Shown: in pieces, positions 1 to 64,000 of the stretch
How the letters are laid out: each line of letters opens with the position of its first letter
Numbering within the stretch: position 1 is the first letter of the stretch
Origin: Mobula birostris
Lineage: Eukaryota
Direction: 5' to 3'
DNA: 64,000 bases
NCBI RefSeq assembly: GCF_030028105.1
Contig: NC_092376.1
Coordinates: 87,866,733 to 87,930,732 of the forward strand
The notes under the pieces: model-generated
Told to the model about the DNA's origin: nothing
Seen by the model: the letters and a program-made list of their open reading frames with translations, nothing else
The model's database searches: none
Program-made: the position numbers and the translations under genes

Positions 1-29
1 AAATATTTTTAATTCCTAATTTTTCCTCA

Positions 30-130
30 TCTTATCAAATGTCATTACCCTGACATGTTATGTTTCCTTCTCCATAGATGCTGCCTAACTACTACGTACT
101 GTAGATCCAACTTTTACAGTTATCTTTGCT
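30..130 (+). mobile_element. Degenerate Penelope-type 3' repeat fragment
   Basis: tccatagatgctgcctaact resembles the tagatgctgcctgrcctgctg motif of the intact copy at 57993-58154. Confidence 0.4.
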
Positions 131-1818
131 TGAGTAAATAAACCATCTGTTTCCAAAGGCCTGTGTGTAGATATAAGGTCATTAGAAATTGAATCAGTTG
201 TGAGATGAGGAAACTTAGTTTTGCACAAGTGATAGGAATTTTGACCCTCCATGGGTGATTTGAACTGATTAAATAATGGCTTTCAAACTGGTATTAGATG
301 AATACTTGGAATGGGGTTACAGGGACCGGGCAGGGAGTCAAACTAACTCGATTGCTTCTCAGAAGAGTTGAGCCCAGAGCTTCCTTTAACACCATGAAAG
401 TATTTTGTTTGGGAAATTTCACTAGGATTTTAAAGGATGAAAGGAAAGAGATTAATCAAAAAATTCACATGGCAGACTGAAGACAGAGTAAACGATTATT
501 ATGTGGATTGTGGAACAAATTTGCTGTCCACTCTTAGAGATCAGATGTGTTTTATTGTTTAACTGTAGGGTGGTTGAGCCGATTTTTCTGGTTCTACCTG
601 GGTTAATATAGGTGACTCTTTGAGTTGATGTGTTGTGATGTGTTCACGAATGATTAATGACTCGGATAATCACAGAGGGTTTTCCAAGTGATGGCTTGCA
701 CTTGCTTGCAAGAATAACAGAGAATCAATAAAGATAATTAAAATCTTCCCATCTGGTAATATAAAAAGTGCAAAAGCACACCGAGAATGGTGATTAGTTG
801 TCCATTTTTTAGCAAATGGGAAACCTGGCAGATCAAAGTCCATTGCAATAAAAACTCCCTTCATAAAATTCTGCATTTTTAAGAGGCAGCCAGAGGCACA
901 GAAGGAGCAAATAAAATCTTTAAACGGCAGTTTGAGTTCTGTTAATTGACTTGCTGCTTATCCATCATGATGCAAACTGCATGGAAAAAAATTGCAGCAA
1001 TTAATCAATGCTACAATCTGATCTTACAGCATCTAAAGTCACTTCAACCAAATTCCTTATATACGGATATCTGCTGATCCCTGTATTGTGCATGGGTACA
1101 AGACTCATTTCCCCTTTTATGGCTTTCTCCTTGTGTCTAGGTTCACATTTGGTCTGGGTATAAATGCAATATATGGCTTTGAAAGATAAAGGATTTTAGC
1201 AAAGCTGATTTTAATGGAAATATACTTTTAACCATCCATTCTTTCATTATTCTTTCTCACATTGGCTTTTTAACCAATTCAAACTGGGAGAAATCCCTTC
1301 TGTTTATGTTACTTATCAAATCTCAGTTTTATGTTTCTTCCATCGTTTTGGCTTCAGCCCATTTTCTTTCTTGATTTTATTCTCCCAGTTTTCTTTTGCC
1401 TTTGTTTGCCTAAGATAATTGCTGCAATTACAGATTTCTTAGAAATTTAAAACCCGGTTTAAAGGTTTACATAAGGTCATAGATCCAGAATAAGGGCCTT
1501 TGGGGTTCCCTGAGTCAGCTTTGCCATTTGATCATGGCTGATTTCTTTTTCCCTCTCAATTCCATTCTCCGGCCTTCTCTCCAGAACTTTTGATGCCCTG
1601 TATAATCAAGAACCTATCAACTTTTGCTGTAAAATATACTCAATGACATATCCCCCACCCTCTAGCTAAAGAAATTCCTTCTCTTCTAACAGGACACCTT
1701 TATATTCTGAGGCTGTGCCCTCTGGTTCTAGACTTTTTGACTATTTGAAATAATCTTCTCCATTTCCACTCTATCTAGGCCTTTCAATATTCAACAAATT
1801 TCATCGAGATCCCCCTTA

Positions 1819-2843
1819 GGCTACGTCCACACTACGCCGGATAATTTTGAAAACGCCGGTTTCGAGTAAACACGACAGGCGTCCACACTAAGCGTTTTTC
1901 AAAATATCTCTGTCCACATTAGATGGATATTTGGGTGAATCTTCTCCTACTGGGCATGTGCAGGACACACAGAAAACAAGCGAAGAGGAAACGATGTACT
2001 TGGTGCGCGTTTGTCCAGTTACAGAGTAGAAAAACTTAAAAGGACTTGCTCTTGGCTCTCGCGCAGGAGGACTTAAAACTAAAAAAAAAACAAATACTGG
2101 AGCGTATGGAGGCAACCGACAGGGAGTTCACAGACAGTATGACCCAGCTGACGACGAACATTGAAAAACTGACTAACTCTGTTGCATTAATAAAGCACCT
2201 TGTTAAATGTATAAAACGTCTGCATCGGTGTTATCTTGTATTTCCAGACAATGTTACATTAGGCTGTTACACATCTATTGTCAGAGAAGTACTTGCATAA
2301 ATAGGTGAACCACCTTCATACAAGAAAGGACAGAAAACAGGGCAAAGTGAGTATAGTTATTTATTCAGTAAGCTATGGGTCAAAGTATTTGGTGAGTACA
2401 TTTCTAACCCTCCTGGCTTCAGTCTCGTTGCCGTCTGTTCTGAAATTTTTAGGGGGGTGCATTCAAGAAGACAACAAAATGCCGCGCTGCAGCTATCTAT
2501 TCCAGCACGTCATGACAGTGTTTTTAAATAGTCAAAAAAGCTCACTTTACAATTTAACTCTCACGCCGTTCACACTGCGCATTATAACAGCTTGCGCAGT
2601 ACCAAGCAGAAGCAGAAAAAGCATTGTTGTTGTGGTGTTGTCATGACAGCGTTTTTAAATCTCTCCGGTTACCCGTACAGACTACAACAGATATTAAGCG
2701 TTTTCAGATTTATTCACTCTGGAGATCGTTTCTGAAAATCTCTGTTTTCGGGGGATGAAAACGCCATTTCAGTGTGGACAGGAGGTCAAAACGAAGAGAA
2801 AAAGCTTCATTTTCAAAATTATCCAGCGTAGTGTGGACGCACC
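1819..2843. mobile_element. Non-autonomous PIF/Harbinger-type DNA transposon
   Basis: About 35-bp TIRs: ggctacgtccacactacgccggataattttgaaaa at left, and the right end reads ggtgcgtccacactacgctggataattttgaaaa on the - strand. Subterminal gtccacact repeats at both ends. CpG-rich, splits a CR1 cleanly. The 3-bp TSD is imperfect. Confidence 0.8.
2046..2190 (+). pseudogene. Coiled-coil remnant, probably of the Harbinger Myb/SANT(MADF)-like accessory protein
   Basis: LLALAQEDLKLKKKQILERMEATDREFTDSMTQLTTNIEKLTNSVA lies between the TIRs and has a heptad pattern; family assignment is from recall of similar C-termini. Confidence 0.45.
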
Positions 2844-3595
2844 TCTGATCTTCTAAACTCCAATGAGGAGCAGCTCAGAGCCATCAAACACTTTTCATAT
2901 GTTAATCCTGGGATCATTCAACTCAGGAAGAAATGCCAGCACATCCCTTCTTAGAAATGATGCTCAAAACTGCTGACAATAACCTAAATGTGGTCTGACC
3001 AATGCCGTATGAAGTCTTACCAATGAGCAGCTCCATATATAGTTTCAACATCGCATTCTTGTTTTGATGTTTCAGCCCTCTTGAAATGATTGTTAATGGT
3101 GCTTTTGGCTTTCTTACTACCAATTCAACCTGCAATTTAACTATTACAGGATCCTGCGCTAGGATTTATAAGTCCCTTTGAAACTTTGAATTCAGTCCCC
3201 ATTCAAAAAGTAGTCTGCACCTTTAATCTGTGATCTTTCTTCCAAAGTGCACTTTCCCACACAGTATTCCATCTTCTGCTTCTTTACCCATTAATCTCTT
3301 AATCTCTCCTTCTACAGACTCTCTGCTTCCTCAACATTACCTGTCCATCTACCTATCATTGCATCAAGTGCAAACTTGGCCAGAAAACATCAAGTCCATC
3401 ATCCAAATCATTAACATGTAATGTGTAAAGTAGGGGACCCAACATCAGCTCCAGTGGAACAACACTAGTCACCAGCAGCCAACCAGAATTGACCCCTTTT
3501 CTTCCAACTCTGTCTTCTGCAGGTCAACCAATCTTCTGTCCATGCTAGTATTTCCTGTAATATCCTGAGTTCTTATCTTGTTTAGCAGTATCATA

Positions 3596-4125
3596 CAAAA
3601 GTACAAAGTGCAAAGTAAATTTATCATCAAAGTACATACTGTATAGTGTATGCCATCATTTACCACCCTGAAATTCATTTTATTTGGTGGGAATTCACAG
3701 TAAACAGAAAGAAACACGATAGAATCAATGAAAAACTGCACACAACAACGAGAGACAAACAATGTGCAAAAGAGGACAATACATATTGATAACATGAGCT
3801 TTAGAGTCCATAGGTTGTGGAATCAGTTCAGTGATTGCAGTACGTGAAGTTATCCACTCTGGCTTGAGAGTCTGGTGTCTGAGGGGTAATAACTGTTCCT
3901 GAACCTGGTGATGAGACCTCAGTCTCCTGTACTGCATTCCTGATGGCAGCAGAGAGAAGAGAGCATGGCCTGGATGGTGGGGTCCTTGATGATGGATGCT
4001 GCTTTCATGTGACAGCGCTCACAGGTGGGGAGAGCTTTACCTGTAATGGAGTGGCCTGTATCCATTACGCTTACTTGGCTTTTCCATTCAAGGACATTGG
4101 TGTTTCCATACCAGGCCATGTGCAA
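3596..4125 (-). mobile_element. Rex1/Babar-type LINE 3' fragment
   Basis: Frameshifted C-terminus KAASIIKDPT-(HPGHAL)-SLLPSGMQYRRLRS; tail gaatttcagggtggta...tttgatgataaatttactttg. Confidence 0.7.
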
Positions 4126-4183
4126 CGACTTATCAAAGGCCTTCTGAAAATCAGGTAAACAACATCCACCGACTCTTCTTTGT

Positions 4184-4810
4184 TAGGATGAGATAAACCC
4201 AACACTGAACTAACAATGTCTGAAAGAGAAGAGTAGGGGTTACACAGATTGCTGTCACAGGAAACTAGGAGAGGTTGAGAACAGCTTCAGGCTGGGCAGC
4301 GAGGTCTCGGTCTGGAGCGTATCACTAGGCGGCGAGGTCTGGGCCCAGAGTATATTGCTGCAGCAAGGCCCAGCCTTAATGCAAGGTACGATTTGCTGTT
4401 TGGACAATTTAAACACTGGCACAGATAGACTGGAAAGTCAGTGTGTTGGGACTGGAGGCGAGGGTCGGGTCGTTTTCATTCTGAGGCTGTGAGACTGTCT
4501 TGGCTGCAGTGCTTCATGTCTGCGAGCTTCATGGCACTGTGCCCCACTAATACGACGAACTAAGACTGAGGAACTTGGATCCATGGACTCAAGTTGGTTC
4601 AGAATTCTGCTGCTCGTTTCTATTGTTTGCATGATTTGTATTTTTTCTCTTTCTTTGCACATTGAGTATTGGTCTTTATTTTATATTTTTGTTACTGGGT
4701 TCTTTCGGGTTTCTTGCTTTATAGTTGCCTGTAAGGAGACGCATCTCAATGGTTGTATAATTTATATATACTTTGATAATAAATGTGTTTTGAGTCTTGG
4801 CATCTTTGAA
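4184..4810 (+). mobile_element. Non-autonomous Rex1-type retroposon with non-coding body
   Basis: 3' tail (ggttgtataa...ctttgataataaatgtgttttga) matches the Rex-type LINE tails in the window; no RT coding. Confidence 0.55.
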
Positions 4811-5032
4811 AGAGTTGCAAACAAAATATTAACAGTTAAGAAAAATGGTGCCACTGAACTTTTAAATGAATTTGAAAAATTTACATTCCCAAAGAAGACA
4901 CATTGACAGAAAAATAATTTTACTACTTTTATACAATCATTCAAAAACATTGCACTATCCCTAATGTTGCATTTCTTAAAAGCCCCATAAATATAATCTT
5001 CTTTTGTGAGTTTTGCATTGCTGTGTTGTCAG

Positions 5033-5231
5033 GTCTCCACACAGCATCAGCTTTAACACATCTTATTTCATTGATCCGTTGGAAAGTCCCACAGCCTTTA
5101 GAATCACAGTTACAAGCTCAACAACCAGCCCTTGCATGTCAGAAGCAGCACTCTTCCAGCCACTGGAGAGTGATTCAGTTTTAAGGATGGATGCTATAAA
5201 TACAGCAGAAGGAAGAATGAGTCCTTCACAG
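5033..5231 (+). CDS. Candidate host-gene exon, product unknown
   Basis: Acceptor tgtgttgtcag| and consensus donor CAG|GTGAGT; one frame is open throughout (SPHSISFNTSYFIDPLESPTAFRITVTSSTTSPCMSEAALFQPLESDSVLRMDAINTAEGRMSPSQ); non-repetitive context. Confidence 0.4.
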
Positions 5232-5675
5232 GTGAGTATGAACATTAGATATAGGAGCAGAACTAGCTCACCTGGCCATCGCGTCCTTCCCTGACATGCT
5301 GCTGATGAATGGTGCCTGCAGAAGGTCTTACCCAATTCCTTGAGACCGTTCTCTGTTCAAGGGAGACCCTCCATCTTTACAAGGAGGCACTTCAAACACC
5401 CTTTTAAAAATTATTCTGTACAAGCCTGCAATAGTACAAACCCATGCTCCTACTATGCCTCCTTCTGTAGTCTGAAGCAAAGAGAGATGAAGCCTTCTCT
5501 GCTGCTGTATGCATGCGCTGGAGCAGTGCACAGCAATGCTTGAGTTGCAGCAGGTTTACAATAATTCTGAGGTTTAGAAGTTGAGATTGACCATGTCAAA
5601 GAACGCTTTGGGTAAACCACTGCAAGTATGGATGGCCCTTTCTTTAAAGGTTGCAGGAGTTAAAACAGACACATT

Positions 5676-5758
5676 TTCAAAGTTTCAAGGTACATTTATT
5701 ATCAAAGAATGTATAAATCATACAACCTTGAGATTTGTTTGCTTACAGGCAGTCACAA
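5676..5758 (-). mobile_element. Short Rex1-type 3' tail fragment
   Basis: ttcaaggtacatttattatcaaagaatgtataaatcatacaaccttgagattt is the reverse complement of the shared tail. Confidence 0.5.
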
Positions 5759-6309
5759 ATGAACTGTTGTTTCTAGGTGTGTTGAACAATTGCTTATGAC
5801 GCTTAAGTCATATCAATCATAAAATTAAATTCAATTCATTCTGACAGAAGATATCACCTTCAATAAAATTGAGAACAATTCATCCTTCCTTGCTTCAATA
5901 AAGACTTATTTTGGGAGTACATTACAAAGCTACTGTTGAAATGCACATTTAAAGAAATGGCAATTCTGACCCACTGGCTCAAACATTCATTCTCACAATG
6001 TGGAAAAAAATAGGCTTAACCTGCACTTGAATAATATTACTCTGATTTCCAAGCACCTATATTTAATTAAATATCTAATCTACTTGTTGAGAAACATTTC
6101 CTGCTGTCATCCTTCTCAATTTTCATCAACTGAAATGTGTCTAAATTTCAGGATTTCCACCCTTCACCAATGGCAGGCTGGTGATTTGTTTCCAGGTTAG
6201 GATTGCATGCATTTTTATGAGAAACCTACTGCCTCTGCCCTTCCTGTTGGCAGATGCCAGAGGTTTGGAAAGTGCTGTTGGGTTTGCTTGAGTGAGTTAT
6301 ATCTGATAA

Positions 6310-6370
6310 GAGAAGCACAGACAAGATGCTGGAGGAATTCTGCAGGTCAGGCAGAATCTACAGAAGTGAA
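6310..6370 (-). mobile_element. Penelope-type repeat fragment
   Basis: aagatgctggaggaattctgcaggtcaggcagaatcta is the reverse complement of the tagatgctgcctgacctgc motif. Confidence 0.5.
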
Positions 6371-6374
6371 TTAC

Positions 6375-7070
6375 TATCACCCATTGTCGTCTCACTCAAT
6401 CTCAGTGGAAAAAGCCTGCATGCATTTACCCTGTCTAGTCCTCTCATAGTTTTGTATACTTCTAGCAAATCTCCCCTCAATCTTCTACATTCTAAGGAGT
6501 AAAGTCCTAAGCTAGTCAACGTTTCCCTATAATGCAGGTCCTCCAGTCCTGGCATCATTCTTGTAAGTTCTTTTCTGCACTCTTTCAATCCTGTTTACAT
6601 CTTTCCTGTAAGTAGGTGACCAAATATAGATGCATTACTCCAAATTAGGGCTGACTAATAATTTCAACGTAACATCCCAACATCTGTACTCAATACATTG
6701 ATTTTTGAAGTCCAATGTGTCAAAAGTTTTCTTTATGACCCTATCTACCTGTGACACCACTTTAAAATAATTATGGATTTGTGTTCCTGGATCCCTCTGT
6801 TCTATTGCACTCCTCACTGCCTAAGCACTCACATGTTAGATCTATCCTGGTTGGTCCTCCCTAAATGCAACACCTCACAATTTTCTGCACTATCTTACAT
6901 CTGCCATTTTTCAGCCTAATTTTCCAGCAGGTCTAGATCCCGCCACAAGCTTTGATAGTCTTCCTCACTGTCCACTACATCCCCAACCTTGGTGGCATCC
7001 ACAAATCTGCAGATCCAGCTTACTGCATTATCATTCCGATTGTTGATATAGGTGACAAACAACAGCAGAC
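6375..7070 (-). mobile_element. CR1 LINE ORF2 C-terminal fragment
   Basis: ORF translations LGLYSLECRRLRGDLLEVYK and SQVDRVIKK...LVSPNLE. Confidence 0.85.
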
Positions 7071-7075
7071 GTACG

Positions 7076-7383
7076 GAATCAGTAGGTGAAAAACACTAGG
7101 AATATGCTGAATTAAAAGTGGAAATTGAAAGACTTTGGAACATGAACAGGGTATACATTGCCCCAGTAGTAATATCTACAAGTGGTATCATCACAAAGTC
7201 ACTACACTATAGCATTTAACAATTTGGTCTACACAGTAATATTTATGTAAATCTCCAGAAAGCCACAATGCTAAACACCACTAGAACAGAAGGAATGCTT
7301 CTAGCAATTGAGAAATGAGTGTGCTTGGCTATGCCCATACCACTGGTTTTACCTGCTTGAGATGAGAGAAAATAATAATAATA
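7076..7383 (+). mobile_element. R4/Dong-clade (RLE) non-LTR retrotransposon 3' fragment
   Basis: Frame from 7076: EKH*EYAELKVEIERLWNMNRVYIAPVVISTSGIITKSLH...NLQKATMLNTTR..., stop 7316-7318, short UTR, (TAA)n tail; matches the R4/Dong C-terminal pattern EKxxKYxxLxxEIxRLW...LQKAxxLxT. Confidence 0.75.
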
Positions 7384-8189
7384 TAACACTATTGTATTAA
7401 TTAGAATGACTTACAGGAATGCGAGAGAACTTTTTCCATTACAAACATCTGACATGAATCTAGTCAATAGTCAGAGAGCCACAGCAAGGTCTAAGGCTAC
7501 AAAACCAATTCTGAAGTCTACTGGTGGCCAGAATTCATTACACACTTGTCAATTTGGAACAGCTTGCGATTCAGTTGCCAGTGCAGAGATCACATTTTGA
7601 TAACAAGACAAAAAGACAAAAGCAGTTTCAAATGACAACAGAAGTGAGGAATGAAGAACAAAAATTAATTTAAGCAATAAGAAACAAAGATTATACGGTA
7701 TCCATTCTGTAACAGAAGTAAACAGACTCTTGAATAAAGGTGTTGATTGACAACTAATGCACTAATGTGTGAATTGATACTGCAGCAGTCTGTTTGACAA
7801 TGAGTCAAAACACAAGTACAGTCAGATACCAATGATAGAGAGCATTGTTAAACTGAAAATCTGGTCTGAATTACAGAAATGAGGAAATTATAAAAAGTAC
7901 AGCTAATATCATTGTAACAAACTCTGAAAAAGTAAGATTTATATGAATGAACTGATTGAGACAATTCATACTAGATTAGGAGATTTTTTTCTGTACTGAT
8001 ACTTCAGAGTTGCATCTTGTCACATAGCTGAAAAATTATAACACGTATAAACTCATTTTCCAAATTTATTGATGGCCTATCAACAATTTTTGAAGTACAT
8101 GTAGACTTGTGTGAAAGAGGAAAATAAATATCATGGTACTGTCGATTGCCACTTAAAATGGTTTAAGTTAAAACACAAGGCCCGAGATC

Positions 8190-8570
8190 TATATTCTCTG
8201 GAGTGCAGGAGAAAGGGGGGTGACCTCAGGGAAGTTTAAACAATCCTGAAGGATATGGATAAGGTGGATTCCAAAATTTGAGGACACAGATGCAAGATAC
8301 AAGGGTACAATTTAAAATAAAAAGACCTGAGAGGCAACATTCTTTACACAGAAGGCAGTGAGTACATGGATGAATTGCCATATGATGTTGTCGAGGCAGG
8401 TACAACTGCAATGTTTAAGATGTAGTTGGATAAGCAAATAGAGGAGAGAGGCTTAGAGGGTTATAGGCCAAATGTGGGAAATGGGAACTAGCAGGAGGAT
8501 GCTGTGTTTGGCATAGAGCAATCAGGCCAAAGGCACTGTTTTTACGCTGTATAACTTTATGGCTCTAAGG
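8190..8570 (+). mobile_element. CR1 3' fragment
   Basis: tattctctggagtgcaggaga...tctttacacaga...ggccaaaggcactgtttttacgctgtataactttatggctcta tail. Confidence 0.7.
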
Positions 8571-8899
8571 CTCTTTGGCATGGGTTCATGCATCACAACC
8601 GAATGTGCCAAACATGAGGTAACATCTTTACATGCATCTCAAAGCAAAACTGAAGAACTTGTTTCTGACACTTTCCCTGAATTTTAATCAAATCTTTTCA
8701 CATACTTTATCAAAACAAATAGTATCAGAAATGTATTTCATTTTATTCATTTATATTCAAATGGAGCAAATGAAAGATCAGTCAGAAAAAAATTATGGAA
8801 GCTCTTAAGAAGAATTAAGGAGTGGCATGGCCATGCAGTGGCTAGTGGCTTTCAGACCAGCAATGGGGATTCAACACCAGTGCTGCACAAGGGTTTGGC

Positions 8900-9450
8900 T
8901 CTATCCCCTGTTCTATTCCTTATACTTCATGGCTGCATGGCCAGTTTCTGCACAAACTCCATCTACAAGTTTGTAGGTGATACCACCACAGTGAGTCACA
9001 TCTTCAATAATGATGAACTGGAGAATGAGAGTTTAGCAACACGGTTCCATGACAACAATCTTCCCCTCACTGTCAGCACAACAAAGGAGCTGGTCATTGT
9101 AAACACAAAAGGGCATTGTTTCAGGGAGGGTGTTTGTCTGGCTGTCTGCATCAGTGGTGCTGACATTGAGAGGGTTGGGAGCTTAAAGTTCCCAGGAGTG
9201 AGCATCACCAATAGCTTGTTCCAGTCCAACCACGTTGATGTCATGACCAAGACAGCTCACCAATGCCTCCACTTCTGCAGGAGATTAAAGAAGACTCATG
9301 CTCCTTAGGACTCTTCACAATTTTTACCAAAGCACCAGAGGAAGTATCCTATCTGGATGCACCACAGCTTGGCATGGAAACTGCCCAAGAATTGCAGATA
9401 CAGCTCAGTACGCCACAGAAACCAATCTCCCCTCCACGGACCCTGCCTCA
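8900..9450 (+). mobile_element. Rex1/Babar-type RT fragment
   Basis: SPVLFLILHGC...IYKFVGDTT (degenerate FADDT)...TKELVI...KFPGVSIT...AHQCLHFCRRLKK. Confidence 0.75.
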
Positions 9451-9552
9451 ATAAATCATCTAGTATCGTCAAAGATCCTACCCGCTCATTCAGAAATCAT
9501 CTCATTGTCCATACAAGCTCTTGCGCCTGTAAAAGCATTATATAAATATAAT

Positions 9553-9946
9553 TTCAGGATCGGAATCAGGTTTAACATCGCTGACATATGTCGTGAAATT
9601 TGTTAACTTAGTGGCAGCAGTTCAATGCAATACATGATAATATAGAAAAAAATAAGTAAATCATTACACTAAGTATATATATGTATATTAAATAGTTAAG
9701 TTAAAATTATTGCGAAAACTGAAATAATATATATTAAAAAAGGGAGGTAGTGTTCAAGGGTTCAATGTCCATTTAGGAATCAGATGGCAGAGGGGAAAAT
9801 GCTTTTTCTGAATCGCTGACTGTGAGTCTTCAGGCTTCTGTACCTCCTACCTGATGGTAACAGTGAGAAAGGGGCATGCCCTGGGTGCTGGGGGTCCTTA
9901 ATAATGGATGCTGCCTTTCTGAGACACCACTCCCTGAAGATGTCTT
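9553..9946 (-). mobile_element. Rex1-type LINE 3' end
   Basis: Reverse complement encodes RKAASIIKDPQHPGHAPFSLLPSGRRYRSLK; same family as 51800-52340. Confidence 0.7.
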
Positions 9947-11630
9947 GTGCAGAGGCTAGAACCTGTATGCCCTCCTCTCTATCTGGGATTCTACCAACAA
10001 TGGTTGCAATTTTAGCTTTATGTTAAGCAAGTCTAGATAAAATGCATCCTAAATGTCATTACAAGCACACAGACAGATATCTCTGATGGTGTTAGGATAA
10101 TGTTTATGTGCTTGACCTGCAGAGTATTCAGAGAAGGGGCATGGAAATAGCAGACTTGTTTGAAAATGACTTTGTCGATGTGGCATTTGCTTTTGGTGCA
10201 TCACATTGATTTACAGCAGATAATTATTGGCTGAAATTTCTCATTTATCAGTGTTCTATCAGCCACTTATGCTGCAGTCTAAATGGCATATCAGGTTTTC
10301 GTGTAATAAGAAGCTTTGCTGAATGGTTGAGGTCATAAACATGTGACTTGATTTACTGTGTATACACTCCAAGTGAGCGAAAAACAGGGGCTGCTGTGGA
10401 GAGGTGTTTACATTTACTGATGAGGCAGAGTCAGTTGGTTCAACAAGGAAAATCTCATTGCCCAGAGACAGACTACAGACCTTATTTTACAAAACAGACT
10501 TGCAAGACCTGTTGCCATTGCAAGGCTTGAGCATCATTCCAGTAACTAGACAAGCCTGATGCACCCATCAGTCCTTTTCTCTGGTGCTCCCCTATGTCAG
10601 AGGTGCTATTACAACAGAATTCTGAGGCCTTGTTAATAAATATTCCATCTCATGGCTATAAAGTTAATTTGTCAGCAAGACAGATTAATTTAAATGTCTT
10701 TTTGTGAAAATAATGGAAATAAGCTGTAGTTTCAGGTTAAATCCTTTTACAAAGTTGCATTCTTCTTTCTAATCCACTTGATTCCTCCCCTTCATCCAAT
10801 AAGTCTGCCTCATTTCCAGGGCCATATGCGCAACAGACTGAATATTAACGCCCAAAACTAGTAAGTTCGGGTCATATTTGAGATGAAAATGCATAATGAC
10901 AGCTCCGTGAGTCAATCCCATTTAATGGAGGTGCTACATGGGCCATCCAGTCACTCATCTGTGGAAGCAAGATGGCTCTTTAAGTATTATCACAATGCTA
11001 ATTGTCTTCATTCCATTTAACACACACATAATTCCAGAACTTCATTAATATCCTAGGTGAAAAAAACTGAATTGCTCAGGTCGAATCTTGCTCAGGTCCA
11101 GGAGAATTGAGAATTTTTTGCCCAGGCAATGCAAACAAACCAACTCACTGTGCATAGTCTATACATAGTTTCCCAAACAACTGGATGCCCTGACTAGCCC
11201 TGTGCTTTCAATCCCCATCAGAATCACTGTTTGCACCCAAGTGCTGACATCCTCTGCAATTTGTGAGCACTATCTGATCATTGTCCATTGTTTGCCCAAC
11301 TACTATCAAACACTCACAACTCGATCCAAGCTGCACTGAGCAGCAACAGCATTATGTCACTATCAGATGTACCAATATACCATCATTGTTCACCAATGCA
11401 TCCTGCCCTGATCAGTATTAGATACCCTTAACACAGTTGGAACAACTTTACCCCTGTTCCAAGCCACAAAGTCCCACTTGGATGCAGACTCACACTTCCC
11501 CAAACCTCAGACTGTTTCTTGCCCCCAAGCCGCACAGGATCCAATCCTATGTGATTGGGAATAGTGCTCCACACTATCAGGGAAACCTTTCAAAGTGATT
11601 TCCAAATTATTGACCTTTTGCCAGTACCTC

Positions 11631-13500
11631 TTCTTCTTCTTCTTCTACTCTACTTCCGACTGTTTAGACGCATCTGAGTGTATTATAGCCCTCTGCAGGA
11701 TGTATAATTAATTATAGAACTTCAAGGAACTCAAATTCTCGAATACAACCTAGTGTCAAGTATAAACTGAATGATAGACTCTTCAATCAGATGTTGAAGA
11801 TTGAATAGAAAACCAAAATAAATTTAAGCCAGATAGCCTCTTGAATAGCATGCTTCTTTCAATTTTGTATTGATTACAGCTCAGCAAAACATGCTGGACT
11901 GTCTCTGGGCTACCACAGTCACATAATCCAGTAGGATGTTTTCCTATTATCTTTAAATAATAGTTTAGCTACAATGCCCCAACCTAAGTCTTGTAAATTT
12001 CACCATATCGCTACGACTTAAAAGGTAACAGTCTGAGACCTTTTTAGCTAGTAGGTGACTAGAAAAATAATGCCTGCCCCTTAATTCATTTTTCCAATCC
12101 TCCTGCCACTTCTTCTCTGTACCTTTTTTAATCCTACTTCTCAATTCTACTCTGTCTAGGGGAACTCTAATTTCTACTTGCCTGCTCTGTAAGGAAGACT
12201 TTGCAATGCCATTCACAATTTCATTTCCTTCCACCCTAGCATGCCCAGGTATCCATGAAAATCTAACTGCACAACACATCTTCCCTACTCTAAACAACAC
12301 TAAGAGAATCTCAATAACTATTTCAGCACGAGCTTTTGATTTATTCCCTTTTATAGCCTCTAAGGTAGCAACAGAACCTGAACAGATGATAACCCTACGT
12401 GGTCGAGAGTCTTCTATCCACCATAAGGCCCAGAGGATTGCTAATAATTCTGTTGCAAAGACAGAAACACCATCTGAAACCCGGTGACCAATCTTAACTC
12501 CAAGTTGAGATGCATACATCCCAAATCCTGCCCTACTGCTCTCTGGGTCTACTGAGCCATCAGTAAAAATCTTCAGATGAGATCCCCATTTATTATTTAA
12601 ATATTCATTTGTGATCAACGCTGATGAAATTGCACTGCTTCCTTTAAGCTGAAAAAGGAGGAATAGGTCTACTTCTGGTTCTGGAAAGAGCCAAAAAGGG
12701 ACGGGTGGCAAGCAATTTTGGTCAACTATGTCTTCCTCAGTCAGTTTCAATTTCACAGCCTAGTTGTAAACCAAATCTAAAAATGGGTATCTTTTAATTT
12801 TACTTTGGTGCTCTGACTTCCCCTGCAAAAGACACTTTGATGGACAGCTGTGATTGAATCCATTTAGTTTTACCCAATACTGCAGGCCCAACTGAATTCA
12901 TCTTAAATGCAGAGGCACTTCTCCCATCTCCACACGTAATGCTTGGGCTGATGTTGTTCTAAAAGCTCCACAACAGAGTCTAAGTGCTTTGGACTGCACA
13001 ATGTCTAGTTTTCCAAGCACTACCGTAGCAGCAGAACCATAAACAATGCAACCATAATCTATAACTGATCTAATCATAGCTAGATATATTAAGTACATAG
13101 TTTCCCGGCCTGCTCCCCAGTCGCATCCAGCAATACTTCTCATAACATTTAAGACTTTCTCACACTTTCCAATTGTTTTATCTATATGAACCCTCCAAGT
13201 AAGTCTTTCATCAAACCAGACACTTAGAAATTTGAATACCTTGACTTTTTCTAGTGGAGAATTATATAGACACAATTCACAATCAGAAGTCTTTCTTCTA
13301 AAGCCAAAAATAATGTATTTGGACTTAGAAGCAGAAATCCTGAAACCCCATTTATTAGCCCAGTTTTCAACTGATCTTAAAGCCTTTTGTACCTGCCTTA
13401 ATATGTACTTGATGTTTCTTCCTCTTTTCCAGATTGCACCATCGTCTGCAAACAATGATTTGCCAAATCCTGTCCCTACCTGATCAAAGATAGTAAGTAT
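11631..13500 (-). mobile_element. 5'-truncated Nimb/I-group LINE with RNase H
   Basis: (GAA)n tail at 11631-11646; TSD tgYcagtacctc at 11619-11630 and 13501-13512; RT, RNase H and CCHC coding. Confidence 0.85.
11750..13490 (-). pseudogene. Nimb-type ORF2 remnant: RT C-half, RNase H, CCHC knuckle
   Basis: FADDGAIWKRGRN; IFTDGSVDP...SVFATELLAI...WIPGHARVEGNE; RLRLGH; HPTGLCDCGSPETVQHVLLSC; broken by stops and frameshifts. Confidence 0.85.
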
Positions 13501-14959
13501 TGTCAGTACCTCCAGTTGAACTCTGTCTTTCTGTGTGTTTCCCCCTTGCCGTCAGTCTGTGGGTTTGTATTGCCATGTGCTCCTGTCCCCACTCCTGCTC
13601 TACTCCAGCCCCTGTATATTACTGAGTACTCCGTCTCTCATCTGTTTCTCATTATTACTGTACCTGTATTGCTGCCAGCTGTGTCTCATTGTGCTCCACC
13701 TATCATCTGCCTCTCTGTTTATTTCTGAGTGAATTTCAGTCCTGTGTTTTCACCTGTTTGTTGCCAGATTGTGCCAGTGAATTTTCTTGAGCCTTTCCAA
13801 CATTTGTATCTGTACTCTGTCTGTCTGAATATTGACTCTGTCTGTTTCCTGCCTCTGGTTTTTGGATTTCTCTGGATGTTTTGATCTCTGCCTGAACTGT
13901 GTGCACAGTACTGGGTCTGTGATTGGATCCCTGCTCCAGTGCCCTGATACCTTTCCATGATCTCTCCTTCTAACTGCTGCTGTGCACCTTCAACCTATTA
14001 ATCAGAATGCTTCACTGTGTGAACTCTCTTTTACTGAACCCTATTTGTCAAGGCAATTCAGGAAGTCCATTCCTCAGTAATTCTCAGCCTTACGATATCA
14101 CACACTCTCACTCAACTTTTTGCAGTGTTCTGAAAACACATAGTGAAAAATAGTAACAATTTATTTGTTAAAACTACTGTTGATAATCTGATTATAGTGT
14201 TTGGAAACAATAAACAGGAATGTTCTGGAATGATCCCTTACAATGAAATGTCTAAGGCAAAAGGTGACCTTCTAGTGCCAACATGTGGAAGTTAGAGCAT
14301 AGATGAACCTTTTGTGCCTTTACCTCTGCAGCGTTCACCACTATTCTGTTTAAACTAGCTTAAACCAATGAAAGGTCATTATGATAGATCTTTGCTCAGT
14401 GAAGATGGAGATTTCTTGTTTCCTGCATTGATGAACAGTTTACCTGCTGGATTTATTAATGATTAGAAGTCAAGATGGATGTGAGCCCATAGTAGTTTGG
14501 CAGCAACCTCATTTTAGGAGACACAAGTCTCATTTTAGGAGACATTTAGATTCTGCAATCAGTTCCTTACCTCTATGGATGTTTTACTCTCTCTATCTCT
14601 GGGATCTGTGATCTCTTGGTTCGTTATTTGGAGGTTCTTGATTGTCTAAAAGCTGAGAAGACCTAACAGTAAATATATTGAGAGGGTGAAAGGGATTCAA
14701 AGGGATTTCCCTGCCTGAAGCTATTCTGGAAGAGCAGGAGGCCCAGTTAGTGTGGTACCATGACTGGACTCCCCACCAAACACATAACACTTATCAGTAC
14801 ATCAGAATGTAAGGAACAGTTGTCATTCTAGTGGAATAGCCTGGTGATCTAACTACTGTTTTAAATGTTCTCCTCTTCTCACCCTGACAGCACTCAGTGT
14901 TCCAACTCATCAAGGCTTACCTCAACAACAGCTCTCCCTCTTACTACCCACTACTCAGA

Positions 14960-15075
14960 AAGACAAGGCCACCAAGCTATGGGCAACACTACCACTTCCA
15001 AATTTCACTCCAAATTACACACTACTCTGACTTGTAAAATTATTATCTTTCCTTCAGCATCTCTCAGCCAAAGTG
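14960..15075 (+). mobile_element. Old CR1/L2-group 3' fragment
   Basis: atgggcaacactaccacttccaaatttcactccaaattacacactactctgacttg resembles an elasmobranch LINE 3' region; recognised by eye only. Confidence 0.4.
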
Positions 15076-15419
15076 CTGGTGCCAAACAGATTGCTTTCTC
15101 CTGTGTGATGCGAACTTCTCAAGGTCCTTTGTAGCTGCACTTCTGAAGGGAAGTGACGAATATTACAGTGCACTGCTGTCTGTCGATGGTAGAAATATCA
15201 GGAGGGTTCACTCACTCAGAATGTGCAGCATCTGATCTGCCTATATAGACACAGCTTTTCTGTTGCTAATGATGGAGGAGAGATGTCTGGGCCTAGAAAC
15301 TTGCTTTACAGTGATGCCTAAAAGATGAAATGATTGCAGCCAATGACTACAGCACTCACTTCACTTTCTGCTAGTAATCCATTTATGATTCTTATTGACA
15401 CAGGGTCACAGAATTAAAT

Positions 15420-15980
15420 GGCACAGCTACAAACTCTTTTTTCAACCCATGCCAACTGATCTAGCCAATATCTCTCTAAATCTTTCCTATCTATTGAGCT
15501 GTACAAATATGTTTTAAAGATTGTAATTGTATGCACCTCCACCATTTCCTCTGTCAGATAATTCAATATATCAACCACTCTCAGTGTGAAAAAATTGCCC
15601 TGTGGCTCCCATTAAAACTTACCTTCTCACCTTCAACCTATGCTATGAGCCTAGGAATAAAACTGTGAGCATACATCTTATTTATGTGTCTCCTGATTTT
15701 ATATACCACTGATCAGGTTCCTTCACTCGAAGCAAAACAGTCCCAGCCAGCCTAGTCTCTCCTTCGAACTTAAATCCTCTCGTCCCATCAACGTCCTTGT
15801 GAATTGTTTTTACACTCCATTTCCTACACGTTGGTGACCAGGCCTGCACACAATATGCCAGCTGTAGTCTTAGCAATGTCTTGTACAGCTGTAAAGTGGC
15901 ATCCTGATTCCTGTATTCAATGATTCATCTGCTGAAAGCAAGTGGACCATACGCTTTCTTCATGTCCTGTCTATTTGTGT
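15420..15980 (-). mobile_element. CR1 3' fragment
   Basis: RLQLAYCVQAWSP motif and CR1 3'UTR. Confidence 0.75.
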
Positions 15981-18093
15981 TCCATTGGTGAGAACTGGTG
16001 AGTAATTGATACTTGCAGACTCAAAAATATCTTACATCACTTTGCTGATGATTGAAAATAAATGGATGAGGGAAGCAGTTGTGAAATCCATGGCTGCCTT
16101 CCTTTGGGACATACTGGTTATTTGGGGCATGAACTCCAATGAGTTCAATAGTTGAACAGTTGAATACAGTAAATGGTTGTTGCATTGCAAACAGCCAGCT
16201 GCACACTCTTAGTGACTGAAAGCCAAACCCTCAGGCTATCTGGTCAAAAGGCAATCTGTGTTATTGAATGTTCATTCACAAATGGTGGCTATCTCTTCAG
16301 TCTTGTTTAAAATTTTCAATATGTTTTCTTAGGTGCTCAAACTAACTTAGTAAATATTACAAAAAATAACCACGTCTTCAAACCGGCAGCTGGTCTCTCT
16401 CATTCTTTGAATGTAATTGGAGTGCTAATATTAAGTTTAAGTTGTGCTGGCTTGTGCAGCCTGAAAACTGAGAGGTTTGCACAGGACTGCACACCACCTT
16501 TGGACACCACAAGGGATAGACCAGAGCAGCACATGGGCAGATATTGTCAAATGAGACCATGCCAGGAAATAGAACATTCAGGGAAGTCCTGGAATAAACT
16601 CTGGTGTCGGGTCAGAATATTTACCACCTGGAGTGACAATGGAGCAGATTGGATTTACTTGTTTTCAGTGGATAACACATGCCTGCTAAGCAGCATAGAA
16701 TGTAGAATAGTACAGCACAGCACAGGCCCTTCAGCCCACAATGTTGTGCCGACCCTCAAACCCTGCCTCCCATGTAAGCCCCCACCTTAGATTCCTCCAT
16801 ATACCTGCCTAGTAGTCTCTTAAACTTCACTAGTGTATCTGCCTCCACCACCTACTCAGGCAGTGCATTCCACACACCAACCACTCTCTGAGTAAAAAAC
16901 CTTCCTCTGATATCCCCCTTGAACTTCCCACCCCTTACCTTAAAGCCATGTCCTCTTGTATTGAGCAGTGGTGCCCTGGGGAAGAGGCACTGGCTATCCA
17001 CTCTATCTATTCCTCTTATTATCTTATACACCTGTATCATGTCTCCTCTCATCCTCCTTCTCTCCAAAGAGTAAAGCCCTAGCTCCCTTAATCTCTGATC
17101 ATAATCCATACTCTCTAAACCAGGCAGCATCCTGGTAAATCTCCTCTATACCCTTTCCAATGTTTCCACATCCTTCCTATAGTGAGGTGACCAGAACTGG
17201 ACACAGCACTCCAAGTGTGGCTGAACCAGAGTTTTATAGAGCTGTATCATTACATCACGACTCTTAAACTCTATCCTTCAACTTATGAAAGCTAACACCC
17301 CATAAGCTTTCTTAACTACCCTATCCACCTGTGAGGCAACTTTCAGGGATCTATGGACATGTACCCCCAGATCCCTCTGCTCCTCCACACTACAAAGTAT
17401 CCTGCCATTTACTTTGTACTCTGCCTTTGTGTTTGTCCTTCCAAAGTGTACCACCTCACTCTTCTCCGGGTTGAACTCCATCTGCCACTTCTCAGCCCAC
17501 TTCTGCATCCTATCAATGTCTCTCTGCAATCTTTGACAATCCTCTACACTATCTACAACACCACCAACCTTTGTGTCATCTGCAAACTTGCCAACCCACC
17601 CTTCTACCCCCACATCCAGGTCGTTAATAAAAATCACGAAAATTAGAGGTCCCAGAACAGACCCTTGTGGGACACCACTAGTCACAATCCTCCAATCTGA
17701 ATGTACTCCCTCCACCACAACCCTCTACCCTCTGCAGGTAAGCTAATTCTGAATCCACCTGGCCAAACTTCCCTGGATCCCATGCCTTCTGACTTTCTGA
17801 ATAAGCCTGCCATGTGGAACCTTGTCAAATGCCTTACTGAAATCCATAAAGATCACATTCACTGCACTACCCTCATCTATATGCCTGGTCACCTCCTCAA
17901 AGAACTCTATCAGGCTTGTTAGACACGATCTGCCCTTCACAAAGCCATGCTGACTGTCCCTGATCAGACCATGATTCCCGAAATGCCCAGAGATCCTATC
18001 TCGAAGAATCTTTTCCAACAGGTTTCCCACCACAGATGTAAGGCTCACTGGTCTATAATTACCCAGACTATCCCTACTACCTTTTTTGAACAA

Positions 18094-21000
18094 AGTCATA
18101 GTCATAGTCATAGTCATACTTTATTAATCCCGGGGGAAATTGGTTTTCGTTACAGTTGCTCCATAAACAATAAATAGTAATAGAACCATAAATAGTTAAA
18201 TAGTAATATGTAAATTATGAAATAAGTCCAGGACCAGCCTATTGGCTCAGGGTGTCTGACCCTCCAAGGGAGGAGTTGTAAAGTTTGATGGCCACAGGCA
18301 GGAATGACTTCCTATGACGCTCTGTGCTGCATCTTGGAGGAATGAGTCTCTGGCTGAATGTACTCCTGTGCCCATCCAGTACATTATGTAGTGGATGGGA
18401 GACATTGACCAAGATGGCATGCAACTTAGATAGCATCCTCTTTTCAGACACCACCGTGAGAGAGTCCAGTTCCATCCCCACAACATCACTGGCCTTACGA
18501 ATGAGTTTGTTGATTCTGTTGGTGTCTGCCACCCTCAGCCTGCTGCCCCAGCACACAACAGCAAACATGATAGCACTGGCCACCACAGACTCATAGATCA
18601 TCCTCAGCATCGTCCGGCAGATGTTAAAGGACCTCAGTCTCCTCAGGAAATAGAGACGGTTCTGGCCCTTCTTGTAGACAGCCTCAGTGTTCTTTGACCA
18701 GTCCAGTTTATTGTCAATTCGTATCCCCAGGTATTTGTAATCCTCCACCATGTCAACACTGACCCCCTGGATGGAAACAGGGGTCACCAGTACCTTAGCT
18801 CTCCTCAGGTCTACCACCAGCTCCTTAGTCTTTTTCACATTAAGCTGCAGATAATTCTGCTCACACCATGTGACAAAGTTTCCTACCGTAGCCCTGTACT
18901 CAGCCTCATCTCCCTTGCTGATGCATCCAACTATGGCAGAGTCATCCGTAAACTTCTGAAGATGACAAGACTCTGTGCAATAGTTGAAGTCCGAGGTGTA
19001 AATGGTGAAGAGAAAGGGAGACAAGACAGTGCCCTGTGGAGCCCCAGTGCTGCTGATCACTCTGTCGGACACACAGTGTTGCAAGCACACGTACTGTGGT
19101 CTGCCAGTCAGGTAATCAAGAATCCATGATACCAGGGAAGCATCCACCTGCATCGCTGTCAGCTTCTCTCCCAGCAGAGCAGGGCGGATGGTGTTGAACG
19201 CACTGGAGAAGTCAAAAAACATGACCCTCACAGTGCTCGCTGGCTTGTCCAGGTGGGCGTAGACACGGTTCAGCAGGTAGATGATGGCATCCTCAACTCC
19301 TAGTCGGGGCTGGTAGGCGAACTGGAGGGGATCTAAGTGTGGCCTGACCATAGGCCGGAGCAGCTCCAGAACAAGTCTCTCCAGGGTCTTCATGATGTGG
19401 GAGGTCAATGCCACCGGTCTGTAGTCATTGAGGCCGCTGGGGCGCGGCGTCTTCGGCACAGGGACGAGGCAGTACGTCGTCCACAGTACAGGAACCCTCC
19501 GGAGCCTCAGGCTCAGGTTGAATTCATGGCGAAGTACTCCACATAGCTGAGGGGCACAGGCTTTGAGCACCCTGGTACTGACACCATCTGGTCCTGCAGC
19601 CTTGCTTGAGTTGAGACGTTTCAGCTGTCTTCTCACCTGTTCAGCTGTGAAGCCCACCGTGGTGGTTTTGTGTGGGGGAGTGGTATAGTCATGAGAGCAG
19701 GGTGGGGGACTGTGAGGAGGGGTAGGAGGGAGAGTGGAATATGTGTTGATTGGGGGCCGACAATAGATGGCTCATGTGGGGGATGGGCAGGGGCCACACT
19801 GTCAAATCTGTTAAAGAACAGGTTAAGTTCATTGGCCCTGTCCACACTGCCTTCCTCTCCATTGCTAGTTTGCCAGAACCCAGTGATGTTCCTCATCCCC
19901 CTCCAGACCTCTCTCATGTTGTTCTGCTGGGGTTTCCACTCAAGCTTCCTCCTGTACCTGTCTTTAGCCTCCCTGATCCTGGCTTTCAGGTCACTCTGTA
20001 TTGCCCTCAGCTCCTCCCTATTTCCATCTCTAAACGCCCTCTTTTTAGCGTTCAGGATGTCCTTAATGTCCTTTGTCATCCATGGCTTGTTATTTGAATA
20101 ACAAAGGACAGTTCTTGTCGGAACATTGCAATCCACACAGAAGTTGATGTAATCAGTGATGCATTCTGTGAGCCCATCAATATCCTCTCCATGTGGCTCA
20201 CAGAGTGCCTGCCAGTCTGTCACCTCAAAACAACCCTGCAGCGCCCCATAAGCCTCCTCCGACCATTTCCTCACTGTCCTCGAGGTTGCAGGTTTACTCT
20301 TCACCAGAGGCATGTAGCAGGGTTTTAGGTGCACCAGGTTGTGATCTGACCTTCCCAATGGGGGAGGGGAGAGGAGCTGTATGCATCCTTAACGTTAGCG
20401 TACATCAAATCCAGAGTCCTCTCCCCTCTGGTTGTACAGCTCACATACTGCGTGAAGTTGGGCAGTGTTCTAGCCATGGTAACCTGGTTGAAGTCACCCG
20501 AGATGGTAATGAGGGCACTCGGGTGCTGGGTTTGTAATCTGGCTATGATGGTGTAGATGATGTTACACGCCGACGTCGGGTTGGCAGAAGGAGGGATGAA
20601 CACAACAACCACAATTGCATGTGAGATTTCCCTTGGCAAATAATATGGCCGGAGTCCAACAGCAAAAAGTTCAATATCCAGGCTACAGACCCGTTCCTTA
20701 ATCGTAATATGCCCAGAATTGCACCATTTGTTATTTATCAGAACCGTCAGCCCCCCACCTTTATGCTTACCGCTCTCTGTGCAATTCTGGTCAGCTCAAA
20801 CTGTCTGGAAGCCCTCTATGGAAACACTTTGATTGGGCATGTCCTCGTGCAGCCACGTTTTAGTGAAGCACATGACACTGCTCTCCCAAAATGTTCTCTG
20901 ACTCCTGACAAGCGCAGTCAGTTTGTCCATTTTATTCCCCAGCGATCTCATATTTCCCGTGATAAGAGAGGGGAGACACGGCTTATAACTTCTCTTCTCC

Positions 21001-21370
21001 AAAAGCCTCTGTTGTCTCGACCGGATCCTCTTCCCTCGCCTTTTTGATCCCCCTCTGCATCCTCTGTGCGTTTTCCTCCAGGTTTCAGCCGGTATATCCC
21101 CTGCTCTGTTCACTAAACCGGCGGGCATGAGCTTAATCAATTGGTCCCTGGAATACACAATGTGGCCATCCTGCTGCCACACTAACGAGACGTGTCCGAA
21201 TGTAACTAATTCCAGCGCTAAAAAAACAAGTAAAACTCTCTCCACCAGCATGTTAGAGAGGATTCAGCTTCAATGTGTTACCGTGAGAAAAAGAAATATA
21301 ACAAATAACTAAGTTGAAAAGTTTAAAAGTAAGAAACTGCGGAGCAACTGTAACCGGCGCATGCACACAG
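18094..21370 (-). mobile_element. Near full-length Rex1/Babar LINE, about 3.3 kb
   Basis: (AGTCAT)4 tail on the + strand at 18094-18117; gggattaataaagta 3' motif; short TSD ACAA at 18090-18093 and 21371-21374; APE and RT coding; about 120-nt 5'UTR. Confidence 0.9.
18239..21251 (-). pseudogene. Rex1 single ORF (APE endonuclease + RT), frameshifted
   Basis: YSRDQL, RGCRGG, GNMRSLGNK, SGDFN, TLDLMY, SDHNLV, KAAGPDGV, YRPVALTS, FFDFSSAFNTI, GAPQGTVLSP, FTDD across four consecutive ORFs. Confidence 0.9.
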
Positions 21371-22300
21371 ACAAGGGGACAACATTCACCTCCCTCCAAT
21401 CCTCTGGTACCATTCCCGTGGACAACGAGGACATGAAGATCCTAGCCAGAGGCTCAGCAATCTCTTCCCTCGCCTCGTGGAGCAGCCTGGGGAATATTCC
21501 GTCAGGCCCCAGGAATTTATCCATTCTAATGTATTTTAACAACTCCAACACCTCCTCTCCCTTAATATCAACATGCTCCAGAACATCAACCTCACTCATA
21601 TTGTCCTCACCATCATCAAGTTCCCTCTCATTGGTGAATACCGAAGTGAAGTATTCATTGAGGACCTCACTCACTTCCACAGCCTCCAGGCATATCTTCC
21701 CACCTTTATCTCTAATCGGTCCTACCTTCACTCCTGTCATCCTTTTGTTCTTCACAAAATTGAAGAATGCCTTGGGGTTTTCCTTTACCCTACTCGCCAA
21801 GGCCTTCTCATGCCCCCTTCTTGCTTTTCTCAGTCCCTTCTTAAGCTCCTTTCTTGCTTCCCTATATTCCTCAATAGACCCATCTGATTCTTGCTTCCTG
21901 AACCTCATGTATGCTGCCTTCTTCCACCTGACTAGATTTTCCACCTCACTTGTCACCCAGGGTTCCTTCACCCCACCACTCTTTACCTTCCTCTTGGGGA
22001 CAAGTGAATGTTTTACAGCAGAATGTTTTAGCTGCAATCAATCGTTTAGTAAAAGAATAACCACAATGCTGAGGAAGCATTTGTCATATTTATTAATAGG
22101 AATGTTCTTACACACTTATTGCAAGTTACTTGTTATCTTCCACCAAAGGAATTTAGTACAAAGTCTGAGTGCCTGATTGTTGTATTTTCTTTTTCTCTCA
22201 GCCAGTTAAATCATACTTGTCAGGGAAGGACAGGTGGTTTGAGCAGCAACTGATAATGCGATATTGCCTCAACAACACATTGGCCTAAATACAGTGCAGG

Positions 22301-22416
22301 GGCAGGTCAATGTGTCACCACCAGACAGACTGTTGAATACAGGACAGTGGCAGGTCAATGTGTCACCACCAGACAGACTGTTGAATACAGGACAGTGATA
22401 GGTCAATGTTTCACCA
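22301..22416. repeat. 48-bp tandem repeat, about 2.4 copies
   Basis: ggcaggtcaatgtgtcaccaccagacagactgttgaatacaggacagt twice identically, plus a diverged partial copy. Confidence 0.9.
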
Positions 22417-25400
22417 TTGGATGGATTGTTAGATACTTTGGGTCTTGAGATAAGTTGCAGGAGGTGACTGGCAGTCCATTTCAGTACAATGACAAAGATT
22501 GCGGCTGTATTTCATGCAGCAGACAATCATCCTTTGCAGTAAGGATTTCCTACTTATCATTATGTAAAAAGACCTTGGAATTCATTATGTCTGTCATGAA
22601 CCCAGGGTGGGAGTTTTTTGGTGGATTGGATACTTATAGAGGCAAAGGATGGCTGGTGTCATGAGTGGTTACTTTAAAATATCCCCATGTTTATCATCTT
22701 CTCTGACAAACCTGCTGGAAACACATCAGATAAAGTCTCATGCATGTATACAATGAACCCCTTGTACTCTCATTAAAATGTATTTATTCACATTACCTTA
22801 TCAGGAAATATCTGAGAAGGTTTGCAGCAAGACCATCAATGCTCCAATATAGTGAGTGCTGTAACCTTACATTTCCGGAAAGTTTTCACTTGGGAGAGTG
22901 AATTGAGAAATAAGGTTCTGTTGTGTGCTCTTTAGTAGTCCCATGGGCATTCTATAGGAATGTAAATCATTTTTTATTATTCAGACTCACTGTTACTTTT
23001 ATGGGAAGCTACAAGGATTAGTAGCTATTATTGGGACACTTATGTCTGTGAGCTTCAGTCCCTAGAGTAATGCAACAACACCAATTTGATAAAAAGCTTA
23101 TTGAATGAATTTTGATTGCAACTCAAATGCTCTCTGAGATGGCTCAATGGGTGTAAGGGCTCTTTAAAGGATTTAATTTCCAGGCTAAAAAAAACAACTA
23201 ATCATGTGCTCGACAATTTTATTTATGCATCTGGTTCAAGATTTGAGGGAAATTTCAGCCTGTTATTCCAAACCAAATCTTGCAGTTGTCCTAAGCACCA
23301 CGGAGGGGCCTTCACCACATGGCACAAGATTCTGCTGACCACCACTTTCCTATTGATGGCTTAGGACGGGTAATAATTCTGACCCTGAGACACCCACATC
23401 CTGTGTATAAATAAAAAGAACTATTTATTTTTGCAGTTTAACATTACCTTGAGGACTGTAAGCATTTCACAGACAGGGAAGACTCTATTTAGACTGTTGT
23501 GCTTTCAACACTAAATGTGTTTGGAAATGTTTTGAGGTTGTGAAAGACAAGAGGTTCATAACATCAGCAGGGTATTTGTACAACTTGCCTCCAACAAGCA
23601 TCTTATCTGGAGTTATGGCCAGAAGGAGAAGTGTAACATTAACACATTCACAGTTCAAGATTTCAACACAATTACTAAGGGAATTTTTGTGTTCCTTATC
23701 TAAATCTAGTAAAGTGCAGAAAACAATATTTTATGGCAGATGGTGGAATGAACGTCAGTGGGAAGCTCTGAACAGCAAAACAGTGAATTGTTTTGGGTTA
23801 GTGGTTGATGGGTTCTGAAGTTCCTGCACCATCTCAAACCTGAAAGATAGGAAGGCTATTCCAGTACTTTGACGATATTTGTATTTCAGCTTTTTATCTG
23901 GATTTTGCTCGTGCAGCTCCAGCAATGCAACCATGAATCATCGGACGGCTGTAGTGTGTGTGAAATGAAACGCACTCCCCTCCCACCGGCCTGCTTTCAC
24001 ACTGACTGCAAAACTATCTTTATTGATTCGTTAGACTTTCTTACTCCTGACTTGTAAGACAGCACAGCCTGATACCTTCCTTGTTGAGTTGTTGTTCACC
24101 TTTTTGTTTGGGAGCTAAGAGAATAGTGCCTGAAGTAAGTACCGATGCCCAAACAAGTGATTAGCAAGGACTTAGGATACTGATGAAGTTTCCAGATACA
24201 AGTTACCAAATCAGACTTCACCCTGAATTGTGAGCAAAGATATTACCGAAACAGTTTGAATGACAGCTCCCCTTAAGCTTGCTGTGCTGGTCACTGGGAA
24301 AAGACATGACTATTGAAAGCCACATTCCATGACAGCCTTTAGTACTGCTAGACTGTGGAGATGTGTCACTGAGAGCTTGTGCCTGGTTTCACTGCAGAGT
24401 ATGTCCTCTGGTTTTACTGTGAAGGAAAACTGTTGGTTGGAAGTCCCACCTTAAACAGCTAATAAACAGCCAATTTTTACTGATAAATACAGAAGTGGGA
24501 GCAGCACACTGGACAACATCATTGACTGAACTTCAGAAAGTAAGTAAGTACATGATTCACACTGTGAATCACACTGGCAAGTGCCTGGGTCAATTTTCCA
24601 ATTGTTGCTAATTGGCAACTGGCATAGTTTAATATACAGAGAAAATTGTGCCCATAAATCTAATTTCTACACATTATTGTTTTAAAATGAAAGGATTTAT
24701 TTGTTAAAGATTCTCAAGAAGAGGCATGTGTTCAAGCTGTATTTATTAATTTTTGCCTGTCTCTTTACATCAATTTCCTTTGAAAATTTATTGAGTCTAT
24801 GATTTATCTTCTGCAATTCCAAGCAAACAATAAGTTAGAAGTTCATATATCTTTTATTTAACATGGGTGTTAGCCCACTAGTGTAAATAATGGATAGAGT
24901 AATTCCACAAAACACCTCAAGCATTTCTTTGCTCTTATTATTAATTAATTTCAGCCATTAATCTTTAGCGACAGCAGCCAGGATATAATGCCATTTCTTC
25001 GCTCATTTTATTTTGAAGTTCAGAAAAGTACCAACACCTTTAAAACAGAAACAAAACTGTCTCAAGTAACTTCACAGAGATTGAACTACATAGAAGACTC
25101 TAATCAAAAGACAGAGATAATAGGAGCAGATTTTGAAGAGAGCTTTCAGTGGATATTAAAACAACGAGGCAAGAGGGATCAAGAGAGAGAATTCTTGAGA
25201 TTTAATCAGGGGTGCCTCATTAAATATGAGGGATCGAGAGTCAGAAGGTAGAACAAAAACAGAATAGGATAACAAACTGAGGGAAGGGATTTACAGCGAC
25301 AGGAAGTGCAGACTTGGTGAAAGGAAAAGATTTATACTAATAATCCATGCATTAAACTGCTAACTGGTTTATTTAAGCAAATTCTGAGATGATAAATGAA

Positions 25401-26014
25401 TGACATATGCAGGAAGCATTGTTCATGTAAAGCTATGATGGGCTGACATATATTGCAGCTTCTATGGCTGTTGTTATAAGAATGTATTTTGATATTATCC
25501 ATTCAGTTTTAAAAATTCATCACATTTATGTGTATGTAGTAGAACATGTTCGAAGATTTTTGCCCAGATCAACCATCATCCACCAAGTGGGACATCTAAT
25601 GCTTAATGCCTTTCTATCAATAGTTATATTGATTTTATGGTACAGTTGAAGAAAAATGTTTTGTTTATACAAATAGAAATTGCTAAACATAACTTTACAA
25701 AACAAAAACAATGAGAATTATCTGATAAGTTATAAAGGCTTTTTTTTGTGAGTGGTTTATTTTTAATGAGTTGAGCTTTTAAAAACTATGATGGGAACTC
25801 TATCTAATACTTGACAATAACAACGTATATGCAGTGTGCTCTCCTGAGAAAGTGACCGTACACTTTCACAGACATTATGAGAGCGAAACTTCTCAAATTT
25901 GTAATCCTTTGGTCAAATGCTTCTGCTTTGGACTTGGAGAAATTTGAGCAGAAGAGGGTGAAGTAAGGTAATATTTTGTGATGGATTGGATGGGAGGGAC
26001 AATGGAAAAGGAAC

Positions 26015-26110
26015 AACACACAAAATAATGGAGGAACTCAATGGGTCAGACACCATCAATGGAGGGAAACAGATAGTTGATGTTTTGGGTTGAGAGTCTT
26101 CATTGGGGAA
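26015..26110 (-). mobile_element. Penelope-type repeat fragment with decayed hammerhead motif
   Basis: - strand: ccaatgaagactctcaacccaaaacatcaact...tgagttcctcca. Confidence 0.55.
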
Positions 26111-26369
26111 AACAGTTGTGCATTTTCAAGATCCACAAGTGTTATTTCTAGTATTGAAAACCTTGAATAAGTTATTGCAAACAACACTGGAACAGAAAGA
26201 AAAGCACAATAAATAGACAACAAATGTTAAAAGCAAAGACATGACTGGGTATCTTCAAGTAAATGACACAAGGTAGTGAATGAATTAATATTCGGGTTAA
26301 ATCTATGTAAAGTTATTCTCACAAATACACCTTTATCGGTGGTATCTGCCTATGATAGTTTTAAAACAC

Positions 26370-26950
26370 AGAACATAAAATACTACAACCTCGTACAAGC
26401 CCTTTGGCCCACGATGTTTTGCTGATCTTTTAGCCTACTCTAAGATTAATCTAACCCTTCCCTCCAACATCGCACTCCATTTTTCTAACATCCATGTCTC
26501 TTCAATGTCCCTACTGTATCTGTCTCTGCCACCACCCCTGGCAAGACGTTCTACGTGTTCACCATTCTCTGGGTGAAAAACTAACCTCTAATATCACCCC
26601 CCCAAATACTTTCCTCCAATCACCTTCAACATATTTTAGATTTAAGAATGCTTAATGACATCTCCACCGCACAAGGGTAAAGGGGAACAAAATAATTGTT
26701 ACCCCGGCTCTGATGTAGTGCAAATAAGATAAAGAGCACAATAATAATAAAAGCACAATAAATATAAATACATTAGATAGCTTATTTACCTAGAGCAATT
26801 GTATGTCCATTAAGTGATGCCTCCTGGTGTTAGCTGTTTCCACCCTGGAAAACGTCTCTGGCTGTCCACTCAATCTATGCCTTTTATCATCTTGTACACC
26901 TCTATCAAGTCATCTCTCATCCTCCTTTGCTGCAAAGAGATTGCCCATTG
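26370..26950 (-). mobile_element. CR1 3' fragment with an internal LINE-tail insertion (about 26630-26820)
   Basis: CR1 tail acagaacataaaatactacaac...ccctttggcccacgatg; resumes at tttccaccctggaaaacgtctctggctgtccactc. Confidence 0.7.
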
Positions 26951-26984
26951 CTCACAAGATATGCTGTATAAACAATTAGAATTG

Positions 26985-27830
26985 GTAGAAGGGATCACCA
27001 CACAGTTTTTGAGGAAGCTTTGTCATGTCCTCGCGAGGAGCACTATCCATTGTGGGAGTCGTGCTATATTTATGCTGAACAGGATAGAGTCAGGATAGAT
27101 CTGGGAATTCAAATCTGGGCATTCATCAGTCATTCTGGACCATCAACAGCAGCAGAAATGGATTCTCCCACAGTCTGTAAACTTATTGGCTGGTATATAC
27201 CTCATTCTACCATTACAATCAAGCCATGTGACCCAAACAGGTTTCAATGTCGAGTGCAGAAGGTCACATCAGGATCAGTAGCAGGTACTTCTAAAAATGA
27301 GGTGCCAACCTCGCAAGCTTCAATGTAGGGCGAAATGTACAAAATCAATGGATCAGATTAACACTCTGCAGTCCTGCCTGTGCTGGACATTGGTAGGGGA
27401 GGGCAACTAAACTGCCAATGAGGTGAAGAGACTCCAAGAACATTCCCATTTTCAACATTGGCAGGGGCCAGTATAAGAGCACTGAAAACAAGACTGAAGT
27501 ATTTGCATCCATGTTTAACCAGAAGTGTTGGTTGGATGACACATTTTGATGCCCTCCTGAGACAAGTTAGTCTTCTGTCAATTTGATTCACTCCACATGA
27601 TATTTAGAAATGGCGGATAGTACTGCATAAAACAAAGGTTGTGGGACCTCACACGTCCAGGATGAGCGAGCTGTTTCATTCAGGTGCAGATACAACATTG
27701 GTATTGTAAAGCGCTGTAAAAAATCACCCAGGAACGTCATGCATGTCAGTCAAAAGGAGAACAAATCCAAATTAGGCAATTGCTACCCATTTGGTCTACT
27801 CTCAACAGCACTGGCAAGCGGACTTACTCA
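26985..27830 (+). mobile_element. Old CR1-group ORF2 remnant
   Basis: caaaaggagaacaaatccaaattaggcaattgctacccatttggtctactctc is a degenerate NYRPISLLS region. Confidence 0.55.
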
Positions 27831-27834
27831 CCAA

Positions 27835-28320
27835 TAATACTGCAGATACTAAAAGAACTGAAGCAGAAATAGAAAATGTCAAAGCAGCAGGTGAGGCAAA
27901 ATCAATGGGAAGAGAAACATATTAATGCTTTAATATGTTCTGGTTGGAATTTGTTGCCAAAACCAGGGAAGAGAAATAAAGGATAGGTGATTTTTTAAGT
28001 TGCTGAGAAGGAGGGGAGAGATGGATGGAACAAAGGGAATTTCTTTGATATGATAAGGTCAGGTTTGATGTGGTGAGAAGTTAGAGAGGTCATCTGGTCA
28101 ATGGGTCAGTTGGGCAGTTAGAGCAAAAGAGGGCATAATTTAGATGGCAAGACTACTGACAAAGGAATGTGAAATGGGGCAAAATTCAGAACTGCATGAC
28201 ATGCTCAGCAGGTCAGGAAGTGCTCATGGAGAAGGGATGGCTGAGTCAAATTCATAAATGGATGACCAACAAAGAACAAGCACAGACTACTGACAGAGAG
28301 AGCAAAATACCTGAGGTTAT
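27835..28320 (-). mobile_element. Degenerate Penelope-type repeat
   Basis: aatactgcagatact...gcagcaggtgaggcaaaatcaatgggaagagaaac; a second ctcagcaggtcagg motif near 28205. Confidence 0.45.
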
Positions 28321-28998
28321 AAAATCTTAAACTTTGACATTGTTAGGGGAATCCTTGCTGCTCTTTAAAGCCATTAAGAGGTGGTAAAGCATTTTCCATG
28401 CTAATGACCTGCAGCATATTTATGTTGGTGAATGCTTTGGTATTTGGAGAGCAGTGCCAGTCATGATGATTTCTCTGTGAATTTCAAGCAGCTGTCAGCA
28501 CTCACAGCAGGGCTTCAGCTACTCTTCATGGTGGCCGAACAGACACTACAGATAATGTCACTTTGATTGAGGAACAAGAGGCAGCGGAGGGGAGGGAATA
28601 AACCATGTTGACTAACAGGGACATAACACAGAACAACTGGTGGTGACATTATTTTTCTTTAATTTAGTCATTTTTCAGAATCTGGGAGTCACCAGAAAAG
28701 GCAACATTCTTTGCTTATCCTTACGTGGTTATGAGAAATAGCTGAGAGCTGCCTTCTTGAATCACTATGGCAACCTGGTGAAGGTGTGGAGGGAGGTACT
28801 ATGTACTGGAGGGCTGAGAGAACCTGAAGGGGAACCATTCACCAGTGATAGCAGGAAGTGGCTGAAATTCAATTTGTCTGAAGTATCAACCTATAAAAAA
28901 GGAATAAGGGTGTAAAACACTGTGACCTTACCAAACATATCAAGGTTAGAACTAAAACAGTTTTCACTTATTCTCATGACAATATGCCTGAAATAAGC

Positions 28999-29052
28999 AA
29001 ACACAGACACACACACGCACAACAAATACAGACATACACACGCACACACAAC

Positions 29053-29103
<51 letters not shown>

Positions 29104-29317
29104 CAAACACAGACATACACATGCACGCACAACCATACACAGACACAGACAGGCAGTCACACACACACAAAACAAATACAGATATACACATGCGCACACA
29201 GCCATACTCAGACACAGACACACACACGCACACACAACTATACACAGACACAGACACACACGCACATCAAACATAGACATACACATGTACACACAGCCGT
29301 ACACAAACAAAGACACA

Positions 29318-29372
<55 letters not shown>
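28999..29372. repeat. (CA)n microsatellite with degenerate compound interior
   Basis: Two long pure CA runs flank CA/GA/TA-interrupted units. Confidence 0.95.
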
Positions 29373-29375
<3 letters not shown>

Positions 29376-31756
29376 ATATACTACATGCCTTCATCTCTGC
29401 TTTATCCTCATCTTCACAGTGCACGTAGATTAAGACACTAAATAAAGAATGTCCCACAGTTTGACTTTAAAACAATGCTTTAATTTTTTCCTCTATGTGA
29501 GTCATAGGTCTTAATGAACAGAACAGAAGTGACCAATCCTGAGTGAAGTGTAGGAGCAATGGGTGTTGAGTTGGTTTCTAAGATCAGTTTTGTTCTCATT
29601 ATTTCTCTAGGACTTTACTTGATGTCTTCATCAAGAGATGCAAATAGTGAGCAGATTGCTCTTCTCCAGAGATAGGAAGATGCCTGTAATATGCAAATCA
29701 TTTTTATCAAGGACACAGAAAACACAAGAGCAGAAATGACCCTAAATCTCCAAAGTATGCATATCTGTCATGTTTCCCTGATTCAACTCATAGTATCTCC
29801 TATTTTGCCTGATAAATTCACAATCGGCAAGTGCATTACTCCATTCTTCAGTTATTATTTAATAAGTTCAAGCTCACAGTGCACCTTCAGTTAGTGTGTG
29901 GTTATCTGAGAGAGCTAATATTTCCATTTTAGCCTTCCCCCTGACTCACCAGCAATAGAGTCGAAATGACCAGTTGTTCAGGTAAGAGCTCTGGAAGCAA
30001 GACTGAAGCATTCATAGTCATGTTTAGACAGCAGTGTTAATCAGATGACCAATTTTGAATCTTGAGGGAATCTAATCTTCAGCTGATTTGATTCACTCCA
30101 TGAGATATTAAGAAATGGTGGAGAGCACTCGATATAGCAAAGAGTATGGGACAAGATTATATGAGTGAACTTTGCCTTTAGAATCCTTGTAGCTGCTAAA
30201 CCAATCTTTATATAAAATTCTGCAATATTGCAATTCTTAAGTTCAGTGACTCTATTAAATTAAGTGCAACCAACTGGGCTGTAGTTTCTAGTGTTATTAT
30301 GTGTTACTGTAAACATTGATAATTGTGTAGCTAATATTTGATAATGACAAAATATTAAGAAGCCATTTTAATTTTGGTATTACTGCTCTCTCAATGTTCA
30401 TGAGAGGCTGATCAGAAAGGAGTTATCTTGTTCTTCCACAAAGCTATAATCTTTTGATAGTTAAAATTCAGTTATATAGTTTGCCTTAAGTACTGACCAC
30501 TATCCCAGGTGGTACTTCTGCTTGACATGTTGCTTCTTGCAACTCACTACTTTATCGTTTCAAAATAAATCAAATCTCAAAGCAGTATTCTGTTTAGATC
30601 TACATGTGGTCCTTGTATAAGGTGCACAATGCAGTGGTGAAATTATGGGCCGTAAAGCAAAATTCCTGCAGTAGTCTAGATGCATTGCATAGACTTTGAT
30701 TTGAGTTCAGAATGGAATTTATAAGTCTGATGATGATTTTCTTGTTAGCATCCATATCTTCAGGATCCTTGCCAAGCTAGATGAGGAGAAAGAAGTAACA
30801 CCTTCTGAGACCAGAACTGAAAATGGATCAAAATGAACACATTCTGCTTTTAGCTGTCTTGAAATGGATCAACAAGTTTGGTGTGACTTCCTATTCGACG
30901 GGAGAGCTGTATTCTCAGATATGAACTGAACAGTTGACTTCCATGAGGGTGCTCTCATAGCTTATTGAGTAGGTTATTTAATGGCAGTGAACAATAACCT
31001 TAAATTTTTGAAACTAATACTTGTGTAGGTTAAAATATCCCTTAGACACAGCTACTGCACTTCATGGGTCTTATTGGAGAACTCATATAGCCAAAACATT
31101 TAACCAGTGAGTTACCTCAATTGCTTGAAATCCTGAGCTTAGAACTAATTGACTGTAGTTGAGAGGCCTTTGAGTTTGTCAGTTTGCTGACTGAATATGC
31201 AGCACAAAGGTAACAGTAATGTGAAGCTTTTACAGTGAGCAGAACCCCATGGTGGTGAAAAAAGATGTCAACCACTGATACATATATCATCATGTAAGGA
31301 ATAATTCATCTGCAGGAAAGAATGTGCAGGTGCTTTCCTATGTTGTCTTTTATTATGTAAACATTACTAAGCATAGGATGGAATTAACAATGTGGCAACT
31401 GACAGATTAAATCCAAAGTGCTATACAGTATATTTGTTCTCTGTATTCAGGAAAATATTTCCTCTGTTAGATTATAACTACCCTTTCCTGATCATGTTGT
31501 TCCTGCATTTATGGTGTAGCATCTTCCTGCCGAGGCTTTTTATCATCTGCTTTATAGGTGTTCTCCTCGTCTTCCTCCAGTCAGGGTGCCACCTCTTCCG
31601 GCAGCGCCTACCCAGCATGGATTGGACTCTCTGCTCAGCTAGGTTTTGCGGAATCAACGAGGAGCCAGATCTGTTCAGAGTGTATAACAGCATAGCTTTG
31701 GACAGCTGGAGAGAATAACCTCATCTTCAGGAGATCAGTGGCATTCTCTGCTGATC

Positions 31757-31905
31757 ACAAACAACAGAAGATCTGCAGATGCTGGAAATCAAAGTAATAC
31801 ACACAAAATGTTGGAGGAAATCAGCAAGACAGGCAGAATTTGTGGAAAAGAACAAACAATCACCATTTTGGTCTTCATGAAAGGCCTCAGCCTGTAACAC
31901 TGATT
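31757..31905 (-). mobile_element. Penelope-type 3' repeat with inverted partial copy
   Basis: atctgcagatgctggaaatc...ttggaggaaatcagcaagacaggcag, then + strand gtcttcatgaaaggcctcagcctgtaac. Confidence 0.6.
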
Positions 31906-31909
31906 TTTT

Positions 31910-32615
31910 TATAACCCTGTCCTCAGCACCTCACAGTGAAGCCAGAGTAGCAATGGTTGACAGTTTCAAGTTTCTAGGCAACCTTCTCACCTGGTCCCTC
32001 CATACTGATGTAGTAATCTGAAAAAGACACAGCAACATAGTCCGCTCTTAGGTATCTGAGATTTGGCATGTCCATGAGGATTTTTTTGAACTTAAACAGA
32101 TGCACAATTGAAAATCTCGGCCTGGTATGGCAAGTGCTCTGGATCATCAGGGGCTGCAAAGGGTGGTAGCCACAGCCAGGTCCATCACAAGCCTGTCACT
32201 TCCTTTCAGCCAGTCCACCTTCACAATACACTGCTTCAGGAAGGCTAATCCGTGATGCCTGCCGCTTTGCTCATTTCCCTTTCCTTCTTCTGCCTTCTGG
32301 GAGAAGTTATAGGAACTTGAAAGCCCAGATGTAGATTCTTCCCCACTTCTGTCAGACTTCCGATCCAATCTGTTCTTTTCCATCTTCTCCTGATGGTTGC
32401 TATCACTTCCTCAGACTCTTGATAGCTCACTCGGTTACTCCATTATTGTCATTTTAACATTCCTTTTTGCACTATTTCAGACAGACAGTGTTTCATTCTT
32501 TGCAACCTCCTTTCGTTTTCTGCTCATCACTGAGTGTACTTATTGTCATCACGTGTGTTGTTTACTTTGTGAGTTTCACTTCATCCTGATGAACATGACA
32601 ATAAATTAACCTGAA
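31910..32615 (+). mobile_element. Degenerate Rex1-type LINE 3' part
   Basis: gacagtttcaagtttctagg (FKFLG) and ctgcaaagggtggt remnants; tail atgacaataaattaacctgaa. Confidence 0.6.
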
Positions 32616-32954
32616 TTAGGACTAATGATGACTGGCAAAGAAGCCCACTGATAGTGTGATTTCCTAGGTTGCGCGTTGTAAACTATGAGAAATTTCTTCC
32701 AGAAGATCATCTGCAGAATGTCACTTAGTGGCTTAATAAACTAAATTTTGCAAATACGTTTATCCTCAGAGATGTCTCTGTAGGATCAATATGGTTTGGA
32801 TCTTCCCACCTGTGTTCTTTTGTGCTTTCTCCACTGGAGACCTCAGTTTGGCTTGAGGTTCCATCTCAAAAGCAATTACCAGCATTGTGATCAAAGAAGC
32901 ACCTAGAGTAGGTATTTAGCATGTAAAAAAATCATTTTTGAAACAAGTTATCAT

Positions 32955-33280
32955 CTTCCAGAATTCCATTGTTTCTTGGACAGGCTGAGAGGGAGCAAAT
33001 GTAATAACATTACTTAAGAAAGGACAGGGAGGGAAAATGGAGAACTTCAGAGCAGTTAACTTTGGGAAATTGCTGGAATATTCATTTATTATTAAAGAAG
33101 TTATATTCCTGCACTCTGTAATAGTCCAGATTCAGCAGAGTTAGTAGAGGTTTATCAAAGGGAATTTGGGCTTAACATATACAGGTATGTCAAAGTTATT
33201 GAAATTTTATCTTCATATGGACTTTTGGAAGATCTTCAAGAAGTTGTCACACATTATGTTATTAAATAGAATGAGGGAAC
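32955..33280 (+). mobile_element. Highly degenerate CR1 RT fragment
   Basis: atcatcttccagaattcc...gcaaatgtaataacattacttaagaaagga...atatggacttttggaagatcttc. Confidence 0.55.
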
Positions 33281-34449
33281 TGAATGTATACAGTATCAAA
33301 CTGACATTTTTGAGTGACATACCAAATCCACAAAGGGAATATACATACATTGCACACTTGTTTAAATCTATATTGAATAGTTTCAATAAATGTTTCATTA
33401 GTCTTTAAAATGCATCCTTTAATAAGCCAACAGTTTTTGAGTTTTCTTTCTGGTATCTCTTATTGTCTCTTTAATCAATAAGTAGCCCTAAGTAAAACTA
33501 TTGCAGTATTCTCACAGTTCTGTGAATTGCCGTTTTACAACATCTTGCAGTTAGAATGAGCAATGGCATGCAGCTGGCATTTGATGTAATTGATGCCATT
33601 GATGTATGAGAGGTGGGGCAGGGTGGATTTGTGTGGTAATTCTGGAAGGTTTTTGAATGCCGACAGCCATCCAAACAATTACTAATATTTTTAATGAACA
33701 AGATTACCTGGATAATACAGGGCTTATACTTGCAGATGCACTGCTAAAGCTCAAAAAAATCTGCTGATTTGCTCTGCCAACCAGCAGGTTCAATCCAGAT
33801 GTATTATTCACTATTCATTTTTTCCACATGTTTGGCTTGTCATGAAGATGGTTGACAAAGTTTTCGGTGCCATTGGTAGGCTAATTATGGCTTGTGTGGG
33901 ATTAATGATATTCTACCTCAGGAGACCTCCTTCTATGTTAGTTTTAAAGTATTTCCTTTGTTCCTGCTTATCCTGCTGCTAAATGAATAAGGTTCTTCTG
34001 TATTTAGTAGTGTTCTATTCCATTTGGAAACTGTACACTGGAACATTTCCAATCATAAAATCAATGTCATCCTAGCTCTGCGGTGTTACGGTTACCTTCA
34101 TTTCAATCTCCAATGCAAAGCATCATGCTAATACTTCTACATATTATTGATGGAGAATTTCTGTTGTGAGAATTGTCGATTTTGATTGAAATAATTAATA
34201 GCTCAGAAATTGTTTTGCATAGCACAATGGTCTTGAGTTCTATACAAAGGATTTTTATCATAAACTCATGATGAACCAGTACTTACTGCATATTAAAACA
34301 GGCTACCAAATTTGTCTGATTGTCTGTGCATGCTTATAGATTTACATAGATTTTCACAGCATAGGAACGCGCACTATGGCCCAACTTGTCATTGTAGTCC
34401 AGGGCAGCAACCTGACCTAGTCCCATTTGACCCACTGTGTACATACATC

Positions 34450-35959
34450 TATTGATGCTTCTGGACACATCTTCAGTGATGTTCCTGGAATCATTGGGTG
34501 TTTCGGGTCTTTCAACATCATACAACCTCCTCCAGGTGACCCAGCCGGGGCTGATCAGACCCCAGCTTGTGTCCAGATGGCTAGCTACTTATGACTCCAT
34601 GGCTCCCCTCTTTTGAGCCACAGCCATCTTGAGGCCCTCTCTGCCGCATCGGTGGTACTGCGGATGGCTCTCCTCTTCCTCTCTCCCTTGATGCCCAAAA
34701 TGCTGAAGGCTCTAACTAGAGAATGGCCTCCGAATCCCCTACAACCACCCTCCACTTGGAGACACCTTGCTCTCCATCCAGCCTGCTGACAGTTGCTGAC
34801 CAGTCCTGCATACTTGGAGAGCTTCCTTTCAAAGGCCTCTTCCAAGCTATCTTCCCATGGGACTGTCAGCTCCAGCAGCACCACTTGCTTAGTTGACTCA
34901 GACACTAGGACAATGTCTGGTCGCAGGGTGCTAGCTGCGATATGGTTGGGGAACTTCAGCTGCCCTTCGAGGTCCACCAACAGCTGCCAGTCCCTTGCAG
35001 AGGTCAGAATGCCTGCAGATGTTCTTTTGGCAGGTATTGGCTGCTCCCCAGCTCTGACAAAGGTAATGGTCTGCTTGGAGGGTCGGGACCGCTTCGCCCA
35101 CTCAACTCCTGCACTGACGGCTTCAGTGATGGTCTTCAGGACCTGATCATGCCCCCACCTATACCGTCCCTCACCAAGTGTCCTTGTGCAGCCACTGAGG
35201 ATGTGCTCCAGGGTTCCTCGCTTGGAGCACAGTGGGCACGCAGATGACTCTGCCTTGCCCCATGTGTGCAGGTTTGATGGGCTTGGAAGCACATCGTACA
35301 CTGCCTGGATGAGAAATTGGATGCGGTGTGGTTCGGCTTTCTAAAGATCAGCCCAGGTCACTTTCCTCTCAACCGCATTCTCCCATCTTGTCCAAGCTCC
35401 CTGTTGCCATTCCCACCGCCTTGCAGGCTCTCATCTCCTCCACTACTGCTCTCACCTCCTCCTGAACTAGACGACGCCTTTCCTTCCCTCTGGTGTCCAT
35501 TTGGGGAGTTGGAAGGGATCCTAGCCCAGCTCGGCCTCGTGTGACCACTCCCACCAGCCTCCTGTGACGCAGCCTCGCCTCTGCCTCCTGAACAGCTTCC
35601 TCTGCCCTCCACTTCCTGCCAGTACTTACTTGGATCCCTGGTCCAGCCACCTTCGGGTCACTTGAGTCCCTATACTGTCGCACTTTGCTGGCTCTTGTTA
35701 CTTTGAATTCTTCCTCCAAGGATTTGAAGGGCAGTTGCAGTTTGTTTTGGTGTCCATAGAGTGTGATGCTGCTCAGGCTCTTTGGCAGCCCCAGCCATCT
35801 CCTGAGGTGGTTGCTAACCCTCCTCTCTAAGATTTCGACTGTCGAAATCGGAACTGCATAGACGAGGAGGGGCCACAGGATCCTGGGAAGAATACCATGC
35901 TGATACACCCAGGCTTTAAACTTCCCAGGTAGGCCAGACTTGTCCACAGATTTCACCAA
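34450..35959 (-). mobile_element. 5'-truncated HERO (R2-group, RLE) non-LTR retrotransposon
   Basis: VDKSGLPGKFKAWVYQHGILPRILWPL; CCHC motif CPLC...HILSGC; HDQVL; RLE motif RPDIV...LLELTVPWE...ERKLSKY; stop at 34585-34587; tentative 7-bp TSD atacatc at 34443-34449 and 35960-35966. Confidence 0.88.
34460..34577 (-). ncRNA. Structured 3'UTR RNA containing a rearranged hammerhead-like core
   Basis: Six complementary helices, with CUGAAGA, GAAA and GUA each positioned at the expected helix ends (details in findings). Confidence 0.65.
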
Positions 35960-36429
35960 ATACATCAAAACATTTCCTATTCATGTACCTGTCCAAAAGT
36001 CTTTTAAACATTGTAATGGTACCTACCTCTACTACTTTGTTCCATATACCTACCAATCTGGGTGTGAAAATCTTTTTCCTCATATCCCCTCCAAATCAGT
36101 CCCCTCTCACCTTACAACTGTTTCCTTTGGTTTTAGACTCTCCTGTTTGGGAAAAAAGGATTATGCCTCTTATAATTTTATAACTATCTATAAGGCTACC
36201 ATTCAGTCTCCTTTGTTCTGGGGAAAACAGTCCTAGTCTCTTCTTAGAAGTCAAGTCTTCTGACCCAAGCAAAATTCCTATGAATCTTTTCCGCACCTTC
36301 TCTAGCTTAATTGCATACTTCTAATGCTCCATGCAGCTTACCTGTAACGTGATATTCCAACTCCTATACTCTGCTACTGAAGGCAAGCATACTGTATACT
36401 CGCTTCACTTGTCTGCCTACTTAGAGAAT

Positions 36430-36950
36430 GGATAAAGGTTGTGTTGTCATTAGAGAGAGTCCAGATGATGTTCATGATGATGATTCTGGGAATGAAGGAG
36501 TTAACATATGAGGAGTATTTGGCAGCTTTAGGCCTCTACTCATTGGAATTTAGAAGAATGCGGGGGGATCTCATTAAAACCTACTGAATGTTGAAAGGAC
36601 TAGATGGGGTGGATGTGGAGATGGTGTTTCCTACGGTGGGGGTATCCAGAAGCAGAGGGCACAGCCACAAAATTGAGGGGTGACCTTCTAGAACAGAAGT
36701 AAGGAGGAATTTTTTTAGCCAAAGAGTGGTGCATCTGTGGAATGCTCTGCTACAATCTGCCGTGGAGGCCAAGCCCACGGGTATTTTTAAGGCACAAGTT
36801 GATCGTTTCCTGATTGGTCAGGGCATCAGAGGATATGTTAAGAAAGCAGGAGTATGGGGTTGAGTGGGATCAGGGATCAGCCATGATGGCATGGGAGAGC
36901 AGACTTGATGGGCTGAATGGTTTAATTCAGCTCCAATGTCTAATGGTCTA
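36430..36950 (+). mobile_element. CR1 3' end
   Basis: ggcctctactcattggaatttagaagaatgcggggggatctcat (LGLYSLEFRRMRGDL); tail gatgggctgaatggtttaattcagctcc. Confidence 0.85.
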
Positions 36951-36959
36951 CTTGTTCCA

Positions 36960-37490
36960 CGATTTTCAGGGAACTATATACTTGTAACTGTTTAAGGTGT
37001 CATGCTTCAATAAAATCCCTAGGGTCCTGCAGTTCACTGTGTATGTCATGGCATGGGCTAGCTTCTTAAAATGCATAACTCTGCACTTGAAAGAGTTAAA
37101 TTCTATTAGACATTCCCTTACCCTTTTTCCTAAATGATCTAGATTTTGTAGACAACCTTCTATACTGTCCACTATACAACCAATTTTGGTCTCATCTACA
37201 AAGTCACGTCACTTACATCGTCTTACACCTGATTAATATAGAAATGAACAATGAGAAACACAGACTCGATCACTGTAGCACGTCATTGGTTACACATCTC
37301 CAACATGAAAAATGTTCCTCCAACACCACTTACTACCTCCTACCACCAAGCAAATTTGCTATCTCACTCCTTGATAACCCCTCTGGGCCAGCCTTCCATG
37401 TGGAACCTTTCTAAAGTCCATGTAAACATTATCCACTGTCCCCCCCACCCCCCATCAATCTGCTTCATCACCTCCCTAAAAAAAAATCAA
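36960..37490 (-). mobile_element. Degenerate CR1 RT fragment
   Basis: ccatgtggaacctttctaaagtccatgtaaac (VYMDF-KVPHG on the - strand); IEFNSFKCRVMHF. Confidence 0.7.
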
Positions 37491-37962
37491 CATGCCCCAA
37501 TACGTGCGGTTAAAATTGACATCACTGATGGATTATAATCAATTATGAACAGTTTCATCTCCTCGTGCCACTGGGATGATGCCCCCTTTGCCGGATATAA
37601 AGAGGCTCTGTCTGGCCTGGTCCTTGGATGTGAAGTCTGACCCACCGTTAGACTGGATTTAATATTTCTACTGAGCCCTCGATCCTTCCGGGCATATACT
37701 TTGGCCATTTCCTTCATATGTTGTTGAAGTATTCGTCCTGTGACTTGGAATCCATGAAAAAGGATAGTGCTTTTTTTTGGAATCCATGACTTACTTAAGT
37801 TTCCTTTCTATCTCCACAACCACGTGGAACTGCTGACTGTTCATACTCTCTCACACCCCCATTCATTGTGAGTTTAATGTCTGCTTGGTCTGTCATATAT
37901 TGTTAGGTGTTAGTCCCTTGGCGTTATGTAAACAAAGGTCGTTCTCTCTGTGGCCTGACTGG

Positions 37963-38215
37963 TAACACAAGAGATCCTGCAGATGCTGGAAATCACAAGC
38001 AACATGCACAAAACCTTGGAGGAACTCAGCAAGTCTAGCAGCTTCTATGGAAAGGAATTAACGGTCGACATTTTGGACTGGAAAAGAAGGGGGCAGGAGC
38101 CAGAAGAAGAAGGTGGGGGAGGGGAAGGAGGGCAAGCAGTCAGGTGATAGCTGAAATCAAGTGAGGAGAAAGTGGATGTGTGAGGGAGGGGCATGAAGTA
38201 AGAAGCTGGGATGTT
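37963..38215 (-). mobile_element. Penelope-type 3' repeat
   Basis: aacacaagagatcctgcagatgctggaaatc...ggaggaactcagcaagtctagcagc...ggtcgacattttgg, then a purine-rich tract; hammerhead stem II region deleted. Confidence 0.65.
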
Positions 38216-39044
38216 CCTGCTAGTAAAACCATGTTGTTAGGCCATTCTTTAGTTCATTCTTTGTGAAACCTTGCTATGCATGTACTGACAGATGTCATTG
38301 TGTGCATAACAGTGACTGCACTTCCAAAAACAGTTCATTGGTTATAAAGCGTTTGGAATTTCCTAAAATAGTTACAAGATGTTTTATAAATCCAAGCCTT
38401 TTCATGGTTGTTAACATAATTATCTTTAAACCACAAACTCACAAGGCAATGAAAACATTTGTAATGTTGCTCCAAGGAAAATTACTTACTTTGCACACTT
38501 TATAGATTGACTGTACAATCATAAAAGATTGGCTGTCGAAGCTTGTTTCGAGTCTGCCAGCCAGAAACAAAACTAAACTTTTATTTTGTTTTTGGCCAAT
38601 ATTATTTTGCAAACTAATTTTGCAAGAGAATCTGTTCTATGAAATATAAGTAGGTGACAGAAATGGCAGTGATTGATAATAGTTTGACAGGATTCAACAA
38701 CAGAGTGAACTAAATTGTTCATTGTCATTACCTAAACTTTGCCAATTGTGGTCTATTAAATTTAATTGTTTCTAATGAATATTTGTGTTCACTAAAGAGA
38801 AAAGAAATGCTCAGCAGAGAATATTGTGTCCTTTGTGTGTTTACTGTATGGAAATGATGAGCTAATTGTGTGATACTTTCTGACTTTTGAATGGTCCAGT
38901 ATTACAACAGTTCAGGGTGACCAAGAAATTTCTGGCAGCTTCAAACATGGGTGATTAATAATTACTGAATTGTTTATGAGTTTGTAATTAACTTTAAGAG
39001 AAATAATTTGAGCAAGGATAACGTGCTTTTTGGAGACAATTTTG

Positions 39045-39660
39045 GAGTGCGGAGCTTAGTCAAGATGGTGCTGAATGGTGACTGTTGCTTGCATCTTTGG
39101 AAACAGCTCTATTTCCATCTTCAATATCTCTATTTTTCCCTTTCAGGGTTCTTTTGGAGACCCTGACCTGGAGTTACATGCTGAATTTGGTTCTTTGAGG
39201 GAATGGGACTTGATCTCAGGGCCTCACGACTGGCCGTTATCTGACATGCCAAGGGCGCGGCCTAAGAATTTGACACGCCTTTGGAGGCCTAGGATCTCAG
39301 GGCTCTGGAGATGTGCAGATTAAATGTTAGTGTTCCAGACTTGTGTGTTGTGGGAGCTGGAGGATCATTGACTGTGTGCCCAGAGACCTGAGATCTTCAC
39401 TCGCAGAGCTCGGAAAAAGCGACGCAACGAACTTCTAACATCCGTTACCATTTGTTGGTGGGGGGAGGGTGGATCATAGTTTGCTGCTGCTTATGCACGG
39501 GAGGGAGAGGAGCTGGGGCGGACTTAGTGTTTCTAACATTTAACTGTCATTCATTCTTAGGAGCACTCTGTTTTTGTGGATGCTTGTGAAGAAAAAAAAT
39601 TTCAGGATGTATATTGTATACATACTTCTGACATTAAATGTACTTTCGAAACCTTTGAAA
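39045..39660 (+). mobile_element. Apparently complete non-autonomous Rex1-type retroposon
   Basis: 5' caagatgg start motif, CpG-containing non-coding body, tail aatttcaggatgtatattgtatacat...gacattaaatgtactttcga. Confidence 0.65.
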
Positions 39661-40531
39661 GAGCTGCTTTAACATAAAAGAATTTGATGTAGCTGTGAAA
39701 AATTTAAACATTTAATTTAATCTTAATTTCATGAAATAATGAGTCATCTCCCATTCATCAGGATTATTAGGTGTTCAGAATACTGTGTGCTTGAAGCTCA
39801 CAAATATTTGCTGTTAATTTTCCTTGTTAAGAATTGTATACAGAAATCTAAAACATACCTGGGATGAAATCAGACTTTGACACTTCCCATGTGATATATT
39901 TTGACTAAATATGTACTTCAGGAAATATATTGCTACAATAATTTGGCTTTTGGCTTTATAATGATGGAGTTAACATAAAATGGTCTTCTAGTGCAGTAAG
40001 AGCTTTCGTTGTTCGTGAGCCAACTAAGAGTCTGATTGTGAGCTTGATATTTGAAGATATTTGGGATGCAGTGGTTAGCATGTATGATGAGAGATCCAGG
40101 CAAAGATGGCTCAGACCCAAGTGTCTGAGTATTTGACCAGAATAGAGACAAGATACGAAACTGGAATGAGAACGTGGTTTCAAACTAGCGGCTAGATGAG
40201 AATCCAAAGATGAGCACTGAACTTCAGTTCAGGTGCTCTTTAAATATTAAAATCCTGCTACCAAAACAGGTCTGCCAATTAGCGGGACAGGCCTGAATCG
40301 TTAATGTGGTCATACCAGCATTCCGTATTCTCGGGAGTTGGAGGATCTGAACCCCAGAAGCTGGTGCAGTTGGGTGAGTATCATAACAGTCCTGTGGTTA
40401 GGCTAGTGTTAAATAGGTGTGTTGCTGGCTGGTGCAGCTCATTGGCACAGAACCATACAACCATATAACAAGTACAGCACAGAAACAGGTCATCTCAGCC
40501 CTTCTAGTCCGTGCCGAATGCTTACATTCAC

Positions 40532-43350
40532 CTAGTCCCACTGACCTGCACTCAGCCCATAACCCTCCAATTCTTTCCTGTCTATATACCTATCCAATTT
40601 TTCCTTCAATGACAATAACAAACCTGCCTCTACCACGTCCACTGGAAGCTCATTCCACACAGCCACCACTCTCTGAGTAAAGAAGTTCTCCCTTGTGGTA
40701 CCCCTAAACTTTTGCCCCCTAACTCTCAACTCATGTCCTCTTGTTTGAATCTCCCCCACTCTCAATGGAAAAAGCCTATCCACGTCAATTCTATCTATCC
40801 CCCTCATAATTTTAAACACCTCTATCAAGTCCCCTCTCAACCTTCTACACACCAAAGAATAAAGACCCAACTTGTTCAACCTTTCTCTGTAACTCAGCTG
40901 CTGAAACCCAGGTAACATTCTAGCAAATCTTCTCTGTACTCTCTCTATTTTGTTGAAATCTTTCCTATAATTTGGTGACCAGAACTGTACACAATACTCC
41001 AAATTTGGCCTCACCAATGCCTTGTACAATTTTAACATTACATCCCATCTCCTATACTCATTTATAAAGGCCAGCATACCAAAAGCTTTCTTCACCACCC
41101 TATCCACATGAGATTCCACCTTCAGGGAACTCTGCACCATTATTCCTAGATCACTCTGTCCTACTGCATTCTTCAATGCCTTACCATTTACCATGTATAT
41201 CCTATTTTGATTAGTCCTACCAAAATGTAGCACCTCACATTTATCAGCATTGAACTCCATCTGCCATCTTTCAGCCCACTCTTCTAACTGGCCTAAAACT
41301 CTCTACAAGCTTTGAAAACATGCTTCATTATCCACAACTCCACCTATCTTAGTATCATCTGCATACTGACTAATCCAATTTACCACCCTTATTATCCAGA
41401 TCATTAATGTATATGACAAACAACATTAGACCCAGTACAGATCCCTGAGGCACACCACTAGTCACCGGCTTCCAACCTGACAAACAGTTATCCACCGGTA
41501 CTCTCTGACATCTCCCATCCAGCCACTGTTGAATCCATTTTACTACTTCAATACTAATACCTAACGATTGAACCTTCTTAACTAACCTTCCGTGTGGAAC
41601 TTTGTCAAAGGTCTTACTGAAGTCCATTTAGACAACATCCACTGCTTTACCCTCATCAACTTTCCTAGTAACCTCTTAAAAAAATTTAATAAGATTTGTC
41701 AAACATGACCTTCCATGCATAAATCCATGTTGACTGTTCCTAGTCAGACCATGTCTATCCAGATAATTATATATACCATCTCCAAGAACACTTTCCATTA
41801 ATTTACCCACCACTGACATCAAACTTACAAACCGATAATTACCAGGTTTACTCTTAGAACCCTTTTTAAACAATGGGACAACATGAGCAATACGCCGATC
41901 CTCTGGCACCATCCCCGTTTCTAATGACATTTGAAATATTTCTGTCAGAGCCCCTGCTATTTCTACACTAACTTCCCTCAAGGTCCTAGGGAATATCCTG
42001 TCAGGACCTGGAGACTTATCCACTTTTATATTCCTTAAAAGCACCAGTACTTCTTCTTCTTTGATCATCATAGTTTCCATAACTTCCCTACTTGTTTCCC
42101 TTACCTTACACAATTGCATATCCTTCTCCTTAGTGAATAACAAAGAAAAGAAATTGTTCAAAATCTCCCCCATCTCTTTTGGCTCCACACATAGCTGTCC
42201 ACTCTGATTCTTAAGGGACCAATTTTATCCCTCACTGTCCTTTTGCTATTAATATAACTGTAGGAACACTTTGGATTTATTTTCACCTTACTTTCCAAAG
42301 CAACCTCATATCTGCTTTTAGCTTTTCTAATTTCTTTCTTAAGATTCTTTTTACATTCTTTATATTCCTTGAGCACCTCATTTACTCCATGCTGCCTATA
42401 TTTATTGTAGATATCTCTCTTTTTCGAACCAAGTTTCCTTTATCCCTTAAAAACCATGGCTCTCTCAAACTTTTAACCTTTCCTTTCAACCTAACAGGAA
42501 CATAAGGATTTTGTACCCTCAAAATTTCACCTTTAAATGACCTCCATTTCTCTATTACATCCTTCTCATAAAACAAATTGTCCCAATCCACTGCTTCTAA
42601 ATCCTTTCGCATCTCCTCAAAGTTAGCCTTTCTCCAATCAAAAATCTCAACCCTGGGTCCAAACCTATCCTCCTCGATAGATATATTGAAACTAATGGCA
42701 TTGTGATCTCTGGACCCGAAGTGCTCCCCAGCACATACCTCCGTCACCTGATCGATCTCATTCCCTGACAGGAGATCCAACACTGCCCCTTCTTTAGTCG
42801 GTATCTCTATGTATTGCTGCAAAAAAATATCCTGCACACATCTTACAAACTCCAAACCATGCAGCCCTTTTACAGTATGGGCTTCCCAGTCTATGTGTGG
42901 AAAATTAAAATCTCCCACAATCACAACCTTGTGCTTACTGCAAATATCTGTTATCTCCTCACAAATTTGCTCCTCCAATTCTCACTCCCCATTAGGTGGT
43001 CTGTAATACACCCCTATAAGAGTTATTACACCTCTTCCATTCTTCAATTCCACCCAAATAGCCTCCCTAGATGAGCCCTCTAATCTATCCTGCCACAGCA
43101 CCGCTGTAATATTTTCTCTGACAAGCAATGAAACACCACCAACCCCGCCCGCCCCCGCCCGTTCCTCTGATTCTATCACACTTGAGCAATGAAATCCAGG
43201 AATATTTAGTTTCCAATCACATCCCGCCTGCAACCATGTTTCGTAATAGCTACAACATCATACTTCCAGATGTCAATCCACGCTCGAAGTTCATCCACCT
43301 TTCTTATAACGCTCCTAGCATTAAAATAAATGCATTTAAGAAATTTTCCA
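40532..43350 (-). pseudogene. CR1 ORF2 (APE + RT), several frameshifts and stops
   Basis: [81 protein letters not shown]. Confidence 0.92.
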
Positions 43351-43449
43351 CCTCTTGCTCTCTGTTTATCGCTAATAGTGCAAATAACTTTACTATCTTC
43401 TTTTTCTTCCTTGTCCCCTACATCTGTTCCGACACTTTGGTTCCCCTCC

Positions 43450-44382
43450 CCTTTGTATCTAGTTTAAGTCTACTGGAGCCTCTCTAGCAAACTTACCCCC
43501 TCCAGTTCAGATGTAAACTGTCCCACTGAAACAGGTCTCACCTTCCCTGGAAAACTGCCCAATTATCTATAAGTCTGAAGCCCTCCTTCTTGCACCATGT
43601 CTTCAGCCACATGCTGATCTGCGCTATCTTATTATTTTTAAACCTGCCTGCACGTGGCACTGGTAGCAATCCTGAGATTGCTATCCTGGAGGTCCTGTCC
43701 TTTAACTTGGCGCCTAACTCCCTAACCTCACCTTTCAGGACCACCTCACTCTTCCTACCCACGTCATATGTCCCTACATGAACCACGACATCTGGCTGCT
43801 CACCCTCCCTCTTGAGAATACTGAGAATTTGATCTGAGATATTGCGGACCCTGGCACCAGGGAGGCAACAGACCATCCGGGATTCTCTATCTCTTCCACA
43901 GAACCTCTTATCTGTCCCCCTAACTATCAAATCCCCTATCACTACCGATCTCCTCTTTTCCCTCCTTCTCTTCTGAGCTGAGAGTCCCATCTCGGTTTCA
44001 GAGATGCAACCACTGCAACTTGTCCCTGGTAGATTGTCCCCATCAACAGTATCCAAAACGCTGTACTTATTATTGGTGGGAACGGCCACAGGGGTGCTCT
44101 GCTCATTCTGTCTATTCCTCTTCCCTCTCCTGACAGTCACCTGACTCCTGTCTCCTGACTCTTAGGGGTGACTATCTCCCTGTAACTCCTCTCTATTTCT
44201 GCCTCTGCCTCCCGAATGATCCAAAGTTCATCCAGCTCCAGCTCCAGCTCCCTAACTCGGTTTGTCAGGAGCTGCAGCTGGATGCACCTTTCACAGGTGT
44301 AGATATCAGGGACGAGTGTGCTCGCCCTGACTTCCCACATTCTGCAAACGGAGCACTCAACTGCCCTAACTGCTGCCTCCAT
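43450..44382 (-). pseudogene. CR1 ORF1: zinc finger/leucine zipper + SGNH esterase domain
   Basis: CSVC...CERC, LQLLTNRVRELELELDEL; VIGDL (GDS), CLPGARV, VHVGTYD (GxND), WDSLHL (DxxH). Confidence 0.88.
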
Positions 44383-44680
44383 TACCCTCTCCTAAAGTAA
44401 TTAGATTAATTAAAGGAACTTACCCGGCCTACCTTACTGGGAGCAAGCTCGTCTTTAGCCTCTGCTCGCTGAAGTCCCTTGAGCCAAAGCCTTCCTACTC
44501 TGTCTCCCACTACGATGCCGCCCTTTCCGTCAATCTGTTCGCTTTTAAACTCTTCCGCTGCCTCACGGTCCGACTTTCACGCTCTTGCGCAGTTGTGCCC
44601 CGTTCAACTGCTGAAGAACTGCCAAAGAAGGACCTGTTCCATGCTGTAAACTGTAAATAAAATAAATAAATAAAATAAAA

Positions 44681-44812
44681 TGCAGCTGGGCCTGAAGCCT
44701 GAAACATTAGTTGCAGTTGGGCCTGAGGCCCGAGGTATTAGGTGCAGCTGGGCCAGATGCCTGAGGCATTAGGTGCAGCTGGGCCTGAGCCCTGAGCCAT
44801 TAGGTGCAGTTG
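44681..44812. repeat. 31-bp minisatellite, about 4.3 copies
   Basis: tgcagYtgggcctgaNgcctgagNcattagg units start at 44681, 44712, 44743 and 44774. Confidence 0.9.
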
Positions 44813-45010
44813 AATCACAATTAAATAAGAACAAAATTTTTTCTCAAAATCTTCTTTTTCAAAAGTAAAGACCAGGCTTGTGTATGCAACCAGGGTTGAA
44901 TGAAGGAGAAATCCATGGGTAAGGCTATGGGAAATAGATGGAAACTAAATGTAGGATTGTGCCAAGTGTCAAGTATGACCAAACAATAGTAGTGGGGTTA
45001 AAGTAACTCC

Positions 45011-45097
45011 TTCTGGTGAAGGGTCTCTTCTGAAACATCAGCTGTTCACTTCCCTCCATAGATGCTGCCTGACTTGCTGAGTTCCTCCAGCTGTTTC
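45011..45097 (+). mobile_element. Penelope-type repeat with decayed hammerhead
   Basis: ctggtgaagggtctcttctgaaacatcagctg...tagatgctgcctgacttgctgagttcctccag. Confidence 0.65.
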
Positions 45098-47655
45098 TGT
45101 GTGCTGGGAACTCAGGGAGGTTGCCAGCATCTCCGAACCATGCATACAGAAGGTGTGTTCAACTGCAGCTCTTGACAGCCTGCATGATGGCAATGGAGAG
45201 GCCCTTGGATTCACTCTGGAGCACCTTCATGTTGAGACTATCATGGATAACACATTTAGTGAGCTGGCCACACTGCGGTTTGAAGGCCGAAGGAAAAATG
45301 GGAAATGGTGACCAACAAGCAGGAAGGTAGTGCAGATGTTCCTTGCAGTCACCTCCCTCCAAAACAGATATACCACTTCAGATAATGTTGGGGGAGATGG
45401 CTCATCAGACAAAGGCAGCAGTAGCCAAGATCATGTCACTGTGAGTGCTGCACAGCAGGACAGTGGAAAAGGGTGGCCAAGCTATTGTGGCATGGAATTC
45501 CGCGGCAATGGGAATAGACAGGCAGCTCTGTAGCCACAAATGGGACTCCTGGTTGCCATGTTGCTTCCCAGGCACAAAGGTCAGGGATGTCTCGAGCAGC
45601 TACAGGGCAGGGGTGAGCAGTCAGTGGACATGGTGGATATCAGTGAAAAAGTGAGGCGAGGTCGCTCAAGCTGAGTTCAAGGAGCTGAGAGATGAACTGA
45701 AAGGCAGCATCTCAATAGTAATAATCTTAGGATTGCTGCATGTGCAATGTTCAAGTCAGAGTAGGAAATGCAGAATAATTGGGATGAATATGTGGCTGAG
45801 CAGTGGTGTGGGGGAGGGTGCATTCAGATCCCTGGGGCATTGGAGGTGGTTCTGCTGGAGATACCAACCAGATGGCATGGTGCACCTGAGCAGGACCATG
45901 ATCGATGTGCCAGGGGGATTGTCTGTTAGTGTATTTGAGGATGGTTTGAAATAATATGGCAGGAGGATGAAAATCTATGCAGAAAGACAGAAGGAAGCAA
46001 TGCAGAGACCAAAGCTAAAGTTAGAAAGAAGTAAAAATGGAGTACAAAAAGTCAAATGCTAATGATAGAATGGTTACTAGTTTCTAAAAGGACAATGAGA
46101 GTAAGAGCTCTTTATCATGAACATCTGGCACAAAGGAGTATGATTTAGAGGCCATCACCGAAACATAGCTGTAGTGATTCAAAACGGTCAAGGCAGTCTT
46201 GAAGAGGACTTCATAGGATGCATCCAGGATAGCTTTCTTAAAGAGTATGCTACTTAAACTACAAGGAAAAATGCTACTTTAGATCTTGATCCTCTTCAAT
46301 GAGGCAGGTAAAGTTAACGACCGTGTAGTTAGGGATCTTCTTGGAAAGGTTGATCACAGCACAATTGAATTTCTCATACTAATAGCAAACTTGCCTAAAC
46401 AAGGGGTACCACAATGGGATGAAGGAGAAGCTGGTTAGATTAGACTGGGACCACAGGCTATATGGTGGAATAATTGAGGAACAATGGAAGACTTTTAAAG
46501 TGATTTCTCACAGTGCTCAATAAAAGTATAGTCTAGTTAAAAGCAAGGACAGTAAGGGTGGGGAGAGCCAATCTTTGATAACTAAAGAAGTAATGGCATG
46601 CATCAAACTAAGATCTTATGCATACAAAGTCAGCAAGAGTGGAGGGGAAGTGGAAGATTGGGGAAAGCAAGGAGCAAAGTGCTTCACGGGACGGCGCTGA
46701 ACTGGAGACCTTCACGGGCAAGTGTAGCGCATCTAAGTGTGCTGATAGCACTAAGTGGAAAAGCAAATTGTGCAGAGGATGTGGAGAGTTTGCAGAGATC
46801 GAAGTAGGTTAAGTGAACGGGCAAGAGTCTGGCAGATGGAATGTAATGATAAATTTTCACCTTGGAAAGAAAAATGAAAGATCAGATTGTTATCAAATGA
46901 TGCAAAAATAAACATGCTGCTATGTAGAGGGACTTGGGAGTGCTTGTGCATGAATCACAAAAGGCTGGTTTAAAGGTGCAGCAGGCTCTCAAGAAGGCAA
47001 ATGGAATGTTGGGTTGCATTACAAGGAAGTTGGAAGTGAAGAGCAGGTTGTGCTGAAACCGTACAGGGTACTGGTAAGGCGACACTTTGTGCAGGAGATG
47101 TGTCCAGTTGCAGCTGTTGACTGACTGCATGATAGCACTGGAGCTGCAGATGGATTCACTCAGTCTGCATTGCTATTCTCCTCAGTTGAGAAAAGATATA
47201 CAGGCCTTGGTGGTGGTGCAGAGGAGGTTCACCAGGTTGATTCCGGAAACAAGGAGATAGGCCAGTGAGGAGAGATTGAGTCGCAAGGGACGCTACTCAC
47301 TAGGATTCACACGAATATGAGGGGATCATATGGAAACATCTGAAAGAGAAGGATAAGAAAGAGCCAGGGAAGTTGTTTTGACTCGTCAGTGGGAGTAGAA
47401 CTAGCCTAAAGATTCAGGGGAGTAGATTTAAAGAAGATGCTTCTCCAAGAGAGTAGTGAATCTGTGGAATTCTCTGCCCAGGGATCAACAGAGGCTATCT
47501 CATAAACTACATTTAAACCACAGATAGATTTTTTGCACAATAGAGGAATTAAGGTTTATAAGGGGAAAAAAGGCAGATAGACTAGATCAGCCAGGATCTT
47601 ACTGAATGGCACAATAGGTTCATGAGTCAAATGGCTGACCCGGGCTCCTGTTCAT
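45098..47655 (+). mobile_element. Old, internally deleted CR1 (ORF1 ZnF/esterase and ORF2 remnants)
   Basis: RRCVQLQLLT; CCFPGTKVRDVS; PDGMVHL; ORF2 remnants; CR1 tail near 47590-47655. Confidence 0.75.
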
Positions 47656-47724
47656 GTTATCATCGTGTGAATCAAAGCTGAATCGGATCGTACATGTATG
47701 CACATTGTGTGATCAGAAAGGGAA

Positions 47725-47890
47725 GTCAAAACAAGATGCAGAAGGTGCAAATCTGAAACAAATGTTTTTAATAATTGCTGGAAGCCCACAACAGCTTAGC
47801 AGCATCTGCGGAAAAAGGAACAGTGAACGTTTCAAATCAAAGACCCTTCACCTGATGATTGGGTCTCAACCTTAAAAGATAAATCTGTGA
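47725..47890. mobile_element. Penelope-type repeat, head-to-head inverted pair
   Basis: - strand tgaagggtctttgatttgaaacgttcactg abuts + strand ctgatgattgggtctcaacc. Confidence 0.55.
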
Positions 47891-49867
47891 TCAAAATTGC
47901 CCAGCTGGGTTTATAGACTGCTGTGATTCAATGGAAAACAATTCTATCAGTCTTTCACTCTAAAAGAAACAAATTCATAAATTCAGCACTGAAAAAGCCA
48001 GAACCACATGATCAAATTTCGAGGCAATTTTACCATTAGTCAGCTTTTCATTTCCACAAATAGCTCTAGTTAAAGTCACAATTAAATATGTTTGTAACTC
48101 AAGAATGTAAGGATATGTTCCTGGTACTTTATTTCATTTGGAGTTTAAAATAGATGTAATTTTATTTAAGAGCTCTGGTTGTTACTTCAGCTCCCAATGA
48201 TGTTCATGTTCGCTGCGTCACATCTTGTTGGGTTTGGCCCATACTGCTCTTGGGACAAATAGTTAATATTGGAAGAAATTTTGATATTTTTGTCAGAGGT
48301 GCATTTCAAGTCACAAAGGGAACTGACAGCCGTGGTCTGTCATCAGCAAAAATGAAGAAAGTGTGGATTTGAGATACAGTAGGTTCCTCTTATTGGCTCT
48401 ACAGAGGAAAGACTAAAGCAGTCCAAAACACATCAATGAATTTAAAACAATGTCAGTTCATTGTCTGGATCTAGTATCATTATATCCCCAATAATAAATA
48501 ATGTTTAAACTTTCTGGAAGTCGACTTCTACTATCTAAAGCTTGCATGAAAGGTTGGAGTAATCAAGCCAAAGGTTGAAACAGGAAAACGTCCTGGATTG
48601 AAAAAGTAATTAACCAAGTGATTTGAGATATTGAAACAAAATAAACTCTTCTACCAGAGCCTATATCCCATTTTGTTAGGCATACCTGTAGTTCAATGGA
48701 CAATACACACAAAGAAGAGTTGCAAGAGTTTTGTTGCAGCCAGGGTGCAGATGTGCTGGCTGCTTGTCAGCAAATTATAGGACAGGAGTCCAATTGATGA
48801 TGTTAGATGATATCATACACCAGAGGAGCTTAACTGTCATCTGAGCTCCTCAACAGGATTACTGCCTCAAATTTACTTGCAGGCATCTGGTAGTGATTTG
48901 AGCAATGCACATATGTTAACTAGTGAATCTTTCACAGAAAAGTTTTATTTTCCATTGTCAGTGAACTGTTTATTTGTTGTGACGTGTCGTCCTTAAGAAG
49001 TACAAAATTTGGTGCAGACTTCAGAGCTTTTTTCTGATGTGCTAAGTGACGTTATTTTAAAAAGTGAAGTTGAAAAGAAATGTACTTTGTGACTGTTTCC
49101 CTAAGAATAGCCTCCTAGTGAGAGTAAGTTTGAAGAGGAATTGCCAGAGAAATCACAGATTTGGATTTGCTGAATTCCTTTCAAAAATAAATAAAGGATT
49201 TTGAATCACAATTTCTGACCATTGACACCAAGTACTTTTGTTTATTAGTCAGAGAAAACACTTTTTTACATCAGCCCTGGTATGCACTGCACACCAAGCA
49301 AACCACAGTATCATTATCCTGACATTCTCATGTACTTGTGTAAGCCTTGATCTGGGAAGTATAAAGCACGCAGAAAGCGTGTCCACTTCACGTATAGTAA
49401 TGCCTCGCTGGTGTTCCCTTACATTCATTAGCAGTCCACCTAGTAGTTCAGTACAGTAATTTCATCAAACTATTATATAGATAATCTTGTTAATTCAAAC
49501 AGCTTTTAGTTATATTGTAGTACTATAATTATAATTTTATACTTGTTTACAATTTCATTTGACAAGTGCATATGTAGATCATGATCAGCTCACTCATTTT
49601 CAGCAAAGAGATGATACAATGATGCTGGAATTGTGACCTAAATATAACAATAATCTCCATCAGTACAATGCCATAAAAACTCAATCACTCTAGAGGTATC
49701 GCTGCTTCTGATTAATTTTGATAGATTTTTGCAGCTCTTTCGCATGATGTCATGAGTCTTTTCTTTCTGACTAGGAGGAGGATTATGAAATTTAATTGGG
49801 CATGCTTCTCTGTGATTTTCAGTCTAAGTATAATTTGCTGAGATGATGCGCCAAAATTCTTTACCTA

Positions 49868-50496
49868 CAAGGGGTGATTGATAAGTTCATGGCCTAAGAT
49901 AGAAAGAGTCAATTTTAGAAAACCTAGCACATTTATTTTTCCTACATTTACACACTTAGTCCAGCAATTGTGGAGCATACGGATCTCTTCTTTGTAGAAG
50001 TCAGCGTCTTGGACCTCCAGAAGTGGTCCACAGCAGGGGTGATTGATAAGTTTGTGGCCTACGGTAGAAGGAGATAAGTTATTAACTTCAAACTTTCTGC
50101 ATTTTCACTCAAAGAGTTGAACTGCATGTGCATGTAACTAGAGTGATATAAGTCATCTCCTTTTACCTTAGGCCACGAACTTATCAATTGCCCCTGCTGT
50201 GGACCACCTAGAGGTCCAAGATGCTCTCGTTACATGCATGTGCAGTTCAACTCTTTGAGTGATAATGCAGAAAGTTTGAATAACTCATCTCCTTCTACCT
50301 TAGGCCACAAACTTATCAATCACCCCTGCTGTGGACCACTTCGACAAAGAAGGGATCCGTATGCTCCATGACCGCTGGACTAAGTGTGTAAGTGTAGGAG
50401 GGGACTACGTTGAAAAATAAATGTTCTAGGTTTTCTAAAATTGACTCCTTCTACCTTAGGCCACAAACTTATCAATCACTCCCCCCCACCCCCGTG
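49868..50496. mobile_element. Mariner-derived fold-back MITE
   Basis: TA TSD at 49866-49867 and 50497-50498; TIR aggggtgattgataagtt...ggcctaaggtagaagga present five times; transposase C-terminus on both arms. Confidence 0.88.
50340..50420 (+). pseudogene. Mariner transposase C-terminal fragment
   Basis: FDKEGIRMLHDRWTKCVSVGGDYVEK* matches the mariner terminal motif GIxxLxxRWxKCVxxxGDYxE. Confidence 0.85.
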
Positions 50497-51154
50497 TATA
50501 CTCAGCGTATGATCATTGACGCTTTGAGGGTGATATTGTAAAATAACTCCAATAGATTTGAATGTAGCAGACAGTACATAAAGTTCACAACTAAATGATG
50601 TGTATGAGAATATCCCTTTATCAGAAGTGGGGCTCTAATTTTATATTTCATATTGTCAGATCAAACAAAAAGAAATCGTAGGATGATAACGGCCATTTAA
50701 TTCAACAACTATCAAACCTATCTTGCAGGTATACATTTCCAACTTCCATGCCAATCATCTTTTTGCACCATTGCCATTTTAAGTGCTTTGTCTTGATTTG
50801 AAACATTGATAGCCAGGCCCACTGGAAACTTGCCTGTACGTCATTTCAACAACTCACTTTCAAAAGTTATTGCACCGAGGGAGAAGATTCAACCCCTCAT
50901 CTCGGCTGAATTCAATGACAAATTGTTAAAGATGAAATATCAAAGTACAAGCATGCCCTTCATTGGTGCTTAAAGAGGCATACGCCTTAATTTCTAAACA
51001 TGAATTAGTAGTGCATGTAGTTCAGTTTGTAACATGAGAGGGGACATTTATAATCAAAAGGGAAACAAAGGTATAAATAAAGGGTGTGAATAAATAATGT
51101 AAGATTTCCACTCTATATCCCATTTCAACTCAGCTGGAATTTGGAATGTGAACT

Positions 51155-51245
51155 CGATTTCTCTCTTCACCGTTGCTTCCTGACCTGCTGAGTGCTTCTA
51201 GTATTTTCTATTTTTATGTTAGATTTCCAACATCTGCTTTTTTTT
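51155..51245 (+). mobile_element. Penelope-type 3' tail
   Basis: gcttcctgacctgctgagtgcttctagtattttc...agatttccaacatctgc. Confidence 0.55.
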
Positions 51246-51277
51246 GATGATTTAAAGCATTTTGATCAGTTTCTTCA

Positions 51278-51581
51278 TAAAGTAAAGGCATCCGTTAGTC
51301 TTGCGAGACCTTGGATCTGCACCTGGAAAGTCTTCACTCTCCAGGGCACAGGTTGTATGGAACACCAGCAGTTGTCCATGCTGCAAGTCTCCCCTCTCCA
51401 TGACATCAATGTTGTCCAAGGGAAGGGCATTAGGACCCATACAGCTTGGCACCAATGTCGTCGCAGAGCAATGTGTGATTAAGTGCCTTACTCAAGGACA
51501 CAACACGTTCCCTCGGCTGGGGCTCAAACTCATGACCTTCAGGCCGCTAGTCCAATGCCTTAACCACTTGGCCACGTGCCC
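51278..51581 (-). mobile_element. tRNA-derived SINE with CORE-like body and RTE-like tail
   Basis: A box tggccaagtgg, B-box-like gagtttgagccc, gtgtccttgagtaaggcactta block, short tttac-repeat tail, imperfect TSD gtttSttcata. Confidence 0.75.
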
Positions 51582-51799
51582 TCACAGGTTTGTTCATACG
51601 TAACCAATATGACTTACAGGTCGGCTTAACTGATAGTCACCATAAAGCTTATAATCAATAGCTGTCTTTCTCCTTACTCAAAGTATTTCTCTGCCTGTAA
51701 AGTTTTTCTATTCTAAAGTATCAAACAAAAGAGGAATGGAGATTTTATTCCCAATGTCTAAACTTGTAAATGTCTTAGATTTTCTTTTCTCTTAGGACA

Positions 51800-52340
51800 G
51801 GATACCTAGACTGGATATATCTATGGATGTACTGTGAAGAGCATTCTGACAGGTTGTTTCATCCTCTGGTGTGGGGGCAGGGGGAGGAGGGTCTACCACA
51901 CAGAATCAAAAGAAGCTACAGAAAGTTGTAAAGTTATTCAGCTCCATCTTGCATACTAGCCTCCATTGTATCCAAAACATCTTCAAGGAGCGGTGCCTCA
52001 GAAAGGCTGCGTCCATTATTAAGGACCCCATCACTCGGGACATGCCCTCGTCTCATCATTACCATCAGGCAGGAGGTACAGAAGCCAAAGGCAAACATTC
52101 AGCAATTTGGGAATGGCTCCTTCCCCTCTGCCATCCGATTTCTGAATGGATATTGAGCCCATAAATACTACCTTACTTTTTTTATTATTTCTGTTCTTGC
52201 ACTACTAGTTTTATATTTAACTATTTAATATACATATATAATTTTTTTTTATATTTATCAGGTATGTATTGTACTGCTGCCACTAAGTTAACAAATTTCA
52301 CAACATCACAATTGCTCACCTTTTCTGATTCTGAGTCTGA
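51800..52340 (+). mobile_element. Rex1-type LINE 3' fragment
   Basis: QKKLQKVV...ERCLRKAASIIKDP; tail tctgattctgagtctga. Confidence 0.75.
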
Positions 52341-52654
52341 TATGTTTAAGAGTCACGCTTATTGTGTTAAAGCTTTCAAAAATGAACTTCACAATACTGA
52401 GGAATAGATCAGGTTGTAATAACATGATCAGCTAAGCAATAAGATGATTGCGTTGGTAATTATGACATTCACTGAAGAAGCATATTATAAAATTGACACT
52501 CTAGAAATTGATCCTGCAAGAGATTGGTTACAACTATACCAGAACAATAGCCTGGCAAAATAAAAACAATAAAGAAAGCACAGGCACAACTTCTTTTAAT
52601 TTTCATATAGTTAGCATTTAACTTTGTTGCCAACATCAGCAGTGAATCCAGTTT

Positions 52655-52895
52655 GATCCTGAATGTGGATCAGCACATTCCCTGTTGCAAAGCGGGTATC
52701 TTCCAGATATTCTGGTTCCTCCCAGGTGCCAAAGATATGCAGTTTGCCTCTATAAATTACCCCTGTAATGTAGGTGAACAGTCGGAGAAGGGGAAGAGAT
52801 CTGATGGGAATGCTAATGCAGGTGGCTGCTGAATGGCCAGCATAGAACAATGGGTGGAAGGACTTATTTCAGCATGGTAGGTCTTGGTGACTCTA
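52655..52895 (+). mobile_element. Degenerate V-SINE (HE1-like) with CR1-type tail
   Basis: V-domain-like gcgggtatcttccagatattctggttcctcccaggtgccaaaga; taaattacccct; CR1-like 3' end. Confidence 0.55.
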
Positions 52896-53039
52896 CGACA
52901 CTATCAGCTCTGCAAGGTGAAGCTATGCTTACTCTCCATTGTTTTATGCTGAGTGTTTCAAAGTTCACCTTTTCACACGTATAAGTGATACTATTGTGCA
53001 CCCTTGTGCTCTGTATCCCACTGCAGCCCAAACTTTCTC

Positions 53040-53410
53040 ATGAAAAAACATTATAGAAACATACTAAGTTCCTAAGGGATTGACAAGGGCTTCCAGTTTG
53101 CCCCGACTGGAGCAGCCAGCAACAACAATCTCTATCTCAGAGTAAGAAGTCATTCAACACTGACATTTCTTTACTTAGAAGTTGGCCAGTCTTTGGACTT
53201 TTCTAGCCAAGAGAATCTTTTGAGTTTTCTGTCCAGCTGTTGAATGTGTGCAGGGCAGAAATCATGGTACAGAAATGAATAGAATCAAGGGATATCGAGT
53301 CAGTTCAAGCAAATGGATTGAGGCGAAAGAATTGCCTTGATCTTATTGAATGGCTGGTCAGGCATGATGGTCAAATGATTAGCTCCTGGTTCTACTTCCA
53401 ATATCCTTAC
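53040..53410 (+). mobile_element. Old CR1 3' end
   Basis: ttatagaaacatactaag...gatcttattgaatggc...ctcctggttcta. Confidence 0.55.
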
Positions 53411-53519
53411 GTTCCAACACGAACAAGACGGTAATTCCTACTTAAAGTTCCACGATCTTTCACACCAGTTAAATAATCTTGTACATTGAAAGAACAGGCA
53501 TCTTCAGATTAAGTATTCG

Positions 53520-54030
53520 CTTGGAATATCGTGTTATTATAGGAAGAATGTGGAAGTTTTAAAGAGGTGCAGAGGAGATTTAACAGGATGCTGCCTAAAT
53601 GAGAGGTCATGTCTTATGTAGAAAGGTTAAGCTAGCTAGGTCTCTTCTCTGGAGTGAAAGAGGATGAGAGGTGACTTGTAAGGGGTGTACAGTATGATAA
53701 GAGACGTAGGTAGTGTGACTAACCAAAGACTTCTTTCCCAAGGCAGAAATGATTAATACAAAGGGGCATAATTTGAAGGTGATTGGAGGAAAGTATGGTG
53801 GAGGCATATCTAAGGAAAATTCCTTACACAGAGAGTGATGGGTGTGTGGAACGCTCTGCCAGGGGTGGTGGTAGATGTAGATATATTAGAGGCATTTAAG
53901 AAACCCTTAAATAGGTACATAGATGATAGAAAAATGAAGGACTATGTTGGAGGAAAGGGGTAGATTGATCTTAGAGTAGGTTAAAAAGTCAGCACTGCAT
54001 CTTGAGCCGAAGGACTATAAAGTTCTATAA
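53520..54030 (+). mobile_element. CR1 3' end
   Basis: gtgcagaggagatttaacaggatgctgcct...aggatgagaggtgact...acacagagagtgatgggtgtgtggaacgctctgcc. Confidence 0.85.
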
Positions 54031-54187
54031 GTCAAGTCAAGTCAAGTCACTTTTTACTGTCATTTCAACCATAACTGCTGGTACAGAACATAATAAAAAT
54101 GAGACAACATTTTCCAGGACCATGGTGCTACATGAAACAATACAAAAACTACACTGAACTACGTAAAAAAGAAACACAAAAACTACT
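54029..54187 (-). mobile_element. LINE 3' tail with (TTGAC)n repeat, Rex/L2-type
   Basis: (aagtc)4 followed by actttttactgtcattt. Confidence 0.55.
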
Positions 54188-55742
54188 ATTTGCATATTGA
54201 AAGGCTGAATTTGCTACAAAACATAGTCTCTATAACTAATTACACATCAACCTAAGTATTCATTTGTTTAAGAAACACTGCATTAATTTATTTACTTTTA
54301 TAGAATATCATCATATGGGAACAGACTGAACATCAAATCTCCACTGAACTTTTCTCCATATCACTGACATCTTGCTTGTTATTTATGTGATACGTGTAAC
54401 AAACTTTTGCAAGCCACTGTCCAGTTTCCTTTCAAAAGGATTTCAGAGACTCATAATAATTGGTGATGCTACATTTCACATACTGACCACCTTCTGAGTA
54501 AAAGACTTTGCTTCTAAGGTTCATTTCTTTTAGTAATTAATCTGTGCTTCTCTTTAGATATTTTCCCAGTCTTTCGCAGTTTACAATATTATAACGTTTC
54601 AGAATTTATCAGGCCACCTATTGATTCACTGTCAGCTTGGGATCAGTTGAAGCCAAGTGGGCATTGAGGACTTGCTATTGAAACAGAAAATGGGTATTGT
54701 TTCTGTAACAGATGGCCAACCCGTAACTTTTCTTCTGTACTGCAGTGGGAAGTTGAAATTGACTTCGTTGTATTTGGACTCAATTATTCCAACATCCTCC
54801 TGAATTCCCTCATTTTATGATGTGTCAAATTGTCATGCAGAAACCTCAGCCTATATCCTAAATCACATTAAATCCTCTTCATCCTTAACTTCGGTATTTG
54901 CTGAATTGCAAGGAAATCCAGTTAAAATTCTTATCTTTGTATAAATGCTTCTCTTTAGCTAAGCACCAGTCTATTTGTAATCTCCAGCAACTCCACAACT
55001 GCAGTCCAATTATGTCCTCTTGAATATTCCCAAATGTAATTGTGTCACCATCAGTATTCACCCTAAGAACATATTGCCAGCATATTTCTGCCTTTCCACC
55101 ACTCTTTCCTACTTTAAGCTGCCCCCTTAAAGCTTTACTCCTTGGGAAAAAACCTCAGCCATCTTCCACCTTAATTCCATCTTGATTAAAAATGCTTCTG
55201 TGAAATGCCCAGGCCATTTTTAGTGTGTATAACATTGTATAAGTGGAAGTTGTTTTTGTTGTTGTCGTTACAGCCAGGAGGAGAATAAGTGGAAATAAAT
55301 CACTTGCACAGCACTTACAAAATGTGTTCAGACATGACAAATATATATCTACAGAGGTAATGTTTATTTGTCAGTCAGCACATTAACATCTTATATTTTG
55401 AGTCTCTTAGCGGTTGGTGCAACTAAATGCAGGAAAGCAAGGAACCAGTGATTTTTAACAAATGAAACAATGCAGTTCCGGAGACCACTGCAATTAATAA
55501 CTTCACCAGTTCTAGCAATGATCTTAGCTCAGCTACATGTTCAGGTTTCTGTGAAAACCAATACCTTTTCCCTTCTACAAAGTTGCAATATTTTTCATTA
55601 CAAAATCCTAGATTTGCTTTGATTCAGCTTCACAATTTTCTCATGTAATCTTATAATATTCACTAGTTTATCATGACAAAGAGTGTGAAATTGTTCTAAA
55701 GCTCAGAAGTAATGCTGTGAAGTGATGGTCCATAGTGGGAAA

Positions 55743-56005
55743 AGGGGCAGAATCGTAGCATAGTGGTCAGCATCGTGCTGTTAAAGATCCAGCAACCTGG
55801 GTTGGATTCCACTGCTGTCTGTTAGGAGTTTGCATGTTCTCCCCATGACCTCGTGGGTTTCCTACATGTGCTCTGGCTTTCTCTCATTTTACTTGCGGGC
55901 TGCCTCTGGCACATCCTTGGACTGACTGTATTCGATCATTAATGCAAACAAGACTTTTCACTGTGTGTTTGATGCACATGTGACAAATAAAACTAATCTT
56001 TGATG
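55743..56005 (+). mobile_element. tRNA-derived V-SINE
   Basis: A box tagcatagtgg, B box ggttggattcc, V domain ggagtttgcatgttctccccatgacctcgtgggtttcct, tail acatgtgacaaataaaacta. Confidence 0.75.
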
Positions 56006-57992
56006 CTTGATCTACTCTTCCTGGCTTGTTCTTTAATGTTTAAATTCCTTTTCCTTAAATGTAGGTAGTGAGGAGAAATAAAGCAGCATCCTAATGCATC
56101 CCGTTTTAAAATGAATAATGGTCGAGGACGTCGACCAATACTTGATGCAATTTACTTCAGAAGACCATGGTTTATAAAAAAGGTCCTGAGATTCTTTATC
56201 ATATGTTCATGAAGTCTTTGACTGTATGTGATCCCACTTGTGGTATGGACTAATGTCAGAAAATTCTCCCTACCATTTACAAATTAATTTAGATGGATAG
56301 TCTGGATTGTATTAATAATCACTGCACTTACTTTTTCTGCAACTGTGACAGAAAAATTGTCACCTATCACATGTAGACCAAAGATTCCTTTTTCTATATG
56401 GCATTTGTAAGGCAACATCGATGAATATTCACCCAGGATTTTGCTTGGATATCCAATATTCAATATTGTAGTCACAGTTAGACAGTTCTGGTATATTACA
56501 CTGCTCTCCTTGTTTAGAAATCAATCTGTGAGAAGGATTCTGCAAGGTCCACTGAACTGAGAATGACTTGGCTGTGTCCAATTTTGGCACCTAAGTCAAT
56601 GTCAGATTGTCTGAATGTACAACTGAGAGGTTATTTCAATGGATGCTTTAATGTCAAACACTTGGGTTGGAGCCAGGAGGGATCTGAGAACTAGAAACCA
56701 ATCTGACTCCCTCCCCAACCACAAAATTCCTCATGACTTGTGCTTCAGGCATAAAGCCCACATCACATCTTTGAATTGCAGACATAAAGCCTATAGGCAA
56801 GAGCTGAACATAAAATAATCCAGAGTGTTGATGCAACTGCAAGCATAACTAAAGCTGTTTACTCTTCTCAAGACATTGTTGTTACTTAAATGTGTTAACT
56901 GCAGTTACATTCATTAGTACTACTAGTGCGGAACATACCAGCAAAGGCTTAAGCCATGCATGACAATCTTAACCAACAGAGTACGTATGGACTTTTGAAT
57001 CTTGAAAATATCCAGACAGTTCAGTAGAATATGAGTTTAATATCCATTATCCCACTAGGGGAAAGGCAATTATGGACTGTGTGTTATGTAAATCTGATTA
57101 GCGAGCTTAAGGTAAAGGAACCCTCAGGAGACAGTGATCATACTATGATATAATAATCCCTGCAGTTTAAGAGGGAGAAGCTAAAATCAGAAGTATTAGC
57201 ATTACAGTGGAGTAAAGGAAACAACCAAGACATGAGAGAGAAGCTGGCTAACGTAGATTGGAAGGGAACACTAGCAGGAATGATGGTAGAACAGCAATTG
57301 CTAGAAATTCAGAAGGTTCAGGATAGATACACCTCAAAGAAGAAGAAATATTCTAAAGAGAGGAATCTGCAACCATGTCTGGCATGGGAAATCAGAGACA
57401 GCATAAAAGCAATAGAATATAGAACATATTAGGGGGAAGCTAAAGGATTGGGAATCTTTTAAAAACCAGCAGAGGAATCTAAAAAGCACGAGGGAGAGAA
57501 AAGATGAAATATGAAGGTAATCTTAGCATATAAGAGATGATACCAAATGTTTATTCAGATATATAAAGAATAAAAGAGAGGTGAGAGTGGATATCAGACC
57601 AGTGGAAAAAGAGGTTGGAGAGGTAGTAATGGGGAGAAAGAAATAGTGGATATACTCAATAAGTACTTTGTATCAGTCTTCACTGCGGAAGACACCAGCT
57701 GTATGACAAGGATTCGAGAGTGCTGGAGTGTAAAAGTGAATGTAGTTGCTGTTACTAAAGAAAAGGTGCTTGGGAAACAGAAAGGTCTGAAGGTAGATAA
57801 GTCACCTGGACCAGAAGGAGCGCACACCAAGGTTCTGAAAGATGGAGCTAAAGAGATTGTGGAGTCATTAATATCAATCTTTCAAGAATCACTAGATTCT
57901 GGAATGGATCCTGAGGACTGAAAAATTGCAAATGACACTCCACTCTTTAAGAAAGGAAGGTGACAAAAGAAAAGATATTATAGTTCAGTATT

Positions 57993-58154
57993 ATAGTATC
58001 TCTTACTAACTCTTCCTTCAGTTAGTCCTGACGAAGGGTCTTGGCCTGAAACGTCGACTGTACCTCTTCCTAGAGATGCTGCCTGGCCTGCTGCATTCAC
58101 CAGCAACTTTGATGTGTGTTGCTTGAATTTCCAGCATCTGCAGAATTCCTGTTG
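57993..58154 (+). mobile_element. Young 162-bp Penelope-type insertion with 15-bp TSD
   Basis: Perfect TSD ttatagttcagtatt at 57978-57992 and 58155-58169. Confidence 0.8.
58023..58060 (+). ncRNA. Minimal type I hammerhead ribozyme motif (Penelope-associated, dimer type)
   Basis: UAGUC-CUGACGA-AGGGUCUUGGCCU-GAAAC-GUC^GACUG: stem I UAGUC/GACUG, intact core, short stem II, palindromic ACGU in place of stem III. Confidence 0.75.
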
Positions 58155-58602
58155 TTATAGTTCAGTATTTCTATTTAATATGAGAGAATGTATTCAATAT
58201 ACTGCCTGAAATTTTTGTTCTTCGTATACATCCATGAAAACAGAAGGGTACCCCAAACAATGAGTGACAATAAAAAAGTTAAGATCCTAAAGCCTCCCAC
58301 ACACAAGCAGCAACACAGCATCAACTATCCCCCTGCCCCTCTTACATCAGCAGAAAGTGTCAGCACCCTTCACCCACCAAGCAAGCAATAGTAAAGCCCA
58401 CAGTAGAGACCATGATCTGCAGTACCACAAAAAAACTCATCGTTCACCCACAGGCTCTCTCTCTCTCTCACTAATAAAGGGGCAGAGAGCTGTCACATGG
58501 TGAGAGGGGAGGCTAACTAGAAAGAAACATATTGTTCTTTACGATGCTACAGTCTGTCGCATTGTGTTTTTTCACAAATTCTCCGACTCGGGAATCAGCA
58601 AC

Positions 58603-59417
58603 AGTCACGTACCCCATGATGGGTTAAAGAACCAGCAGAAATAGAAAACACTTTGGGGTCTGGTATTATTATTCACTAATACTATTTATTAGTAACTACA
58701 CAATACAGTCATATAAATTCAGATATATCAAACAGGTTAGCAAAGATTATATGTATATAAGTGTGGAAATATAAAAACCACGCTTCTTCAAGTCTAGGGG
58801 TAAATAGATATAGTCTTACAATGATGAGTAAAGTTCAGTTCAGTTCGTGGTATTGAGTTGAGTAGTGATGGAGAGAGAGAGAGAGAGTTTGAGTCTTCTG
58901 ATGAGCTGATGCCGTCGATCTTCCCGTTGTCCTCCGAAATCCTTTAGAAGTCACCGAATGTGACCACAACAAAGGGGACCGTTCTTCTGTGGTGGAATTA
59001 TCAACCCAGGAGGGGGTTGGACACACGAATAACTCCCCACCGGTCACACCTTTTCCCCACTGCGAGAGCCACTGATTGATTCTCCTGATCAATCCTCCAA
59101 AAACCCACCCTTTCTGTGGGTACAACAAAACTCATCCAGTGCCAAAATCATGTGTCTGTGGGTCTATCATCTGACCTTCTATTTATCTCACCGTGCTGAA
59201 CACCAGCTGTCCATCAAGTAGCTCCACCTTTCTCTCTCTGTAAGAACACAGAAGCTGGCTGTGTCCTTGCAAAAGACATGCTGCAGAGAAGCCATAACAC
59301 CATCTCAAAGCAATCTCCGCCTCTCTCTCTTAATAACAAGGTGTCTGTGTCGAACAACTCTCTCTCTCTTTTAAAAGCACAGTTCATAAAAAATATGACC
59401 CCCAGGGGTACATAACA
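58603..59417. mobile_element. Solo LTR, 815 bp
   Basis: 13-bp terminal inverted repeats (A/T)GTYAYGTACCCC; perfect 5-bp TSD GCAAC at 58598-58602 and 59418-59422. Confidence 0.85.
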
Positions 59418-59438
59418 GCAACAAACTTTCCCCCACCA

Positions 59439-59576
59439 NNNNNNNNNNNNNNNNNNNNNNNNNNNNNNNNNNNNNNNNNNNNNNNNNNNNNNNNNNNNNN
59501 NNNNNNNNNNNNNNNNNNNNNNNNNNNNNNNNNNNNNNNNNNNNNNNNNNNNNNNNNNNNNNNNNNNNNNNNNNNN
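59439..59576. other. Assembly gap (138 N)
   Basis: Run of N. Confidence 1.
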
Positions 59577-60501
59577 CTCCCACAATGCTTCAGTAGGCGA
59601 CACTGGCATAGAATTGGCTCGTCCCCGGAGCTGCAGAGCCTCAGCACCCCAAGGGTGTGCTCATCTTCTAGGCCACATCCTTAGGAAATCGAGAAACAGC
59701 TGGTCAGTCAGCCTGGCAATGGGAACCATCTCCATAAAGGGCTGTAGTTCATGGACTTCAAGGAACCCCATCCACCTTGAAAAGGGAAAAAAAAAACATC
59801 AATGGTAAAAATTAAGCTGTCTCTGCAGGTGAGCTTGAAGAAGCGGCTCTCTAGCGCCATCGTGGCTCTGCCAGTTAACCTGACCTCTGTGGTTGGGGAG
59901 TTGTTGGAGTCCATTATTAAGGATGAGGTTTCAGAGTATTTGGAGGTAGATAATAAAATAGGCTAATGTCAGCATGGTTTCTTTAAGGGGAATCTTGCCT
60001 GACAAATCAGTTGGAATTCTTTGAGGAAATAACAGGGCAAGATAGACAAAGGAGAGTCAGTAGATATTGTTCACTTGGATTTTGAGAAGCCTTTGACAAG
60101 GTGCTACACATAAGGCTGCTAAACAAGATACAGTAAGATTCCATAGTATTAGAGGAAAGATACCAGCATGGATAGAAGATTGGCTGACTGGTAGAAGGCC
60201 AAGAGTGGGAATAAAGGGAGCCATTTTTTTTGGTTGGCTCCTGGTGACTAGTTATGTTTTGCAGGAGTTCCCTTTTAGATCAGAGATGAGGAGGACTACC
60301 TTTAACCAGGGGCTATGAATTAGTGGATTTCATTGCCACTGGTGGCTGTGGTGGCCAAGACAAAGTGGAAGTTGATAGGTTCTTGATTATTAATGGACTC
60401 AAAGGTTCTGTGGAAAAGACAGCGGAATGGGGTTAAGAGGGATAATAAATCACCTTGATGGAATGGTAGAGCAGACTCGATGGGCCGAATGGCCTAATTC
60501 T

Positions 60502-60619
60502 CTAATACATGGAGCTTAGAAAAATAGGGGGCTATGGGTAAAGCCTAGGTAGTTCTAAGGTAGGGACATGTTTGGCACAGCTTTGTGGGCCGAAGGGCCT
60601 GTATTGTGCTGTGTGTTTT
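60502..60619 (+). mobile_element. Short CR1 3' end inserted into another CR1 tail
   Basis: 8-bp TSD ctaattct at 60494-60501 and 60620-60627; gtgggccgaagggcctgtattgtgctg. Confidence 0.75.
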
Positions 60620-61329
60620 CTAATTCTGCCTCTCTGTCTTATGGTTTTATTCTGTTAACTTGAGTTTGTCCATTGATTTCTTCACCATCGCAAGCTTAAA
60701 ACACAGAAAGCATATAGAGTATATAGTTCCTTAGTGGAGGCCTGAATCCTCTTCACTGTCTGTCATCATCATCCTCTCCAGATTTACACATGAATAAAAT
60801 CCAAATTGACTGAGTAAAATGTGAAGTGCAAAAGTGATCCTAATACAAACCAGGCTAGCTCCTCATCTTTACAGTAGCTATCAACCTTGATATCAATGAA
60901 ATGCGTAGGTCATTAAGTGTTCGGGTAAAGGTAGGACATCTCCTGAATTGTTTATCCAAATCCCTTGGTTTCTAGTTTGGGAAGATAAGCATTGCACACG
61001 ACTGCTATAACCACCCAGCCGAATGATGTGATCTGTTTTGTGTATGACAATGACATGTGCTTCCCAACTGTTGTTTCCACTGACATGCACTGCATGTTCA
61101 GCTTGTTAAAGTCATGCTCTACCTGAGACTTCAAAACCCGTGAGGTTTATATGTCTGTAGAAAACCAGTCTGGTATTTGACCATATGGCTATGAGATCTT
61201 AGTAACCATAAATCCATAAATAAAACAGTTTCAACAGCAAGGGTGTTTTATATCTCACAGTTCCAGCCATTCTTCTCTGTTTTGATTCATGTCTTCCTAT
61301 TTACATTCTTCCAGTTAGAGTGGTTGCCA

Positions 61330-61560
61330 TAAACAAACCTTCACTTTCCTCCCTTGGCTGGCATCACCACTTTTTTGATTTCCACTTGATATCAGATATT
61401 TTATTTGTTCACTACTCCCATTCTATTTCTCTGCATTCAGTTTCTAACTTTTCGTAGTTCTGATTAAAGGTTCTTCATCTGAAGTGTCATTTCTATTTCT
61501 CTCTCCGTAGTTGCTGCTTGACCTGCTGAGTACTTCTTAAACACTCTGTTTTTATTCCAT
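61330..61560 (+). mobile_element. Degenerate Penelope-type repeat
   Basis: gttctgattaaaggttcttcatctgaagtgtc...gctgcttgacctgctgagtac. Confidence 0.5.
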
Positions 61561-64000
61561 AGAAGTAGCTTTCCTGCACATTCATTCAAATGTTAGATCA
61601 TGAGTATTTAATAATGTGGATTAAATGTTTTCAAAAGTTTGTTCATGCACACATTTTTCTTGTGGTAATGTAATCCAGGGAAGTAGTAAGAGTATAATGC
61701 CTCAACGGATTCTTTAGAATGACTTTTGAATCATTGAAAGTCTTTTTTGATCTTGAGCTCCTGGTTGCAAGTTTATAACTTTCCAAATTTTATGATGGTG
61801 TTGGGTTGAAATTATTTGCAATCTTTTCATTACTTCAGCAAATGAGACATCTATTTTTAAGGGTGGATGTAATTTTTCCAATATTGTATATGTATCTTAT
61901 TTATATAATAAGGTTGTTTTCTGACATTCATGTATTGCCGAATTCTACACAAACCTTTGCCTTCATCCTTTATTTCAACATTTCAATAAGCCTTAATAGG
62001 AGATTAAACAAAGTGTGTCCAAGTCTTTTGGATACCTTTCTCCAGCATCCAACACACACATGCCAAACATAGCTGACCAAGCTGATTCTAATGATCAGGT
62101 ATTCAGATGTTAATATGAATGGCCAAATGTGATAGCAATAAGGGAGTTCAACAAGAGAATCTTGAAAACATGAATGAGCTGTAGAGGTGAAAAGGTCGGC
62201 AATGGAAAATTCTGGAATGCAGTACATATGGCTGGATCCATGTTTGCTAATGCAAGTTTGAAGGAAGTCAGGATGCACAGGAATGAGGACAGAATGAATA
62301 CAAACCGTTGATCTGGAAAGACAGAGATGTTGTAGTTTTTGTAAAGGTTCTGTAAGTCAATGAAAGTTTCATTGGTCCTGCTCCAAAACATTTTGTACCA
62401 AAATGTGGTGAACAGCAAAATAGGCTGAACAATCAAAGGCATGATGCACAAAAGAGAACAGCATAGTCACAAGTCCAGGTCTCAGGGGAGGGTGATCCAG
62501 GAGTGGGTGGAAGGTCAGGGAATCAGTTGGAGCGTGAACTACTGAGAAGCACTATATATTGTAGGAGGTGGGTGGGCAGAGCTTCATCGTACCTGACACA
62601 AGTTCCCGGTACCAAGCGACCTAGCAATCCTCTCCAGGTAACGACAAAGGAAGCCCATCAAAAGCTGTTCGGACCTGTCACTGCATGAATGTTCTAGCTC
62701 TCTGTGATGCACACTGACATGAACTACCACGGGTGGAATGGCGTTCACAGGTGCACCTCATGCCTTTGGATGCCTCTGTGCATTCATCAGGTGCTCAGAC
62801 AAACCCAAATTAAAATCTTCAGCTTTGAACAATAACTTTCTCTTTCCTTTGTCAATGATTTCTTCACTGAATGATGGCTAAAAGTATTTCACTATTCAAA
62901 CTAATTTCCAGGTCAGAAAAGGGGAAATCCATTGAATAATTAGAACTTAACAATAGGAATTTTGAAATAAAGCATTGTTATAGGAGTGATCAGGGCTAGA
63001 TCCAGGGCTAATGCTTGAGAAATAGTTCATTTGAACAGCTGAGTCTTGAAGGATTATGAGTTCAAGGATGATGCTCTTCATGGTCCAAGCAGCAGATCTC
63101 TTCAGCTTTGAGAATAATGAATAATATTGTAGTGTGTGTGTGCATAGATTATGAGAATAAATTATACTTTGAATTGCACTGCTGAAAGCAATTATTACGA
63201 GGTCTGCTTCATTCAATCCCCAATACAGGTTTGCATATCAAGCCAAACTGCTTTACTAGATCACAGATTCAAAGAGATAAATACAAACCAATATAGTTTG
63301 TTACTGACTTACAGAAAAATAGAGACAGTGAGCGAGAGAGAGATGACAAACAGAGGCAAGTAGGTAAAGCAAATGTATATGAGTGCACAAGACAGCAAGA
63401 GAACCAGAAATGAAGGAAAGGAGAATGTGAGGGATGATGGAGGTAAAGGGGAGAGTGAGTGAGGTGGAAATAAAGAGACTTCAACTTTATTGATTTGTTT
63501 TGGCATTGAGACTAAGCTGTGGAGGTGAATGGATAATTATCCAGCTCACTGCACTCCTTGCTCATCCTGGGAAAGGGACTAGAAAGCTGAAACAAGTGTC
63601 TGTTGCTGCTAAGTTAAGAAAGGAAGATAGAACTGGTCTTCTCTTTTCTTCCTTTGGTGGGCCAAAGGACATTTCCCATTTCCATCACAAGCCTCCTCCG
63701 ACTCAGAGACCATCTTGGTGGGATGCTATTTCAATTTTTCGTTGTTTAGGTTCAGATAGGATGAACTGTAATCAATTCCCTATATTTATATAAAGGTGAC
63801 CCAAAACATTTCAGGTGCAGTAAGATATTACAATATTTGTTCATAGATATGTTGAAATTTGGTCATATCACGGGGGGAGGTCAGTTTCAAAGATATGTGC
63901 AAATCTGAGAAATCTGATTCACCATCCCAAGTGGAAGAATGTAAAAACGATCAGAGTTTCTGCTAAAGGAAGTAAATTATCTACGTAACTGATATACCAC

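Follow-up and report, generated by a model that had tools for sequence, protein, structure and literature searches.

Complementary sequences located close to the two ends of Rex1 retrotransposons persist under sequence turnover in about twenty distant Rex1 relatives, and the helix that they can form is kept in three non-coding families as well. It is likely that the Rex1 RNA closes into a loop which is recognised by the element's own copying enzyme. The starting point was a stretch of 64,000 nucleotides of Mobula birostris DNA, termed the window, in which a sequence-only reading had noticed a Rex1 LINE with a perfect 14-nt match between its ends and had supposed that selection acts on the end-to-end pairing. 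This supposition is strongly supported by cognate pairing far in excess of permuted pairing, by held-out loci, by arm swaps and by a common register, the letters of the arms being different among lineages.

It is not settled how a LINE protein singles out the intact RNA from which it was made; for the stringent LINEs, the 3' stem-loop alone is taken to be the answer. A base-paired closure of the 5' and 3' ends throughout a clade would add a cyclisation step that has so far been known from LTR elements and RNA viruses.

Structure and identity of the window element

The element (Table 1) is inserted in a CR1 LINE, whose frame resumes on either side of the insertion, and is flanked by a 4-nt target duplication, with two additional letters at the 5' junction. 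Behind a 5' UTR of 117 nt, the frame encodes in order a hydrophobic N-terminus, an AP endonuclease, an RT (PF00078) and PF09004. The open frames of relatives are near 1000 codons, and the endonuclease PF03372 was matched in one of them (L032) at an E value of 5e-4, below the curated cut-off. The AP endonuclease lies upstream of the RT in one frame without an ORF1, and a conserved 3' UTR is followed by short tandem repeats, with frequent 5' truncation of the copies, which are the hallmarks of Rex1/Babar. Likewise, a single EN-RT frame without ORF1, a conserved 3' UTR, a short repeat tail and mostly 5'-truncated copies are described for Rex1/Babar (Volff et al. 2000, as given in PMC6274825; PMC13343379). 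The forward Rex1 primer RTX1-F1, whose sequence is given in the accessible part of PMC3728117, matches 19190-19210 with one mismatch in 21, and the reverse primer site holds 8 mismatches in 24. Just 26-28% identity is shared between the RT and the CR1 RTs of the same window, compared with 39-75% to many other full-length proteins and 79-81% to teleost proteins. On these sequence features, the element is filed as Rex1/Babar; the RT tree was composed of the relatives found here.

The teleost likeness of the RT region (18239-19771), in a host whose repeat types suggest a cartilaginous fish, fits the Rex1 transfers between rays and teleosts that are reported in the available text of PMC13343379. 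At the start of the frame (21251-21190, minus strand), a hydrophobic, signal-peptide-like stretch precedes a YSR-D-x-L motif, and comparable stretches seem to precede this motif in the upstream regions of two distant relatives (L231 and L148). The first 12 nt of the window family (L031-L050) form a palindrome at the element start, GCGCATGCGC, which we take to resemble an NRF1 site and which might act as an internal promoter.

Table 1. Features of the window discussed in the text, in positions of the 64,000-nt stretch
Feature	Position	Strand	Remark
Full-length LINE copy filed as Rex1/Babar	18094..21368	-	Single EN-RT reading frame, broken here
Target-site duplication, 3' copy	18090..18093	-	5' copy at 21371-21374
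5' leader of the Rex1 copy	21355..21368	-	Relatives carry 16 extra nt, the site of P1
5' arm of the predicted long-range helix P2	21341..21354	-	14-nt match, a G-U pair and two further pairs
Reading frame, first ATG to stop	18239..21251	-	Four open pieces in the window copy
3' arm of the predicted long-range helix P2	18149..18162	-	Perfect inverted match to 21341-21354
Linker between P2 and the 3' stem-loop	18142..18148	-	18145 is the truncation peak in relatives
3' stem-loop region P3	18126..18141	-	Opens with AATTT, a motif that Rex1 elements conserve
AATAAA hexamer and 6-nt tail repeats	18094..18125	-	
f2, non-coding Rex1-tailed family	39045..39660	+	Window copy internally shortened
f3, non-coding family related to f2	58160..59865	-	Usually about 850 nt; window copy longer
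f4, non-coding, 5'-truncated copy	4268..4800	+	3' arm only

The 14-nt match in the window family

The two arms represent the sole 14-nt inverted match in the 3277-nt stretch. In 3000 dinucleotide shuffles of the two ends (120 nt at the start and 150 nt at the end), no match exceeded 12 nt. When relatives were fetched by their 5' end, both ends were present in 18 of 20. Among the 17 full-length copies scored, all 14 Watson-Crick pairs were found in 7, at least 13 in 12 and at least 12 in 16. The G-U pair that had been said to extend the helix is present in every one of these 17 copies, and past one variable position two more pairs follow. A variant of the 3' arm with a U-U mismatch is common, occurring in 6 of the 17 full-length copies and in most truncated copies. 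The 5' arm does lie near the RNA start as had been stated, but its exact position needs correction, the family 5' end being 16 nt longer than that of the window copy, whose 5' hairpin was lost through a deletion between two 6-nt repeats.

A chance match, or a one-off 5' inversion of the window insertion, would have left other copies and families without the complementarity, a case that did not occur. The pattern is common to the whole family and, with different sequences, to many lineages; nothing in favour of such an origin was found, and this explanation, already refuted by the relatives, can practically be discounted.

Cognate pairing across Rex1 lineages

A metagenome sample yielded 461 relatives, from which 80 loci were kept and 27 with a near-whole frame were examined. 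At first look, the 3' partner (32 nt before AATT) paired in many of these 27 loci just behind a GGCG motif, which is located 300-500 nt upstream of the frame. Six loci without the 5' motif or the tail were dropped, and two (L179 and L185) were set aside as being without a 5' end. Every 5' arm was then compared with every 3' arm in the remaining 19 elements and one window-family copy, the arm windows having been fixed by motifs after the first look at the data, with three anchors moved by hand; counting the held-out loci described below, the hand-set anchors were those of L152, L172, L194 and L236. Cognate arms displayed a mean energy of -24.4 kcal/mol versus -14.8 kcal/mol for permuted arms in these 20 elements (z = -10.5, p = 1e-5). 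Among 22 candidates, the element's own arm came first in 12 of the 20 and first or second in 16, and the pairing exceeded that of shuffles at p < 0.05 in 17, with L159, L176 and L217 as the exceptions. Little pairing is seen in L159 and L217, and none in the two elements that were set aside.

The RT identity among 23 elements ranges from 34 to 83% with a median of 42%, the interval of 54-81% being represented by just two elements. Under a fixed rule, six held-out loci were scored, two of which retain both ends, one being hand-anchored and three lacking an end; L232 was best of 23 in both directions, and L234 was second and first. Moreover, swapping of the arms in 11 disjoint pairs, eight of them tree sisters, weakened the pairing in 10, and the sole exception was a pair whose arms are 85-88% alike. 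Complementary sequences near both RNA ends are accordingly kept by covariation, in the manner of the Ty1 CYC type. A scan for the longest exact inverted match in wide flanks of 30 metagenome elements gave only 6-11 nt and one simple repeat, the helices being imperfect, so that duplexes have to be scored from anchors.

Terminal inverted repeats of a DNA transposon or MITE were also considered as a class and rejected: the arms lie inside the termini, the element finishes in a repeat tail on its 3' side, and a 5' end is absent from about 99.7% of the copies.

Architecture of the paired ends

Co-folding of the ends revealed a common order, in which a 5' hairpin (P1) is followed by the helix (P2), a short linker, the stem-loop (P3), AATAAA and the tail. 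P2 contains a median of 19 predicted pairs, begins 0-2 nt behind P1 in 21 of 23 elements, and ends 4-7 nt ahead of the AATT motif in 21 of 23. This register is observed in 19 of 23 cognate arm pairs versus 54 of 506 non-cognate ones, and the fixed arm spacing points to a bound junction. In the full-length MFE folds, P2 is present in five of six elements, and the sixth carries a second arm-like stretch in its 5' region. In the 5' region of L191, a second hairpin-end with an arm-like stretch was noted about 120 nt downstream of the first.

The energy of P1 is weak, with a mean z of -0.74 and values below -1 in 9 of 23 elements. In the 10 of 23 elements that can be aligned, P1 covaries around a G-A mismatch, with 85% of the cells paired and seven cells changed on both sides; such pairing was equalled by 0-1 of 500 shuffles, which related sequences can beat. 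An Rfam covariance-model search returned no family, the best match being at chance level (E 0.62).

Non-coding families with the same ends

The sequence-only reading had claimed that the arrangement recurs in three non-autonomous relatives, in one of them weakly. The claim holds for f2 and f3, which are counted as one lineage because the families are relatives of each other, but not for the copy at 4184-4810, which is without a partner arm. Both f2 and f3 measure about 800-860 nt, display no RT similarity and possess longest open frames of 121 and 68 codons, respectively; their resemblance is confined to the ends, which are 67-72% alike. The f2 helix comprises 21 paired positions in 24-26, and f3 combines a 15-bp inner helix with a distal helix. 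The helix covers about 21-22 positions in 25 f2 and 8 f3 copies with both anchors. The two families differ in 6 of 8 internal-loop letters versus 3 of 44 helix letters.

As for f4, family matches in the window copy start at about 4268, and fuller copies do have the partner arm. Probing with the f4 3' arm placed the best partner next to a shared start motif, at a distance of 745-795 nt upstream, in 4 of the 15 copies whose tail was scored, and the pairing amounted to -29.8 to -40.0 kcal/mol. The 3' arm can therefore predict the true 5' end of an element, which worked for f4.

Truncation footprint in insertions

Exact matches to a 5' 22-mer number 48 versus 15,873 for a 3' 22-mer, and about 0.3% of the copies are full-length. 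Complete f2 copies (24 of 70) show no excess over window-family copies that reach 850 nt (22 of 90), as predicted by length. Nearly all copies being truncated, the helix does not secure 5' completion or joining. Of the three functions put forward by the sequence-only reading, namely selection of full-length RNA, a switch between translation and reverse transcription, and positioning of the 5' end for second-strand joining, the last finds no support.

To map the truncation points, consecutive loci were sampled from the beginning of one contig (C1). A stem-loop pattern gave 90 insertions, of which 21 end 14-21 nt upstream of AATAAA and one in the next 70 nt. A tail-only pattern gave 91 unique loci, a set overlapping the former, in which three insertions end within the stem-loop, five at 14-17 nt and 13 at 18-21 nt upstream of AATAAA (10 of them at 20); a single end falls at 22-37 nt, within the arm, which begins at 24. 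In window coordinates, 10 of the 91 ends lie exactly at 18145 and 13 at 18143-18146, that is, 3-6 nt ahead of the helix and at 27-fold over background (91 loci). Expressed per nucleotide at risk, truncation amounts to 4.1% at 18-21 nt upstream of AATAAA, 0.34% in the stem-loop and 0.09-0.16% beyond. In 40 fresh loci, six insertions end at 19-20 nt.

Extra T's or linker letters that had been copied anew were seen at several junctions; short target duplications could be made out at some of the insertions, a minority. In ultra-short insertions, part of the linker or stem-loop is often present a second time at the 5' junction (L281, L290, L296, L329, L372 and L519). Such partial second copies point to the RT jumping back after a stall.

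The f2 linker exhibits no stop peak (1 of 70), and five more insertions stop inside the helix. No sharp peak was seen in a CR1 control either, at most 3 of 50 ends falling in any 4-nt window, although mixed subfamilies render this control weak. The stop peak is real for the window family and fits a stall at the perfect helix, in one family and without replication in f2. It suggests a helix standing on the template at the start of reverse transcription, for which a peak of this kind is expected, and it could also come from initiation that aborts at the stem-loop, independently of P2.

Which strand pairs

Across 23 lineages, the sense and antisense strands exceed their backgrounds equally (-10.3 and -10.0), and the interior mismatches display no G-U excess (6 G-U versus 5 A-C). 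In f2 and f3, which form one lineage, the fixed G-U wobbles belong to the sense strand, whose folds reach -20.7 and -22.5 versus -15.3 and -15.2 for the antisense strand, a difference of 5-7 kcal/mol. Pairing on the sense RNA is accordingly suggested by the window-family stop peak and the fixed f2/f3 G-U pairs, not by the 23-lineage test.

The equal behaviour of the two strands is what would be anticipated if the complementarity acted on the first-strand cDNA or the 5' junction, folding the cDNA end back to the target for second-strand joining. However, the 5' end is retained in so few copies, insertions truncated anywhere were still integrated, complete f2 copies are not in excess, and the helices of f2 and f3 lose strength on the antisense strand, so that this explanation is regarded as highly improbable. 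A slightly better chance, which nevertheless is poor, is given to the arms being a functionless by-product, the RT occasionally copying one end into the other by a template jump or fold-back and thereby renewing the inverted repeat. Template jumps do occur at the linker, as evidenced by the re-copied junction letters, and the perfect arm match in the window family and the lack of an overall G-U excess would agree with such copying. Yet the helices of most lineages are imperfect, with bulges and loops, and keep the same register; the changes between f2 and f3 avoid the helix; and in 21 of 23 elements the helix follows a covarying hairpin by 0-2 nt, a position that a copying accident would not produce.

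Possible mechanism

The preferred reading is that an RNA panhandle unites the two Rex1 ends in a single structure, which the EN-RT protein recognises, a proposition whose chances we judge to be evenly divided. In this model, the complementary arms would pair in the sense RNA and the ends would close into the predicted panhandle. The EN-RT protein would bind the 3' stem-loop, by analogy with L2-clade LINEs (accessible part of PMC4176376), and would meet the 5' hairpin stacked on the helix, RNAs with both ends presumably being preferred as templates. Once the tail and the stem-loop had been copied, the RT would have to melt the helix, a step that may fail in about one event in seven in the window family and would then give rise to 45-nt insertions. 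Since Rex1 is without an ORF1 protein, as stated in the accessible text of PMC13343379, RNA structure may do part of the template selection.

Alternatively, the helix might be a real RNA pairing which serves translation control or RNA stability, with the RT recognising the 3' stem-loop alone and colliding with the helix. In the former version, a cap hairpin together with the helix (-20 to -40 kcal/mol, 25 nt inside) would block scanning after the first round of translation; in the latter, the helix would shield both RNA ends from decay. The 5' arm lies at most 30 nt from the start and precedes the ATG by about 90 nt, the stop peak equally fits a passive obstacle, and the bound element in L2 LINEs is the 3' stem-loop (PMC4176376, in its accessible part), all of which would suit this alternative. 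It is at odds with the non-coding f2 and f3, whose helix is retained while the loop alone has changed, and with the fixed distances of 4-7 nt to AATT and 0-2 nt to P1 (21 of 23 each), which are needless for stability alone. This alternative, although the strongest competitor of the preferred reading, is considered rather unlikely, and recognition of the panhandle is favoured because of the fixed spacing, the non-coding families keeping the helix without anything to translate, and the stop peak.

A further set of elements bears on how strictly the 5' end is needed. RSg-1 is assumed here to be Rex1-like. Among the SINEs tabulated in a review (PMC3747384), SINE2-5_NV combines a tRNA head with a Rex1 tail, and three salmonid SINEs possess RSg-1 tails. 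Given tRNA-headed SINEs with Rex1-type tails, mobilisation in trans may do without a Rex1 5' end; these SINEs speak against a strict need for the 5' end, and their listing is in line with the translation or stability alternative.

Extended to the whole clade, the panhandle might constitute a two-ended promoter of reverse transcription, in which the RT would start only or mostly on end-paired RNAs in the manner of flaviviruses; this extension by analogy is tentative and somewhat more doubtful than not. Should it be true, it would explain the both-ended non-coding parasites, and the thousands of 45-nt insertions would be the fossil footprint of RT stalls at the helix.

Comparison with known systems

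An account of 5'-3' complementarity in Rex1 or any other LINE was not found in the open full-text literature, the original Rex1 paper, Repbase, subscription journals and supplements lying outside the scope of the search. The accessible portions of PMC6274825, PMC7599744, PMC8872380, PMC13343379, PMC12222951, PMC11485995 and PMC11194090 give no such account for LINEs, and neither a 5'-3' complementarity, nor a 5' hairpin, nor a stop peak is mentioned where Rex1/Babar is described in those of PMC6274825 and PMC13343379.

The closest architectural likeness to the Rex1 panhandle is orthoflavivirus cyclisation (SLA with UAR/DAR/CS), which shares a 5' stem-loop, complementary termini and a 3' stem-loop, the polymerase bound at the 5' structure being delivered to the 3' end (PMC12168079, accessible part). 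In contrast with Rex1, orthoflaviviruses are RNA viruses with an RNA-dependent RNA polymerase, and a protein at the Rex1 5' hairpin is hypothetical. The CYC5-CYC3 pairing of Ty1 is, like that of Rex1, a short long-range 5'-3' helix in a retrotransposon RNA, and is described as critical for reverse transcription and transposition in the text available from PMC3681743 and PMC7969010. Ty1 is an LTR element that is tRNA-primed inside Gag particles and undergoes strand transfers, whereas Rex1 has no LTR, primer site or Gag and is primed at the target. Neither the Ty1 nor the orthoflavivirus cyclisation is homologous to the Rex1 arrangement.

Among LINEs, the stringent L2-clade members UnaL2, ZfL2-1 and ZfL2-2 share the 3' stem-loop and tail repeats, which are recognised by the region between EN and RT; unlike in the Rex1 proposal, only the 3' stem-loop is involved, and the accessible part of PMC4176376 describes no 5' partner. 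In R2 elements, a structured RNA at the 3' end positions the template as it would in Rex1, and a role for 5' RNA has been proposed for R2Bm; unlike those of Rex1, the R2 ends are linked through protein and not by base pairing, as far as PMC12222951 and PMC11194090 are accessible. If kept over the whole clade, the panhandle could be the structural feature, so far unexplained, to which Rex1 without ORF1 owes its frequent horizontal transfer, a question raised in PMC13343379. In addition, compact elements with a single ORF and defined RNA ends are attractive for gene-insertion tools.

Further Rex1-related sequences

A protein search of the element's own genome for further autonomous Rex1 families returned matches that looked like the window family, several of them at known places, and a viral contig collection contained no relative of the window Rex1. 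Internally deleted derivatives that retain both ends are exemplified by L041 and by contig joints from 18320/18374 to 20548-20649, and have been found in the element's own genome and in contigs of related organisms. Bacterial genome bins were seen to contain animal Rex1 elements, complete or fragmentary, as contamination (L231-L236 and L241-L249). An older Rex1-like family is represented in the window by 3' fragments at 9580-9950 (minus strand) and 51815-52335 (plus strand), for which there are 9562 candidates. Finally, positions 49870-50482 of the window harbor nested inverted repeats of 57-71 nt that are 88-97% complementary and appear fold-back or MITE-like.

What the first reader, a model, noticed from the sequence alone, without database searches (positions are those of the whole stretch)
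34460..34577. HERO 3'UTR contains a complete hammerhead core in non-circularly permuted, pseudoknotted order
Seen on the - strand RNA right after the stop codon: P1 UCUGGACACA (34577-68)/UGUGUCCAGA (34469-60); P2 hairpin AGCUGGGG/CCCCGGCU around palindromic CUGAUCAG; P3 GGGUC (34542-38)/GACCC (34509-05); P4 CCUGGAG (34536-30)/UUCCAGG (34490-84). Stem III is GGUUGU (34527-22)/ACACCC (34501-496) with one mismatch, followed by cleavage triplet GUA^ (after 34521). Stem I is UGAUGUU (34520-14)/AACAUCA (34483-77), directly followed by CUGAAGA (34476-70). GAAA (34504-01) directly precedes stem III. All hammerhead core nucleotides (CUGANGA, GAAA, UH) therefore sit at the correct helix ends, but the strand order is substrate - GAAA strand - CUGA strand, which is none of the circular types I/II/III. 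Stem II is replaced by a P1/P2/P3 junction, or alternatively by the imperfect pair GUGUC/GACCC, suggesting a switch. Inference: a 3'-end ribozyme or ribozyme mimic. Cleavage would nick the RNA about 70 nt from its end while the pieces stay paired, yet this integrated copy retains the downstream part, so cleavage must be regulated, reversible, bypassed by RT or absent. Established: related R2 elements use 5' HDV-like ribozymes. I recall that natural non-circularly permuted hammerheads have been reported; whether this family is among them needs checking.
Basis: partly seen in the sequence, partly recalled or inferred. Interest (0 to 1): 0.85.

Follow-up and report, generated by a model that had tools for sequence, protein, structure and literature searches.

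The report
Rearranged hammerhead ribozyme in a LINE
The tail of this jumping gene carries a deeply conserved RNA fold with every hallmark of a self-cutting hammerhead ribozyme, wired in a strand order not described before, which may show how this family of jumping genes trims its own RNA.

Summary
Every string sits at the stated coordinates.

**Conservation.** The same ~120-nt motif follows or overlaps the stop codon in 65 of 80 related metagenome loci, always on the ORF strand, although the proteins are only 40-84% identical.

**Covariation.** All six helices covary: 92.3% of cells are paired against 36-41% for slid controls, and 41 of 43 pairs change on both sides.

**Core.** The hammerhead core is kept. 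CUGANGA, GAA and A15.1-U16.1 are near-invariant, N7 is free, and position 17 is U/C/A and never G (0 of 67).

**Topology.** P3 is stem II. The chain is opened between A9 and G10.1 and clamped there by P1 and P2. Stem III ends in a kink-turn-like bend leading into P4. This is a relative of the published type-SGC permutation (PMC10085705), not a member of it.

**Context.** Units often lie in head-to-tail tandem arrays.

**Limits.** Self-cleavage is inferred, not shown, because only contigs were on offer. I found no paper linking hammerheads to these LINEs.

First readers of this scan noted the same motif on at least nine other pieces of this genome.

The parts
34585..35301 (-). C-terminal ORF of a 5'-truncated, frame-broken LINE copy: CCHC zinc knuckle plus a restriction-like endonuclease region. 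The stop codon UAG is at 34587-34585.
   Evidence: ORF list. Weak zf-RVT match. 752 homologues; the best named one is 90% identical and from a ray, others are from teleosts, a scallop and a lancelet. tblastn with full-length relatives covers 35956-34597 in two frames.
34568..34577 (-). P1 5' strand. It pairs with 34469-34460 and clamps the two ends of the motif.
   Evidence: Strings. In the MFE and centroid folds. 10 of 10 pairs change on both sides, 93.6-94.7% paired.
34543..34567 (-). P2 hairpin: 8 bp (34567-34560 / 34550-34543) with loop 34559-34551. The loop holds the palindromic hexamer UGAUCA at 34557-34552.
   Evidence: 8 of 8 pairs change on both sides, 92.0% paired. A Watson-Crick palindromic hexamer is present in 46 of 61 rows, against a shuffle mean of 11.3 and a maximum of 20.
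34538..34542 (-). P3 5' strand, the 5' strand of hammerhead stem II. The G at 34542 is G10.1. It pairs with 34509-34505.
   Evidence: 95.6% paired, 4 of 5 pairs change on both sides, and this helix was not part of the search model. G10.1 is G in 64 of 67 rows.
34530..34536 (-). P4 5' strand. It ties the far ends of stems I and II together and is the non-canonical arm of the kink-turn-like bend. It pairs with 34490-34484.
   Evidence: 7 of 7 pairs change on both sides, 85.8% paired. The innermost pair (34530/34490) is mostly non-standard, as a kink-turn 3b.3n position would be.
34528..34529 (-). GA on the unbulged strand of the kink-turn-like bend, directly before stem III.
   Evidence: G in 54 of 67 rows and A in 57 of 67. 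0 nt between this GA and stem III in 64 of 64 rows.
34522..34527 (-). Stem III 5' strand, ending in G16.2 and U16.1. It pairs with 34501-34496.
   Evidence: 96.4% paired, 5 of 6 pairs change on both sides. U16.1 is U in 66 of 67 rows.
34521..34521 (-). Position 17 (A here). The predicted scissile bond lies between 34521 and 34520.
   Evidence: U 28, C 23, A 16, G 0 of 67 rows. Copies in public runs read C here. Cleavage itself was not observed.
34514..34520 (-). Stem I 5' strand. It pairs with 34483-34477.
   Evidence: 90.7% paired, 7 of 7 pairs change on both sides, and this helix was not part of the search model.
34510..34513 (-). Four-base linker from the far end of stem I to the far end of stem II.
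   Evidence: 4 nt in 50 of 64 rows and 3 nt in 10. Type-SGC ribozymes have a linker of typically 3 nt at the same place (PMC10085705, section 13).
34505..34509 (-). P3 3' strand, the 3' strand of stem II. The C at 34505 is C11.1.
   Evidence: C11.1 is C in 58 of 67 rows.
34501..34504 (-). G12 A13 A14 A15.1 of the hammerhead core.
   Evidence: G12 in 63 of 67 rows (the other 4 read A), A13 in 67 of 67, A14 in 67 of 67, A15.1 in 66 of 67.
34496..34501 (-). Stem III 3' strand.
34491..34495 (-). Kink-turn-like bulge (34495-34493) followed by GA (34492-34491).
   Evidence: 3-nt bulge in 54 of 64 rows. GA on both strands in 49 of 64. G in 62 of 66 rows and A in 62 of 66.
34484..34490 (-). P4 3' strand.
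34477..34483 (-). Stem I 3' strand.
34470..34476 (-). CUGAAGA: C3 U4 G5 A6 N7 G8 A9 of the hammerhead core.
   Evidence: C3 in 66 of 68 rows, U4 in 68 of 68, G5 in 68 of 68, A6 in 67 of 68, G8 in 66 of 68, A9 in 68 of 68. N7 is free: U 42, C 13, A 9, G 4.
34460..34469 (-). P1 3' strand, starting directly after A9.
   Evidence: The pair next to A9 (columns 11/148) is a standard pair in 54 of 61 rows.
34436..34459 (-). 3' tail: a small hairpin (34457-34454 / 34449-34446) followed by a single-stranded end. The copy ends at 34436.
   Evidence: Similarity to L001 stops at 34436. Contigs of three runs diverge at 34433-34436. In 10 close relatives the hairpin stem appears by eye in at least three different sequences; it was not counted formally.

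Best explanation
**What it is.** The 118-nt stretch is the 3'-terminal (in tandem arrays, inter-unit) RNA module of a clade of single-ORF LINEs that carry a restriction-like endonuclease. The RNA folds into a hammerhead ribozyme with a new wiring.

**How it is wired.**
- Stems I and III and the core are standard: CUGANGA, GAA, A15.1-U16.1 and H17.
- Stem II is P3. Its 5' strand lies upstream of the substrate strand.
- The chain is interrupted between A9 and G10.1. There a 10-bp helix (P1) and a hairpin (P2) form a linker-free four-way junction, and the rest of the transcript enters and leaves through P1.
- A 3-4-nt linker joins the far end of stem I to the far end of stem II.
- P4 ties the other two strands of those stems together.
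- A kink-turn-like bend connects P4 back to the end of stem III.

**What it most likely does.** It cuts after position 17 (after 34521). The two products stay held together by P1, P3, P4 and stem III, 28 bp in this copy. In read-through or tandem-array transcripts that would trim out unit-length RNAs whose ends remain clamped. The cut is therefore reversible, or open to ligation or to bridging by the reverse transcriptase. This would explain why integrated copies keep the whole motif. The same fold, together with the small tail hairpin, probably also marks where reverse transcription starts.

**Shown versus inferred.**
- Shown: the fold, its conservation, its position and the tandem arrangement.
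- Inferred: cleavage, clamped or circular RNA, and a role in priming.
For: **Strings and position**
- All strings are present at the stated coordinates.
- The motif is found in 65 of 80 related loci, plus L047 when filters are off. It is always on the ORF strand. The median distance from the stop codon is -1 nt.

**Covariation**
- On 30 seed sequences: 92.3% of cells paired against 35-43% for slid controls; 38 of 43 pairs change on both sides.
- On 68 distinct sequences: 92.3% against 36-41%; 41 of 43 pairs change on both sides; covariation score 0.702 against 0.07-0.10.
- Stems I and II were not in the search model, yet are 90.7% and 95.6% paired.

**Core**
- Every hammerhead-invariant base is near-invariant, N7 is free, and position 17 is never G (0 of 67).
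- 53 of 61 complete rows have all 12 checked core positions right.

**Junction and bend**
- The junction has no linker bases. Columns 11/12, 57/58 and 147/148 are adjacent, and the flanking pairs are formed in 54 of 61, 62 of 65 and 58 of 63 rows.
- Kink-turn pattern: 3-nt bulge in 54 of 64 rows, GA on both strands in 49 of 64.

**Arrangement**
- In 15 loci a new same-family ORF starts 43-445 nt after the motif.
- In 4 loci a second motif lies ~3.6-3.7 kb upstream and differs at 1-21 positions, so these are real separate copies.

**Literature**
- Published type-SGC hammerheads share the S-G-C order, the short stem I-stem II linker and the extra tying helix, and they cleave in vitro (PMC10085705, sections 13, 18).
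- The pattern control on 80 viral contigs was negative.
Against: - No cleavage was observed. All 22 runs on offer were kept as contigs, which cannot show RNA ends.
- Contigs, including one from an RNA library, run uncut across the predicted site. Integrated copies also keep the part downstream of it.
- A break of the chain between A9 and G10.1 has not been shown to be compatible with catalysis. The authors of the permutation paper assumed this block cannot be interrupted (PMC10085705, section 13).
- No Rfam hammerhead model matches, even at E <= 10. This is expected for a permuted order, but it is no support either.
- Core-perfect motifs are not significantly enriched next to open ORFs: 18 of 19 against 28 of 34, p = 0.40.
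- Host organisms of the metagenome loci are unknown.
Confidence: 0.7

Rival explanations
1. A hammerhead-shaped but non-cutting RNA. The fold serves only as the handle by which the element's reverse transcriptase recognises its own RNA and starts target-primed reverse transcription, as the R2 3' UTR does. Cleavage is absent or fully suppressed.
For: - The motif sits at the 3' end of the element, 24 nt from the copy boundary.
- It is the main conserved RNA structure there.
- Integrated copies keep the whole motif.
- Contigs span the site uncut.
- The chain break at A9/G10.1 is untested.
- R2 proteins bind a pseudoknotted 3' UTR RNA (PMC12222951, start of the abstract seen in search listings only).
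Against: - Exactly the bases needed for catalysis are kept, not merely the helices. The two positions that hammerheads leave free or restrict show the hammerhead pattern: N7 is free and position 17 is never G.
- An RNA that adopts the active hammerhead fold is expected to cut (inference).
- Type-SGC relatives with the same S-G-C order cleave (PMC10085705, section 18).
- A role in binding does not exclude cutting, so this rival overlaps the best explanation.
Confidence: 0.2
2. A translation-control element. The module spans the stop codon and precedes the next unit's ORF, which often lacks an early AUG. It might therefore drive termination-reinitiation or cap-independent initiation, with the hammerhead resemblance secondary.
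For: - The stop codon starts inside the motif in 30 of 65 loci and within 10 nt upstream of it in 12 more.
- By eye, in more than half of the 19 tandem units examined the conserved N-terminal peptide and zinc finger lie upstream of the first in-frame ATG (for example L027, L011, L050).
- Ribozymes that promote translation initiation have been reported (PMC13725137, title and start of the abstract seen in listings).
Against: - It does not explain why the hammerhead catalytic bases are conserved.
- In 22 of 65 loci the stop lies more than 10 nt upstream of the motif.
- It is compatible with a cutting ribozyme rather than an alternative to it.
Confidence: 0.06
3. A box C/D-like or other kink-turn protein-binding module. 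UGAUGA would act as a C box and CUGA in the P2 loop as a D box, and the hammerhead reading would be a coincidence.
For: - CUGAUGA contains the C-box-like UGAUGA.
- The P2 loop often holds CUGA.
- A kink-turn-like pattern is present.
Against: - The middle base of CUGANGA varies freely.
- The order is the reverse of a C/D RNA.
- GAA, U16.1 and H17 and stems I-III are left unexplained.
- No snoRNA family matches the stretch at E <= 10.
- The kink-turn-like pattern lies elsewhere, at stem III/P4.
Confidence: 0.02
4. A chance assembly of short motifs in one structured UTR.
Against: - 70 matches, with covariation in all helices.
- Slid controls give 36-41% paired cells.
- 0 of 80 pattern-bearing control contigs match the model at E <= 0.01.
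Confidence: 0.01

Closest known systems
Type-SGC non-circularly permuted hammerhead ribozymes (HRIMA-1 motif and variants; Eckert, Friedrich, Weinberg and Weinberg 2023, PMC10085705)
   Same: - Order: substrate block, then GAAA block, then CUGANGA block.
- A short linker from stem I to stem II.
- An extra helix tying the other strands of stems I and II, which is P4 here.
- A pseudoknotted core.
- A complete hammerhead core.
   Different: - Here the 5' strand of stem II is not after CUGANGA but upstream of the substrate block. The 'C block' is therefore split between A9 and G10.1 and bridged by P1 and P2.
- Formally this is a circular permutation of type SGC opened at a site that the authors assumed cannot be opened.
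- The 5'/3' ends of type SGC are joined here into a kink-turn-like bend.
- The context is an autonomous animal LINE, not contigs found through hairpin ribozymes, which the authors attribute to circular-RNA virus-like agents.
Hammerheads of Penelope-like elements and of retrozymes (Cervera and de la Pena: PMC4209133, PMC7229834, abstracts read; PMC4918200, title and start of the abstract in a listing)
   Same: - A hammerhead sits in the repeated end or junction region of a retroelement that occurs in tandem.
- The idea that the ribozyme trims multimeric transcripts, and that some act as dimers.
   Different: - Those are canonical type I/III or minimal hammerheads.
- The elements are Penelope-like or non-autonomous, not LINEs with a restriction-like endonuclease.
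- Circular RNAs are shown for retrozymes, not here.
5' HDV-like ribozyme of R2 (PMC3774820, start of the abstract in a listing)
   Same: - A self-cleaving ribozyme is built into a LINE with a restriction-like endonuclease.
- It lies upstream of an ORF without a dependable AUG.
- It trims the element out of a longer transcript.
   Different: - A different ribozyme class.
- In R2 it lies at the 5' end of a single insertion in rDNA. Here it lies at the 3' end, or between tandem units.
Kink-turn (consensus recalled, not from a call)
   Same: - A canonical helix (stem III).
- A 3-nt bulge.
- Tandem G.A/A.G.
- A non-canonical helix (P4) with a non-standard third pair.
   Different: The match is at pattern level only. 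No 3D model or protein-binding test was done. I know of no kink-turn described as capping stem III of a hammerhead (search).
Palindromic kissing-loop dimerisation sites such as the HIV-1 DIS (recalled)
   Same: A six-base self-complementary apical loop that changes by symmetric double substitutions: UGAUCA, UGGCCA, UGUACA, UCAUGA, GACGUC, AGUACU.
   Different: Dimerisation was not tested here. In 11 loci the UGA of this loop is also the ORF's stop codon.

Membership tests
Hammerhead ribozyme | Core strand C3 U4 G5 A6 N7 G8 A9 between stems I and II | tested here: met
   66, 68, 68, 67, (N7 free), 66 and 68 of 68 rows. The strand directly follows stem I.
Hammerhead ribozyme | G12 A13 A14 plus the A15.1-U16.1 pair between stems II and III | tested here: met
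   63, 67, 67 and 66 of 67 rows; U16.1 in 66 of 67.
Hammerhead ribozyme | Position 17 is any base but G | tested here: met
   U 28, C 23, A 16, G 0 of 67 rows.
Hammerhead ribozyme | Three covarying helices I, II and III around the core | tested here: met
   Stem I 90.7%, stem II (P3) 95.6% and stem III 96.4% paired; 7 of 7, 4 of 5 and 5 of 6 pairs change on both sides.
Hammerhead ribozyme | Three-way junction with a continuous chain from A9 to G10.1 | tested here: not met
   P1 and P2 are inserted between A9 and G10.1. The bases after A9 pair with the 5' end of the motif, not with the bases before G12.
Hammerhead ribozyme | Match to a curated hammerhead covariance model | tested here: not met
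   No Rfam 15 match in 33500-39500 covers the motif at E <= 10. This is expected for a non-circular order.
Hammerhead ribozyme | Site-specific self-cleavage 3' of position 17 | not testable with these tools
   Only contigs were available, not raw reads. A bench assay is needed.
Type-SGC permuted hammerhead (PMC10085705) | Block order S, G, C, with a short stem I-stem II linker and an extra tying helix | tested here: met
   The order is seen directly. The linker is 3-4 nt in 60 of 64 rows. P4 covaries.
Type-SGC permuted hammerhead (PMC10085705) | Uninterrupted C block: CUGANGA directly followed by the stem II strand that pairs with the bases before GAAA | tested here: not met
   44.3% (in register) and 53.5% (shifted by one) paired, no better than slid controls.
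Kink-turn | Canonical helix, 3-nt bulge, tandem G.A pairs, non-canonical helix | tested here: inconclusive
   The sequence pattern is met: 3-nt bulge in 54 of 64 rows, GA on both strands in 49 of 64, no spacer before stem III in 64 of 64. The geometry was not tested.
HERO clade of LINEs with a restriction-like endonuclease | Placement in the HERO clade on a reverse-transcriptase tree | not tested
   No reference sequences were at hand. The architecture fits such a LINE: one ORF of 1123-1180 aa with an N-terminal zinc finger, RVT_1, zf-RVT and a C-terminal PD-(D/E)xK-like region. The spread over fishes, a lancelet and a scallop is compatible.
R2-type 3' UTR recognition element | Specific binding by the element's own reverse transcriptase and start of TPRT at the RNA 3' end | not testable with these tools
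   Only the position fits: the motif ends 24 nt from the copy boundary.

The most novel reading that the evidence does not exclude
A whole clade of autonomous animal LINEs uses a hammerhead of a previously undescribed topology: a split C block, a four-way junction and a kink-turn. The ribozyme would cut tandem-array or read-through transcripts into unit-length RNAs whose 5' and 3' ends stay clamped by four helices. Those RNAs could be religated into circles. They could then serve rolling-circle-like reverse transcription, which would make the tandem arrays, and AUG-independent translation. Palindromic P2 loops would pair neighbouring ribozymes or two RNAs.
Probability: 0.3. Interest if true: 0.95.

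Novelty: new variant of a known kind. Interest (0 to 1): 0.88.

Why it matters
**For ribozyme biology**
- If it cuts, this is the first hammerhead tied to an autonomous LINE with a restriction-like endonuclease.
- It would be a further natural strand order of the hammerhead, beyond the three circular types and the published non-circular ones.
- It would show that the chain can be opened between A9 and G10.1, which searches have assumed impossible. Such ribozymes would therefore have escaped every descriptor-based survey.
- The kink-turn offers a concrete answer to the geometric puzzle raised for type-SGC ribozymes, namely how the end of stem III reaches the ends of stems I and II.

**For transposon biology**
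- It gives a testable route to how elements of this kind outside rDNA get defined RNA ends, why they form tandem arrays, and how an ORF without an early AUG is expressed.

**Practically**
- The covariance model is a sharp marker for annotating this LINE clade.
- The clamped, product-retaining design may be useful in RNA engineering.

Tried and rejected
**Approaches that led nowhere or were rejected**
- A plain MFE fold finds only the nested part, P1 and P2 (the centroid adds P4), with z = -2.57. It cannot judge a pseudoknot.
- Rfam at E <= 10 gives nothing on the motif.
- Self-BLAST finds no second copy in the window.
- The model finds only the one match in the window.
- Pairing of the P2 loop with the UGA of the kink-turn region was considered. 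I rejected it by eye: the loop changes to UGGCCA while that region stays UGA.
- The box C/D reading is rejected.
- A protein search of viral contigs found no relative.
- A 14-base core pattern in viral contigs gave 119 or more chance matches. None of the 80 listed fits the model at E <= 0.01.
- Contig depth changes near the cut site in one run but not in the others. The tool warns that depth per contig cannot rank parts, so I did not use it.
- The link between open ORFs and perfect cores is not significant (p = 0.40).
- One contig (L021) ends exactly at position 17. That is an anecdote, not evidence.

**Literature**
- Searches found no paper linking a hammerhead to HERO or other LINEs with a restriction-like endonuclease.
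- Subscription journals and the supplements of PMC10085705 (search patterns, alignments of type-SGC variants) were not visible and could bear on novelty.
Full report
**Observation.** P1 is 34577-34568 / 34469-34460. The P2 hairpin is 34567-34543. P3 is 34542-34538 / 34509-34505. P4 is 34536-34530 / 34490-34484. Stem III is 34527-34522 / 34501-34496, with one U.C mismatch. A17 is at 34521. Stem I is 34520-34514 / 34483-34477. GAAA is 34504-34501 and CUGAAGA is 34476-34470. The ORF stop is at 34587-34585. A plain fold finds only P1, P2 and part of P4 (z = -2.57), and Rfam finds nothing there at E <= 10. Both are expected for a pseudoknotted, permuted RNA. The single sequence therefore cannot decide the matter.

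**The element.** The ORF 34585-35301 (-) is the C-terminus of a LINE: a CCHC knuckle followed by a PD-(D/E)xK-like region. Full-length relatives have one ORF of 1123-1180 aa with RVT_1 and zf-RVT. The window copy covers only about the last 450 residues, in two frames, so it is a dead, 5'-truncated copy. There were 752 protein relatives. The best named one is 90% identical and from a ray; others are from teleosts, a scallop and a lancelet. The name HERO fits this spread but was not tested.

**Related DNA.** A protein-guided scan of metagenome contigs gave 80 loci whose proteins are 40-84% identical to the window's. BLAST of the UTR already hit many of them at 70-94% identity. nhmmer found the motif in 55 loci.

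I built a covariance model from 30 seeds using only the nested helices P1, P2, P4 and III. It found 70 matches at E <= 0.01: the window, 65 loci, and four second copies. All are on the ORF strand. Ten of the other 15 loci have no stop in the locus or at most 101 nt after it. Of the five with 150 nt or more after the stop, L047 has the motif when filters are off, and L054, L059, L074 and L079 have none.

**Covariation and core.** On the 68 distinct rows, 92.3% of cells form standard pairs, against 36-41% when partners are slid. 41 of 43 pairs change on both sides. The covariation score is 0.702 against 0.07-0.10; the 30 seeds gave the same picture. Stems I and P3 were not in the model, yet are 90.7% and 95.6% paired.

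| Core position | Rows with the hammerhead base |
|---|---|
| C3 | 66 of 68 |
| U4 | 68 of 68 |
| G5 | 68 of 68 |
| A6 | 67 of 68 |
| N7 | free: U 42, C 13, A 9, G 4 |
| G8 | 66 of 68 |
| A9 | 68 of 68 |
| G12 | 63 of 67 |
| A13 | 67 of 67 |
| A14 | 67 of 67 |
| A15.1 | 66 of 67 |
| U16.1 | 66 of 67 |
| Position 17 | U 28, C 23, A 16, G 0 of 67 |

A free N7 together with a non-G position 17 is the specific signature of a hammerhead. The four G12-to-A rows sit at a CpG and lie next to interrupted ORFs. Over all rows, however, perfect cores are not significantly commoner beside open ORFs (18 of 19 against 28 of 34, p = 0.40).

**Topology.** P3 is stem II. Its first pair is G10.1-C11.1 (64 and 58 of 67 rows). 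Its 5' strand lies upstream of the substrate strand. The bases after A9 do not pair with those before G12 (44.3% and 53.5% paired). They form P1 with the start of the motif.

P1, P2 and P3 follow one another without spacer bases. P1, P2, stem II and the core therefore meet in a perfect four-way junction. By inference, stem II can still stack on the A9.G12 layer while P1 stacks on P2.

At the other end, stem I runs into stem II through 3-4 nt (60 of 64 rows). One base joins P3 to P4 (64 of 64 rows), and P4 runs on into stem I with at most one unpaired base in most rows.

Stem III, a 3-nt bulge (54 of 64 rows), GA opposite GA (49 of 64) and P4 follow the kink-turn pattern (the consensus is recalled). 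Such a bend would fold P4 back along stems III and II towards the ends of stems I and II.

**Relation to what is known.** Eckert et al. (PMC10085705; sections 7, 13, 15 and part 1 of 18 read) described type-SGC, type-CSG and type-GCS hammerheads. They defined three blocks that they assumed cannot be interrupted. The present RNA has the S-G-C order, the short linker and the tying helix of type SGC. Its C block, however, is split at A9/G10.1, and the ends of type SGC are joined.

It is thus a circular permutation of type SGC, opened at a new place and clamped by P1 and P2. It fails the defining test for type SGC. I file it as a new variant of the hammerhead, not as a member of that type.

Other relatives in function are the hammerheads of Penelope-like elements and retrozymes (PMC4209133 and PMC7229834, abstracts read) and the 5' HDV-like ribozyme of R2 (PMC3774820, listing).

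**Surroundings.**
- The stop codon starts inside the motif in 30 of 65 loci. In 13 it starts in the P2 loop, and in 11 of those it is the UGA of UGAUCA. In 12 more loci it lies within 10 nt upstream. A terminating ribosome would therefore open the P1/P2 clamp.
- P2 loops hold a Watson-Crick palindromic hexamer in 46 of 61 rows, against a shuffle mean of 11.3 and a maximum of 20. Six different palindromes occur, related by symmetric double changes. This points to loop-loop pairing between two copies (inference).
- In 15 loci the N-terminus of a new ORF of the same family starts 43-445 nt after the motif.
- In four loci a second motif lies ~3.6-3.7 kb upstream and differs at 1-21 positions. These are real head-to-tail arrays in DNA.
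- By eye, in more than half of the 19 units examined a conserved N-terminal peptide and the zinc finger lie upstream of the first in-frame ATG.
- The window copy ends at 34436, 24 nt after P1. The tail holds a small hairpin whose stem sequence differs between relatives.

**Reads.** All 22 runs offered are kept as contigs. Laid on 34380-35000, contigs of four runs cover the motif. They diverge at 34433-34436, which is the copy boundary. They run uncut across the predicted site, including one contig from an RNA library. They also show other copies with C at position 17 and with G at 34525, which closes the stem III mismatch. Contigs cannot show RNA ends, so this neither supports nor refutes cutting.

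**Mechanism.**
- Shown: a conserved hammerhead-core fold with six covarying helices, at the ORF end and between tandem units.
- Inferred: cutting after position 17. The upstream product carries the 5' strands of P1, P3, P4 and stem III, plus P2. The downstream product carries their partners and all of stem I. The two thus stay joined by 28 bp in this copy.
- In a tandem or read-through transcript, two successive cuts would release a unit whose own ends can rebuild the same complex. That would favour religation, or bridging by a template-jumping reverse transcriptase. It would also account for copies that keep the whole motif.
- Speculative: circles and rolling-circle copying as the source of the arrays; pairing of neighbouring ribozymes through P2; a link to AUG-independent translation.

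**Rivals.** A non-cutting mimic used only as the reverse transcriptase's handle (0.2) remains open and may be combined with cutting. Translation control alone (0.06), a C/D-like module (0.02) and chance (0.01) are weak.

**Novelty and limits.** Nine searches found no paper joining hammerheads with these LINEs, and Rfam 15 has no matching family. The supplements of PMC10085705 and subscription journals were not visible. Hosts of the loci are unknown, and catalysis is untested.

First readers of this scan noted the same motif on at least nine other pieces of this genome, one of them mentioning a k-turn. Those notes are unchecked. I reached the kink-turn reading before seeing them (note).

Noticed in passing
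window 34552-34557 (-); P2 loops of L001-L080: The apical loop of P2 is a self-complementary hexamer in 46 of 61 rows. Six different palindromes occur, related by symmetric double changes. This suggests loop-loop pairing of two copies of the motif.
   Followed up: partly
L061, L005, L007 and others: In 30 of 65 loci the ORF's stop codon starts inside the motif. In 11 of them it is the UGA of the palindromic P2 loop, so termination and folding of the P1/P2 clamp should compete.
   Followed up: partly
L027 1-106 and 3714-3828; L003, L008, L018; downstream ORFs in L029, L065, L069, L080 and 11 more: Elements of this family lie in head-to-tail tandem arrays. The motif sits between units, and neighbouring motifs differ at 1-21 positions.
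   Followed up: partly
L027 190-570, L011 3310-3702, L050 1845-2384 and others: A conserved N-terminal peptide (YPQ-LPRGG-ER type) and the N-terminal zinc finger lie upstream of the first in-frame ATG in many units. The start of translation is therefore unclear, as is said of R2 (recalled).
   Followed up: partly
window 34436-34459 (-): After P1 comes a 4-bp hairpin whose stem differs among relatives, then UAU and a short tail. The family's common 3' boundary is at 34436.
   Followed up: partly
L067 about 1100-1134; L013 about 3709-3743: In two loci the tail runs into AACCC-like short repeats. This may fit the microsatellite targeting reported for some HERO families (PMC4640811, passage read).
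   Followed up: no
window 35916-36300 (-): Directly upstream of the truncated copy, two short ORFs on the same strand resemble the C-terminal end of a different LINE family. The resemblance is recalled, not tested.
   Followed up: no
L021 1223-1279: This contig ends exactly at position 17 of its motif. It is a single case of unknown library type, so no weight is given to it.
   Followed up: no
window 17284-19678 (-): Weak reverse-transcriptase similarity (21-26% identity) to the full-length relatives marks another, unrelated LINE.
   Followed up: no
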